A stretch of DNA of 64,000 nucleotides from Selaginella moellendorffii (taxonomy: Eukaryota > Plantae > Lycopodiophyta): positions 844,853-908,852 of the forward strand of contig NW_003314336.1 of assembly GCF_000143415.4 (NCBI RefSeq), written 5' to 3'. The position numbers were made by a program, and so were the translations under genes. Shown here piece after piece: positions 1 through 64,000 of this stretch. Within the stretch, counting starts at the first letter, position 1. Each line of letters opens with the position of its first letter. The notes under the pieces were generated by a model. The model searched no databases. It was not told where the DNA came from and was given only the letters and a program-made list of their open reading frames with translations.

Positions 1-399
1 GATTTGGCTGAGAGGAGGACAGCGACATGGAACCCCCCAATTGCAACAGTGCTTATTTTAGTTCGTCTGCGATTCAAGCAATCTTTTTTTCTGGAGGTTA
101 GCCAAGAATCTTGCAGGCTAGCTACCTTTTTTCCTCGTCTGCCAAATCCTAGTGTGGGGTGCGTGGTTAATTTTGTTGGACGGCACCGGCAATAGAAGTG
201 TACTGTATAGAGTGAGTAGGAGTCAAAGAGATGTTGTTGCGATGGGCCCGCCTCACCCAGCCTCTGAGACGGAGTGCCATGGAAAGACCTCGAGACCATC
301 AGTTTGTACTCGACATCAGAAGGTAAGTGGTTGACGTAATACGGTTTCGTTTTTTGCAAAGAGTTTTGATTATTTTAAAAAGAGCACACGGAAGTCTTT

Positions 400-3095
400 T
401 TACTTCTTTGCTGGATACGGCGCAAAAATAACAGACGAGTTGTGTCCGCCGAAACCGAACGAGTTGGACAGGGCCACTTTGACGTCCAGCTTCTGTTTGT
501 TGGCACCAACGATTACCTCCATGTTCTGCGAAGACCGTCAACGAGCAACAAATTGTTATCAAAGCGATCGTAATCTAAAGGCTGAGATTACTTACCACGT
601 CCTTCTCGGGTGTATCGATGTTGATTGTGGGATGCACCCATCCACTTCGGATTGCCTAGAACACACACGCACTTTTCACTTTAATCCTGAAACATTTGAA
701 GGCAAGTACCTGAATCGTTGCAATCGCCTCAACACCCCCTGCTGCTCCTAGCAAGTGCCCTGTCATGGACTTCGTGGAGTTGACTTTAATCTGCGCCACA
801 ACGCAAATGAGCGTTACTGAATGAAGCTCGTTCTGTTGAAGAGTACCTCGGAATTACTGCCGAAGCACCGCATAATAGCCTTGTACTCCTGGACATCGCC
901 AGCCTGGGTGGAAGTTGCATGAGCATTCACATAGTTGACGTCTTGTCTATCGACGCCAGCTTGGGCCAGCGCCTTCTCAATGCAGAGCAAGATACCCGCG
1001 CCTGCTTGAACACGGTTATAAAGAAGAAACTCAAAAAGAAAAGGGAAAAAAAAACATTTAACACCTTCGGGATGGGGCTCCGTCATGTGATACGCATCGC
1101 AAGTCGAACTTCCGCCTAGAAACTCCGCATATATCTCGGCACCTCGCCTCTGCATTGTTTAGATTGTTCACGCTCCTCGACTGCAAACGTTCAAAGACCC
1201 ACCTTGGCGTGTTCCAACTCCTCCAAGACGAGGACGCCCGCACCCTCCCCCATCACAAACCCGTCTCGGCCCTGCAAAACCATTGCTACATAGTAAAAAC
1301 TCTGCCACTGTGCACAAGTGCATGCAACTCACCTCATCCCACGGGCGAGAAGCTCTTGATGGTTCGTTGTTACGCTGAGACAATGCCCTGCAGGCAACAA
1401 ATCCTCCGAGGCCTATAGTGGATGAAGTTGAGCAGTCAGTTCACGGAGCAACGCTGGACACGTAGTGTCCAGAATGACATACCGATAGGAATGATGGCTG
1501 CATCAGATCCACCAGCAAGCATCACGTCCTGTGCAGAAAGGCTTTCTATAATTGTGTCAAAAAGATTCTAACTCGATCAAATCTCTCGTTACCGCTTCGC
1601 CTCTGACAATGTGATTGGCGGCGCTCAACATGCAATAGTTGCTGGTTGCACAGGCCGTCGAGATGGAGTAGTTCGGCCCCATCCAACCCTGGTCAGAAAA
1701 TGAGATCCCTTAACTCTGTGTTTCGCCGTTCCAACGCGTACATACCAGATCCATCGCTAACATCGCGGAACCCATATTTGTTGTCGCAAACGGAACACAA
1801 AACGGGTTCATCTTGCGGTATGACACTCTGAGAGCCTCGATTGCATCGCTAAACACCTGGCACAACGCAAGGGAAAAACAGAGCCACGACAAGAGTTAAG
1901 AGTAGACTAACAACAGAAAGAAAGAGACTTTAGTGGTGACACACACACACACACACACACACACCTGCATGCCTCCCATTGCAGAACCAATGAGAACCCC
2001 GCACTTCGTCTTGTCGAGCTGGTCTATCACGTCCCGAGTCATTCCAGCGTCCGCTACAGCTTTCTTGCCAGCCGTGAGCAAGTAGAGCATGAACTTGTCC
2101 ATGCGCTTACAAAACTTGGGGGCCACCCAGCCATCGGGCGAGAAGTCTTTGATCTCGCCGGCAATCCTCTGGTGCAAAGAGACAAGAGTAAATCAAACAA
2201 AGAGTGAATCGAGTTCCAGGATCCTCACAGTAGGAAAATCTTTGCAGTCGAAGTTCTCGATCTCTGTTATTCCACTTGTGCCGCGGAGCAGATTCTCGTA
2301 GAAAGCATCCGGCTCGTGTCCAAGGCAGGACACAACACCCATTCCCGTGACAACGACCCTCCGTTTCTTGGTCGCCACAACTTTCCTCTCCACGCTCTCC
2401 TTGACAGGTTGCACAGGTTGCATAGGTTGAACAGCCACTGCCATGTTTCTTCCTGCTGCAACCCATAGCGAATCACTAGTTAGTATGAGCAACCATTCTC
2501 CCAATGCAAAATCCAAAATCTCATTCTCGTGCGTGCGTGCATGCATGCATGCATGCAACCAAGGCTTGCAGGCTGAGCTCGCCACGATCGACTTAGCAGC
2601 ACTAAGTGGTACCAGTGACAGGCAGCACCAAGTCAAACAAGAGCAGTGACCTCGATACGAATGCGATGGAAATGCGAGCGTACCTGGCGCTGCTGCTGTT
2701 GCTCGAGGACCTCGTCTCCTAGACGGCCTGGACGACGACGACGACGACGACGAGGGAGCGGCAGCGAAGAAGGAGGGAGACCACTTTGCGGAGCGATGGT
2801 ACTCGGGGCATGCCTCGAAAGAGAGGCACGATCCCAATCCCGACAGACCTGATTCGTAAAGCGCGACCACAGCTCCTGCCATGGATGTTGGGGGGGGGGC
2901 GGCGGCGGCGGCGGTGGCGGTGGCGTGGAGCTGCTGTAGATCGCGAGCTCGTCGCCGGGATCTCCTGCTGCCAGCGGGAGGCGGAGCCATTGAAATGGAG
3001 GAGGAATTGAGGTCTCCGCCGCAGATCCCATGGGTGAGGCACGCCGCAATCAGCCACGTACACAAGGGTGCGGCTGCTGCGCCCACCATTGCCAT
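400..3095 (-). CDS. KAS2: 3-oxoacyl-ACP synthase II (KASII), plastidial; multi-exon
   Basis: Exon translations give [69 protein letters not shown] and the C-terminal [13 protein letters not shown]...PAKK* (stop 400-402). The N-terminus ([10 protein letters not shown]) is the KASII-type leader. Confidence 0.95.
1939..1964. repeat. (AC)13 microsatellite at the 5' end of a KASII intron
   Basis: Seen directly; on the minus strand it reads CAG|GTGTGT... Confidence 0.95.
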
Positions 3096-3355
3096 TGCTC
3101 GTGGTTGCTCCTCTCCTCCTCCTGCCTTCCTTCTCCCTGCGCCTAAATAACTAGTAGGAATAGTAGGCTGTTTTAATTTTAAGGTCTCCGTCTCCCACGT
3201 TATTTATTTTTATTGAAACTCCAGTGAGCCAATGGCGACACACACATATCCCTCCTCGTCCGCTCATTTCTCTCCTCTCGCCTTTGTTGCTGATAAGCAG
3301 CTCGCTCAGTGGCTACACGACGAGCCCCCTAAAACCCTCTCAAATCTCTTTTTAT

Positions 3356-4165
3356 TCATCCCTGCATTTGAGCCTTGGCACCCTGCAGCATCGGGATGAG
3401 CTTCCCCTGACTGTGAAGGCGGTGCGTATCTGTAGACAGACAGATTGGAATTGGAAGAAAGAAAAGGAAGTCATTCTACGGTAAAACAAGATCCAAGTAC
3501 TTGGTTGTAACATACCATCACATCCCCCGACATGCTTTCCACCTGAGAATGCCACGGAGGGAGGAATTCATTAGACAAAGCAAGCAAAGAGTTTGCTCAC
3601 CAATAAACACGTTGGGCACCGTTGATTGCCCGGTCATTCTTTTCAAGGCTGCCTGGACGTCCGCCTCCTCAACTAAGACACAAATCCAAAACAAACCATC
3701 AGATCTTCGAGTCGGATCCAAGAGACGAGCTACAGAGAGAAAAACCAGTCACCGAGCTCGTCCAATTCCACGACCACCACCTTCACTCCCAGCTTCTTAA
3801 ACAGGCCCTTCACCTTGCTGCAATAGCTGGTCTCAACACACAAATCAAGTCCCGAGTAAAATAACATGAGAGAAAGAAACTTTGAAGGAGAAAACTTACG
3901 GGCACCACGACTTGGAGTAAATGACAACGGGATTGTGCTCGTTCTTGCTCTTGATGAGATCATCCGTTTGAGACTGGGAGCTAGACATACTCTTCACCAC
4001 AACGGATCGCCCGATCTCCCTGTTTTGCCGTCGAAGGAGCCGGAAATCCGTGGTGCGATGCCGGCATTGCATCGCATTTGGTGAAGGATTGACGCGATTC
4101 GCCCATGCCTCGCCCGCGCTCCCCTTGACTGCTACCGCCCTTGGAGCACACAAGGAGGAAGCCAT
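3356..4165 (-). CDS. Plastid class I glutaredoxin (GrxC5/S12-like), active site WCPYC; multi-exon
   Basis: Transit-peptide-like N-terminus; NPVVIYSKSWCP|YCSKVK joined across an intron; TGQSTVPNVFIGGKHVGGCD; stop TGA at 3356-3358. Confidence 0.9.
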
Positions 4166-4215
4166 GCCCTAAAATGCGCCCATAGGTCACGGGTTCGACA
4201 CTCTTTAGCCCCAAT

Positions 4216-4241
4216 CGTTTGAAATATTTCTTTCCGTTGGA
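4216..4241. promoter_or_regulatory. Candidate G2/M promoter elements (CHR-like TTTGAA and MSA core TCCAACGG) in the GRX/kinesin divergent spacer
   Basis: TTTGAA at 4218-4223 and CCGTTGGA (reverse complement TCCAACGG) at 4234-4241, upstream of a mitotic kinesin. The motifs are short and could be chance. Confidence 0.35.
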
Positions 4242-4375
4242 GCCCTGATAGCCTAAAAGCTTTGGCGAGGCGGAGAAGCGGGAAAGTGGTGTCTTGCTCG
4301 TGGCTGTCTAGGTTAGGGCATCCATCGATCGACGCAGCTGTGGCGAGCAGGATCGCAAGCTTCTCGCCGTCGGCC

Positions 4376-7300
4376 ATGGCGGGCCGCCACGAGAAAGACA
4401 AGGACAAGGGCGTCAATGTCCAGGTTCTACTGCGATGCAGGTAAGAGAATGCTTGATCTGGCCTCCGCCGCTGCCCATCTCTCTGTTCTTGCTACTCCAG
4501 GCCCTTCAATGACGACGAGATCAAGGCGAATGCGCCCCAAGTCATCTCTTGCCATGACCAACGCCGTGAGGTCACTGTGTACCAGAACATCGCCAGCAAG
4601 CAAATTGACAGGACATTCACATTTGACAAGGTGCCTCGTCCCTTTCTCTCTTTCCTTTTTTCCCTCTTTGCTCTTCCGCCGCGAGGAAAGCTCAAACCCA
4701 CGTAAGTGCAGGTCTTTGGTCCTTCTTCTCAGCAGCGCGATTTGTATGATCAAGCAATCATTCCCATTGTGAACGAAGTTCTCGAAGGCTTCAACTGTAC
4801 CATTTTTGCGTATGGACAGACCGGAACGGGGAAAACTTACACTATGGAGGGAGCAGGAAGAAAACCCAAGGTATGAATATCGATGCCTTTCTTATCTAGA
4901 ATGTCTATCTCATCTTTATGGTTCCAGAGCGGGGAACTCCCTTCTGAAGCTGGAGTTATTCCAAGAGCGGTTCAACAAATCTTTGACACGCTAGAAAGCC
5001 AGAATGCCGAGTACAGTGTCAAAGTCACGTTTCTGGAACTTTACAACGAAGAAATCACAGACTTGCTCGCACCTGAGGAACTTTCGAAGGTGATGGGAGA
5101 CGAGAAGCAGAAAAAGCCTTTGGCTCTGATGGAGGACGGGAAGGGAGGAGTACTTGTCCGGGGTCTTGAAGAGGAAATCGTGACCAGTGCAAACGAAATT
5201 TACAGCCTTCTTGATCGGGGATCTTCTAAAAGGCGAACAGCAGAAACGCTTCTAAACAAGCAATCGAGGTACGCCCCTAGAAGGTTCTGGCTAAGTACGA
5301 ATCTGTATTCTTTGTGTTGTTGCAGCCGTTCACATTCCATATTTTCAATCACGATTCATATCAAAGAAGCAACACCTGAAGGCGAGGAGTTAATAAAATG
5401 TGGCAAGCTGAACTTAGTCGACTTGGCTGGCTCAGAGAATATTTGCCGCTCTGGAGCTAGGGAGGTGAGTGTGGCTCTAGTCAGTGATCATGACATGACT
5501 CCCATGGTTTGTTGTCAGGGGCGTGCTAGAGAAGCCGGAGAAATCAATAAGAGTCTACTGACGCTTGGACGGGTCATAACTGCCCTTGTTGAACATCTCG
5601 GCCACATTCCATACAGGTTAGTGACTGTGACTACGAAGAAACGACTGCTTGCTAAATATAATGGTGCTTTGAGCAGGGACAGTAAGCTCACGAGGCTTTT
5701 ACGAGACTCTTTGGGCGGCAGAACAAAAACGTGCATTATTGCCACCGTATCTCCGTCTGTGCACTGCCTAGAGGAAACACTCAGCACGTTGGATTATGCT
5801 CATCGAGCTAAGAACATCAGGAACAAACCAGAGGTACGAGCATTGTAAAATGTTACCGCAATTCCGATCTCTTCTCTTGGCATAGGTTAATCAAAAGATG
5901 ATGAAGTCTGCACTGATAAAGGACCTCTATGGAGAAATTGAAAGACTGAAATCAGGTGGGGTCTTGTTTTTCTCTTATGTGTTTACTGATTTATGGAGCA
6001 GAGGTTTATGCTGCTCGGGAGAAAAATGGCATCTATGTGCCTCGTGAACGCTACTATCAAGACGAAGCTGACAAGAAGGTATGATTTTCGACTCAACCTT
6101 CATGCCTTCTAGAAGAGTTTCTTGTCAGGCAATGACAGAGCGTATTGAACATATGGAGTACGAGATTGAAACGAAAGACAAGGTAAAAATGACCTGTATT
6201 TCCGACATAATATGTGTTTTTCTTCGCTTCAGCATCTAGATGAGATTCAAGAGTTATGTGAACGAAGGCAACAGCACAACACCGAACTACAAGCAAAGCT
6301 TGTCGAGACGCAGGTTTGATTTTTGTTCTTATTGCTATATACACTTCAATATTCGTGGCTTTCAGGCTAAACTTGAGGAAACTGTCGAAACTCTTTCGAC
6401 GGCAAAAGAAAATCTTAGGCAAACCCTTTACGCAGTTCATGGTCGTGAATTTGTCATTTCTCGGCAACAGGATGCAGGTTTGTTGTATTTTCCAATTTAA
6501 TAGTTACACAAACTTTCTGCTGCAGAGACTGTTCTGGTCGAACAAGCGTGCAAGCTTTGCGGCGACTTAGAAACCGCAGCTAAGGAGATTGACGGTTTAT
6601 TCCAAAAAATAGGTGTGTTGGTTGCAAGTTTATTGGGTATCACTATCGTTATACTTTGTTCAGAGAGAAAGGGCACGTTGGAGTCGTACAACAAAAAACT
6701 AGTCGGGACGTTTCGTGAAGAGCTTTCTGTGCACCTTCAGTCCCTAAATTGTTCGTTAGGCACATTTTTGTCTCAGCAGCAAAAGCAATTGCAAGCGCTT
6801 GAACAACAACTGGGAAGTTTCATGTCTTCCAGGAATGAGGTGCGGCTGTTATTTTGGTTCCGCATTGATTTTGATTTTCGTTTCTGTGTTTCTAGAATGT
6901 TGACGATTTGAAAGAGAGGTTGGAAGGCTTGAAGAGAACCTGTTGTTCTAGACTTCAGTCTGTTCATGGTATTGTTGGTGAACACCAGCAAGATGCCGTT
7001 CATACTTTGGACAAGATTCAGACAGCTGTTTCAACTCATTACGCTTCTACTTCAGATGTAAGAACTTTTTCTTTTTACTTGTTTTATATTTTGTGTTCGT
7101 GTTTCAGCTACTTTCTGCCGTTGCTTCACAAGCCGATGGAACTCTGGAAATGTTCGAATCGCATCTTTCTGAGCAGCAGCGTGAACTGGCTTTGTTTGCA
7201 CAGCAGCAAAGAGAGGTCTGTGTTCACCTTATTAGAATGATCTTGAGTTAACTATCTGCTGCGCAGAGCTGCCGTCACAATGCAGAAGCTGCAAGCGCGG

Positions 7301-8666
7301 TCCTGACTCTGATGGTGGAGTTTTGTGGGAAGTTGAGAGAAGATGTTACTGAAATGGGTCGTATGATTGATGAAACTCATAAGACTCGCCATGAGCTGCT
7401 TTCTGGCCTTTCACTCGAGTATCAGGTGCGTTGAGCATTTATGCATAAGATCGATCTGATTTTTAACTTCTTACGACAGGAAATGTCTAAAAGAGAAGAG
7501 AAACACCTGCAAGACGAAATCAGCACCTTGCTGGTTAGTGTTATGGACCGAAGTAAGAAAATGGTAATGTCCAGTATAATCTTTGATAGCTTTAGTTTAA
7601 TTTACTTTCGTGGTGTAGGTGGCTGAGCGGATCAACTCTTTGATGGAGGCATCTGCAAAGGATACACAATGCATACGCAAAAGTGTTCTTGACGCTCAAG
7701 TGGCCGTTTCCCATACAGAGGACCGTCTCAACATCTTTGTAAAGGAAGCTGATGTCAATGCACGTGATGCGTCTGCTTTGCTGGCAGCCAGACACTGTCA
7801 CATGGAGGAGCTTCTTCAGCAAAGGTACATTTGCGTTGAACATATTTGCGCTGAGCTGATCCCCTTATTCCCAGTGTCAAAGACACCGGTGTTGCCGCAG
7901 ACAAATGGAAATCGTCCTTGGGCTCTTTGCGAGTTCTTGGAGAAAACAACGTTCCTGTTGTTGCTGCAATATTCGAGTTCGTTTTGCCGTTCAAAGCTTC
8001 CTGTGCATGGTAATATCTACGTTTGTTTCAGGGAAGCGCACAAATCGGAGTGTCTATTCTCGACAACCTTGGGCGCCGCAAACATGTTGGCACAAGAAGA
8101 AGTGTCGTCGGAGATAGGATCCATTTCGACGCATACCAACAGTAAGCTTCTTCCTCCCTGTGTAGCTAGCTGCCAGGTACATTCTTTTAACTCTTGGTAT
8201 ATACAGATGTCCATGCCACTGAGCATGAGGTGCTCTTGAGTGTCCAATCGCATATTGGATCGCATTGCCGACAGCTGAAAGACATGGAAATGGAGCACAC
8301 CAAGAGCGTGGAAGAAATAACGGGCACCGCGGACACGTATCTGTCAAGCAGATATAAGGTACACTTGGTTACGTCCTGAGCTTGTTAACTAACAACTGAC
8401 TCTCTGCTTGGCAGGAGGATCAACCGACGTGTACGACACCAAGAAAGCGTTCAATCGAGATTCCTACGAGCGCGTGCATTCAGCAACTACGAGCACCACA
8501 CTCGGATGTCCTGCTGCAGGAGTTTCAAGACAAGCACAGCCCCAGGAAGCATCCAAGGCAAGAAAATGCCATGGCAAAAGAAGGCGCGAAAGCATTCACA
8601 TCCTTGGAAGCAGCCAAGCGGGAAACCAGGATTCCTCTCACTGCAGTAAACCGTATGGAGCTCTAG
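4376..8666 (+). CDS. Kinesin-5 (BimC/KRP125-like) motor; many short introns
   Basis: [22 protein letters not shown] (P-loop), [32 protein letters not shown], coiled-coil stalk and a tail [11 protein letters not shown] (BimC box). Ends [12 protein letters not shown] at 8664-8666. Confidence 0.95.
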
Positions 8667-8913
8667 AGAGGCTGAGAAGGTACCGCAAGCAGCTAGTTAC
8701 GATTCCTTGTACAATAATTTATAGGATGGACGTTGGCTAGCTCGCCACTCGAATCCTACGGTTTTCTCCCGTGTCTTTTTATTTTTTTGCTTCTTTAAAG
8801 ACTTCTTCCTTCATTACGATAGCGTGTAAAGTCGTCGATTTTTATAGTCAAGAAAAGAGGAAAAAGAAGAAAAAACCATCCAAAATGAATACACGCGATT
8901 TTTATCAACAGCC

Positions 8914-12059
<3,146 letters not shown>

Positions 12060-12368
12060 GGCTGCCGAGCCTAAAACCCTACAATGCCCCGCCGGACGAC
12101 CTAAGGAGCCAAGCGCCTGCGCCGCAGCTTACAGTCGCGGATCTCCAATTCTTCGCTGCTCCATGCGCCGCCAAGCTCGGCGCAACCACGCAGCAGCTTG
12201 AGCCCTCTTCCCTCCTTCGGCCACAAACCCTAAAAATCGGAGCCTTAGCTTGGCCTATAAACGCCGCGTTCTCTTCCCGACCTTTCCTCTTAAATTTTTT
12301 TCCTTTGGGGTTTCTTTTTGCCCTTTGCCTGGGCGTGAATTTTTAGGTCTAGGCTAGGGCACGAACGA

Positions 12369-14462
12369 ATGCTGCAGGATGCGGCCAAGCTGGCGCTGGG
12401 CTGCGCATTGGTGGCGCGCGAGCTCCTCACCTCCGCCAGATCCTCCTCCTCCTTGCTCGTCTCTCTCACTGATCTCGCCGGATTGACCAGGGGCCGCATC
12501 CATCACGCCATCACGGCGCCTGTGGCATCGCATCACCAATCGCCACGCCAGGAAGCTGAGGTACGAGTAGAATCGAAGCAGAAGCCCATCGATGCGGTGG
12601 ACGGTGAGAGAATTTCAGTGGCGCCACCGCCACCGCCGCCACTACCGCCACCACCGCCGCCGCTAACAGCCGGTAACGAGCATCTCTCCCAGTTCAAGCT
12701 CGCCCGCAAGGTGAGGAAGCCGCGAGAGAGGCGCGTCCCATCGACGCCCATGGGCAGGATCATGGGGTGAGTCTAGTTTCTATCCAGAAGAACAACTAAA
12801 CTTTCCTCTGTGACAGCTTTGCTGGAATGGGAGCTGGGCTTGCATGGGGCACTGTCCAGGAATCCGTGAAACGAGCGTGGTCTGGCCAGGGGCAATCCGG
12901 TGGCGATGCGCTGCTCTCCCCGTTCCTGAGCGACAAGAATGCCGAGCGTCTTGCTCTTGGCCTGTGCCGGATGCGCGGGGCAGCTCTCAAGCTCGGACAG
13001 ATGCTTAGCATCCAGGACGAGACGATCATTCCTGCACCGGTAGTTTCTTGGTGGTAATTTGCAAAAGGGCCCTGCAGTGCTTGTGAGTGCTCATTAACTC
13101 TCTTTTCCTTCTTTTGCTGTAGATTTTGGCTGCTCTCGAGACTGTTCGTCAAGGTGCTGATGTTATGCCCAAGCAGCAGTTGCATGAGGTGCTTGTCGCT
13201 GAGCTCGGGCCGGAGTGGAGAGAACGTTTACAAATTTTCGATGATCAGCCTATGGCTGCTGCAAGCATTGGACAGGTGCGACTATTGTCATTCTTTTCTT
13301 GTCTCATTGCTTTCTCGCATCAGGTCCACCGAGCAACGTTAAAAGGAGGTCAGCTGGCGGTGATGAAGATACAATATCCTGGCGTTGCCAAGAGCATTGA
13401 CAGTGACATAGACAATGTCAAATGGCTGCTGGAGCGCACCAATCTTTTGCCCCGGGGTTTGTACCTTGACCAGGCTATCAAGGTGAGATTTGGATAAACA
13501 GGAACGCTTTACAGGATCGCTTGAGCCTTAGTGTATATAGGTTGCGAAATCTGAGCTGGCGTTGGAATGCGACTACTATGTGGAAGCAGCAAGTCAGAAA
13601 AAGTTCAAGGAGTTGCTAGCAGGCGAGCAGGAGTTTTATGTTCCCGTCGTGTATGACGAGTTGAGCAGCAAGCGCGTGTTGACAACTGAGTTCGTGCCAG
13701 GTACAGACAAAGCATGTAGTTTGGAAAGCTCACACTCCTTATTTGCAGGTGTTTCGATCGATAAGGTTGCGACAATGGAGCAGAGCGTTCGGAACCACGT
13801 AGCCAGTCAGCTTTTGAACCTGACCTTGAGGGAGCTGTTTGAGTTTCGCTTCATGCAGGCAAGCCTACTTTTTCTTCCCCTCCTGTTTCTAACTTATTTA
13901 ACTGTTGTCTTCCCAGACGGATCCAAACTGGAGCAACTTCTTATACGATGAGGGTTCGAAACGGATCAACTTGATAGATTTTGGTGCTGCTCGACACTAT
14001 CCAAAACGCTTCGTAGACGACTACTTACAAATGGTAATCCAGGACTGCATTTCGTTCTCCTATCCTACTAACAGACTAGCGCATCAGGTTATGGCGTGTG
14101 CCAACAGAGACCGGGACAAAGTCGTGGACATGTCCATCAAGCTTGGCTTCTTAACCGGCGAGGAAGCAGACGTGATGCTGGATGCACACACGGAGGCAGC
14201 GTTTGTGGTCGGCCTGCCGTTTTCAGAGGATGGAGGCTACGACTTCCGCAGTTCAAATCTCACGTCCCGCGTCTCCGCGCTGGGGGCGACGATGCTGAGA
14301 CATCGCTTGAAGCCACCACCCGACGAGGCCTATAGCCTCCACAGGAAGCTGTCTGGAGCGTTTCTGGCATGCATCAAGCTCGGGGCAGTGGTGCACTGCA
14401 GGAGAATGCTACTCGACGTCTACCACAAGCATGCTACGGCAGTGGAAGCCGTGGCAGGCTAA
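12369..14462 (+). CDS. ABC1/UbiB-family atypical kinase, mitochondrial COQ8 type
   Basis: [25 protein letters not shown] (KxGQ), [48 protein letters not shown]. Confidence 0.93.
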
Positions 14463-14498
14463 CGAGATGAGGTGCGTGTGCGTGTATTCCATTCCATT

Positions 14499-15135
14499 TT
14501 ACAGGAAGATCTCACTCACTTTGTCTCTCTGGACATCCAGTTCTTGCTCAATAATGTCCCGGAGCACCTCGAGAGGTAGCAGGCCTTCTGTCCGGACGAC
14601 TGGATCCCTGTCCAGGTTTTTGGTCACAAACAGCAGCGTCGGCAGTCCTCGCAGCTGAGAATAAAAGTCGCATTTTTTTGGCCAGCAAGAGTGTCTTTTT
14701 CAGTTTACCTGGAGCTGGTGGGCGAGCTCGTACTCCTCATCCGTGTCCACCTTGAGAAACTGGACTTTTTTGGAGAACTCGACCGCGAGCTGAGAGGAAA
14801 AGATGGGCGATGGAAGGATGAAACTCGACAGCTTACTTGTTCCAGCGCTTGAGCCATTGGAATGCACGGGCCACACCAGGTTGCGTAGAAGTCCACCACC
14901 GCGGGCAATTCCAACCGGCCTTTGCTGCCAAAGACGAGCTTCTCGAGCTCCCGGGCATTCACCTTCTTCTGCGCCAATGCAATGCAGCTCCAATCCAACC
15001 CATGAGAGGAAGAAACTAGCATTGCATTACCACTCGGTAGTCGCCATACTCGACGTACTTGATCCTCCGCTTGGCGGGCGGCCCTGACGCTGGCGGAGGC
15101 TGGCCATAGAGAGCGGTGGTGGTGGCGACCAGCAT
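14499..15135 (-). CDS. TRXz: Thioredoxin z / CITRX, plastidial
   Basis: Spliced model: KYVEYGDYRV|KKVNARELE, DFYATWCGPCI, KVDTDEEYELA, RGLPTL, RTEGLLP. These are TRX z/CITRX-type motifs. Stop at 14499-14501. Confidence 0.9.
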
Positions 15136-15141
15136 TTGTTT

Positions 15142-15150
15142 AAACCCTAA
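15142..15150 (+). promoter_or_regulatory. Telo-box AAACCCTAA between the TRX z and HISN1 start codons
   Basis: Exact match. Similar boxes lie in other divergent spacers (about 12226 and 57214). Confidence 0.55.
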
Positions 15151-15153
15151 ATC

Positions 15154-16890
15154 ATGGGAGGAGGTGTGGCCATGGCCGCCGTCTTCAATGTGGTCCAGGT
15201 GGAGCGAGTGCCCGGCCCCTGGGACGTCTCCTCCTCTTCCTCCTCCTCCTCAGGCTCCTCCTCGCGCACGACTGTGCGCTTGGGACTCCCCAGCAAGGGA
15301 CGAATGGCCGAAGGGACCCTCAATCTCCTCAAAGTCTCTCAAGTTTTCTTCTAAGTTTCTTGGCTCTAATGTGGCTTGTGTTCTTCCGTGTGTCTAGGAA
15401 TGCCACCTCTCCGTGTGTAAGCCCAATCCTCGCCAGTACGTGGCCGACATCACCGAGGTATGTACGATCCTGTGATTTTGCAAATCTCACTCGTGCGTGC
15501 GGTCGTTCGTGATCCAGCTCCAAAATCTGGAAGTGTGGTTCCAGAGGGAATCGGATGTGGTGAGGAAGATGCTGGCCGGCGACATTGATCTGGGAATCGT
15601 GGGCTACGACGTGGTTGCGGAGCACGGCCAGGTGAGTGTCGCTCGCTCGTTCGCTCGCTCGCAAGTCTTTAGCGCCTTTCTCTTTCTCTGGCCAGGACAA
15701 CGAGGACTTGGTTGTCGTCCACGACCAGCTTGGGTTCGGCGAGTGCCATCTCGGCCTCGGCGTAAGTTCCTGGTTGTTTTTTCCATCCATCAAGTGGCTG
15801 ATTATCTTGCTGTGCTGTGTAGATTCCCAAGTATGGCATCTTTGAGAACGTTTCCTCCGTCTCAGACTTGGCTGCCATGCCGCAGTGGACGTCAAGCCGT
15901 CCGTTGCGAATAGTGACTGGCTTCACTTACGTAAGACGATGAGTTTCTCGCTGAATAGCAAAGAAGAAATTCCCTTTTTGCAGCTCGCTAGTCGCTTATT
16001 GAAAGCCAAGGGACTGGAGCACATCCAGCTCTCCACTGCGGATGGCGCATTAGAAGCGGCACCGGCTGTAAGAAGATTTCGGAGCACGTCCACCAGTTGA
16101 AGCTTTGCGCGCTTCCTTCTAACACAAAAACCGTCGTTTGTCTCGTCAGATGGGAACGGCTGATGCGATCCTGGACCTTGTCAGCAGCGGGACGACGCTG
16201 CGAGAGAACAACCTCAAGGAAATCGAGGGTGGAACGCTCATCAAAAGCCAGGTTCCATGTTTGCTTTCAAACCAGTCTCGTCTCCACGCTCGAGTTTTGT
16301 CCAGGGCGTGCTGGTTGCGAGCAAGCGAGCGTTGCTCAAGCGCAAGGGTGCCCTGGACGTGACGCGGGAGATGCTGGAGCGCTTGGAAGCTCACCTGCGA
16401 GCCAAGAGTCAGTTCCTGGTAACTCTTTCGCTTTGAATCGCATTTCATGTCTTGGGTTTCCTTATGACGAACGACGTAGCTGACTGGAAACATGCGTGGG
16501 GAGTCGCAAGAGCATGTTGCCGAGCTTGTCCTTCGGCACACACGCCTCTCGGGCCTCCAGGTAAAAGAGTAAAAACACTTTTTTTCGCATGATTTCCTTT
16601 CACTTTTCTTTCAGGGGCCTACGATCAGTCCGGTGTATAGCCTTCCAGATGCTGGTGATGGTGTCAAGGTGCAGTACTACGCGGTGGCAATCTGTGTGCA
16701 CAAGAGGCAACTCTACGATGCGGTGAACGAGCTGAGAAAGGTAAAAGCTCAAAGCATACAGAACCAGTGTCTCTGAGCTTTCTTGGTGTTGCAGATCTGC
16801 GGCAGCGGCGTCCTTGTTTCGCCCCTCACGTACATCTTCGACGAGGAGCCTCCCAGATGGCGGCAGCTGCTCGCCACCCTGCAAGAGTGA
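15154..16890 (+). CDS. HISN1: ATP phosphoribosyltransferase (histidine biosynthesis); multi-exon
   Basis: [83 protein letters not shown]; stop at 16888-16890. The start is 15154 or 15172. Confidence 0.93.
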
Positions 16891-17027
16891 CTCGAGAACA
16901 AGACATTATTTGTGCGCAATAAACGGTTGCGGGAAATAGATCCAAGGAATATGCGGCGCGGCCTTGTCATGGCATATTCCGTGTTCTTGTACGCTGGGAT
17001 TCGCAGGGACAGGCGTGCGTGGCTGCC

Positions 17028-18845
17028 ATGGACGACCGAGACGAGGAGCGAGGCATCACTTACGACGGGGACGAGTTCTTTGATCTGGACGGCTCCGGCA
17101 GCGATGACGACGGGCGAATTGTGATGCCCACAAGCGGGCAGGCCACCTTGACGCTGGGACGCGACAGGGTGCTGCACATATCCATCCCCAGGAAGCGGAG
17201 GCGGCCGCTGGAGATTGTCTTGGAAAGAGGATCGGGGTCACGCGATCAAACAATACCCGCGGCTGCGGAGATTGGTGTGGATCGACGAGATCACACGGTA
17301 CCCGAGCCTGAGGAGATTTGGGTGGATCAACAGGAGCACGAGTCTTCTTCTGATTCTTCCGACAGTGACCCGCGCGGAGTTGACGATGACAAGGTCTGGA
17401 GTTTGCTTCCGCGGCCAGCACCCGCTATACGTTCGGAAGCAAAGATCGATCTTGCGCAGCAGTCCAAAGTCCGCCCCGTGGAGAATGCCGAAGGAGAAGA
17501 AGAGGAGGTTTATGATGCTTTGGAAGCGGAGGAGGTGGCGGCCGAGCCGAGCTCAAAGGTGGTGGGCTTTGCAGCACAAAGCGAGGACGATGACGAAAAC
17601 GTTCAGGAGGTGGCGACTTCTCCAGCAGCAGCCGATGGTGATACTGTAAAGAACGAAAGTTCAAAGCTGGTGAGGTTTGTAGCAGCAGCAACTGAAACAC
17701 TTGTATCGGATGATGATGGGGACGAGGACGAGTTTCAAGAGGCGAGCACAAGAACCTTGAGGTTTGCAGCGATAGAGAAACCCCTTGCAACATCGGCCAA
17801 GAGGGCAGTGAGATTCCACGCACCCGAATTCGACGAATCAGAAGAAGAAGAAGACGAAGAGAAAGAACAAGTGAAGCTGGTGAGGTTCGCCGACGCCGCA
17901 GCCACACCCAAGAAGAAGAAGTCGGTCCGTTTCGCCCGCGGCACCAGTGGCGGCAGCAGTCCCAGCAAGGCCAAGGTCCGGTTCGACGACGACGATGGCC
18001 CCGGCGAGAAGAAGAAGGCGTCGCTCGAGTCGCCAAAGGTGGTGAGGTTCCTGCTGCCCACAATCGACGCGGTGTCCGGCAAGCCGCGCATGCGCATCTT
18101 CCTGCCCGGCGTCCAGCGGGTGCGGCGCAACACCATCAAGCACAGCACCGTCCGAGTGTACCCAGACCCGCCACTGTGGCTGGTGCTCCGGCTCATGGAA
18201 ACGGAGCGCTTCCGCCACTTCTCGGGCCGCGGCCGCGGAAAGGCGTGCCACATTCTGGGCGTTGCCGGGACCATTGTCTCCGCGCTGGCGCTGCTCGTCT
18301 GCATGGTGCTGCTGGCGCTCTACTTTCACCTCCGCCCGCGCATCCCCCACCTCCGCATCGACGACTTCGACGTGTCCGTCATGTACGAGCTGCTGGACGA
18401 GGACACGCTGTTGATGCAGCAGGTGGAGGACCGCGGGAACTACTACTTCTACAAGGGCATCGTCTACGGCATGTTCATGGTGAGCTACCGCAACCTCAAC
18501 AGCGCCGTCGACTTCTACAACTATTACGTGGAGAGCTCCGTCTTCTACCAGGGCCATTTCATGGGCAAGTCGCTCGTCCACAACTTCATGGTGCCGCGCA
18601 AGTCGACCATGCCGCTCCAGTTTGTGATCTACAACGAGCTGCTGGTGCCGCTGCAGGTGGGCTACACCATGCTCAAGCAGATTGCGACGCTGCGGGTGGA
18701 CTACGTGTGCGAGTTTATCATCAAGGCGCGGATGTCGACGCTAGGCAGCATCATCACGTCGCGCTTCTTCTGGCACCGGGTCCGCTGCTCCATCGAGATG
18801 ACCGACGAGAAGATCGACCGGCTGTGCAGGGACTACAACTACTGA
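17028..18845 (+). CDS. Intronless LEA_2/NHL-like single-pass membrane protein with a long acidic disordered N-terminus
   Basis: TM helix (ILGVAGTIVSALALLVCMVLLALYF), then LRPRIPHLRI, YRNLNSAVDFY, VFYQG...G...F, and a terminal VRC: the LEA_2/NDR1-HIN1 pattern. First ATG at 17028. Confidence 0.75.
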   Translation: MDDRDEERGITYDGDEFFDLDGSGSDDDGRIVMPTSGQATLTLGRDRVLHISIPRKRRRPLEIVLERGSGSRDQTIPAAAEIGVDRRDHTVPEPEEIWVDQQEHESSSDSSDSDPRGVDDDKVWSLLPRPAPAIRSEAKIDLAQQSKVRPVENAEGEEEEVYDALEAEEVAAEPSSKVVGFAAQSEDDDENVQEVATSPAAADGDTVKNESSKLVRFVAAATETLVSDDDGDEDEFQEASTRTLRFAAIEKPLATSAKRAVRFHAPEFDESEEEEDEEKEQVKLVRFADAAATPKKKKSVRFARGTSGGSSPSKAKVRFDDDDGPGEKKKASLESPKVVRFLLPTIDAVSGKPRMRIFLPGVQRVRRNTIKHSTVRVYPDPPLWLVLRLMETERFRHFSGRGRGKACHILGVAGTIVSALALLVCMVLLALYFHLRPRIPHLRIDDFDVSVMYELLDEDTLLMQQVEDRGNYYFYKGIVYGMFMVSYRNLNSAVDFYNYYVESSVFYQGHFMGKSLVHNFMVPRKSTMPLQFVIYNELLVPLQVGYTMLKQIATLRVDYVCEFIIKARMSTLGSIITSRFFWHRVRCSIEMTDEKIDRLCRDYNY

Positions 18846-18940
18846 TGATGGAACCCGGTTGCGCTGGCGGTTGAACTTGTAGCTAGCCTACGTGGCATTT
18901 CCCATTCTTATAACCCGAGCTTCAGCTTCTCCGAAAACGT

Positions 18941-19897
18941 ATGGAGAAGACCACCACCACTCGGAGTGCCGCCGTCCTCATTGTCGATGGCCAGGACGAG
19001 AAAGCGGACAGCGCCTCCAAACTGGAGGAGCGTCGCGGTGCCATCAAAACAACAGCACCCCCGCCTCCAGCCCTGAAGAAGAAAGCAGCCTCGAGCTCGA
19101 AAGCGGTGGCAGTCCCCGCCACCCCTGCTAGTACTACCGGAGACAAGTCGGTAAGATTCGTTCTCACCGGCAAGGACGGCTCCACTCGAGTGATCCGGTT
19201 CCCGGGGGGCGTCCTCCGCAGCGTCAAGATCGGCAAGATCCCCGTGTATCCGCTGCCGGTGGTCCTGGGCCTCATGGAAACGCAGCGCTTCGCACACCTG
19301 ACCAGCGCCACCCGCCGCCGCGCCTGGAGCGCGCTCTCCTCGGCCCTTCTCGCCGTCTCGGCCCTGCTGCTCGCTGTCGCGCTCGCCATGCTGCTCGTCT
19401 ACCTCCACCTCCGCCCCCGGATCCCCCACCTCATGATCAAGGACTACAACATGGGCCTGGACGTGATCGCCATTGACTTGCATCGCAGCGGCCTCTACTT
19501 CTCGTACGAGCTTGACTTTGATGCCGAGTTCTTCATTGACTACCACAACGTCAACGCCCGCGTGGACATCCACAACGAGTACGTGGAGTCGACCGTCTTC
19601 TACCGCGGCACCCCCGTCGGCAAGGCGATCGTGCGCCAGTTTGTGGTGCCCCGGGCCACCCGGCTGGACATCCTGGTCCACGTGGAGCTCACCACCACGC
19701 CCCTGGAGCTCAACGTCGGCTACACGCTCATCCGGGACATCGAGAACTTTGAGATGGTCTGCGAGCTCGTTGTCAAGGCCAGGATGACAACCGTCGGGAG
19801 GCTCAAGTCACCTCTCGTCTGGCTCCGTGTTCGCTGCTTCATCCTACTGCTCCACTATCAAATTATGAGCCAAAACTGCCGAAACTTCAACTTCTGA
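18941..19897 (+). CDS. Tandem paralog: intronless LEA_2/NHL-like membrane protein
   Basis: Shares VRF..FPGG, VYP..V.LMET.RF.H, the TM helix, HLRPRIPHL, YVES.VFY.G, VGYT and KARM.T.G with the upstream gene; starts 95 bp after its stop. Confidence 0.78.
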   Translation: MEKTTTTRSAAVLIVDGQDEKADSASKLEERRGAIKTTAPPPPALKKKAASSSKAVAVPATPASTTGDKSVRFVLTGKDGSTRVIRFPGGVLRSVKIGKIPVYPLPVVLGLMETQRFAHLTSATRRRAWSALSSALLAVSALLLAVALAMLLVYLHLRPRIPHLMIKDYNMGLDVIAIDLHRSGLYFSYELDFDAEFFIDYHNVNARVDIHNEYVESTVFYRGTPVGKAIVRQFVVPRATRLDILVHVELTTTPLELNVGYTLIRDIENFEMVCELVVKARMTTVGRLKSPLVWLRVRCFILLLHYQIMSQNCRNFNF

Positions 19898-19954
19898 GAC
19901 CGAATGCTACGCGTACTTACCGTGGATAGACAGAGAAAAAAATGTACCAGAGGC

Positions 19955-22900
19955 TCAGAAAATGTCGTCCCACTTTGTGTTCGAAGGGTCCACCGGCAAG
20001 TCGTCCATGGGATCGCTTGGTTCGTCGGGTATGCACAGGCTGGTGTAATTATCTAGTTTTGCTGGAATCATCTGCAGAAGGGAAATGTAGAGTGAGTTGC
20101 ATGAGTTCAGTAAACCTTACAGGAGGCTCTTCTTTTTGCCGGAGCAGCAGCTGAAAATTAACTGACTTGGCGAAGAAGGGGTGCTCCTTGATGTCGGCAG
20201 CTCCTCGCTTTCGACAGCCGAGCCGCGTCTCAGGATTCGGGTCCAGCAGTTTCCGTACAATATCAGCAGCATCTGAGCTAACATAGGGTGGAAACTTGAC
20301 ACGTCCGTCTATGATCCTTTGAAACACTAACTGGACGAAACACCGTGCAAAGTCAGGACGTAAACCAGAAAATACTTGATTACCTGCGGAGGATCTTCCC
20401 CGCGATTAAAAGCGCTTGTATTCGTTATCAACTCAAAGATGAGGCAGCCTAGAGCCCAATAATCGACAGCCTTTCCATGTCCCTGTCTTCGAATTATCTC
20501 CGGTGCCATATAATCTGGAGTCCCACACATGGAGTAGGTTCGTCGATTGTAGATACGCTTGGCAAAACCCATGTCAATAAGCTTTGGATAGCCGTTGTCT
20601 CCTATCAGAGTGTTTTCGGGCTTCAAATCACGGTAAACAATTCCTTTTCCGTGCATGTATTCCAGCCTGTGCTTGACAAGTCAACACGATTGTAAACAAA
20701 GACATACTCTACTTACGCCAAAAGAACAGCACCGGCATAAAATGATGCCTCAGCCTCCCTCAAAGGCCCAACTTTCTCCATATGAAAGAATAACTCGCCT
20801 CCCGTGGTCAGCTCTTGAAGCAAGTAAATCTGCATGATACTCAGAAATTTCAGCTCCAAGAAATAAGTTCAACTGTGACTTACATTCTTGTCATCCTTGT
20901 AGGTTCGAATAAGCTTGGTGATAAACGGATGGTCCATTTCAGTCATAAATAGTTTCTCATTTCTGAGATGTTCTTCCTCCTGGAGTCTTATGACCTGGAT
21001 CCAAACATGCTTGAATGATAAAATATCGAACTGGCTAACAGCACGTAAAAGGGCTCAGATATTGACGTATTAGAACCTTTGCCTTGCTGACACACTTCAA
21101 AGCATAATACTCGCGTGTCCGTCGGCAAAACACCAGCTTCACTTTGCCGAAGAGCCCTGCATACACACAACGAGCTTGCGTCAGGAGATAATAAAGCTCA
21201 ATTACAAGCTGTGACCTGTTCCGATAATTCCAAGTTCTTCCAAATCCTCATATCCAATTGTTTTAACAATCCCCTTTAATTCATTTTCCTTTTTACGATT
21301 TTCAATGAGCTCCCGGAGCGGTCCAAAGTTTGCCTCCAGCACTCCCTTGTCCAGGTAGAAAAGCTCTGCTCCTCCTGTAGATATCGTGCCTTTTAAGAAA
21401 ATGCCCGCTACGGACACAAGGATAGCAAACCTGGTCTGTTGGCATCCATTGTTCCCGCAACCATGGTGGAAGGCCTTGGCTCGTCATCCAAAAGAGCATT
21501 CTCTCCAAAATATGATCCCTTAGATAGAAGAATCTGGTCCCCCTTCTGTTTGCTCCCATCGGGTGTGGGAGTATGTACTGTTTCGATCACTGTTCCCTTG
21601 CTCACGATGTATAAACGATCACCGGGGTCTCCAGCTCGATACAACATTTCACCAGAATGTAGCTTTCTCACGCCCATGGAATGAGATAATAAGTCTATTT
21701 CTGAGCCAAAAAGGTAGTCTAAGCAATGTATTTTCCTGTGACAAAGCACTCGTGTAAGATAGAGTAAATAAAAGCAAGAAAGACTTGGCATTACCCGAGT
21801 ACTTTGGTATTTGTCAACCGGGTGAGTAACTCTTGAATAGGGCCAAGAATTGAAGTCAGCTTCGCAATAGTCACGGATAAACATATTGCCCTGGAAGATT
21901 CCACCACAGATGTTGTTTTGCAAGGTGGCCAGTAGCTTTCATCTTTTGCGCTTGCACGAGTTAAAAGGCATTCATCTCCAAAAACACCATAGGTCGTGAG
22001 AGTCCAAGGAGAGCTACAACTGCACAATCAAAGTAACGAGTTAAAATGAAAAACTGGAACAGCCAACCCACCCAATACTCTGACGAGGACTTCCACCTTT
22101 TCTAACTTTAGTCGATCCACCAAGGCCCTGTGAAAGACTGAGCAAGTCCTGGGTAGTCAGTGCACCCGCGACAACGTTGCTATTTCGTGGAGATTGAGGT
22201 GTACTGCCGGACTTAAGTAGTGAACCAAGCCTGCTACCCCAAAAGCCAATACCAGAGTCCCTTGGTTCCCTCACGTTTTGTCTAGAGGTGTAGGAAATAT
22301 GGCTGCCACGCGGTGTCATCACCATTTCGTCGTCAGCAGACTTGGAAAGACATATAGTCCCGTTCTGAACCACGTAAATTCTAGCTTCAGGCCCCAAAAC
22401 GTCACCACATTTTGTAATCTCTTCGCCTTAAGAAAGCAAAACGTATCAATAAGTGAGCTTTCAGTAGAATTAAAATAGCCTTTCAGTACCTGCGACGTGA
22501 GCGGTATCGTCAAAGTGACGGGCTAGACTGTAAAGTTGTTCAGAACTTAGCTCCAGAAATGAAGGCAATCTCTGTAAACCAAGCGCAACAAGCTGCACTT
22601 GGAGGTCCTTCCTAATATCATTAAGAAGTGCCTCAGTGAATAAACTCCGTTCAATAACAATGACAGATGTCTGGAAATCGAACACGCTTATGTTAGTCGG
22701 TATCCCATATGAGAATGTCGGACAGCTTACATGGTCAGAGGAAGCAATGAAATTCCACGAGATGACCGTCTCGTCGTTGAGAATAAGTGCCTCACCAAGT
22801 ATTTCCAACCGCTTCATAACAGCAACAGTTTCACCACGAGAATTACGAGATGAACCTCCAGCTGCACCCCAACTTATTCTAACCTGTCCTTCCTGGATAA

Positions 22901-24742
22901 TATAAATCTGAGAGATGAAAACCTGGTTACAAATGAATGAAAAAACACATAGTTACCCTATCCATAGACGATCCAGCTCGTAAAATAAACTGGCCGCGAC
23001 GATATGTCTCAACTTCAGCCTGACTGCTAAGCATGACAATGTCTCTCGTCGCGACCTTCTTCAAAACAGGAGCTTCTCGCAGCACCTTTTGAAACAAGAT
23101 TTTAGTACCAATAACGAGCACGAAAAAGTTTCAGTAGTATACCAGCGATTTAAACAGTCATTGCAGAATGGCACCTGTGCGACTGGTGATCCAGCCAAAT
23201 GACGGCTCATGATGGACTTGAACGTTGTACGGTCTACAGCCCACACAAACGCATTTGTTGTGGCTTTGACTGTCGCATTCCGGAGGCTGTCATACATGAG
23301 AGCAAGCTCTCCAAAGAAATCTCCCGGGCTTTTCCTTGTCACAAGCACGGGTGCTTCTCTCCCCTGAAGCTATGCAACATGAACGCGAGGACATGAAGCA
23401 TGGAGCAAATCTGTACCTTCCGGACAAGAACGTCAAATTCCCCAACGTCCTGTAAAGACCGATTGAAAACATACAATGTTAAAGGCCTCAAATTTTAGAA
23501 AAGATTTGTGCATGAGGTAACGGACCTTTCAAGACTTACAATGACATAAAAATTGTCTGCAGGATCCCCTTGCTTGATAATGTTTTGTCCGGATAATACT
23601 CTGATGTCCTCGAAAGCATCCACAATTTCCTCCCTCAAGCTAGGTTCCAGATCACCGAAAAGAAAACTTGCGCTGCATGATCAGCTCATGACCAGTATTT
23701 TGTGTTGTTTGGCATATATATGCACCTTAAAATCTTGCGAAGATGCTCCCTAGTGCCTTCTGACTTCGGAATGATTCTTCTGGTATAGGCTTGCACTTTC
23801 TGAAGTCCTTTATCTCTGCACGGTGACTGAGTGAGAATAAACTAAGTCATATGGTTCATTACCAGATCTACAGTGCTAGTTACCGTATTCGTTCACGCCG
23901 TTGTTTCTGAAGAACACCTTTAACAGCCAATTTCCATGACTCTGACCAATTCCGATCCTGGCTCCTGAAACGAGATACGAGATACAATAACAACACCCAA
24001 TTTAACCAGACCTCTTCGGAAGGAAATCAGCAGAAATGCTTTCTGGCGACGTGTCTCCATCTGCTGCATCCCCCTGCAACTCTGATGCTTTATGAAAACC
24101 ACTGAGGTCGCCTGCCGAGTCTTCCTGTTCAGGATCCTGTTGCTTAGTTTGCAGGTGTGTAAGAAGGCCCGCAAATAGTTCCACAACTTGTTGCATGTCC
24201 CATGAATCGACAGCAAGATTCAGAGGTTTTAATGCCAAGCTCATATTTTCTCGAAAGGCCGATGCATCAAACTCCTGGAGCTGGAGAAAAGTCTCTGGTG
24301 TGCATTAGCAAAAAATGTGCCACAATGCAAGCGCGCTTACCTTTGGTTGAAGAGTTTCCCACTTGGCGCACATACTAAGTGCTTGCTTGAAGACAGAGAA
24401 GTGCTGCGAGTTTAGTCTCGCAAACAAGCGCTCGGCATCTCTTGAAGCATTCACAAAGTCCTCGTCAGAGGCAATTCTTGTGAGTCCCTGTGGCAAAAAG
24501 ATTTCTATCCAATGCGATGCGAGGAAGTTTTGATGGATTACCCGCAGCGTATGCCGAAAGGTTTCAAGATTTGCATCCTCCAGAGCTGCAAGCGCAGCCT
24601 CCGTGTAGGAAACAAGCCCTAGAACGGAGGAAAGCATCGACAGTGAGAAGAATGGGAAGAAATCACGATGCGCATCACCTATAGAGCCAGAATCAGAAGA
24701 AGAGACTTCATTCCCTTCCCTCTCGTCCTCCGCCGAGCTCAT
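19955..24742 (-). CDS. Cyclic-nucleotide-dependent (PKG-like) AGC kinase: unknown N-terminal domain, ~4 CNB domains, kinase domain; many exons
   Basis: CNB-A: IIKQGDPADNFYVI...FFGELALMYDSLRNATV. CNB-B and CNB-C are degenerate (ILGEALIL; VFGDECLL). CNB-D: YRAGDPGDRLYIV...YFGENALLDDEPRPST. Kinase: YALK, HPFITKL, GGELF, YRDLKPEN, LIDMGFAK, CGTPDYMAPEII, DYWALG, TRLG, ending TKWDDIF* (19955-19957). Confidence 0.85.
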
Positions 24743-24997
24743 CGTTTCACACTCGAAATGCCCGCACAGATCTTACATTAGGGATTTTATTGGAACACGG
24801 AGATATTCCGGTTCAAATTGCACCGTCGGATCTGACCCAATCTCCACCGTCCAAAATGGTCGAGTAGAAAGAAACGGTTATACCCGGACGGAAAATGCCG
24901 CGTATAATTCCAAGATTATGCGCTCCTGGTACCCTAGCTGTTCTTTCTTGCCGCGGTTTGTTTGGACCTCCCCAGGAGCTCTCTTCTCTGCGCTGCA

Positions 24998-25913
<916 letters not shown>

Positions 25914-27243
25914 AAGAACATGTAGTCGCTCTAGTGCAAAACAAGCATTCGATTATAGCCACCTAGAAATCTTGTATAAGCACTGACTTGACAAATTCAA
26001 TCGAGCAAGGAACCTATCAGAATCTCCTATACCGTTGAAAGCTTTCATTGTGATTGCAGAAAAGCATTTCTGCTCGCGGTCCTACAACGCCTGCAACGAA
26101 CTGTTTGACATACTTTACCAACACTAGAGTTTGTTTCCGTTCTAGTTATGGATAGCCATACAATTTATTTCTTCGCAATCGTGGGCGAGGCATTGTAAAC
26201 GAGGTCCTGGGCACTCTCTTCATGCAAGGGATACGGAGTGGGTGGGAGCAAGCGGACAACCGTTGCTAGAGCTTATGATCGCATTCGACCAGAAGCTCCA
26301 ACAGTTTCAAATTCTGGTATGCAGCATATGATACCAGTGAAACATGACCCCGGTTAAAATATTTCTCGTGCAGGAGCCTATATACTCACTCTCATGGTCA
26401 GTGTGGTGTTTTCTGAGCTTATTATGGCCGGGCAGCTTTGACCCTGGCAAGTTGTGACTGGTAAATCTGGTCACTTTCCAGAAACCAGGAGCATGTACCT
26501 CGAAAACCTCTTGTGCATAGCCTGAGCACTCTTTCGTGTAAGCGAGCAATGAGTGAGTGAGAAGAAGCTGCTAGCAAGGCTGTATTAATACTGAAGCTCT
26601 GTTTAATCTTTATGCATAATTCCAGGGTGAGAAGCTGAATGGCATCTTTCACAGGGTCTTTACCGAGTCTTCATGACAGCCAGCACTAGGTCCATTCCAA
26701 AAGCCCCTCCCAAATTTTCAAAAATCTGCCACTCTGGGAAACAAAACTGAATGTCATTGGCTTCAACTCCCATCTTTGCTGCCTGGGAGATATTGAGCAG
26801 CCACCCCCGACCCTCGATTCAGCAAGTCTTCAGCTTTTCAAGAGAAGAATGTCCATTGTTCACTTATGAATAGTATAAAGTCTTTCATGATTATGCTCAA
26901 GCTCTTGGTTTGATTGATTTAAATTGCTCTCAATAAATTATTGTGCGTTTCAAACAACAAAATTTGATTTCCTTATTAGTTAGGAAGTTTTTTTTTCTTT
27001 TGTTCTCATTTTGACAAGATTGTTTCAGCCTACATAATGTAAGTTTCAGTTTTAGAGTGTGCTTTAAAGTGTGGTTCTGCCTAATCTTTTCATTCACTTA
27101 CATCATATTTAAAATGATAAAACTGTTTTGGTGCTATTAGAATCATTAAATTAGATGTAGTCCATAATTCCATTTTTGCAATACCAACTTAATATGCATA
27201 ACATTGCTCTCATCAGCAACAGATTAGGCTCCATTTCATCTGG

Positions 27244-27277
27244 AAATTCCAAATTCCATAAATTCCATAAATTCCAT
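27244..27277. repeat. Short tandem repeat (AAATTCCAT)3 plus a partial unit
   Basis: Seen directly. Confidence 0.85.
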
Positions 27278-27930
27278 AATAGAGCTTTTTAATAGTTTAT
27301 ATGATTATGAAAAGTCATCATTTTAAGTGTATATTAATTTTTAGATGGTAGAATAAATTAAAATATACTAGAAAGTATTTAAGAGAGTATATAAGTTATA
27401 AAAACAAGATTAATCTAGATAAATTATAATGCTAAGTGTATTCTAAATTTTATATTGCAATAATGATAAATATTAAATTTTAAAACACAAAAAAGTTTTG
27501 AGAGGATTATAAATTTTTTTAAAAAGTCTTAAAATTTGCTATATGAATATATGGAATATAAAAATATGCACTTAATCTATATATAGAATCAAATGTTTCT
27601 AATCTAATAGCTATCAAAATCCCACTACATTAATAATTTATGAATATCCACTAACACCTTAAATCATCAAAGGATGGAAAGAAATTAAGTATTGATAGAG
27701 TTAGAATATATAAAAACATCAGAAAAAAGCATTAGTGAATCCATAAGTAGTGCAATTTCTTCTTGGTCCCTTTGTATAAAGCATTATATGCATAATTTAA
27801 AGGATCAACTTGTCGGTCAGTCCCTTTCCATTTCCCACTTTCCGGGGGAGGGACTAGCTAGGGTTTATATGGCAAAGCTTCCGGGAAGATCCTTTTCCCA
27901 TTATTTTCCCTTTTTTTTTAAAAAACGAGA

Positions 27931-28210
27931 ACATTGCCCCTAGATCAAGGCTTGCAAGCCCGGCCACTAAGTCCCATTGTCCTTTGGAACTTCCTCATTA
28001 TGTGACCATATCCGTAGTCACTACACTAGAGGATTGCTCCTCCTCCTTTCCCCCATTTGGGACTTTGGGATAACATTTCGGAACACCGTGGCCCTACGCG
28101 AGCCCCATGGGTACTCTCCCCACCTTCTGCCTTTAGGTGCTCTAGCCATGGGCTTAGAGTGAGGTTCTGTTGAGCCACACTAGGTATCCAAGTAAGTAGT
28201 GCCTGCAACC
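27931..28210 (-). mobile_element. Inverted fragment of the long-LTR family at 33286-34859
   Basis: Its reverse complement aligns closely with ~34148-34420 (e.g. GTAGTCACTACACTAGAGGATTGCTCCTCCTCCTTTCCCCCATTTGGGAC). Confidence 0.85.
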
Positions 28211-28684
28211 CAAGTCTTCAAAAGACTCTATTTAAACTAGTGGAATAATGTTTATCAAATATTAATCCAAGAATGTAGCATCACTAACATATAACAATTG
28301 TGAAGGTAAACTTAACTTTATTAGCAATATAAAATTATGACTATATAAAATTTTATATAGTTAAACATCAATAAACTTCATGATCATCCCCTTGAAGGTG
28401 TGAATGAGCCCTTCCATCAAACCATCTATTTGTGGATAATAAGTATATACAAAATGTAGGTATCCTTAGTCGATACATTAATATGTAAAATACATTAATT
28501 GTAAACAATAAAACCATTATCTGAAAGAATTCACTCTAAACAAAAATGTTAAAACACCACTGAATTGGGGAGAAAGTATCCAACATTAGTTGTAAACTTA
28601 GTAGTAAAAACATTAACTTCCAAGCAACAAGTAGTTAATAATGATATACTTATTATAAACAATTGATTGTGGAAAAGCCTTATT

Positions 28685-28839
28685 TATAATACATCTTATG
28701 TCTCTCCTCTTAAGCTAATATAAAAAGAAGTAATTGATTGATGAAAGAGCCCTTATTTTATCCCTATTTATCCCATAAAGTTCCAAAGATCCATAATGAT
28801 AGTATATCCAAATCTCATCCCATGATTATATATGCTACA
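28685..28839. mobile_element. Degenerate solo LTR of the TRIM family, TSD TTATT
   Basis: Aligns to the TRIM LTR at 31545-31706 (e.g. AGTATATCCAAATCTCATCCCATGAT...GCTACA). TTATT flanks both sides (28680-28684 and 28840-28844). Confidence 0.8.
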
Positions 28840-29709
28840 TTATTAGATTAAATGCTACAAGCTTAAATGGGATAATTAACTTTAGTTTTCATTTGCAACA
28901 CAAGGGGGAGTATTACAAGCTTGGCACCAAACATAACTATGCATAAATCAATTGATAGCACGTTACATTATAAACTAATAGAAAGATTTATGCAATTTCC
29001 AAAACACATGATGATGTATTATGTGTCAAAATAGGAGAGGAGTCATGGTAAGTATAGAGAAAACATGGAATAAAAATTGGAAACATCACCAATTGAAAAT
29101 AATCATTAGGATTAGTCTTCAAAAAATAAAGATTGATATTGAAAATGTAAATGTTAAAATAAAAAAGTATCAATAAGTGATTCAAAATTCTTAAACCCAT
29201 AACAAAGTTTTTGAATTCATATATTAACCTTTTGAACCTCATGAACTTCATTTAGAAAAAGTAAATCTAACTTTACATTTTGTAACTACTAAACATCAAG
29301 CTTAGTAACTGCTGACACTTTGTATGTAACACACTCTATCACTCTCCTCTTAACCCATATACATGTGCTATACTTGCAGTTATTATACTCATATATTTAA
29401 ACAAAAGAGCTAGTATAATAATAGCATATGCTAAAAATGCTTATTCTAGGTATATGCCAAGATTTAACAATTGAGATATATGTGATAGCAAGTGTGAGAG
29501 ATTTGTGAAGATACATAATACATTACACAATTCACAATTGATATATATCTTTGTTGTGTGTGGGTTATAACACGAAGATTGGATTTTAAGGCAGAAGGAT
29601 GGTTTTGAAGTGGAAATAGATTCCCATGACTGTGAGGTATATATCTTGTGCAACATTTCTATAGTAGAATTGTACTTTAATAGTGGAAGATGAATATGGG
29701 ATGCCAATA

Positions 29710-30063
29710 TATAGCACATGTGGTATTTACCCTTTATTCTCTAGTGAAAACCCTTCATGTGCCATATGTCATATGCCATGTGTCACATGCCATATGTCTA
29801 AAGAATAGTGGTGTGGAACCTGAGTTTTAGAGCCTTGGGCCATTGAATGAAGAAAATGTGCCAAACTCCCAAGCATGGAGCCAAGAAGTGATGGAACCGG
29901 ACCACAGAGCAACTCCCGAGCATACAGCCCAAGGAGCGAAGGGATAGAAGCCTGTAGTAACTTGGAACAATCCTAAAACAACCAACATCCTAATGCCAAG
30001 ACCAGCATGCAAAACAGAGCCAAACAGAGTTTGGCGCTATTTCAGCATACTGGTGGCCTAACG
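29710..30063 (-). mobile_element. Solo LTR (~354 bp), TSD CAATA
   Basis: Homologous to the LTR at 35663-36021; termini decayed to TATAG...TAACG; CAATA at 29705-29709 and 30064-30068. Confidence 0.82.
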
Positions 30064-33000
30064 CAATAATGTCAACAATAAGGCATCACACTTGAATGCC
30101 ATCAATATCAGAACAAAACTAGAAGAAAGCATGAGTGAATCACTACCCAAAGCTCTTTAGCAACCAAGCTAACCAAAGTCAAAGATATTTTAATGAGTAT
30201 CCGAGACTAATCCTTCAACAATACTCAGTTTCAGATAACATATCATCGAGGAGTGAATCACTACATCCAAGACTCAATGAAATCCAACACTATGGACTAA
30301 ACATAACCAAATGATATTGTCAAAGGTAGAATTGACATGCCAACATGGAAAAACTATGTAAGTTTAACGACACGATCCTCCGCAACACCATCTGGTAAAG
30401 AAAACCCATCACTGCTAAATCATCATCGAGCGAAGCAAGTGTCAAATAGTCCTTGACAAAGTCTATGAGTAATCATTAGTTGCAAAGCAACCAACAATCA
30501 CTCTTCAACTTGTCTTCACAAAACCCAAACACTAAACTCTTGTCCTCAAGTCATATACTTGTCTAATATGAACATAATACCCCAGATACGAGATACTGGC
30601 TCATGGACAAACACAAACTAAATGACCACTTGAATCCAACTCAACCACAATAAGCTCACTAATATGTTTAGCTAATAGCTCTGAGCATGCTTTGAAGAGG
30701 CTAGCTATGCATGACTAACATTTAGTCAAAATTAAAGTGAAAACCATGAAATGGACTTATATTGGTACTCAACCTCCTTAGAAACAAAGCTATAGTATAA
30801 GTACTAACATCTCAACCTCAAATAACTAAGTTGAACATCACCATCTTTAACCAAGGCGCAGGGCCACTAAAATTAAATCAAGATCAGTGAGAGCTCACTA
30901 CTTTCATAGAGTCTTAACAAAATGCAAGGTGCAACCTGTCACCAAGCATAATGCTACAAAAGAAAGGTATAAGAGTCATCTTTCTTAGAAAAGTGCAACA
31001 ACCATTTTTCTACACCAACTTCAGACTCTATTTAACTCAATTGTCTTAGCCCTAAAAGTCAGCATCCCTTTTGGGCTGTATCATACAAACTATTTACTAA
31101 GGTCTAAGCCAACCAAGTCAACTCCAACCCTTTCACTAGTTTGTACAAACAGAATGGTTTTTGGGCAAAATGATTGACAGTTCGGCCATTAGAAAAGCCT
31201 AAGAAAATTCGTGGAAAATTTTCCATCCTAGAAAAAAAATGACTCTCAATCCAGGAATGCAAACTTTCAAGACTCAACTAACTTCCTCCTACCTACTACT
31301 TTACATAGGTTCACCTCAACACAAATTCTCATGATCCATCAATATGCTTAAGTATCGAACATCTTTGCCCATTTAACTGATATCCAACATCGATATCCGC
31401 AAAGTGCAAAATGAGCATCCAAGGCTTGATCACGAAGACCACATCTTTGGATATCCACATCCACTAACACTCTTCTTCAATCACCTTCAAGATCCAATGT
31501 GAAGCCAAAACACTAACAAGAAAAATGATATGAAATATCAAGGTTGTAGCGCACCTTATCTCTCTCCCCTTAAGCCAATTGGAAAAGGGGCAATTGCTTG
31601 ATGAGAGAGCCCTTAGTGGCTATTTTATCCCCATTTATCTCCCAAGGTTCCAAGGATCCACGGTGACAGTATATCCAAATCTCATCCCATGATCACATGC
31701 GCTACACTCACCCCCCCTTCAGAGATGTCAATGTCCTCATTGACTATTGACTAACAACCCCTACTGAGCTAAGGGGAACCAACACCTCCATTTCCGCACT
31801 CAATCTACCAATCCTTAAGGGGAACCAACACCTCCATTTCCGCACTCAATCTACCAATCCTTCCATTGTGTAGACCAGCTATTCCATGTGAGGCAACTAG
31901 TTATCCACCCGTACCGCAGTCCCACGGTGGATACCTTCGTCCGTGGATACTCCACACAAGAGGAAGGACATACGCATGGATGCCCAATACGTACGATTTC
32001 AAATTTAGGGGTAGGAATATACCTTGCTCAAGGGTATATTATACTTTTAAGTAGCCACTAATCAATGGGAATCGAACCCGTGCCATTTGCTCCGATACCA
32101 ACTGTAACGCACCTTATCTCTCTCCCTTAAGCCAACTGGAAAAGGGGCAATTGCTTAATGAGAGAGCCCTTAGTGGCTATTTTATCCCCATTTATCTCCC
32201 AAGGTTCCAAGGATCCACGGTGACAGTATATCCAAATCTCATCCCATGATCACATGCGCTACAAAGGTCTAAGGAGAATTCATCATCATTTGAAATAACA
32301 ATGCCACTTCCACTAACACAAGTGCTAACGATGTTAATGCCCCAACTACACATCTTCTCCATCCAACAATCTACTCTAAGTGCTAACGGATCAACCGATA
32401 AACTATAGGAAATGAATGCTACAACCCTTTTCCAACACCTCAATGGACAAACTCCCAGGAAACAAGGAACCAACTTAAGTTTAGCATAATGGACCACTAT
32501 TGAAAATCTAGTTAAAGCTACTACAATGCTACTTTATGCAAGTAGATTAGCTTCACCATCAACCATTTTGGGGCTGATCATCAATTAACCAAGCAACTTC
32601 ATAAACATATTGCTCACTATTACATGGATATAATATAAAATCACAATGACTTAATCATCAATCAAGCAACACTATGAGCAATGCCAATATCATTACTTTA
32701 AAGATTTATGTGAGTATCAAATGTCAACTCAATTCGACAAAATGCAACATAAATGCCACACCCCATCGATAGAGATTTACAACACTCAACACCACTAACT
32801 TTGTTCACAACACAGATAAGCTCATGCCACTTTCTCTCCGACCAAACTCAACACTAATCCAACACCAAGCTACTCAATGAGCAATAGCAAGGTTCCTCGA
32901 AAAAGAATTGAGCATTGTAACTCAAGTCTTCAATAGCAAGCTTAGACAAAATGGTTTAGCGCTTCACCGCTATCCATCCCATGACTTACCACTTGTAAGA

Positions 33001-33285
33001 CCATCATTTCCAATATGCATCAAAATAGGGACTTTTGATTGCATAATGTGAACACGAGCAATGAGTCAACACCTTGTTGCAAATCATCTCTCCAAGAAGA
33101 GAAAATGATTTACATGTTTGATTTTTCGTCCCTGACAACTCTCTTTTCAGTCTCATCTTTGACCAAACCTCATGCTTGCTTTCACACTGCCTTTAGTCCA
33201 ATCCAAGAAAAGTTTATGAGAGAGCACGGCAATGACTACTTGAACCAATAGACTAAGCCCTATAGTCTTGATCGATTCACTTATA
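30064..33285 (+). pseudogene. Probable heavily decayed retrotransposon internal (pol-like) region, interrupted by the TRIM
   Basis: A/C-rich and stop-riddled, with only faint echoes of Ty3/gypsy pol (e.g. RKFVENF at ~31200). Context is between LTR remnants. Confidence 0.35.
31545..32263 (-). mobile_element. Intact TRIM (terminal-repeat retrotransposon in miniature), 719 bp
   Basis: LTRs at 31545-31706 and 32103-32263 (TGTA...TACA; 3 substitutions plus 1 indel). PBS TGGTATCGGAGC (iMet-like) at 32089-32100 on the minus strand. G-rich PPT next to the left LTR (~31707-31719). TSD AAGGT at 31540-31544 and 32264-32268. No internal coding capacity. Confidence 0.92.
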
Positions 33286-34859
33286 TGTGAGACACAAATC
33301 CCTAAGCCCCAAAGTGGAGCCGAAAAGGTGCCACGTGGTAGTGGCCAAAGCAAAAGCTAAATGAGTGTAACACGTTTGGACTAAAAGGCTCTGACTTGAA
33401 AGGTCAAGAGCGGGAGTGGAACTCCCAACGGAGTGCTCAAGGAACGAGCATGAAGCGAGCAATAAGTGAGGTTCCAAAAAAGGACCCAAAAGGACCAACA
33501 CATGACACGTGGAAGAGTCCGAGATGGACCTGAGTTGGAGTCTGAGATGGAGTCCGAGATGGACCCGAGTTAGAGTCTGAGATGGACCTGAGATGGAGTT
33601 CGAGATGGAGTTCGAGATGGAGTCCGAGATGGAGTCCGAGATGGAATTCGAGATGGAGTCCAAGAAGAACCCGAGATGGAGTCCGAGGTCGAGACCGAGA
33701 CCGGGACCGAAACTGACCAAGACCGAGACTGGGACCGAGACCAAGACCGAGGCCCAGACCAAGCCCGAGCCCGAGCCCGAGCCCGAGTCCGAGTTTGAGT
33801 CCGAGTCTGAGCCCGAGTCCAAGCCCGAGTCCGAGTTCGAGTTCGAGTCTGAGAGGGTGAAAGCCCAAAGCGTTTGTCTCCCAGACCCTAGGGGGTTTGG
33901 TGAGCTCCAAAAGTATAGTAAGGGGGAGGACTACAGTGGAGCTAATTTGGCCAGGAAAGGCCAGTTTGGCCAAGAAAGGCCAATTTAGCCCACGAAGGCC
34001 AGACCCAATGTTGGGTGATGAACTGACCATTGGGAAGTCCAAGACTAGAGTGAATACGGATCGACAAGTGGAGTAGCTTGGTGAAGTGTTTAAGAGCCGG
34101 CTCTAGTTCCCCCCGGAGATCGACTAGCCGATGCTCCTAGTCCAAGTGTGGGTGGCACTACCTACTTGGATACCTGGTGTGGCTCAACAGAACCTCACTC
34201 TATAGAGCACCTAAAGGTAGAAGGTGGGGAGAGTACCCACGGGGCTCGCATAGGGCCACGGTGTTCCGAAATGTTGTCCCGAAGTCCCAAATGGGGGAAA
34301 GGAGGAGGAGCAATCCTCTAGTGTAGTGACTACGGATACGGTCACATGGTGAGGAAGTCCCAGAGGACGATAGGACTTAGTGGCCGGGCCTGCGGGCCTT
34401 GATCTAGTGGCAATGTTGGTGAATATGGCCATGGACGAAAAAAGGACTTGGCAGGAATTGACAAAGGGATGTTGGAGAAGGTTATTCCCTATGTCTGTGG
34501 ACATCCTAAAGATGCTAAGGAGTGGATCTGGGATGACCACTCATGGACGGACAGCCTAGTCTTGGAGAGACGGGATTGTGATGCAAGTGGTTTTGGACCA
34601 CCAGTGCGGCAAAGGTGAATGGGCGTGGCCTTAGCGTAACGGGCCAATATGTCAGTAGTACCTTTGGGTGTCGGTCTTGGCACTGGACACATCAAGCACT
34701 TGGACCAAGTGCAAGGGATGAGTGGCATGGATGCCATTCTCAGGACTAGCAAGTCCCAAGTCCTGAATTGGACTTAAGGAGGTTGTGAATGAGACTCCTC
34801 CAAGTGGTCAGAGGTGTGGTTAAGTGACTAAAGTAGAATGGAAAATTTAGTCACTTACA
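33286..34859 (+). mobile_element. Long solo LTR (1574 bp), TSD TTATA
   Basis: TGTGAG...CTTACA termini; TTATA at 33281-33285 and 34860-34864; related copies at 27931-28210 (inverted) and 37019-37150. Confidence 0.8.
33514..33854. repeat. Degenerate hexamer minisatellite (GAGNNN: GAGATG/GAGTCC/GAGACC/GAGCCC) inside the solo LTR
   Basis: Seen directly; it explains the low-complexity ORFs 33277-33822, 33437-34042 and 33593-33988. Confidence 0.9.
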
Positions 34860-35540
34860 TTATAATCATGCCTAAGAAGGACCCACTAGTGCCGTGCTAA
34901 ACAACTACAAACTAGCCTATTTGCCACTCATAGCAAACCTAGGGAGGTTTGCTTTCACCCATAGTACAAGGACCAACTCATGGAACCACTGATAGGCTAA
35001 CATTAATCCTGCCAACTCAAAGTGCAACTTTGAGTTGCTAATGAGCTTCACTCATGAGCCCAAGCGCAAACTCATGCTACTAGAACAACTCAATCCTTCT
35101 TATGAGCCCAAGAGCAAGCTTATATAATACGGTATAAAACGGTAACCAAGTCCATACCCAAGGAATGATTGTGAAGTTTTAGCACCCAAACATGTACCTA
35201 CTCGGATCATCGTTTTCATCTCTGCATATGTAACGAGATTAATTGCTCAATCTTATGTAAGCAACTAAAGGGAACGACTCGAGAGATAATCCATAGGGAT
35301 TCAAATATAAAGGGAAAGGGCCCATAAATAAAAGTGCACCCTTTTTTCCATCGGTTAAGGGTCTTGGGATAGTTGAAGTTAAGTGTCCTTAGGTTTGAAT
35401 AGTACTTGGCTGAGTGACCTCCCAGGACCTGACAAACGGTGGAACAGTGGCATTGTTTTACATGCCTCACATTCAAGTCTCAAGGAAGTCTAAACTCAGA
35501 AGCTTACATCGTATTGAATAGTAGTCGCTGAGACTTATCT

Positions 35541-36021
35541 TCTGATACCAAATGTAGCGCACGTGGTTTTTAGCCTTTATCCTATGGTGAATTACTATAG
35601 GATAACCACGAAGCGGAACCTAAACCCTTCATGTGCCACATGGCATATCCTCTGATACCAAATGTAGCACACGTGGTTTTTACCCTTTATCCTATGGTGA
35701 ATTACTATAGAATAACCACAAAATGGAACCTAAACCCTTCATGTGCCACGTGTCATATACCACGTGTTTATAGGACAGTGGTGTGGAACTTGAGGTTCAG
35801 AACCTTGGGCCTCTGAACAAAGGAACGGTGCCAAACCTCCAAACATGGAGCTAAGGAGTGATGGAACCTGCGACTCCCGAGTGTACAGCCCAAGGAGCGA
35901 AGGGACAGGGGCACAAAGCAACTTGAAATAGTCCTAGAGTAACCAGCATCCCAATGTTAAGACCACGCAAAACAGAACCAAACAGAGTCTAGCACAATTT
36001 CAGCATACCGGTGGCCTAACA
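35541..36021 (-). mobile_element. 5' LTR with a tandemly duplicated U5 end and PBS (tRNA-iMet)
   Basis: LTR 35663-36021 is homologous to 29710-30063. TCTGATACCA (reverse complement TGGTATCAGA) occurs at 35541 and 35651, forming a 110-bp direct tandem (35541-35650 and 35651-35760). Confidence 0.82.
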
Positions 36022-37018
36022 CGAGGACATGGGTACTCCACCAGCTAGCATGGAATGGAACTTGGGGGTTAGACCCAAGCCAGACACAAAACAAAGACAG
36101 GCACACGAGTAGGAGCTAGACTATGCATCAGGTTGGTCGACCATGCCCGACTTACCCACTATCCCTATTATACATTTAGAACCCCCTATATCCCCCTCCC
36201 CCCTTTGAGGAACACACACTTTGGGCTTTCACCCCAAGCCTCCCTTAGTATCAGGAGTTAGTCTCTGGGACAAACTCAAAACTTACTAAATATGGAATGG
36301 CACTAGATTGCAAATTTGGACACGAGATGAACACCATTGTATTCAAGACAATCTCTACATTCCGTAAATATGCCAAATGAGCAAATCTGGACACTTTCCA
36401 TAAATAGCATTTGGGACCAAAATGAGATTAACACAAAGGGCATGATAGCGAGGGTGTTTGGCAAACACGGTAAGCTATCATCTAATGATATTGAGGGACC
36501 AATCTCAATACGCAAGGGTTTTTGTCAAGCTAGTGCAAAACATAGCAAAAAAGAATTAAAAGCCAGGCCGAGTATGCTTAGCTAGAAACACATAGGAGTT
36601 CCTACTTTATGTCCATTTGGCTAAGTACAGATGCTAAGCTCAATTTACTAACACTTGAACAAGAGGGACTGATAAAAGGTCCAGCAATACCAACCTTCTG
36701 TTATCGTGGTAGTAAGGAAAGAGTGTTCATAAGGACTAGCTGACATATAACTTTCGATACCCGAAGTCACATTCACGACATTAATGAGAACTAAATGAAC
36801 AAAGGAATAGAACCACCACATATGATCTAATGAAATTTTAAGTTGGAAAGACTATGCTCTTTAAAGGATGGGCAAAGCATGATGAGCCTTTGGTGTCAAA
36901 CCATTGACAAATATTAACTTGGTGCTAAGGATGAAAATGGTAATCTATGATGAGGTTACTTTATAGAATAGTTTATTATTTAATAAGCATATTAAATTTT
37001 GTTTATGGGTGGTGGAAT

Positions 37019-37150
37019 TGTGAGACACAAATCCCTAAGCCTCAAAGTGGAGCCATACATGGCAGTAGTTGAAGCGAAAGTCCAACAAGTGTAACACATT
37101 TAATTTTGACTCAAAAAGTTGAGAACAGGGGTTCCAAAAGTATAGTATAG
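37019..37150 (+). mobile_element. Start of a degenerate copy of the long LTR, preceded by a PPT-like tract
   Basis: TGTGAGACACAAATCCCTAAGCC.CAAAGTGGAGCC matches 33286 onward; upstream is GGGTGGTGGAAT. Confidence 0.7.
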
Positions 37151-37584
37151 AGAGTATAGGGGTTGGATATGTTGTCAAAGATTCTATTGCATTGGGGAAG
37201 GACTATTTGATATGGCCAATTTTGCATGCCACATCATGGCCACGTAATCAAAGCAAATCCATTGAGAAGAACATGTTTGGAAATCTTTCATTAAGAAGTC
37301 CTAGCAAGAATATATATTGAAATAGAGGATTACAAACTCAAACAGGAATATAATCCAGTATAGTAGTTTGGCTATTCCACAATGAGGAATGTTCTTGTTG
37401 GGAACTCCCTAGTTCAATGGATTGCTTTGAGCTATTGGATTAAGGATCTGGTAGAATATGCCTTTCAATCCAATGGTTGGAAATTTATACATATACCATG
37501 CATAAGATGGCTAGATACCTTGTAAAAACTATATTGGTTCAGAAGATATCCAAATCTCACCACATCATCATATACCAAGTCATA

Positions 37585-37771
37585 TATAGCATTAAGAATG
37601 AATATGGAATGGAAAATATTTAGTAAAATCTCTCATATTTTTTATTGTTATTATGAATCCTTAAAAATTTAAGGAATAAATGGGGATAAAATAATCATTA
37701 AGGTTCTTTCATCAAATAATTACCCTCTTTTTTGTAGTTGGCTTAAGAAGAGAGAGCTGAAGTGCATTTCA
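37585..37771. mobile_element. Old, inverted, degenerate copy of the TRIM LTR
   Basis: ATAAATGGGGATAAAATA...GTTGGCTTAAG.AGAGAGA is the reverse complement of the TRIM LTR core. The left boundary is uncertain. Confidence 0.65.
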
Positions 37772-39144
37772 AAAAGTAAGAATTTGGAGAGAGAGAGATA
37801 AATAAGGGGGATAAACCTCAAAGTCACACTTGGTATAATTGCATTGCAACTAAACTAAAGATGAGGTGAAAATTTTAATTTAGCACTATATATAACAATT
37901 AAAGCTCAATCTTAAAATCATCTACACACACAATTAGGTTTTATGCATGCATAAGTATTGTCATTACTATAGAGAATTAAAATTGGCATTGCTATATAAC
38001 ACAAACATGGATGGCAATATGTAGTAGCACACTAAGCAATAAAAGACAAATTCAAACTTATATCAACAAATAGAAAAAGGACTTTTTGGTATAAAAATGA
38101 GTTTAGAAAGGGTCAAAAATTTATTCACATCTAAGCACTCCTCAAAGACAATTAGAGCTACCATTCAATTCCACTCATCTGAGTGTATAAAATATAGAAA
38201 AAAACATATTAGATTAGCATTAAAATTTTAGTTTATATATAGGAGTTAGTGGTCTAAATTGAAACTAATTTGGCTTATTTAGTAGTTAGAAAATTTTAAA
38301 TTTTTTATTAGTTATTAAATATTGAGTTTAACATAATGTAGTACATCAAGTAGTCAATTCATGTATTATTATTATTTTAAAGTTTTTGTAACAACATTAA
38401 GTGTATTTACTATATATACTACATATATCTATAATAAAGGTTTATTAAATCTTTAAAAGAAGAAAAGGGCTCACCCTTCAAAGTTGATGCATGATTTTGT
38501 TTAAATTGATTTTTAGATAAAAATATTTATTATAATTTTATTTTATTTAGTCTGAATGCCAATAAATTTAAAATTTTCCAATCCTATTTACATATTACTA
38601 AAAAATCTGTTTTAATTTAATTAGAATTGATAATAGTTAATTGGATTTTATTTTTGTTTTAGTTTAAATATAGACCTGAAAAAAATATAATTGACTTTTC
38701 AATTCACTACTTCAAACATTTTTATATAATTACATATAGTATGAAAATCCCTATGGTTATTTATATGCACATCACAAATGTAAAAATAATATTTTAAAAA
38801 ACTAAAGTCTTGCATTTATAGATTTAATTCTGAATGTTTTTAAATTTAAATTTTCATTATAATTGAATATGAAGAAAATTTTGATACATTTTTATTTGAA
38901 AAGGTTTATTAGAATCTCACCATTTGACATAGTAGTCAACGGTCAAGTCGTATGGTTTGAGCATGAGTGGTTGCATGTCGCGACGTGGCCACGAATCATC
39001 GCGCGTGATTCCGGAATCTTGTGGCCAGAGCTACGTTTATCCACCTCTCAGTATTTCTCAATACTCCGCTGGTTTTGGGTTTTAGGTCATGCGCCTTGTT
39101 GACTTGCGTCGCGGCGCCTAGATCGAGCCGATCGAAATCCCAGG

Positions 39145-41513
39145 ATGAGCAGCCATGGATCGGCGGGAGCTGGCAGTAAATCGTCCAAGCGCCCACCGGC
39201 TGCGAAGAAGAAGCCAATCTCGGAGAATGGGAGCCTTCGGAAGACCAAATCGTAAGTTCTCCTCCTTTTCTCTCAAACTCTCTTAAGTTATAGGAATCCA
39301 TCAGCTCCGGAGGCGAGAGAACCGTCAAGAAGCTGAGGCTTTCCAAAGCCCTGACTATTCCCGATGGAACCACTGTAGCCGATGCTTGCCGCCGGATGGT
39401 CACCAGGCGAGTGGATGCTGCGTTGCTCACCGATTCCACTGCAATGCTTTGCGGGATTATCACGGACAAAGTAAGTGGTGTCTCTTCTTTTTCTCTTTTT
39501 ATAGTTTTTCTCTTTTGACATGCAGGATGTAGCCACTAGAGTGATAGCTGAGAACCTTAGGCCCGATGAAACACTGGTTTCGAAAGTCATGACTAAAAAT
39601 CCCGTCTTTGTCATTAGCGACGCGCTTGCTGTGGACGCTTTGCAAAAGATGGTCCAAGGTATTCTACAACTTTGATAGCCTTCGTGAGATTCCCAAACCT
39701 CCATTTCTCTGCAGGGAAATTTAGACACCTTCCAGTCGTGGAGAATGGCGAAGTCATTGCACTGCTGGATATAACAAAATGCTTGTATGATGCGATTGCG
39801 AGAATGGAGAAAGCAGCAGAGAAAGGAAATGCGATAGCTGCGGCTGTCCAGGACGTTGAACGACAGTGGGGAAACACGCTCAATAGTAAGTCTGAGGTTT
39901 TTCTTTTCTTTTTTCTTGTGTTTTATCCTATTGACGCGGTGGATTCTCGGCAGGCTCTTCAACTTTCATAGATACACTGCGCGAGAGAATGTTTCGGCCA
40001 ACGTTGTCAACGCTGATTAACGAGAACACGAAGTTAGTATATCTGTGATTGTTTTCGTCTTATTTATTTGCTATGAATGTCCAGAGTAGCTACTGTGTCT
40101 CCTTCCGACACCGTGTTGACAGCAACTAGAAAGATGCGCGAGTTTCGCGTGAACTCTGTAATCATCACGATCAACAATAAGCCGCAGGGGATCTTGACGT
40201 AAGTAAAATGTCTTTTCCTTACGGATCTCTAACCTCCTCTACTTTTTTTTAGCTCGAAGGATGTTCTCATGCGTGTTGTTGCGTCAAATCTTGCTCCCGA
40301 TTCGACCACAGTCGATAAGGTAATCTCTTATAATCTTCAACGAAAGCCTGTACTTCAGTTTTGCTGGATTTCAGGTCATGACTCCAAATCCTGAATGCGT
40401 TACACTGGAAACAACCATTGTAGACGCACTCCATACCATGCACGACGGGAAGTTTCTTCACCTTCCAGTGGTAGATCAGGGTACGTTACGAATCTCCGGT
40501 TTTCACATACATTCTGATTTTTGTTTGTTCTGAGATAAGAAAACTGCATTGTTGCATGCCTCGATGTGCTTCAACTTACTCACGGTGCTGTGGCTACGGT
40601 ATGTCGTCTAGAAACTCTAGTTTGATGGATTTCAATCTAACCATTTTCTCAAGGTTGGAAACGTTGGAGGTGGCACACCAAGTGAAACCGGAAGCACAAT
40701 GATGCAAAAGTTTTGGGATTCGGCATTCGCGCTGGACGCACCAGAAGACGACGACGAGACGCAAAGGTCTCATTTCCATTTGGCTTCCGTTTGTTGTCTA
40801 ACGAGAAGCTTGGGGTCAGTAATCTATCTGCAACGCTTACGTCGGAAGCATTCCACACCGAAGTTGGAAGGCTGGGATATCCATCCGGTGGACCCGGTAA
40901 CGTCTTTGGCTTTAAACTTAAGGACAGGAACGGGCGGGTCCATAGATTCAACTGCGGTACGTTTTGCGAGCGTCCGGATTTATTAAGCTGTTTGACTATT
41001 GGCTGTAAACTTTAGGCACGGAGAGCCTTACGGAGCTTGTATCTGCGGTAGTCCAACGTCTTGGAGATTATATAGATCGGAACAAGCCTCCTCAAATCTT
41101 GGTACTTTTTTTTCTAGCTAAAACAGCAAGCATAAACCGTTTAGTGCCTTTTTCCAGTACGAGGACGATGAACGGGATCGGGTGCTTCTGTCTAGCGATG
41201 GCGACCTTGTTGCGGCTGTCAATTTCGCGAAGGCAACTGGCTTGAAGGTAAGAAGAAGATTTGAAGCTGGAAAACCTTCGTGTTAAATCGTCCTCGACTC
41301 CAGGGTCTCAAGCTTCACGTAGACTACCCAGACGAACGGGCGAACGCTGCTACTCCAAGGAACTTGGAACGGATTCTCGAGGGAAGTCCATCGCAACAAA
41401 TGAAGCTAGAAACTGTATGGAGTGGAAATCACACAGCAACAGCGGCAATATTAGCTTGCTCGGCCGCTGTTGTTGGTGTCGGCCTTATCGTCTACTTGAG
41501 AAGATCATCATAA
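39145..41513 (+). CDS. CBS-CBS-PB1 domain protein (CBSCBSPB family) with a C-terminal TM tail
   Basis: GERTVKKLRLSKALTIPDGTTV, GKFRHLPVVENGEV, MHDGKFLHLPV, MMQKFWDSA, PB1 FKLKDRNGRVHRF...YEDDERDRVLL, and a hydrophobic C-terminus. Confidence 0.92.
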
Positions 41514-42064
41514 GATCAAAAGGAAAAAAAAAAAAACAAGGAAAATGAAAGATTTTCCAATAGCAGCATAGAACTGTGCTTAAAACTCAAACAAAACTAA
41601 AGGTTGGAGCGAAAGAATAAGTTTGTTTCTCCGCGTGAGAAGATAGGATATTAGATGATCGTGATCTCACGAAAAATGGAATCGTTTGGGATAGTCCTCC
41701 TCCTGTCCATGGTTCGAATCGTGTCAGACAAGTGGTGATATCTGGGTGTGTCCATCATTGTTTGACCCGTTGCAGTAAATTTGTAGACTAGGTTACGCTG
41801 TTGCTGTCCGTTTGGTTTCTAGGGTTTTCTGTGGCGCTGATCGATCGACTAGATCGCGGAGCGCCGGCAGCGCGTCACAGATCACCGGGTTCTGGCACCG
41901 CCAGCAATTAGAGCAATGAAATCGAGCGCGCGCGCGATTGTGAGGTAATTCGCAGGGGGAATGCGCTGGATTTTGGTGTGAATGCGCAGGCGATTGGTAT
42001 TCTCGCGAATCGCCCGCGCTTGGAAGAAACCATAGCCAAGAGAAATGTAGTGTTTCGCTGAGTG

Positions 42065-44974
42065 ATGAAATCCCTGGGTATTATGGATTCCTGCCGGAGC
42101 AGCCAGGTCCATGCGGATGTTTGCGTGGATAAGGCCACATTCGACCCCAGATTGCCTCTCAAGGCCGGCTCTAAGGCGGATGGAGAGTCCTGTTCATATA
42201 GCGGGTAAGCAAGCAACGCACTAAGGAAAAAAAAAAGATAGAATTTTCCCTTGCTTGTTCTGCCTATCTGATGCTTTTTTCGTTTTCCAGATTGTCCGTT
42301 TCTCAGTTAGCGGATCCTCCCATTCAACCGTATTACAAGCCCGTGGACTACGTCGACACTCTCGGCCAAGTCCACCAAGAGCTAGAAGTTTCGCCCGATC
42401 ATGACAAGTCCAGACTCTACTTGGAGCAGTCGTTTGTTTTCAGAGGCTTGGGTGAGCTCAAGCTGCTCCGGCGAAGCCTCCGATCAGCCTGGCAGCACGC
42501 GACGTCAACTCACGAGAAGCTTGTGTACGCGTCATGGTTAAAGTATGAAAGACGAGAGGAAGAGCTGGATAGCAAGTCAGCCGACTGCTGCGGCGTTGGC
42601 AAGCTAGATCTTCCACAACTGGAGGGTGCGGATGATCTGCTGCAAGCTTGCTCAACGTCTGGCTCACATGACGACGATATCGTTTTTCTCTTCGGATCAG
42701 AGCGGGTCCACTGCAACAGGCAAAAGATTGCAGCATTATCAGCCCCGTTTTACGCAATGCTAAATGGCTGCTTCACGGAATCTCAGACTCGTGCCATTCA
42801 GTTTTCCGAGAATGGCATTTCGGTTGTGGGGATGAAAGTGGTGGATACTTTCAGCAAGACAGGGACGCTGGGTCGACTGCCGCCTAAGATTATTTTGGAA
42901 GTTCTGTCGTTTTCAAACAGGTTTTTTTGCGAGAGGATGAAAGTTGCTTGCGACCAAAGCTTAGCAGCTCTTATACACAACCTGGACGATGCTATAGCGT
43001 TCGTCGACTATGGATTGGAGGAAACTGCACAGGTACTTGTTGCTACATGCTTGCAAGTTTTTCTAAGGGAGCTGCCTTTATCTTTGCGGAATCCGAACGT
43101 CTCGAAACATTTCTGCAACGCGGAGTCTAGGAAGAGATTTATCGCAGTGGGGCACTCGTCTTTTGCGTTGTACGCTCTACTGAGCCAGGTGGCTATGGAA
43201 GACGATATCAGCTCTCAACTCTCCGCCAGCCTTCTCTGTCAGCTCAGGGATTGTGCGTCGTCATTTCGGCAGAGAGCTCTAGTGTATCACCAGCAGGGCT
43301 GCGTGATGCTGGCCAGGAAGCAATACAAGGAAGCACTCGAGTTCTTCCAAGCGGCTGCTGAAGAAGGCCATGCCTACTCTTGCGCTGGGATCGCCAGAGT
43401 AAAGTTGAAGTGTGGGGACAAACAGGCTGCTTTCAAAGAGACTACCTGCTTGATAACTTGCTACAAGGCTTGTGGCTGGATGTACCAGGAAAGATCTCTA
43501 TACGGCAGCGGGAAAATGAAGATGGCCGATCTCGACAAGGCAACCGAGCTCGATCCGACATTGACATATCCTTATAAGTACCGAGCTGCTGCCTTGATGG
43601 ACGATCACAAAGTGGTGGAAGCTATAGCAGAGATCAATCGGGTTTTATGCTTCAAGGTGACTCCTGATTGCTTAGAGCTACGAATTTATTTCTGCCTTGC
43701 ACTGCAAGACTACGACGGAGCAGTGCGAGATATTCGAGCTCTTTTGACTCTCGATCCAGCTTATATGATGTACACTGGTCGTGTTAGCGCAGCGCAACTT
43801 TTGGTGCTCTTGAGCGAGCACGTCGACCAATGGACAAAGGCAGACTGCTGGATGCAGCTATATGACAGGTGGTCTTCTGTAGATGATATTGGCTCGCTTG
43901 CGGTTGTTCATCAAATGCTGGAAACGGATCCTGGAAAAGGCCTTCTTTACTTCAGGCAATCACTTCTCCTGCTCAGGTAATTTTTATCGATGTTTCTTGT
44001 GCTCTCTGGGACTCACACCTCTGCCTGTTGCACAGATTAAGCTGTCCGAAAGCTGCAATGCGGAGCTTGAGACTTGCGCGGGAGCATACGACGAGCGTTC
44101 CTGAAAGACTAGTGTACGAGGGCTGGATTTTATATGATACCGGCCATCGGCAGGAAGCCTTGCAAAAAGCAGAAGAATCCATCAGCATTCACCGGTCGTT
44201 TGAGGCCTTTTTCCTGAAAGCTTATGCGTTGGCAGATACTAGCCTGGATCCAGAATCGTCAACCAAGGTTATAAACCTTTTAGAAGAAGCATTGAGATGT
44301 CCATCAGATGGACTCCGGAAGGGTCAGGTAATCCTTCCATGTTTAGTTCGTGAAAGCTTGCTCACTCTTCAAACTTTTTCAGGCGTTAAACAACTTGGGA
44401 AGTGTCTACGTCGATTGTGGCAAGTTCGACTTGGCTGCCGATTGCTACGTAAGTGCCCTCAAGATCCGTCACACACGAGCACATCAGGGCCTCGCACGGG
44501 TGCACTTCCTCCAAGGTGACAGGAAGTCCGCCTACGATGAGATGACGAAGCTGATAGAAAAAGCATGCAACAAGGCCTCGGCTTATGAGAAACGCTCCGA
44601 GTACTGCGAACGGGACATTGGCATTTCAGACTTGAATATGGTGACGAAAATTGATCCGCTTCGTACCTATCCATACAGATATCGAGCCGCAGGTTAGCCT
44701 CATCTTTTTCGCACAGGCTTTGGTTTCTCAATATTTCAGTTCCACCTGTGCAGTGTTGATGGATAACCACAGAGAACAGGAAGCTATAGCAGAACTTTCA
44801 AAAGCCATTGCCTTCAAGGCCGACCTTCAGTTACTACACTTGCGTGGAGCTTTTTACGAATGCGTGGGTGATGTTGCGGCAGCACTCCGCGACTGCCGGG
44901 CCGCCTTGTCTGTGGATCCACACCACACCGACACGCTCGAGCTCCAGAACAAAGTCATGCAAGTCCGGGCGTGA
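42065..44974 (+). CDS. ETO1/EOL1-like BTB-TPR protein (CUL3 adaptor for ACC synthase)
   Basis: MKSLGIMDSCRSSQVH, YKPVDYV, AWLKYERRE-like, BTB (CNRQKIAALSAPFYAML.G.F.ES), LYDRWSSVDDIGSLAVVHQML, ERLVYEGWILYDTG, CPSDGLRKGQALNNLG. Confidence 0.93.
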
Positions 44975-45874
44975 AAGCACTCCGTGTACCACTACTGCTA
45001 CAACGTCTACAAGCTTAGGAAATGTACAATGATCGGCACTTTGATGATCGTCTATCTCGTCTGCTCAACACCTTGCTACTTTTTAGCTTATAGCTGGAGA
45101 GACACCAAACGGCGCCTTGTCCCTCCAGCGAAGTTTGCAAACTGGTAAATGTATCATTCACAATAAGCAGATTCAATTTATTCTTTACGTTCCCTTTTCC
45201 TTCAAACTTTGCAAGCTGATGAGTCTCGTTTCTTTCATTCTTGATGCCAGAGTGAAGATCACAAACTGGGAGTTTCTTTTATACAGGTGAATCACTGGAT
45301 CTGTCTCGAAAGGTCATTTTGGCTAGCTATAAACTTGTGTAAGGCTTTCTTGTTCTTACACTCTTGGGCTCCAGGGGATTAGAGCAAGCGAAAGATTGTC
45401 TCACTGGTGATTCGAGCAATCCTTGTCTCCTATTCTTTCATCACCATATAGTGGTGACTTTGATGGTGCTCGAAGAATTTCTTTGATGTGTTCTCTTTAG
45501 TTTGATCAATTCTTTTGTGCCAACGAAATTTTCTTCTCGGTAACAACCATTCGAAGACGACAAATACGAGAACTCGACGACCATGCAAGCCTTTGATTCC
45601 CGTGCCATCTGAGCCGCTGTCCCGAGACTGCCAACGGCGGAGATGTAGATAAACCGATTTGGCGCATCTTGACCGTTTGGAGCGGGGCGGGTATCCGACG
45701 GTCTCCTTTTGTTAGTCAAATTAAACCCAAACTGTTGACACAAATGCTGGGAGGTGAGAGCGAGCGAGCGAGAGAGAAGGGGTATTGATATCCATCGATC
45801 AATCCATCCCGTGAGCATTTGGGTCGCTAGCGCTCATCGAATCCGAGCTCGCATTGGGGCGAATTGGCGGGGCT

Positions 45875-48800
45875 ATGGCGTCCACAGCTGCAATGGGGCA
45901 GGCCACCACGATCCCAGCGTCTCTGAGCGGCCTCAAGAGCATGGAATCGGCTCCCAGCTGCCTCAAGCAATCGCCCACAAAAGTGGGAGGTAGCGCTGCC
46001 CGATTGAGAAGGCGAGGTCGGATTACCACCCGGAGCATGGCTCAGGATGTCGTGGAGATGGAGCCGGCATCGCAGAACAGTCCTCTTCTAGGTGAGATTA
46101 AGATTCTAGCTGAAAGTTAGAACAAGGAACAAGCTAGCTAGCATTCTCCTTCTCCTTCTTCTTCTTTTCTTTCTTTTCTTTCCTGACTGTTTTGGATGGA
46201 TTGTTTCGTTCAGTGCCGAGGCAAAAGTACTGTGAGTCCGTCCATAAAACGATCCGTCGACAAACTAGCACTGTGATGGTTGGAAACGTCGCTGTTGGTA
46301 GCGAGCATCCAATTCGCGTCCAAACGATGACCACTACTGATACCAAAGATGTTCTGGGAACTGTTGATCAGGTAAAGAACAAATAGAAAGTTTCGAGCTT
46401 TTCACATCTTTCTTTCATCCAGGTTATGAAGATAGCTGATAGAGGCGCAGATATTGTGCGAATCACTGTGCAAGGGAAAAAGGAAGCAGACTGTTGCTAC
46501 GAGATTAAAAACACTCTTGTCAAGAAAGGGTATGAAAACTTACTTCCGATTCTCTAGCTCGTTCGGTTTTTGGTGATGATCTTTGTTTTTATTTGCAGAT
46601 ATTCTATTCCCTTGGTTGCAGATATCCACTTTGCTCCATCGGTTGCGCTCAGAGTTGCCGAATGCTTCGATAAAATCCGCATCAACCCCGGAAACTTTGG
46701 TGAGTTTCTTGTTTAAGTGAGGCTTTATGACCATTTGACGATCTTCCAGCCGATCGAAGAGCACAGTTTGAGACGCTCGAGTACACGGAAGACGATTACC
46801 AGAAAGAGCTAGAACACATCGAAGCAGTATGTGAATCATATATGTTCTTGTCGATTGAAATTTACATCGCTATGTAACAACCGACCGCAGGTTTTTACTC
46901 CTCTCGTCGAGAAGTGCAAGAAGTATGGCCGAGCGATAAGAATTGGCACGAACCACGGCAGCTTGTCCGACCGCACCATGAGCTACTACGGCGACTCACC
47001 AAGAGGAATGGTAATTCTTCAGTTTCTTTTTCTTTTCTCATAACTGATCTTCTCTTCGTTTGCATTGTAGGTGGAATCAGCGTTTGAGTTTGCACGGATT
47101 TGTCGAAAGCTCGACTTTCACAACTTCCTCTTCTCGATGAAAGCAAGCAATCCGGTGGTGATGGTTCAAGCGTATCGTTTGCTGGTGGCTGAAATGTACG
47201 TAAACGGATGGAACTATCCACTGCACTTGGGAGTCACTGAAGCTGGCGAGGGTGAAGACGGCCGCATGAAATCCGCGATTGGAATTGGAGCTCTTCTACA
47301 AGACGGGCTTGGTGACACTATTCGTGTTTCGCTCACGGAGCCACCGGAAGAAGAAATCGATCCCTGCACAAGGCTTGCAAATCTGGGAATGCGTGCATCG
47401 TCTTTGCAACTCGGAGCACCAGTACGAAGCTTTTCCTTCTTGCTACTCTGCTTCTCAACTCCATTTTCCAGGAGCAATTCGAGGAGAAACATCGTCGCTA
47501 CTTTGATTTCCAGAGAAGAAGTGGACAGCTACCGCTTCAAAAGGAGGTTGGTCTATTCAAGCTTATGTATTTAATGTTCTACGTTTTGATTGGCTCTCTT
47601 TAGGGAGAAAGTGTCGACTACCGTGGCGTGTTGCATCGCGATGGATCTGTTCTTATGTCCGTGTCTCTGGATCAACTCAAGGTTTGATATAAAATCTTTA
47701 CTTTCTGTGCTCTATCTGACACAATATCAATCGTCTTGGCAGAATGCGGAGCAGTTTTACAGGTCTCTCGCAACGAAACTTATCATAGGAATGCCTTACA
47801 AGGTACTGGATTACTTGCTGTTCATGTGGAGTTTCTCGCTGAAAGTTATTGATCAAACAGGACGTTGCTACTGTTGATTCGATCCTGCTCAAGGAGCTTC
47901 CAGCTTTAGACGACAAGCCATCGGTTCGTAAAAGGTTTTGAGCTTGCAGCCAGTGACCGCTAACTTGATCTTTGCAGAGGCTTACACTCAAAAGGCTGGT
48001 GGACATAAGCATGGGAATACTGACTCCATTGTCACAGCAGCTTGAAAGACCACTTCCTCACGCCATAGCTCTCGTCACACTCGAAGAAGTTGCGTCCGGT
48101 GCTCACAACCAGCTTCCTCAAGGTTTGTTTTCCTTTGGTTTGTTTTCTTTCTTTGATGAAGTTTCTTTTTTTCGCTCAGGAAGCCGTATTGCTGTGATTG
48201 TACATGGAAATGAGCCATCGGAATTGCTGGAGCTGCTCAAAACGGTGGATGCGGTAATGCTGCTGCTTAACTCGCCACATGAAGAGACAGTCAGCCATGT
48301 CCACAACGCACGAAGGTTTATTTTCAAGTCGGCACTAAACTTCTTCTTAACTTGAAAGCCCTTTTGCAGGTTGCTCGAGTATCTCCAGTCGAATTCTCTA
48401 AGCTTTCCAGTTATCCACAACTTGGAATTCAAGCAAGGCCTTCGCAGGTACGACACAAGTTTCTTTCTTTGTTGTTTCCTTATTCCTAATGGCATTCTTT
48501 TTTCTCAGGGATGATTTCGTGATCAAGGCTGGAAGCGAAGCAGGAGCTTTGCTAGTGGATGGTCTGGGCGATGGAATACTCCTGGATGCAGCCGACCAAG
48601 ACTTTGACTTTGTTCGTTCTACTTCGTTTGGACTTCTTCAAGGCTGCCGAATGAGGAACACAAAAACTGTAAGTATGAGCTTGGAAGTCCTGGTTTTTCT
48701 CATATCTTTCATCTCCTCCAGGAATATGTGTCCTGTCCATCTTGTGGAAGAACTCTGTTCGATCTTCAAGACGTGAGCGCAGAGATCCGTGAGAAAACTT

Positions 48801-49140
48801 CGCATTTACCCGGAGTTTCAGTAAGTCACACACACTCCTTGTCGATGATATAACAATCTTTTCTTGCTGTAGATTGCGATCATGGGATGCATCGTAAATG
48901 GTCCTGGAGAGATGGCCGACGCTGATTTCGGCTATGTAGGAGGTGCTCCAGGAAAGATTGACTTATACGTAGGAAAGGTACGTTATTTTCTCCAGGGATA
49001 GTGGGAGCATTGGTTTAAATCATCGTTCTTTACAGCAAGTTGTCAAGCGTGGTATTGCCAAGGATCAAGCAACCGATGCTCTTATTCAACTCATCAAGGA
49101 TCACGGCCGCTGGGTTGACCCAGAGGTAGACAACAATTAG
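45875..49140 (+). CDS. HDS: 4-hydroxy-3-methylbut-2-enyl diphosphate synthase (GcpE/IspG), plastidial
   Basis: [80 protein letters not shown]; stop at 49138-49140. Confidence 0.97.
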
Positions 49141-49263
49141 CTTCGCTCAAGCTCGCAAAAGATTATTTTTTGAAGTCCCCCAAGTTTGAGAGAGCTCTGG
49201 AAGCGAAAAACACAGACAAGAAGAAGCTGCTGGCTTGAGATCCATGAAGAAAAGCTTACAAGT

Positions 49264-50978
49264 TTACAAGGATTTGTAGCTTGGATTCACCAGGTTCTCT
49301 ATGCCGGAAGTCACTCTCATAGATTCGATTGTATCACCGACTTTGAGGTCTGCAAGATATTCTTGGTTTTGGACAACGTAGCCGAAGACCGAGTAGCGAC
49401 CGTCTAGTATGTTGGCATTGCTCGGAGTGAGCTCGCTTTCTTTCAATAGCCAAAATATCTGGCTGGAAGCCGAGTCGTTCTCAAACTCCTGCAAACAAAG
49501 AAAATCTTCAATACACATAAAGAGGCCGTTTTTCTTACGTCGCGAGCCATGGCTAGCGTGCCAAACGCGTTGAATGGCAGCTTTGTTCTGGCCTTGTATC
49601 GTCCAAGTTCCTAGAAACACACAAACAGTGGTGCTAAAGGCATTGAAAATAACAGCAAGTGTACCTCCAGTGTGGCTCCGTAGATTGGCCCCTTGTCTCC
49701 GTCGACCATAATTTCCAAAGGAATGGTTCTTACTTTTCCCGTGCTTGGGTCGACAAAACCTTCAGCTGGTCCGGCAGGATCTCCCGTCTGGACAACAAAT
49801 CCATCCGCTGCAATAAACAAGGAGTGAAGTCAATGGTTTTTAAACACTTGACAAAAGATCAATCACGTCATACCTCGCTGGATTTCCATTCCATCGTAGA
49901 AATGCCTCTCGACCAAGTCAAGGAAGTTTCCCGCTGTTACCGGCGCGTTGTATCCATCGGCAACTATCCGGAACACCACGCTTTGTACGTTGGGATTGTC
50001 CTTCACGTTAACTTTCATCTCCACTGTAGCTCTTCCCTTCAGGAGTGGTCTGCTGGCATACTCCTCCGGGACCTCAAACGGGAACTGTGCCACCATGTCC
50101 TCCTCTACACTGCAGAAATCCAACGCCAGCTGCATTCAATACCAGAAGTATTCCTCATGAGACACTAACAATATCACGCAGCCAGACACTTACTCTCCGA
50201 CAATGTTGAGAAGTTCCGTTTGCTTTGGTGCCACACTCTCCTTGTCTGTCACGGTCTGAAAGTCCTGGAGCCCCGTCACAAGAGAACTTAGTAGCCCCTC
50301 AGCATGGCTCTTTTTCGCTTCGGCAACATCCGCAAGAATTTTCTCTTTGCTCTGGCTCAAGACGCGAGCAGCTTGCCTCACATTCTATGCCACACAGAAT
50401 TCTCATTAGAACGCAAACAGAATGAGAAACAAAAACCAAACCTTTTCAACGCTGTCAAGAGCTCTCGGCCCAGGAACTTTCAAGTTCTCGGTTATGTCCT
50501 CGAGAGATCTTTGGACCTCCCTGATCGGCTTGTTATTGATCGGCAGTCCATACCTCAAAAGCGCCGAAGGATCCTTGATCGGAGGACCCGATATGAGAAC
50601 GGCCACATCCGACACGGCAGGACCTCTCGCAAAGGCATGGACCACCTGAGGCCTCAAGGGCAGCGCAAACGTAGCAGCCAGTGCCACACACACGGCATAC
50701 TTTTGGAAAGCTTTCATCAACAATCCATCGCCATCTCCCTGTCATTCGAGAGAAAGAACGAAATGAGAATGCGATTGACAACGATGATTGTTACTGACCT
50801 CGCCAGTACCGCATTGCGCTCGGCATTGCATCGATAACCTACATTTCTTCCGCGGCACTGCCCTGAGCTGCTGCGATCCATCGGCACAGCCGGCCGGATC
50901 CAGGCGCTGGAGCTTGAACGAGGAGGAGGAGGAGGCGCAATATTCTAACCTAAGAGGCCGCCACACGCACATCGCCAT
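49264..50978 (-). CDS. CYP38: Thylakoid lumen cyclophilin CYP38/TLP40
   Basis: [81 protein letters not shown]. Confidence 0.95.
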
Positions 50979-51092
50979 AGCTGCGGGATCACTAGAACAG
51001 CCACTGGAAGGGATAGAATTCCCAGAACACGTGGATCACGTTATCGGGATAAAGCCAGCTGTACACTACCCTAATTAGGGCAAAGGTGGACG

Positions 51093-51914
51093 CTAGAAGA
51101 ATCGCGGGGAGTACAAGTGTGTGGGTGGCGTGCGGTACACCGCGGAGCCGGGCGGTGTCGCCGGCGGCGTACCGGGTGGCGACGTGTTGAGCAGCAGCAT
51201 CATCATGGTCGTCCGCGACGCCGACGTGGCGGGTGACGTGGCGTGCAGCCGGCGGCTCAGCTTGTTGCCCTGGGGCGAGGGGATGAAGATCGTGCAGTGC
51301 ATTGGCGGTTCTCGCGCTAGGGCTTTGATGCCCGGGGATGGCGTCGGCGATGGCGTGGCGGGCGGCGTGGAGAAGAGCGATGGCGACGAGGGCGGTGTCA
51401 CGAAGGGTGTGGCGATGGGCGATGGCGTCCCCGGTGGCTGCTGCTGCTGCTCCAATCCCTGGATGAGGGCGAAATCCAAGGATGCATTGCGGCTGGATCG
51501 CATCGTCACCGTCTCGGATTCGATCTCCTCCTTGGTCTCCTCGCGGATTGTGAAGAGGAAGCGAGGAGGACCCATGAGGTAGTCGCCGACGGCGGGGAAG
51601 AGCTTGGTGGACGCGAGCTCGCCCGGGAAGGATTGGTGGCGATTGGCGATCACGCTCACCTCTCGCAGCTCCAGTTCCTCGTCAGGGCGATCGAGCTCAT
51701 TCAGCTCTTGTGGATGATACCGCTGTTCTTGGCTGTGTGCCTCGAGAAGCGATGTTTCCTGCTGCTGATTGCTGCTCCTATCCATGATCCTGTGAGCTAC
51801 ATTCTTCCTCTTCTTCCAGCAAACCAGATAGTAGAGCTCGCCGACCAAAACGAGCACGAATCCCACGAAAACTACACTCAGCCCGATCCCAAGAGCACCC
51901 AAAGAGGATCCCAT
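51093..51914 (-). CDS. Intronless uncharacterised plant single-pass membrane protein, Pro/Thr/Ser-rich tail
   Basis: N-terminal TM ending ELYYL..WKKR, PPRFLFTIREETKEE and TPFVTPPSSP motifs, which I recall from a conserved plant family of unknown function. Confidence 0.75.
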   Translation of the reverse strand: MGSSLGALGIGLSVVFVGFVLVLVGELYYLVCWKKRKNVAHRIMDRSSNQQQETSLLEAHSQEQRYHPQELNELDRPDEELELREVSVIANRHQSFPGELASTKLFPAVGDYLMGPPRFLFTIREETKEEIESETVTMRSSRNASLDFALIQGLEQQQQPPGTPSPIATPFVTPPSSPSLFSTPPATPSPTPSPGIKALAREPPMHCTIFIPSPQGNKLSRRLHATSPATSASRTTMMMLLLNTSPPGTPPATPPGSAVYRTPPTHLYSPRFF

Positions 51915-52592
51915 TTTCTTTCCACCCGATCCACTGCTGGATCTAAATCTATCTAACCTTCTGGATGGGAATTAATGATTCCACTGGCGCGCATCAACCA
52001 CCATGCCGCATTTTTCTGAATCTAGCTAGCCTCGATCAATTTGAGGTGCTATTCTTGCCAGCTTCTTGTTTTGGCCCAAACGCTGGGATTCCATCCAAAT
52101 CCTCTCAAATCAACCAGTTGGGCCTAGCGGCATTCCTACCCTCATCTCTGCGACCCTCGAATCCATCGGAATTGGAGCTCGAGTTTCGAGAATCGAGCTC
52201 CCCTGTTTTCTATCGGGATTGGAGCGGCTGCCTACAGCTGAAATGCTTACTCAAATTCCCGCACCAAATTCGGTGATTCTTCCCCGATCTTCGTAGTCGA
52301 ATTGCGCTTGGGCGAGCGAGCGAGACAAGGAATGGAAAAGGGAAAAGAGTGAGAGCTCTCTCGGGCTTCTCATGCTCTTTCGAATGCTTTGCTTTGCTTT
52401 TTTTCTCCTTTTTCATCTCTCACTTTTGTTGCTGCTGCCTGCGAATTTTTGTTTCTTGTTGGAAGGGGCAGAGCAGCAGCAGTAAAAGGAGAGCGTGTGT
52501 TGTGTCAGTCCGCTGGCTCGAAACAGCAGGAATTAACAAAATTATCGCTACGCTGCGATTTATTAGCTCCATGCCAAAAAAGGGAGCTCCCA

Positions 52593-52613
52593 CTCTCTCT
52601 CTCTCTCTCTCTC
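52593..52613. repeat. (CT)n microsatellite in the intergenic region
   Basis: Seen directly. Confidence 0.85.
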
Positions 52614-54190
52614 GGCCTCGAATCGATGATCGCTGATAAAATGCGATGGATTCTTCCTCCAAAATCACACAATCGAGCTTCCCATTTGTAAGACATTCCA
52701 AATTCCCATTCGCATCCATGGGACAGGGATGATAGAGGCGAATATCCCCCTCTCCATTCAAACCTGTGGTACGGCGTGATCGTCGCCGTAGGATGCCAAC
52801 GGCTCAGATGCGTTTCTCCGTACCATGACGTAGCCGCCACGCCGGCCCTGTTCTGTTAATTTTTTTCCACGAGCGTGTCTCGACGGACGATGACAAGAAC
52901 AAAAATCTTCCCTGTAGCCCAGATTATATGTCTTGACTTCGATGATATGATTTTTCTATAAGCGGTGAACAGCTCACCTCCAATTCAGAAGGCGAGGACG
53001 TACTCATCCGTTCCTTCTCGGGTACATGTGTGTCCCGCTTTACATACGACTTTCTTCTCTTTTTTTTTCTCGCAAAGAATCTGGAAAAAAAAAAGCCAAT
53101 GACACGATCTCTAGGACTCAAAATCTCTTACCGTAGCTAACCGAAGTCTTTGTACAATGGGGCGCGGAAGATCGAGGTTTGAGATTTTCCACATCGCCCC
53201 CCATCGCTTGAACAGTGACGAAGATTTCAAACCTCGAGCCTCCACACCTCTGCGTTGGTGTGCGCTATTGACAACAGCGCAAGCCATAGGCATATAGCGC
53301 TTCATCAGCTGACGAGACAAAAGCAGATAAGTTAGTTCGCAGGCCACCAAAGTTACGTCTAGGAACTTATAACTTACGGTATTTTGTTTGTTTGCATCAG
53401 CAATCGCAAACGCAACCGCAAAGCGCAGAATGGTGGCATGTCGCAATCGGCGAACGTGGAGCCAGGATAATCGATCGTGAGGAGTTTATGCCTGCCACCT
53501 TTGCGCCTTTTGACCAAGCTGCGCAGGAATAGCGAAAGAGTTAGAAGCCGGATACGAAGTTTAAAAACTTGAGAGCAGCTGACTAACTCTAGCGAATGGA
53601 AAAGAAACCAAGAAAACTGGTTAACCTCGCGCTTACCGCCGACAAATGGCAAAAGAAAAAGCGTACCTTGGAAATGCTTGAGATTCTTCCAGAGAAGAGG
53701 TCGCGCTCCAGCAACACGGAAAAGGCCGAGTGAGGCTCAACAGTGTTGCGTGCATTACCATATTCTTGGCCCCCGCATTGCATAGATGTCCTCTAAAGTC
53801 AGTCCTTTCTGAGCACCTCTTTTTCTTTCCTGCCTGCTTTCCCCCAAACCTCTTATTTTCCGTGTGCCGACCTCTTATCAGATTGACTGATTCAAGTTGT
53901 TTTGTAGCTCGTAGATACCCTCTACTCCCCCACAAATCGTTTTCCCTTCCCCAAGGAAAGTCACCAGCGTTTGTTTTCATGTCTCAATCTGCACATAATT
54001 CCCTGCTGCTCGCCACAACCGCTGCTGTTGCTGCTGCTACTGCTGCGGCTGCTTTTCGTGCTGCAAAAGCTCCTCATTCCCTTGTTCTTGAAGAGCTCTG
54101 AGCAAGGGGGTGTGCAGTCATCCGGTTCCAAGTTGAGGAAGAAGCGCAGCTGGATCATATGGTAATAATTCACCACTTTTGCCATCAAGG

Positions 54191-55435
54191 ATGCCCTGGT
54201 GTTGCGTCAGGCGAGGCAGCAGCACGAGTACCAGCAGCAGCAACACCACCAGGCTCAAGGATGCGGCTATGATAGCAACTTGCTTCATCTCCTTTGTGGC
54301 AGCCTTCGCAGTAGCCATGACCACAATTGCTCACAGCGGCGCAAAGAACCTGGCAGCTTCGGTGAGCATACTGGGATCCATAATCTTGGTGCCACCAGTC
54401 CTGGTAAGTTTGTTCCTTTCTCGACTTACTACCAGACGCGGTAGTCCCGGTCAGTCTGACGACGAAGAAGACGCGGCCGCCGCTCTTGAGCTGGAGATCC
54501 AGGCGCAGCAACAGCTATGGTGGTTCCAATTCCAGGAGTTCGCAATGGAGGACGTCGCTGTGAATCTCCTCGAGCTCCAGGAGCCCGGTAGAGTGAGCTT
54601 CCATGGCTGCTTGCGGCTTGGCCCCGACAGTATGCAGGAGGTGTCGATACGGAAACTGGAGCTCACCAAGGCCGTTGACCTGCTTACACACCTAGAATCC
54701 GCGGAAATCCGGCAGGAAACTGTCAACCTTGGATCTCTTCGGAGATGTAACGTCCTGCCGCTCCTGGGCTTCAGCCTCACTCACTCATATCTGCTACTGT
54801 TCATGCCGAAGTTGAGGAGCCTCACTGACGTGCTCAGAAATTCCAGCCTGAGTTGGAGCTGTCGCTGCCGAGTTGCCGCCTTGGTTGCGAGAGGCCTATC
54901 CAGGCTTCACTACTCGAGAGAAGCAGCGGCGACGAGTAATGGGCCAGCAAGCAGTGTGGTGACGGCGGTTCTCCATGGGAATATCCGGTCAGAAAACGTC
55001 CATCTCCTGCTGGAAGAAGCCACTGACGATTCACCCCCGACATGCACCCCCTATATCGCGGACACCGGATTTGTGAAGCTCACTTCCATGCCGATTTTCC
55101 GCCCCGACGAGATGATCACAAATACTCGAGGCTATGCTGCACCAGAAGTGTCCTCTGGAGGGGCCTTGACGACCAAAAGCGAAGTCTATAGCTTCGGAGT
55201 TGTACTCTGCGTGCTGCTCTCCGGACAAACGGACGTCGCGGCATTGAATCCCGTGGCCTTGCTGAAGCAAAAGCTGAAACGACTTATGGATCCCAAGTTG
55301 GAGAAGTCGTACAACGGGAGTCAGGCACGAACGATCCAGCAGACAGCTCTCAAGTGTATTCAGAGAGATCCCATGCAGAGACCGGACATGATACGGGTGG
55401 AGGCTTGGCTGCGATCTTTGCTGCTGCACACGTGA
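54191..55435 (+). CDS. Intronless RLK/Pelle-type predicted pseudokinase with two N-terminal hydrophobic segments and almost no ectodomain
   Basis: LSWSCRCRVAALVARGLSRLH, HGNIRSENV (no HRD), ADTG (no DFG), TRGYAAPE, SEVYSFGVVL, CIQRDPMQRPDM; no Gly-rich loop. Confidence 0.78.
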   Translation: MPWCCVRRGSSTSTSSSNTTRLKDAAMIATCFISFVAAFAVAMTTIAHSGAKNLAASVSILGSIILVPPVLVSLFLSRLTTRRGSPGQSDDEEDAAAALELEIQAQQQLWWFQFQEFAMEDVAVNLLELQEPGRVSFHGCLRLGPDSMQEVSIRKLELTKAVDLLTHLESAEIRQETVNLGSLRRCNVLPLLGFSLTHSYLLLFMPKLRSLTDVLRNSSLSWSCRCRVAALVARGLSRLHYSREAAATSNGPASSVVTAVLHGNIRSENVHLLLEEATDDSPPTCTPYIADTGFVKLTSMPIFRPDEMITNTRGYAAPEVSSGGALTTKSEVYSFGVVLCVLLSGQTDVAALNPVALLKQKLKRLMDPKLEKSYNGSQARTIQQTALKCIQRDPMQRPDMIRVEAWLRSLLLHT

Positions 55436-55448
55436 GCCGGCGATGGTC

Positions 55449-57190
55449 CTAAATCTGGGTGAGCGGAAACATCTGCTCTGTGAGATTCTGTGCTGCACTT
55501 TCAGTCGGAAGGCCTCGGACAGCTCCGATAGTCCACTGAGATATAACTCCCGCAGCAACTACGAACCTCAAGGCCCTCTCAAGCCGGTCCTGATCTTCGA
55601 AAATATCAGGCTGGGCCACCAGCTTTCTGATAATCGCTGAAATGGAAAACACGATGGTAGTTAGTATAAAAACTATACAAGCACAACGAGCGGATAACTT
55701 ACCGGCAGAGATGGTGTCACCAGACCCTGTTCTGTCGCAGCTGAAAGCAGAGACAATCACATCTTCCGTGCCAACAACGTCGCCGTGAAACTTTGGAGTA
55801 TAGTAATGAATCCTGTACGTACCATCCGTGACGAAGAGAATTTTGATGTTGTCACGCCATATCGGAGCAATCTGCTCAAGGGTGTAGTGGTACTCAAACC
55901 GCTGATTTTTCCGGGCCTGAAATTCTTCCCATGATGAAGCTATGGAGTCCTTAGCGAGAAGCCTCATCGCTAAGCCTTCGTCTTCAATCAGGAACTCAAG
56001 CTCCACCTTGTTGATTTTGATAATGTCCGAGCTCGTCCACGCCTTCTCGATAGCTTCCCACGTCGCTTCTCGTGATATCCAGAATGGAAGAGGGAAGTTC
56101 ACATCAAAGAATATGAGCGAGCCAAAGCCTCGGGCAGCGTCGATAGCGGACATGAGTGTCGAGCACATTTTTTCCGTTGTCAAGCTGATCGATGAGAAAT
56201 GGAAAAGTTTCGCCTGAGAGACAAGAAAAAACATGAGTCTCACACCTAGAACAAAAGCAAATGCCTTACCTCCTTGAGAATGTCCATGTTAACCTCGGAC
56301 ATGTCAAGGTTGTTTTCAGCGCTCTCGCGTAGGCATTGCATGGATAGTTTGCGCTTCCCAAGCCGTTCAATCTTCCACCGTGACAGAGACGAGGAACGTA
56401 GCTGGTCGACTATCACACCCTTCGTTTCGACTTTGTTTTCTCGTAGAGTCTCGAGAAGCTCCTTGCCGAGATCGTCATTGCCAAGTTTGCCAATGAAGGC
56501 TGCCTTCCCAGCGAGACGAGCAATCGAGATAGCAACATTGGCAGGCGATGTCCCTGGGCTTCGTGCGAACTCCGGAGGCATCCACTGCAAGCCTTTCCAC
56601 GTAGAGTAGGCATCTTCGTCCATCTGCTTTACGCACACCCGGACGGAAGGAATGAAGTCCTTGTACGCCTCGCCAAAGCAGCAAACCAGAGGATTTGGTT
56701 CGTTCCTAGGCTTTACGAAAGTCTCCTCGAACTCCCTTCCCAGCCATGGAAACTGTTTCTTCCATAGCCTTCGCGCTGGGTTCCGGAAGAAACTTTTCCT
56801 CTTCTCCACCTCTTCTGGATCTTCAAACTCTGCTGCTTCCACCTCCACCTCCGCAGCTCCACTGCTAGATAGAAATCTATCCTCTTTGCCTGCTTGGATC
56901 AAAGAATCCTCATGCTGTCCGGTACCACTACCTGTGAGAGGATTTCTTCTCCGGGAAACGCTACTGCTTGCCGCCTCGGAAGAAGATGAAGATTTCTTCC
57001 GGCGGGGAGCCCCAGAGCCCTCGGAAGCCAATTTCTTGGCCGCATTCTTCTTCCTGGGCTTCTTCTCCTCTGGAGCGGCATCAGGCTGCTCCACCATCGC
57101 CCTAGCGCCGTGATTTCTCTGGAATCTACAGCGGCCGAGGAGCGCACACGAGACATTACCGGCATAGACGAACGGAGCTCCGACCGCCAT
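55449..57190 (-). CDS. FLN: Fructokinase-like protein (FLN, pfkB family; PEP-associated)
   Basis: PLVCCFGEA, WKGLQWMPPEFARSPGTSPANVAI, IFFDVNFPLPFW, LFVTDGT.RIHYYTP.F.G.VVGTEDV, CDRTGSGD, ISQWTIGAVRG.PTESA.QNL.EQ. Three exons. Confidence 0.9.
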
Positions 57191-57296
57191 CGCTCTACAT
57201 CCAAAAACCTTATAAACCCTAAAGACGTTTGAAATATTTCGAATGTAAGGGATTCTAGGCAAATGTAGGTGCTAGGGATCAATCAATCGAGCACGG

Positions 57297-59342
57297 ATGG
57301 GCGCCGGTCGCCACACTCAGACGGTCCTCGTCGATTCGACATGGAATGGCGCAGCATTCCATTACCGCGGCCTCCATCCTCGTGATCTTGGCGCGGTGAT
57401 CTTCGTTTGCAACGGCGAGACGATGGAGGAGTGCCTGAGGAAGAATCTTTTCGGACTGCCGCGGCCACACATCGCCTACGTCCAGCACATCGACGCAGGG
57501 ATGCCCCTCTTCTTGTTCAACTACGACGATCGATCGCTCCACGGCGTCTTCGCGGCCACTGGCAGGGGCGCCCTCTCGATCGATCCTCACGCCTGGAGCC
57601 CCAACGGTAGCGCGCCGACGAAGTACCCCTGCCAGGTTCGTGTCCGGCTGGAAATCCAGTGCGCTCCACTGCCGGAGAAGGTTTTCTCGAGAGTGATCAA
57701 GGAGAACTACGTCTCCGCGGGGCGATTCATGTTCGAGCTTACCAGGAAGCAAATGCACGAGCTTGTGGGACTCTTCACCAAGGGAAAGGTAGCATCTTCT
57801 TCGAAGAGCCCTGTGGTGGCTCCTCCTCCTCTTCCTCCGCCACCAAGCAACAGAGCTCCCACGGCGTGGAAGCAAGTGGTAGCAGCTCCTCCTCCGGCTG
57901 TTCTTCCTCAAGCGGCGCCGCCACCACCACCACCGCCAGCAGCTGTGAAGTCCGAGAATTTGCCACCTCCGAGTCCGAGTCCTCGAGCGCCGCCACCACC
58001 TTCCAGTGATGCAGATCAAGAGTACATTGTTCCGGCAGTTCCTACAGCACAACTCGTGGTCCAGGAGGCTCTCCACTCCGAGGACAATTCTACAGTGCTG
58101 GATCGTATCCTCGAGAAGCTCAAGGTTGTCGATCCTCCCGAGGAGAAGAATGTCTCGGCTTCCTCGTCGTCTCAAGAGATCATCTTTGGCGCCGCGATTC
58201 CTACCGACATGGGGAGCTTGATGCTAGCTTCCGGAGGGCAGTTTGATCCTTCCGTCGCGAAAGCGGTGGATAAAAGCTTGCGGCTGTGCTCCGACGCTGT
58301 GGCGGAGATGCGTGAGACCGAGATCCGGCTGGGCAAGACGATGGAGGAGCTGAGAGTGAAAGGGGAGTGTCTCAAGGAGCTGGATGCTGTCCGAGCCAAG
58401 AACTTGGAGCTTGCCAACGTGAGCATCAGCTTGTCGGGGCAACTCCAAGAGCTCAAGGCGGAGGTGGCGGCGGTGAAGCGCTTGGCCACGTTTCAGGCGT
58501 TGTATCTCATCGGTGGCTCCAGTGGCGAAGGGAAAGATCGCTCTGTGGACAAGTTCGTGCTGCGTACCGGCGAGCTTTGGCAGGCGGCGCCTCTGCTAGC
58601 ACCACGATCGTGTTCCGCGGCCGGAGTTTTGAGTGGGAAGATCTACGTGTTTGGAGGCACCATTGGAGAGACCAACGTGACCTCGACCGAGCAGTATGAT
58701 CCGGAAGAAAACGTCTGGAGTGTGGTGAGCAAGCCGATGGTCAAAGCTCGCGCATACCACGGAGGAGCCGTGGTTGGAAGCAGGATCTTTGCTCTCGGTG
58801 GTAGAAACGACACTGCCTTCCTCTCGGAGACGGAGTCATTCGATCAGGAGGTGGGATGGATGGCTTCGGTCCCAATGATGGAGAGACGAGGCGCATTCTC
58901 TCCGGTGGTGGTGGAGGGATCGATCTACGCTTTCGGTGGAACAGACGGGAACCTCTACCTCGACTCGGCCGAGCGGTTTGATCCACGCGAGGGCATCTGG
59001 AGGAGCCTTCCGCCGATGAGCTCCAAGCGGCTGTGGTTCCAGTCGGCTGCCTGGAACAACAAAGTCTACGTGCTCGGGGGCCACGATGGTTGCGACTACT
59101 TGGCGAATGTGGAGCGCTTTGATCCTCGCGCTGGGAAGTGGGAGACGATCAAGCCACTGGCTGGGTCGAGAGCTCACGGTGCTGCGGCGGTGGTGGACGG
59201 ATCCATTTGCGTGGTGGCGGGGCTGGACAAGAAGCATCACTTCGTCAACACCATCGAGTGCTACGGTGAATCGTCGAGCTCGCGAGTGATCGAAGTTTGT
59301 GATCTCCACCAGCGCAGCTTGTTCTCCCTTGGAGTGATCTGA
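57297..59342 (+). CDS. DCD (development and cell death) domain + Pro-rich linker + coiled coil + Kelch-repeat protein, intronless
   Basis: GAVIFVCNGETMEECL..NLFGLP...GMPLFLFNY...LHGVF (DCD); repeated IYVFGG/IFALGG...ERFDPR..W Kelch blades. Confidence 0.9.
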   Translation: MGAGRHTQTVLVDSTWNGAAFHYRGLHPRDLGAVIFVCNGETMEECLRKNLFGLPRPHIAYVQHIDAGMPLFLFNYDDRSLHGVFAATGRGALSIDPHAWSPNGSAPTKYPCQVRVRLEIQCAPLPEKVFSRVIKENYVSAGRFMFELTRKQMHELVGLFTKGKVASSSKSPVVAPPPLPPPPSNRAPTAWKQVVAAPPPAVLPQAAPPPPPPPAAVKSENLPPPSPSPRAPPPPSSDADQEYIVPAVPTAQLVVQEALHSEDNSTVLDRILEKLKVVDPPEEKNVSASSSSQEIIFGAAIPTDMGSLMLASGGQFDPSVAKAVDKSLRLCSDAVAEMRETEIRLGKTMEELRVKGECLKELDAVRAKNLELANVSISLSGQLQELKAEVAAVKRLATFQALYLIGGSSGEGKDRSVDKFVLRTGELWQAAPLLAPRSCSAAGVLSGKIYVFGGTIGETNVTSTEQYDPEENVWSVVSKPMVKARAYHGGAVVGSRIFALGGRNDTAFLSETESFDQEVGWMASVPMMERRGAFSPVVVEGSIYAFGGTDGNLYLDSAERFDPREGIWRSLPPMSSKRLWFQSAAWNNKVYVLGGHDGCDYLANVERFDPRAGKWETIKPLAGSRAHGAAAVVDGSICVVAGLDKKHHFVNTIECYGESSSSRVIEVCDLHQRSLFSLGVI

Positions 59343-59486
59343 TCGCCGGTATGGTTTTTCTTCGCTATCTCTCTCACACTCTTTCTTCTTTGTTTGACAA
59401 GCTTAATAAGTTTCGTTTTGCGATAGATAGATTTCATTTCCTTGTAGAAAACCTTTTAGAGAAACATTTTAGGGCTGGAGGGAGTG

Positions 59487-60953
59487 ATGGCCGGCGATGG
59501 CGCTGGCGATGGCTCTGGCGGTGCCCCGCGACGGCTCAAGGGCAAGCTCTGCCGCGAAGAGGTAGCAGTAGTGCTAGCGGCAGTGGCAACGGCAGTGGTT
59601 CTTGTCCAGCGATTCGTGGATGAGCACAGCTTGCTTGTGCTTCTCCCCGGCAATGCTGCGGCCGCCCTGGAGTCGTCAATGCAGGCTACCAGCAGCGCGC
59701 TCGCGAAGCTCCAGACTATGTTCTCGCTCACGGCGGCGAGCGATGCCGCGGCCGCCGCTGCTGATCCGGCCATCGCCAGCGACGATGATCGCCAGCTCCA
59801 TTCTTCCTCGTCGAGCCTGAGAAAGGCCGTCCATGCGATGGGGGATACGATCGCTCCTCCTCGGTTTCACGATGTTTTCCAAAGCGGTGACGATGTCCAC
59901 TGGAAGGCGAGCTTCCGGATGTCTCGGGCCAGTTTCGCGAGGCTGCTGGAGATTTTAGGCCCGGTTCTCGAGAGACAAGAGCCCGCTGACATCCCCGCCG
60001 ATCGAAAGCTGGCCGCGACGCTCTACCGCTTGGCTCACGGCGCGACCATCAAAGTCGTAGCTCGCAAGTTTGGAATCAGCACTGGCAGCTGCTCCAAGGC
60101 CTTCTACGACGTTTGCAAGGGATTGGAGGAGAAGCTGGGCCACCTGTTCGATTTCCCGACGTCGAGCGAGAGATTGACGAGCATCTCCGGCGAGTTCGCC
60201 GCTGTAGGATTGCCACACTGCTGTGGAGCTCTTGGCTGCACCAACTTTGCCGTGGAGAGGCCGCCGGGAGAAATGGGGATCGACTACTTCGATCACACCA
60301 GGAACTACAGCGTCGTGATGCAAGGGGTGGTGGACTCTCGCTCGCGGTTTCTCGACATCTCGGTGGGCTGGCCGGGATGCATCCCTCCCGCCGCCATCCT
60401 TCTCAAGACGAGGTTCTACTCGCGAGTTCGAGAGAGCCATGAACTTCTCCAAGGACCTCCGCTGGACCTCGGTGGTGGCATTTTCATTCCTCGCTACGTT
60501 CTCGGAGACCGCTCCTACAACTTGCAGCCGTGGCTCATCACTCCATACTCCCAGCCCGAGGATTCGAGCTTCGATCTGACTGCTCTCTTCAACAAGGCAC
60601 ACAGGCATGCAATGCGGCCGCTGCGTCGAGCTTTCGGGATGCTCAAGGAGCAGTGGCAGCTGCTCAAGACGACGCAGCGGGTGGACAGCATCGAGCTGCT
60701 GCCGTTCATCGTGGCGGCGTCGTGCGTGCTCCAGAACTTCCTCATCGACAACGGGGAGGCGATGCCCGAGGTGGAGGAGGAGCTGGAGCAGCGGGAGCCG
60801 GCGGTGGTGGACGGGGATCCAGACGTTTACGGGGAGAGCGTGCGAAGCGCTTTGGCAGGCTTTGTCGGGCAGTATCAAACAGCAATGGGATTTGGAGGAG
60901 GTCCAGTGCGATCCGTGGGTCAGATGGTGGTAGATGGAACGAGGAACGGCTAG
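59487..60953 (+). CDS. Domesticated PIF/Harbinger transposase-derived nuclease-like protein (HDP1/ALP1/HARBI1 group; most like HDP1)
   Basis: W...FRMSR..F, LAATLYRLAHG (HTH), CCGALG, SVVMQGVVDSRSRFLDISVGWPG, YVLGD..Y..PWLITPY, AFGMLK..W, ELLPFIV...CVLQNFL. No TIRs seen; flanked by normal genes. Confidence 0.85.
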   Translation: MAGDGAGDGSGGAPRRLKGKLCREEVAVVLAAVATAVVLVQRFVDEHSLLVLLPGNAAAALESSMQATSSALAKLQTMFSLTAASDAAAAAADPAIASDDDRQLHSSSSSLRKAVHAMGDTIAPPRFHDVFQSGDDVHWKASFRMSRASFARLLEILGPVLERQEPADIPADRKLAATLYRLAHGATIKVVARKFGISTGSCSKAFYDVCKGLEEKLGHLFDFPTSSERLTSISGEFAAVGLPHCCGALGCTNFAVERPPGEMGIDYFDHTRNYSVVMQGVVDSRSRFLDISVGWPGCIPPAAILLKTRFYSRVRESHELLQGPPLDLGGGIFIPRYVLGDRSYNLQPWLITPYSQPEDSSFDLTALFNKAHRHAMRPLRRAFGMLKEQWQLLKTTQRVDSIELLPFIVAASCVLQNFLIDNGEAMPEVEEELEQREPAVVDGDPDVYGESVRSALAGFVGQYQTAMGFGGGPVRSVGQMVVDGTRNG

Positions 60954-61565
60954 TCAGTCAGTCGGACAGGATTGGGACACTACGCAGGTATTTCGGAGGC
61001 TCTCTCGGGCGGACTTTTTTTTTTTCTTTTCTTTTCTACTCATTTGTGGATGGTGGAAGGATTTCAGGAAGGCAAAGTTAGACAAAGACGCGGTGTTTGA
61101 AGCAGAATATCCAGCACACAGTCCTACGAGGCCGAGATTTAATGTCCGGGCAGGGAAGCAGGGCCGGGTGGTTTTCTTATCTTTGGGATTTGGAGGTGGC
61201 TTAAGTTCAAGTCAAAACAGCAGACTCGGGCAACAGGCCCACCCGTCACATGTGGAGGATATACAGGGGATATGCGTTCTGGATGGCTGAGTGCCGTTGG
61301 ATCATCGTCTATTTCTCCCGTGGAATGGCATCCCACTGAAGGAGAGAGAGTGAGAGAGTCGGCGGCGGCTGTAGATTTTGTTTGGAGGGGCGGATGTGCT
61401 TTGGATGATGGTGGTTCAGTCTGGTTTGGAAGTGCTCATGGAGTTTTGGAACTGAGCTCTGTCTCTTCAGCTGCTGGTTTTTCGTGAGGGAGGTGGAGAT
61501 TTTAGTTTCCTGGTAGCGGTCCTTTAAATTTTTATTTTTTTTCTTTTACTGTTAGAGGAGGAGAA

Positions 61566-63553
61566 ATGCTGAGTGAGGGGGAGACTACTTTGGCAATGGC
61601 TGCTGGCTTGACAACAGTCGTACAGAATGGCTGTGTTGATGAGGCAGCAGGAGTGTTCGTAAGCACTGCAGAGGCAAAAGCCCCATGGAACAAGGACGAG
61701 GCAGCAAATGGTGCAGCTGAGTGTTCCAAGAGCAAAGCCAGGGATGGCTTGCTGGAGCTGCTGAACAAGTCAGGAGTACCTCCAGCGGCACAAGTAAGCA
61801 TTTCTTTCCTTTCTAGTTCTAGTAGTCGTGCTTTTTTCGTTTTAGCTTAGGATTCCAGAGAGCTTTGAGATCTGTTGGTAAGATTTTGATGGGCTAGTCT
61901 TTGAGAACTGACGACGTGTTGTTTTATCCTCGACTTTGGCAGAGGATGGCTCTTAACATACTCGTGAAGCTTGTCCGAACGGAGGGTGGAAGGTTTGAAA
62001 CTCATCTCTTTGCGAAGATTTTGTGCTCTCTGGTAAGCCTATTTCAATTTCTAGCTTCTATGCATCTCTAACAACTCGTATGCTGTGCAGATTGAGAGCA
62101 AAGGCACGATTGCCACTCCCCTAGATTGTTTGGCCAGCAAGTACTTTGTGTATGGAGACACAAGGTACGAGTTCGCTCTCGTCTGATGTATGGTTTTCGT
62201 AACATTCGCTTGTGTATCCAGATGTTGCGTGCTCGACAGGATACATCAGCTTGCCAAGAGTATCTCAGAAGGTAATCTGCTCAAGCTTTCGTTTGGCATC
62301 ATTCTTCTCACTTCTTCGCAGGAGGAACTCGTGGTATTGAGCTGTTGAAGGTTTTGTACGGATATCTGTTTGACAAAAATCCTTTAACATGTGAGAACTC
62401 TCTTTGGAAAAATTGCCACGACGCTGACAGTATCAATGTTTCTTTATGTGCAGCGGCATGCCTGGCTGCTCCAGAATTCGAACAGGTACGAACTTTGCTC
62501 TTGTTTATTGCTGTTTCCCTGCAGTGTTTGCAATTACATTTAGTTTCGTTTTCTTTCTGTCGTCTCATTTTGTGGTCGTTGATACGTTGATCCAGCGATT
62601 TCATCTGATGGAGAAATGCTGAATTGCAGAAAGCCGCAGTACTTGAGAGTGATAAGCAGTTCCTGGAGCAGATTACAGCTTTTTGTTCTGCTCTCGCAAC
62701 GGTACTCTTTTTATTTCTCTCTTTTTGTCAAGTTTTTTCACACGTAATTTCTTTTGTTTGACAGGAGCTTAATGGTCAAGGCGATGGTTGCCTGAGGTAT
62801 ACGAAAAGTTTTATTCTAAAGTGAAGTTCTCCCTCGCTGATTTGTTTGCTTCTCCAGAAACGCTAGCGTACTACGGATGCCGCAGCTCATATCTAGTCTT
62901 GTAGAAGAGAAAACGGTAGGGACTACATTCTTGACAAGACTGAACTTATATACGTTTTTTTGTAGAATGGCCGATGTAAAGCCAGTGTTGCAGACAATGC
63001 ACTGCAAGATCCCGAGAAGACTGTGAATGGGGAGGATTTGTCAGCGCTGGTCCTCACAGCAGCAAGAGGCAGAGGCAGCGAGGCTAACACCGGTGGTGCT
63101 GTGAGAGCCGGGACTCCGAAAAAGAAAGTGAGCGACGAAGATGAAGTAGAAAAAGAGGAAGAGGAGGAGGACGGTGGTGGTGAGAGCGGTGGAGACGAAG
63201 GTGACAGCGATGATCCCGACCATGGTGGCAACGAAGAGGAGGAAGAAGGCGAGGAGGAGGAGGAAGAGGAAGAGGAGGATGGAGAAGAAGAGGAGGAAGA
63301 TGGCGAGCAGCAACAGGGGGTTGGATCAAACGCTGCTGCTGCTGCTGCTGCTGCCGCTGCTGCTGCAAGAAACAACAATGCCATCGCCAGTGTTGATGGT
63401 GCTCCTGGATTCGACGAGGAAGAAGAAGAGAGCGATCAAGACGGTGGAGTGGAGGACGATGGCGAAGGAGCCGATGGAGGTGAGGATGAAGAGGACGACG
63501 ATGGCGACGACGATGAAGATGGAGCTCCACCACCCAAGAAAGCCAAGAAATGA
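61566..63553 (+). CDS. Multi-exon unknown protein: helical region plus a very acidic tail ending in an NLS-like PPPKKAKK
   Basis: A series of short GT-AG introns with coding-like exons (LVKLVRTEGGRFETHLF, LDCLASKYFVYGDTR) and a last exon rich in E/D with poly-Ala. The exon structure is only partly resolved. Confidence 0.6.
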
Positions 63554-63686
63554 AGAGCGCCACATTTTTCTCTTCTTTGTCTTCTTTGTTTTTCGCGAAC
63601 AAACACTCCTCACACACTGGTCGTTTTAAATTTGAAATTTCTAGCGATGCGAAGAGCCCTAAAAAGGGATTTGGAAGGCTCCGGGA

Positions 63687-63860
63687 ATGGTTTGATCGAT
63701 CGATCTATCGATTCGATCGCGACGCTTTTGTGCTCTTGCAGATCCAAGCCGTGTTCCTCGTGAGCCGCCAAGGGAAAGTGCGGCTCCAGAAATGGTACAC
63801 TGCTTATCCAGGGAAAGATCGGCCTAAAGTAAGCGCCTACATTTTCTCTGATTTCCTCTT

Positions 63861-63897
<37 letters not shown>

Positions 63898-64000
63898 CAA
63901 TGCAGGCGATCAGAGAAATCACGAGCATCATTCTGTCCAGAGGAAGCAGGCTTTGCAATTTCATTGAATGGAAGGATTTGAAAGTCATCTACAAGCGGTA
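63687..64000 (+). CDS. AP-1 complex sigma subunit (partial; runs off the window)
   Basis: ATG-only exon 63687-63689, then IQAVFLVSRQGKVRLQKWY...LCNFIEWKDLKVIYKR. Confidence 0.88.
63864..63894. repeat. (CT)n microsatellite in an AP-sigma intron
   Basis: Seen directly. Confidence 0.9.

Follow-up and report, generated by a model that had tools for sequence, protein, structure and literature searches.

A candidate PP1-docking array of eight K-x-V-R-F-type motifs in the disordered tail of a LEA_2-type membrane protein of Selaginella

Judged by comparison of its sequences, a clade of Selaginella proteins has gained an N-terminal extension that bears [KR]-x-V-x-F followed by acidic residues, whereas the fern and moss relatives start at [KR][VI]YP. 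In one member of the clade, here called P1, this extension has reached about 375 disordered residues, with the motif multiplied to eight selectively kept copies. RVxF, the class through which proteins dock to PP1, appears to match the array better than any other known motif class. With a probability of roughly 40%, we predict that the P1 motifs dock PP1 (TOPP) and that P1 recruits or sinks the phosphatase at a membrane.

The protein, its fold and its relatives

The P1 coding sequence (17028..18845, + strand, stop codon included) encodes 605 aa and is intronless, as seen in the ORF list and in RNA-derived contigs. The contigs 16872-20095 and 17278-18856 lie across the ORF without splice joints, and in 4/4 runs the ORF is contiguous; the strand of the RNA is not readable from these contigs. 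A fusion or mis-assembly of the tail and the LEA_2 domain is ruled out, as the RNA-derived contigs join both. Exact look-up of P1 and of its tandem paralog P2 in protein collections gave no record, and word-index protein searches with P1 aa 330-605, P1 aa 165-400 and P2 gave no match. P1 is a real, transcribed and apparently unannotated protein of Selaginella moellendorffii. The antisense ORFs 17425-18063 (−) and 17838-18581 (−) were dismissed as by-products of biased composition, because homologs and a GC3 signal exist solely for the + frame. An Rfam scan of the whole window (the complete 64-kb stretch of DNA analysed) found nothing.

The acidic N-terminal tail comprises aa 1-377 (17028..18158, +) and presumably lies in the cytosol. 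AlphaFold2 gave it pLDDT values below 50 and no secondary structure, and its composition is 12% E and 12% D. The earlier note had placed the motifs in an acidic disordered tail, which agrees with this prediction (24% D+E). An Atlas feature search with tail residues 160-360 returned no usable match. At the end of the tail, the sequence TVRVYPDPP is followed by a short predicted helix, LWLVLRLM (18147..18197, +; tail sequences and AlphaFold2). By eye, this VYP is similar to the [KR][VI]YP at the very N-terminus of the fern, the moss and one further LEA-2 relative; the alignment puts the two in different columns.

AlphaFold2 then predicts a transmembrane helix at aa 401-434 (18228..18329, +; pLDDT 84-94) and a LEA_2-type beta-sandwich at aa 441-603 (18348..18836, +; pLDDT about 90), the latter probably extracytosolic. 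The net charge is +3 before the transmembrane helix and 0 after it. From this charge difference and the topology of the family, P1 is probably a type-II single-pass membrane protein with a cytosolic tail. With VIA-align, the sandwich gave Z values of 11.9 to the TMEM106B luminal domain (8b7d), 9.2 to Arabidopsis LEA14 At1g01470 (1xo8) and 7.6 to Af_0446 (3but). Foldseek E values were 3.4e-7 to 8b7d, 1.5e-5 to 3but and 1.1e-3 to 1yyc, while a PDB sequence search with a P1+P2 profile returned noise only. TMEM106B has been placed in the LEA-2 superfamily (Levine, bioRxiv 10.1101/2021.03.12.435176). The predicted architecture of P1, a cytosolic N-terminal tail, one transmembrane helix and an extracytosolic LEA-2 beta-sandwich, is that of both animal TMEM106B and the NHL (NDR1/HIN1-like) LEA_2 proteins of land plants.

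P1 is very divergent in sequence from the NHL/LEA_2 proteins, and Pfam LEA_2 (PF03168) gave no match to it. P2 (318 aa; 18941..19897, +; ORF list and alignment), which is 38% identical to P1 over the last 275 aa, scored 18.1 bits against a cut-off of 25.4 (E 0.0038), and its Atlas features are nearest to LEA_2 clusters of Streptophyta (score 0.91). The P1+P2 profile matched proteins of Adiantum (E 6e-5) and Sphagnum (E 7e-4) with the UniRef name 'LEA-2 subgroup domain-containing', a name that the Selaginella paralogs bear as well. Although the Pfam threshold was missed, fold and remote homology agree in making P1 a LEA_2/NHL single-pass membrane protein, as had been proposed from the sequence at the outset.

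Seven relatives of P1 emerged from an exhaustive profile search of 1.84 billion representatives. The four closest are all Selaginella moellendorffii paralogs, and P1 therefore belongs to a lineage-specific NHL-like clade. HLRPRIPH after the transmembrane helix of P1 fits the LRPxxP of NHL proteins, and its P437 and P440 are invariant in a 13-sequence alignment. NHL proteins also bear NPN early in the domain; here N489 and N491 are invariant, and the middle Pro is replaced by Leu in P1 (NLN) and by Val in P2 (NVN). LRPxxP after the transmembrane helix, N-x-N and two C-terminal Cys are common to P1 and the LEA-2 proteins of fern and moss. In contrast, the fern, the moss and the further relative have no counterpart of the 375-aa acidic motif tail; their N-termini start at VYP.

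The motif array and its conservation

The eight motifs, all on the + strand, are KVVGF (17556..17570), KLVRF (17664..17678), the Leu variant RTLRF (17751..17765), KRAVRF (17799..17816, core from 17802), KLVRF (17874..17888), KKKKSVRF (17910..17933, core from 17919), KAKVRF (17967..17984, core from 17973) and the juxtamembrane KVVRF (18036..18050), which aligns to KSVRF of P2. The positions given for them in the earlier note are exact, and all lie in the frame of the ORF 17028-18845 (+). Together the motifs span aa 177-341 (165 aa) with a spacing of 15-36 aa, and several copies have basic residues in front and acidic runs behind. A degenerate N-terminal copy, RGITY (aa 8-12; 17049..17063, +), is suggested by the tail sequences and the alignment; by eye it pairs with MPRGVRFGGD of the paralog SELMODRAFT_407653, with an offset of one residue in the alignment.

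We scanned the 408-aa N-terminal tail with the ELM-type pattern [KR]-x(0,1)-[VIL]-x-F and used 20,000 shuffles of this tail as the null. The eight matches compare with a mean of 0.88 per shuffle, and 0/20,000 shuffles reached eight; the array thus withstands the comparison with a shuffled null which the earlier note had proposed. The exact tripeptide VRF occurs six times (shuffle mean 0.11, shuffle maximum 4). Elsewhere in the window, and in about 44 kb of paralog loci, every ORF has four RVxF matches or fewer. When the stricter published RVxF definitions are applied, seven copies fit that of Wakula, four that of Hendrickx and three that of Meiselbach. Copies fail the latter two by Leu at −3, Leu at −2, Gly at x, or a non-basic residue at −4. 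The motifs SILK ([GS]IL[KR]) and MyPhoNE (RxxQ[VIL][KR]x[YW]) are both absent throughout P1.

When the copies are anchored on Phe, pairwise identity is 1.0 at F(0), 0.75 at V(−2), 0.75 at R(−1) and 0.39 at K/R(−4). The remaining flank positions do not exceed 0.25, except for Ser at −6 (0.36), which is found in five of the eight copies. Third codon positions within the motif have diverged (identity 0.36-0.57). At the DNA level, identity between copies is 63-78% over 27 nt, within the motif alone, and weak repeat families link some of them. A recent tandem duplication is excluded by this degree of likeness and its confinement to the motif. As judged from the copies themselves, the array is a short linear motif under selection, around which flanks, spacing and third codon positions have drifted.

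Arg occupies −1, which is the x position of RVxF, in seven of the eight copies; the RVxF model needs no Arg there.

The tails of the four Selaginella paralogs contain the RVxF-type matches RGVRF, RAVVF, KSVRF together with RVIRF, and RVRW. The pair belongs to P2 (KSVRF at 19145-19159 and RVIRF at 19187-19201, both +). These motifs are differently placed in their tails, and their presence exceeds chance only weakly (individual P 0.04-0.4). The four outgroup sequences, the fern and the moss among them, have no RVxF-type match in their tails. Motif conservation, which the earlier note had suggested as a check in orthologs, is seen among the paralogs of the one species: all five clade members, P1 included, have at least one match.

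PP1 docking and competing explanations

If the tail faces the cytosol, the RVxF groove of the PP1 (TOPP) catalytic subunit would accommodate the Val and Phe of each copy. The phosphatase would thereby be concentrated on the membrane that holds P1, either as several subunits at once or as one subunit retained by high avidity through rebinding, and P1 would serve as a recruiter to the membrane or as a phosphatase sink. The earlier note had suggested a multivalent PP1 scaffold or decoy. A spacing of 15-36 residues would permit several, perhaps not all, sites to be filled together. A narrower proposal, which we make tentatively and regard as rather doubtful, is that of a lineage-specific membrane-anchored PP1 sponge. 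Here the eightfold motif would cluster or sequester several TOPP subunits on one membrane, with local dosage set by valency and not by a regulatory domain. In addition, an EFFD (FFAT-like) site at the tip of the tail might connect P1, at a membrane contact site, with VAP proteins of the ER.

According to PMC12109034, 90% of PP1 interactors are disordered and 70% employ RVxF. Rice RSS1 binds PP1 via a region that combines two RVxF motifs with a stretch rich in Asp/Glu (PMC12109034). RVxF mutants of rice OsINH2 and OsINH3 retained TOPP binding (PMC9521630), so that the motif need not be decisive in every case. In the literature searched, we found no paper that ties NHL/LEA_2 proteins to TOPP or RVxF, in line with the earlier note, whose author knew of no such description.

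A different reader is a serious rival, because Arg is kept at a position that RVxF leaves free and because SILK and MyPhoNE are absent. The selected motif would then be S-x-K-x-V-R-F, read by a cytosolic partner other than PP1 (a Selaginella-specific adaptor, a kinase docking groove or a trafficking factor), and the fit to RVxF would be coincidental. Arg(−1) is as conserved as Val(−2) and Ser(−6) recurs, and neither Arg nor Ser is part of the RVxF definition. However, a basic residue at x is common in strong PP1 binders (KVRF, KVKF, RVKF, KVHF), and the paralog with RAVVF lacks the Arg. The RVxF pattern is loose, since a shuffled tail yields about 0.9 matches by chance, and only three to four copies fit its strict definitions, but by inspection the other known motif classes fit at most one or two. 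We take a reader other than PP1 to be a credible, if on the whole unlikely, explanation.

Several known classes were rejected on inspection of the eight copies. A MAPK D-site requires two basic residues a fixed distance apart, so that KKKKSVRF alone fits. Only RTLRF fits the cyclin RxL motif, only FAAI the AIM/LIR motif [WFY]xx[LIV], and no copy fits the B56 motif LxxIxE. For a type-II ER-export dibasic signal, the spacing is wrong and eight copies are unnecessary.

The array could also be functionless, the decaying remnant of repeated internal duplications of an ancestral juxtamembrane K-x-VRF segment in a fast-evolving tail under low constraint. Neutral decay would hit the motif like its flanks, whereas three adjacent residues keep an identity of 0.75-1.0 and most flank positions do not exceed 0.25, with the wobble positions inside the motif diverged. 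The tail is indeed lineage-specific and variable. Its length polymorphisms in the RNA-derived contigs are all in frame, and the differences between runs comprise three non-synonymous and two synonymous changes; yet every polymorphism seen across the four runs spares the motifs. GC3 is 0.40-0.57 in aa 81-280, against 0.78 in the first 40 codons and 0.85-1.0 elsewhere, which suggests that this segment is young or under weak constraint, and the weak DNA repeat families that connect some copies also fit a remnant. Taken with the pattern of conservation, such a remnant is improbable.

Alternatively, K-x-V-R-F may form beta-strand elements for self-association of the tail (zippering, or condensates with the acidic spacers) or bind the membrane surface, without docking of any enzyme. 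The blocky charge pattern, with basic-hydrophobic pentapeptides among acidic spacers, would suit this, as would the placement of the tail Phe, all 12 of which sit in the motifs or in acidic EF(F) sites. AlphaFold2, however, predicts neither strands nor contacts in the tail, the one or two copies per paralog are too few for zippering, and the strict retention of Phe and Arg suggests a specific pocket. We regard self-association as quite improbable.

Finally, the long tail might not be made at all. An upstream ORF of 57 codons (16951-17124) overlaps the P1 ATG at 17028 and could lower translation of P1. The similarity of the first 20 residues of P1 to the N-termini of its Selaginella paralogs supports 17028 as the start codon. 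The next in-frame ATG, at 17124, is still upstream of all eight motifs. That a downstream start, or a block of 17028 by the upstream ORF, leaves an ordinary short NHL-type protein is very improbable: P1 is absent from the protein collections searched and the contigs reveal neither the strand nor the 5' end of the RNA, but against this stand at least 345 open codons in one frame only (0 stops in the tail, 11 and 13 in the two remaining forward frames), the in-frame indel alleles, the paralog-like N-terminus and the GC3 of the first 40 codons.

Known PP1 interactors and the meaning of P1

The specificity of PP1 comes from hundreds of interactors, normally through one RVxF motif plus secondary contacts, and the known interactors mostly have one or two RVxF motifs, compared with eight in P1. 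GADD34 (PPP1R15A) docks PP1 with the motif KVRF and is largely disordered, membrane-associated and furnished with acidic repeat stretches. Its KVRF core is that of P1. Unlike P1, GADD34 has a single RVxF and a region that recruits eIF2alpha, and it has no such transmembrane anchor, no LEA_2 domain and no sequence homology to P1.

From yeast to mammals, Rif1 keeps several RVxF/SILK motifs, flanked by phosphorylation sites, in otherwise diverging disordered regions (PMC3937515). In contrast to P1 with eight motifs of one kind, Rif1 has two to four of two kinds and is a nuclear HEAT-repeat protein without a membrane anchor. RSS1/TdRL1, Inhibitor-2 and SBG1 are plant proteins that are disordered, like the tail of P1, and bind TOPP/PP1; SBG1 binds TOPPs via SILK and RVxF and inhibits them (PMC13652734). 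They differ from P1 in being small and soluble, with one or two motifs, often SILK or other secondary motifs, and no LEA_2 domain; no membrane protein is among them.

The reach of P1 is limited, as it belongs to one lycophyte lineage and is absent from the public protein collections searched. Within this lineage, it shows the amplification of a short linear motif inside a young, fast-evolving extension. If the predicted docking is true, P1 would be a natural test of motif valency in PP1 recruitment, be it by avidity, clustering or sequestration, and it would give the first link between phosphatase signalling and the cytosolic tails of NHL/LEA_2 proteins, which are poorly understood.

Motif array and predicted architecture of P1

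P1, the protein with the motif array, is encoded by a single long intronless ORF (17028-18845, plus strand; 605 amino acids counted from the first ATG), which is followed by the ORF of its tandem paralog P2 (18941-19897, plus strand; 318 amino acids). An earlier note had proposed about seven PP1-docking RVxF motifs in the cytosolic tail of an LEA_2/NHL membrane protein. Eight motifs, including a variant it had listed, lie in the P1 frame exactly where it placed them, all on the plus strand: KVVGF (17556), KLVRF (17664), RTLRF (17751), KRAVRF (17799), KLVRF (17874), KKKKSVRF (17910), KAKVRF (17967), and KVVRF (18036). The 408-residue N-terminal part of P1 was shuffled 20,000 times. The motif excess held, as eight matches to the ELM-type pattern were observed against a mean of 0.88, and 0/20,000 shuffles reached eight. 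Exact VRF occurs six times against 0.11 expected (shuffle maximum 4).

Eight of the 12 Phe residues of the tail are within array motifs, and four are in acidic EF(F) contexts. At aa 13-28 (window 17064-17111), DGDEFFDLDGSGSDDD has an EFFD core within an acidic tract and is FFAT-like; weaker acidic EF sites are at aa 235 (EFQEAST) and aa 267 (EFDESEE). The FFAT motif binds ER VAP proteins, and if this site is real, a membrane contact site could form where the tail tip tethers P1 to the ER.

Pfam gave nothing significant for P1 and an LEA_2 match under the cut-off for P2 (E 0.0038), which shares 38% identity with P1 across the last 275 residues. An AlphaFold2 model of P1, built on a 13-sequence alignment, predicts an unstructured tail (aa 1-377, pLDDT <50), a short helix (aa 383-390), a transmembrane helix (aa 401-434), and a beta-sandwich (aa 441-603, pLDDT ~90). 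In VIA-align and Foldseek, the predicted sandwich resembles LEA-2 structures: the TMEM106B luminal domain (8b7d; Z 11.9, E 3.4e-7), Arabidopsis LEA14 At1g01470 (1xo8; Z 9.2, no E listed), Af_0446 (3but; Z 7.6, E 1.5e-5), and At2g46140 (1yyc; E 1.1e-3, no Z listed). The TMEM106B domain has been assigned to the LEA-2 superfamily (Levine, bioRxiv 10.1101/2021.03.12.435176). Because of these parts and matches, we assign P1 to the NHL/TMEM106B type, whose members have the same order of tail, TM helix, and LEA-2 domain; the proposed LEA_2/NHL identity thus stands. The positive-inside rule (net charge +3 before the TM helix, 0 after) and the topology of the family both predict a cytosolic tail.

Relatives and conservation of the motif

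Word-index protein searches with P1 regions and P2 gave no match, and only seven relatives emerged when 1.84 billion representatives were searched exhaustively with a profile. The best four are S. moellendorffii SELMODRAFT_407653, 402719/408156, 418107, and 418106; the rest comprise LEA-2-named proteins from Adiantum and Sphagnum and one unidentified Logan-assembly sequence. These best matches identify S. moellendorffii as the source organism, in agreement with the ~53-nt GT..AG introns in the genes beside P1 and P2 and with the plant-specific DCD-Kelch gene of the window. P1 and P2 are absent from the protein collections searched and therefore appear to be unannotated genes. When sequences are compared by eye, the relatives from fern, moss, and Logan start at M..[KR][VI]YP, which TVRVYPDPP at aa 374-382 of P1 resembles. 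On this reading of the YP motif, P1 upstream of aa 374 would be a lineage-specific extension.

Conservation of the motif in relatives was found within the Selaginella clade, where every tail carries one or more RVxF-type matches, and in none of four outgroup sequences. P2 has KSVRF and RVIRF, 407653 has MPRGVRFGGDAEGDEE at its extreme N-terminus, 402719 has TRRAVVFDIEQQ, and 418107 has RVRW adjoining the TM helix. Taken singly, the matches have modest chance probabilities (0.04-0.4), and they sit at different places in the tails; they are thus supportive but not decisive.

A second tandem cluster of this NHL-like clade is at L001:4324-7386 and L002, two other S. moellendorffii loci (GL377572.1 / GL377601.1), with 418107-like, fragment, and 407653-like copies. 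The public gene models of this cluster seem to be faulty: 407653 and 418106 take in upstream pieces from an adjoining partial copy, whereas the simple ORF L001:6574-7383 begins with MPRGVRF.

Possible PP1 docking and other candidate readers of the motif

Judged from sequence, RVxF PP1 docking is the sole known motif class that fits all P1 copies. GADD34 docks through KVRF, a sequence also found in P1. Most PP1 interactors are disordered, and RVxF is used by 70% of them; rice RSS1 binds PP1 via a region with two RVxF motifs and an Asp/Glu-rich stretch (PMC12109034). Several docking motifs are also present in Rif1 (PMC3937515). Owing to this fit and these parallels, the best-supported reading, with a probability of about 0.4, is that P1 is a candidate membrane-anchored multivalent recruiter or sink of the catalytic subunits of TOPP (plant PP1): anchored in the membrane, its tail would recruit or sequester them.

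Several observations count against PP1. The strict RVxF definitions are satisfied by only three to four copies (Wakula 7, Hendrickx 4, Meiselbach 3). Secondary PP1 motifs are absent, as neither SILK nor MyPhoNE was found in P1, and we know of no protein with eight docking copies. Rice INH2 and INH3 with mutated RVxF retained TOPP binding (PMC9521630). Moreover, two recurrent residues lie outside the RVxF definition: Arg, kept in 7/8 copies at the free position -1, and Ser at -6. A different reader recognizing S-x-K-x-V-R-F is hence the strongest competitor, somewhat less likely than PP1.

Origin and translation of the tail

With the eight copies aligned on Phe, pairwise identity is 1.0 at position 0 (F), 0.75 at -1 (R) and -2 (V), 0.39 at -4 (K/R), 0.36 at -6 (S), and ≤0.25 at the remaining flank positions, where residues vary. 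Codon third positions within the motif have diverged among copies (0.36-0.57), and its Arg codons are AGG, AGA, CGT, and CGG. As DNA, the copies are only 63-78% identical over 27 nt, with unalignable spacers and uneven spacing (36, 29, 17, 24, 15, 17, and 22 residues). The array looks as a short linear motif should when selection preserves it in drifting surroundings. Recent tandem duplication would not yield such motif-confined conservation, and a functionless duplication remnant is improbable. Self-association of the tails is more improbable still.

Third-position GC steps sharply within the ORF, from 0.70-0.78 (aa 1-80) to 0.40-0.57 (aa 81-280, window 17268-17867, motifs 1-4) and then 0.85-1.0 over aa 281-605, which include motifs 5-8 as well as the LEA_2 domain. 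The mid-tail (aa 81-280) looks younger or under different constraint.

That the tail stays untranslated is very unlikely. The P1 N-terminus, MDD...RGITYDGDEFFD, resembles those of the paralogs, which supports translation from 17028. Contigs from four public runs that match the window are RNA-derived, since the introns of both neighboring genes (GT..AG, ~53 nt) are skipped. They cover P1 and P2 end to end without a joint, although strand, 5' end, and expression level cannot be read from them; one spans 16872-20095, and another is continuous from tail aa 84 through the P1 stop codon. Tail length alleles, a 3-nt deletion at 17200 (run X7) and a Ser/Asp-rich stretch at 17308-17342 with several substitutions and net 21 nt shorter (run X4), are in frame and consistent with the two haplotypes of the S. 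moellendorffii assembly. None of seven substitutions among runs falls within a P1 motif.

An upstream ORF in another frame (16951-17124, 57 codons) overlaps the P1 start codon, and its TGA stop shares bases with the following in-frame ATG of P1 (17124; tgATG); it may exert translational control, provided the 5' UTR extends there. In P2, the X7 contig has an additional A after 19508, which reflects a frameshifted allele or else an error of assembly. Downstream is a convergent gene (19955-20800, minus strand; ~50-nt CT..AC introns, the form seen for a minus-strand gene), the 3' end of which shares a run X2 contig with P1 and P2; the convergent transcripts hence overlap or abut. Farther along the window, a plant-specific DCD (development and cell death) and Kelch-repeat gene and an adjoining ORF that encodes a DDE_Tnp_4 (PIF/Harbinger-type) transposase domain occupy 57297-59342 and 59484-60953.

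In the literature searched, no paper joined NHL or LEA_2 with TOPP or RVxF. The plant TOPP regulators found, such as SBG1 (PMC13652734), I-2, and RSS1, are small and soluble, whereas P1 is predicted to be membrane-anchored. We regard P1 as an LEA_2 protein of the NHL type whose tail is unusual and whose valency, as a candidate PP1 interactor, is unusual too; it is limited to one lycophyte lineage.

What the first reader, a model, noticed from the sequence alone, without database searches (positions are those of the whole stretch)
19955..24742. Four-CNB-domain PKG-like kinase in a land plant, with a non-standard phosphate-binding cassette
Seen: one multi-exon gene encodes about 4 tandem cyclic-nucleotide-binding domains fused to an intact AGC kinase with a PKG-like WDDIF end. 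CNB-A (GELAL...RNAT) and CNB-D (GENAL...RPST) keep the Glu/Arg of the binding cassette; B and C look degenerate. Known: PKA-R has RAAT, PKG has RTA(T/S), and apicomplexan PKG has four CNBs. Flowering plants lack canonical PKG and have a PP2C-CNB-kinase fusion instead; no PP2C motifs are visible here. Inference: this is a retained algal/protist-style cNMP-gated kinase whose cAMP/cGMP preference cannot be read from the usual residue.
Basis: partly seen in the sequence, partly recalled or inferred. Interest (0 to 1): 0.75.

Follow-up and report, generated by a model that had tools for sequence, protein, structure and literature searches.

The report
Four-CNB PKG-like kinase in Selaginella
A 22-exon gene of the clubmoss Selaginella moellendorffii encodes a protein kinase fused to four cyclic-nucleotide sensor domains, the layout known from malaria parasites and algae; mosses, liverworts and lycophytes keep this family, I found no paper on it, and the Selaginella transcripts on record are mostly spliced out of frame.

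Summary
[quoted passage not shown] There is no PP2C domain.

The window is Selaginella moellendorffii. The public annotation splits the locus into two partial models, SELMODRAFT_98922 and SELMODRAFT_99275. Spliced transcript contigs join the CNB and kinase parts.

Full-length orthologues occur in Marchantia, Riccia, Calypogeia, Sphagnum, Physcomitrium and Diphasiastrum. They form a 100%-supported clade whose branching follows the species tree. The clade is separate from animal PKG and from the seed-plant PP2C-CNB-kinase. A green alga (Dolichomastix) is the sister with only moderate support.

A model of the Diphasiastrum orthologue matches full-length Plasmodium PKG (E 1e-62). CNB-A (RNAT, family-wide) and CNB-D (RPST, Selaginella only) keep the binding Glu and Arg; B and C are degenerate.

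New caveat: assembled transcripts use three out-of-frame splice sites within CNB-A and retain two kinase introns. Against decay, 20 of 26 allelic differences are synonymous.

Verdict: a real, probably functional PKG-type gene. It is a new member of a known kind, mis-annotated here, and I found no study of the family. The scan noted a second such gene on another piece of this genome (not examined).

The parts
19955..24742 (-). Whole coding region of the PKG-like gene: 22 exons, 3528 nt CDS, 1175 aa
   Evidence: Homology-guided model with an intact ORF and GT-AG at every intron. It aligns end to end with seven orthologues.
24679..24742 (-). Exon 1 (ATG at 24742)
   Evidence: An in-frame stop lies upstream. 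The intron 24678-24619 is spliced in contigs of 3 runs.
24542..24618 (-). Exon 2
   Evidence: Junctions seen.
24341..24487 (-). Exon 3
   Evidence: Junctions seen.
24012..24280 (-). Exon 4 (variable, acidic N-terminal region)
   Evidence: X6 contig piece 24011-24280. The frame is as.
23884..23964 (-). Exon 5, with the conserved NWSESWK...RRERI motif (RRERI at 23900-23886), a candidate pseudosubstrate
   Evidence: Conserved in Marchantia, Sphagnum, Diphasiastrum and others. The depth arithmetic of X6 fits an 81-nt exon.
23726..23815 (-). Exon 6 in the conserved frame (RRIIPKSEGT... lead-in to CNB-A). Transcript contigs instead start this exon at 23826 (+11 nt, out of frame).
   Evidence: Homologue alignment. 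Contig pieces reach 23825/23826.
23540..23672 (-). Exon 7 (first half of CNB-A), with the in-frame donor ATT|GTAAGT. Transcript contigs extend it to 23526 (+14 nt, out of frame).
23417..23449 (-). Exon 8, a 33-nt microexon encoding DVGEFDVLVRK
   Evidence: Spliced on both sides in 3 runs. Conserved in orthologues and in the genomic contig L002.
23175..23363 (-). Exon 9 (CNB-A phosphate-binding cassette FGELALMYDSLRNAT at 23315-23271). Transcript contigs extend it to 23143 (+32 nt, out of frame).
   Evidence: Pfam cNMP_binding 2e-9. The best PDB match is CNB-A of Plasmodium PKG..
22605..23085 (-). CNB-B, coding in exons 10-12 (23085-22957, 22907-22731, 22670-22490; CNB-C starts at 22604 within exon 12). 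The cassette LGEALILNDETVISW at 22799-22755 has no Arg.
   Evidence: Pfam 2e-4. hhalign D-B 98.7%. Junctions.
21797..22604 (-). CNB-C (end of exon 12, then exons 13 and 14: 22426-22072, 22019-21795). It carries an inserted stretch of about 90 residues; in the Diphasiastrum model the equivalent stretch is low-confidence. The cassette FGDECLL... at 21982-21938 is degenerate.
   Evidence: hhalign D-C 97.6% and A-C 92% over the N-terminal half. Alignment.
21310..21796 (-). CNB-D (exon 15, 21735-21431, and part of exon 16). The cassette FGENALLDDEPRPST is at 21509-21465.
   Evidence: Pfam 2.6e-13. The best PDB matches are Plasmodium PKG CNB-B and CNB-D.
20166..21234 (-). AGC kinase domain (exons 16-21: 21374-21216, 21156-21077, 20994-20884, 20829-20717, 20666-20384, 20330-20121). 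Motifs: GTGLFGKV, YALK, YRDLKPEN, DMGFAK (DFG changed to DMG, 20575-20558), and an activation-loop Ser in RRTYSMCGTPDYMAPE.
   Evidence: Pfam Pkinase. The best PDB hits are human PKG I, then PKA-C. Motif coordinates.
20995..21076 (-). 82-nt intron inside the kinase domain. It is retained in contigs of X1 and X2, there with a 12-nt deletion.
20331..20383 (-). 53-nt intron inside the kinase domain. It is retained in the X1 contig; the X2 contigs break at its edges.
19955..20071 (-). Exon 22: AGC tail ending in KWDDIF, then the stop codon
   Evidence: The intron 20120-20072 is spliced in X1.

Best explanation
This is the S. moellendorffii orthologue of a land-plant family of PKG-type kinases. One polypeptide carries a conserved N-terminal region, a basic RRE(R/K)I motif, four tandem CNB domains and an AGC kinase.

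Shown here: the gene, its frame, its architecture, its orthologues, and the Plasmodium-PKG-like fold of an orthologue.

Inferred: the kinase is held inactive in cis by its regulatory half. The RRERI motif may act as a pseudosubstrate, about 17 residues before the RRIIPKS lead-in, which is the spacing I recall for RRGAI in PKA-RI. Binding of cAMP or cGMP to the two CNB domains that keep the cassette Gly-Glu...Arg...Thr (A and D) would release it. B and C would serve as structural relay modules, as I recall degenerate CNB-C does in apicomplexan PKG.

Which nucleotide it binds cannot be read from the sequence. The residue after the Arg is Asn in CNB-A and Pro in CNB-D.

A role in flagellate sperm signalling is a guess. 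It rests on the taxa that keep the family and on cNMP-dependent kinases in the Chlamydomonas flagellar proteome.
For: - The 1175-aa ORF is intact across 22 exons with GT-AG at every intron.
- 14 of the 21 introns are spliced exactly as modelled in contigs from 3 runs; 2 more fit by arithmetic on contig pieces. Raw stranded reads show minus-strand transcription.
- Pfam finds CNB and Pkinase pieces.
- The model aligns end to end with orthologues from Marchantia (MPTK2_1g01440), Riccia, Calypogeia, Sphagnum, Physcomitrium and Diphasiastrum.
- Four mutually homologous CNB units are detected.
- The AlphaFold model of the Diphasiastrum orthologue (pLDDT 74.8) matches whole Plasmodium PKG chains at E 1e-62 over about 950 columns. 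Human PKG follows at 1e-42.
- The kinase exon is closest to human PKG I in the PDB. The CNB exons are closest to Plasmodium PKG.
- The catalytic residues and the activation-loop Ser are kept.
- 20 of 26 differences between the window and the transcript alleles are synonymous in the model frame (P about 1e-7 to 1e-8).
- Land plants form a clade at 100/100 that is apart from the PP2C type.
- cNMP-dependent kinases are listed in the Chlamydomonas flagellar proteome (PMC2171396).
Against: - The contigs assembled from three RNA data sets use three alternative splice sites in the CNB-A part: +11, +14 and +32 nt. Each breaks the frame. The contigs also retain two kinase introns. No productive full-length transcript was seen.
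- Expression is low (contig depth 3-19).
- In Selaginella a Pro follows the CNB-D Arg. From what I recall of PKA-R structures, this removes a backbone NH that contacts the phosphate, so binding may be weakened.
- DFG is DMG.
- AlphaFold gives the RRERI segment of the orthologue low confidence (pLDDT about 30), so the pseudosubstrate idea has no structural support.
- No biochemical data exist for any member of the family.
Confidence: 0.72

Rival explanations
1. The Selaginella copy is a transcribed gene in decay, or one kept off by unproductive splicing. The mRNA made in the sampled tissues cannot encode the full kinase. At best it encodes the 245-aa N-terminal part.
For: Three out-of-frame splice choices fall within CNB-A, each leading to an early stop. 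Two kinase introns are retained in contigs of independent runs. A lineage-specific Pro sits in the CNB-D cassette. Expression is low.
Against: There is no stop or frameshift in 3528 nt of modelled CDS, and all in-frame splice sites are canonical. 20 of 26 allelic differences are synonymous, including those in the CNB-A and N-terminal exons. Contigs drop rare variants, and 10 further joints were not shown. Intron retention also appears in an orthologue's contig from another species, so it may simply reflect low expression.
Confidence: 0.13
2. The CNB domains no longer sense cAMP or cGMP. They bind another ligand or none, as in kinetoplastid PKA, and the kinase is regulated some other way.
For: Cassettes B and C are degenerate. 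The selectivity position holds unusual residues: Asn in A family-wide, and a variable residue in D. [quoted passage not shown]
Against: CNB-A and CNB-D keep the Gly-Glu, Arg and Thr/Ser of the cassette across all orthologues aligned (one Sphagnum jensenii model, P0154, has Cys for the CNB-D Arg). CNB-D resembles the cGMP-binding domains of Plasmodium PKG (FGE.ALL..EPR).
Confidence: 0.12
3. The locus holds two separate genes, a CNB protein and a kinase, as in the public annotation (SELMODRAFT_98922 and SELMODRAFT_99275).
For: Two partial models exist on the same scaffold.
Against: One contig (X2 record 5) runs from kinase exon 20 through the CNB-D exon. The junction 21734/21794 then links on to the CNB-C to CNB-A exons. 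SELMODRAFT_98922 joins CNB-A directly to CNB-D, skipping about 450 codons. Every orthologue is a fusion.
Confidence: 0.02
4. The gene is a protist contaminant or a recent horizontal transfer into the assembly.
For: The very short introns (49-90 nt) and the apicomplexan-like best PDB hits first suggested a non-plant origin.
Against: Exons are 100% identical to S. moellendorffii proteins on a 2.1-Mb scaffold. Plant-type neighbours flank the gene. Orthologues occur in bryophytes and another lycophyte, with branching like the species tree.
Confidence: 0.01

Closest known systems
Apicomplexan cGMP-dependent protein kinase (Plasmodium PKG; PDB 5DYK, 5DZC, 4RZ7)
   Same: One chain carries four CNB domains followed by an AGC kinase, and the third CNB is degenerate. 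The CNB-D cassette is similar: FGE.ALL..EPR. It is the best fold match for the orthologue model (E 1e-62, about 950 aligned columns) and the best PDB sequence match for the CNB exons.
   Different: Here CNB-B is degenerate as well. A conserved N-terminal extension of about 240 aa carries an RRERI motif. CNB-C has an inserted stretch of about 90 residues. The cassettes read RNAT and RPST rather than RSAT and RTAS. DFG is DMG. Overall identity is only about 27-28%. No apicomplexan sequence was in my trees, so the relationship between the clades is untested.
Metazoan PKG I/II
   Same: The catalytic domain is the closest in the PDB (1.4e-30 for one exon). The tail ends in W-D-x-D/I-F. Regulatory and catalytic parts are fused. 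A basic motif lies ahead of CNB-A.
   Different: Animals have two CNB domains and, from memory, an N-terminal leucine zipper and RTA(T/S) cassettes. They form a separate clade at 100/100.
Green-algal PKG-like kinases (Dolichomastix P0172, Gonium P0063; Chlamydomonas flagellar cNMP-dependent kinases, PMC2171396)
   Same: Same four-CNB plus kinase layout: Pfam finds 4 CNB in Dolichomastix. Dolichomastix is the best hit outside land plants (31% identity over 81% of the query) and the sister group in the CNB-D+kinase tree.
   Different: Sister support is only 90/74. The algal proteins keep DFG and cassettes with RTAS or RAAN, and they lack the land-plant N-terminal region and the CNB-C insert.
Seed-plant PKG with a PP2C domain (rice PKG, Shen et al. 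2019, summarised in PMC11638329)
   Same: CNB domains and a kinase domain on one chain. Reported to respond to cGMP.
   Different: That type has a PP2C phosphatase domain and two Pfam CNB hits. It matches this family only weakly and lies on a separate long branch. No PP2C is present here.
PKA of Marchantia (MpPKAR1/2, MpPKAC; PMC11032487)
   Same: CNB-based kinase regulation in a flagellate land plant. The lead-in to CNB-A (RRIIPKS...) resembles the one in PKA-R.
   Different: PKA has separate regulatory and catalytic subunits with two CNBs. This gene is a single-chain fusion with four.

Membership tests
Four-CNB (apicomplexan/algal type) PKG | Four tandem CNB domains followed by an AGC kinase on one polypeptide | tested here: met
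   Pfam on exons. hhalign among the four segments gives 92-98.7%. Transcript contigs link the CNB and kinase exons. The orthologue model matches whole Plasmodium PKG.
Four-CNB (apicomplexan/algal type) PKG | Third CNB degenerate; CNB-A, B and D have intact phosphate-binding cassettes | tested here: not met
   C is degenerate as expected. B also lacks the cassette Arg in all land-plant orthologues. A and D are intact.
Four-CNB (apicomplexan/algal type) PKG | Kinase activity switched on by cGMP | not testable with these tools
   Needs recombinant protein and nucleotide titration.
Four-CNB (apicomplexan/algal type) PKG | Phylogenetic grouping with the apicomplexan or algal proteins | tested here: inconclusive
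   The land-plant clade is sister to Dolichomastix+P0179 at 90/74. The kinase-only tree is a polytomy. No apicomplexan sequence was on hand.
Metazoan PKG | Exactly two CNB domains with RTA(T/S) cassettes | tested here: not met
   There are four CNB units. The cassettes read RNAT and RPST.
Metazoan PKG | N-terminal dimerisation zipper and autoinhibitory pseudosubstrate | tested here: inconclusive
   A conserved RRE(R/K)I sits about 17 residues before the CNB-A lead-in. No zipper was identified, and AlphaFold confidence there is low.
Seed-plant PP2C-CNB-kinase PKG | PP2C phosphatase domain N-terminal to the CNBs | tested here: not met
   No PF00481 hit in any exon or orthologue. It is present in the controls P0189 and P0204.
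Seed-plant PP2C-CNB-kinase PKG | Clade membership | tested here: not met
   A separate long branch, outside the 100%-supported land-plant four-CNB clade.
PKA holoenzyme | Regulatory and catalytic subunits encoded as separate proteins | tested here: not met
   The reading frame and transcripts are continuous from CNB-D into the kinase.
Catalytically competent AGC kinase | Gly loop, VAIK Lys, alpha-C Glu, HRD/YRDLKPEN, DFG, APE, activation-loop Ser/Thr, C-terminal hydrophobic motif | tested here: inconclusive
   All are present except that DFG reads DMG, which is invariant in land-plant orthologues. Activity was not measured.

The most novel reading that the evidence does not exclude
The land-plant four-CNB kinases are a cyclic-nucleotide-dependent kinase of flagellate-sperm plants that has gone unstudied. 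They would act beside PKA, downstream of CAPE-type cyclases, in sperm. Their nucleotide selectivity would be their own, set by the family-wide Arg-Asn cassette of CNB-A. In Selaginella their output would be gated by cell-type-specific productive splicing of the CNB-A exons.
Probability: 0.2. Interest if true: 0.75.

Novelty: new member of a known kind. Interest (0 to 1): 0.45.

Why it matters
[quoted passage not shown] Work in Marchantia has so far tested only CAPE and the PKA regulatory subunits (PMC11032487).

A conserved single-chain kinase of PKG architecture exists in liverworts, mosses and lycophytes, with genetically tractable members (Marchantia MPTK2_1g01440, Physcomitrium). That gives a concrete, testable effector.

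For this genome, the result corrects a split and chimeric annotation. It also flags unusual out-of-frame splicing confined to the first sensor domain.

Tried and rejected
- Non-plant host. The 50-60 nt introns suggested it. I dropped the idea once exons matched S. moellendorffii at 100%.
- A model built from the transcript junctions alone. It gives five broken frames. The conserved frame needs three other canonical sites, found through homologues.
- Alternative routes from exon 4 to exon 6 (options B-D). The X6 contig end at 24011, the depth arithmetic and the conserved exon-5 frame rule them out.
- Word search with single exons. I skipped it because its length filter hides full-length kin. 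I used the exhaustive search with the CNB-D exon instead.
- Literature. I found no paper on this family. The supplement of PMC11032487 that lists the 14 Marchantia CNB proteins is not held.
- Origin of the orthologue contigs L001-L003 (SRR4210093, SRR22405887, SRR36092045). The organisms could not be determined.
- Ferns, hornworts, cycads and Ginkgo. No named orthologue turned up. These searches score only 8000 word-sharing candidates within a length band, so absence is not shown.
Full report
**What is there.** All the coding signal in 19955-24742 lies on the minus strand. Pfam, run on open stretches given by reference, finds cNMP_binding at four separate places. It finds Pkinase in the last 1.2 kb, the strongest piece at E 2.6e-32. 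The N-terminal stretches match no family, and there is no PP2C.

**Organism.** Introns of 50-60 nt made me doubt a plant origin. However, the CNB-D exon (window:21432-21734:-) is 100% identical to EFJ25644.1, SELMODRAFT_98922. A kinase exon is 100% identical to SELMODRAFT_99275. Both lie on the same 2.1-Mb Selaginella moellendorffii scaffold. The public annotation therefore splits this locus into two partial models. The first of them joins CNB-A directly to CNB-D.

**Gene model.** I laid contigs of three runs (library type not on record, treated as RNA because the contigs are spliced) and raw stranded RNA reads on the locus.
- 14 of the 21 introns of my model are spliced exactly in those contigs. 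Two more fit by arithmetic on the contig pieces.
- The raw reads (run X20) fit minus-strand transcription at low depth.
- Contigs chain the kinase exons to the CNB-D exon and on to CNB-A, so this is one gene.
- A model built from the transcript junctions alone breaks the frame.
- tblastn with the Diphasiastrum and Sphagnum orthologues pointed to three other canonical sites. With them the gene reads as 22 exons, 3528 nt and 1175 aa, with GT-AG at every intron.
- The model includes a 33-nt microexon (DVGEFDVLVRK). This microexon is also found in orthologues and in an unrelated genomic contig.

I assembled the joined model only inside scripts, from window.fa. It was never sent to a search or folding tool. 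Those tools received single exons by reference, or orthologue ids.

**The splicing anomaly.** Three splice choices differ from the conserved frame:
- In X2, and consistent with X6 (whose contig ends there), exon 6 starts 11 nt upstream of the in-frame site.
- In X1, X2 and X6, exon 7 ends 14 nt downstream of it, passing over a consensus GTAAGT.
- In X2 and X6, exon 9 ends 32 nt downstream of it.

Each choice gives an early stop within CNB-A. Two kinase introns (20995-21076 and 20331-20383) are retained in contigs. From exon 10 to the stop, the transcript-supported frame is continuous once those two introns are removed (819 codons).

I could not see a productive isoform. Contigs drop rare variants, however, and 10 further joints were not listed.

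Against decay, the 26 positions where the contigs differ from the window inside the CDS are 20 synonymous to 6 non-synonymous. The chance expectation for synonymous changes is 23-28% (P 4e-7 to 9e-9). The synonymous sites include ones in the CNB-A and N-terminal exons.

**Family.** Full-length orthologues of 980-1250 aa occur in Marchantia polymorpha (MPTK2_1g01440), Riccia, Calypogeia, Sphagnum, Physcomitrium and Diphasiastrum. UniRef names some of them automatically as cGMP-dependent protein kinase. The others are labelled hypothetical.

The Selaginella model aligns with them from the first residues to the terminal WDD(I/V)F. Features shared by the family:
- a conserved N-terminal region;
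- NWS.SWK...RRE(R/K)I ahead of a PKA-R-like RRIIPKS lead-in;
- a CNB-A cassette with Arg-Asn (RNAT);
- CNB-B without the Arg;
- CNB-C degenerate, with a long low-complexity insert;
- CNB-D with the Arg followed by a variable residue (Ser in most, Pro only in Selaginella);
- DMG in place of DFG, with every other catalytic motif intact and an activation-loop Ser.

Profile-profile comparison shows that all four segments are CNB homologues.

**Structure.** An AlphaFold model of the Diphasiastrum orthologue has mean pLDDT 74.8. It shows four beta-rich modules plus a kinase. Its best PDB matches are whole Plasmodium PKG chains (E about 1e-62, about 950 columns), then the human PKG R-C complex at 1e-42. 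By sequence, the CNB exons are closest to Plasmodium PKG. The kinase exon is closest to human PKG I, then PKA-C.

**Phylogeny.** In a kinase-domain tree and in a CNB-D+kinase tree, the land-plant proteins form a clade with full support on a long stem. Inside it, liverworts and mosses group together and lycophytes fall outside them, as in the species tree.
- The clade is separate from animal PKG (100/100).
- It is separate from the PP2C-type plant protein, which sits on a long branch.
- The prasinophyte Dolichomastix, together with an unnamed protein, is sister at 90/74. That is suggestive, not settled.
- PP2C-type proteins from Urochloa and Wollemia match weakly.
- I found no named fern, hornwort or seed-plant orthologue. 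The searches used cannot prove absence.

**Mechanism.**
- Shown: the architecture, conserved catalytic residues, two intact cassettes and two degenerate ones.
- Inferred from what is known of PKA and PKG: cis-autoinhibition that is relieved when nucleotide binds CNB-A and CNB-D. RRERI is a possible pseudosubstrate.
- Not readable: the preference for cAMP or cGMP. From memory of PKA-R structures, a Pro after the cassette Arg would remove a backbone NH that contacts the phosphate. If so, CNB-D of Selaginella may bind weakly.
- A sperm or flagellar role is only a guess. It rests on the taxa that keep the family, on the cAMP module of Marchantia sperm (PMC11032487), and on cNMP-dependent kinases in the Chlamydomonas flagellar proteome (PMC2171396).

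**Novelty.** The kind is known: PKG with four CNBs. Orthologues already sit in databases under automatic names. I found no paper that treats the land-plant family. A review calls plant cNMP-dependent kinases controversial.

I file this as a new member of a known kind, with family-specific traits. For this genome it comes with a corrected gene model and an unexplained splicing pattern. The scan noted a second four-CNB kinase on another piece of this genome (s1-353466). I could not examine it; it may be the other haplotype.

Noticed in passing
window 25134-25810 (+): A centrin/caltractin-like EF-hand gene. One exon's best PDB hit is caltractin 3kf9 at 3e-30. It is strongly expressed, has a 5' intron at 25000-25072, and lies head to head with the kinase gene across about 390 bp.
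   Followed up: partly
Contigs X1 record 1 and X2 record 4 run across both 3' ends, so the 3' UTRs overlap.
   Followed up: no
window 19955-24742: The public annotation splits the locus into SELMODRAFT_98922 (259 aa, CNB-A spliced straight to CNB-D) and SELMODRAFT_99275 (289 aa, kinase).
   Followed up: yes
window 21041-21052: A 12-nt stretch inside intron 20995-21076 is missing from the transcript contigs of X1 and X2. It looks like an allelic or haplotype indel.
   Followed up: partly
window 23526-23826: The three out-of-frame exon extensions (+11, +14, +32 nt) add up to 57 nt, a multiple of three. Stops in between still prevent read-through, so this may be chance.
   Followed up: partly
L001:1-2604: A Logan transcript contig (SRR4210093, species unknown) encodes an orthologue, 54% identical to model residues 318-1175. 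It retains an intron at about the exon 11/12 boundary of the Selaginella gene.
   Followed up: partly
L002:1200-8700: A Logan genomic contig (SRR22405887, moss-like sequence) carries an orthologue whose exons align piece by piece with those of the Selaginella model, microexon included.
   Followed up: partly
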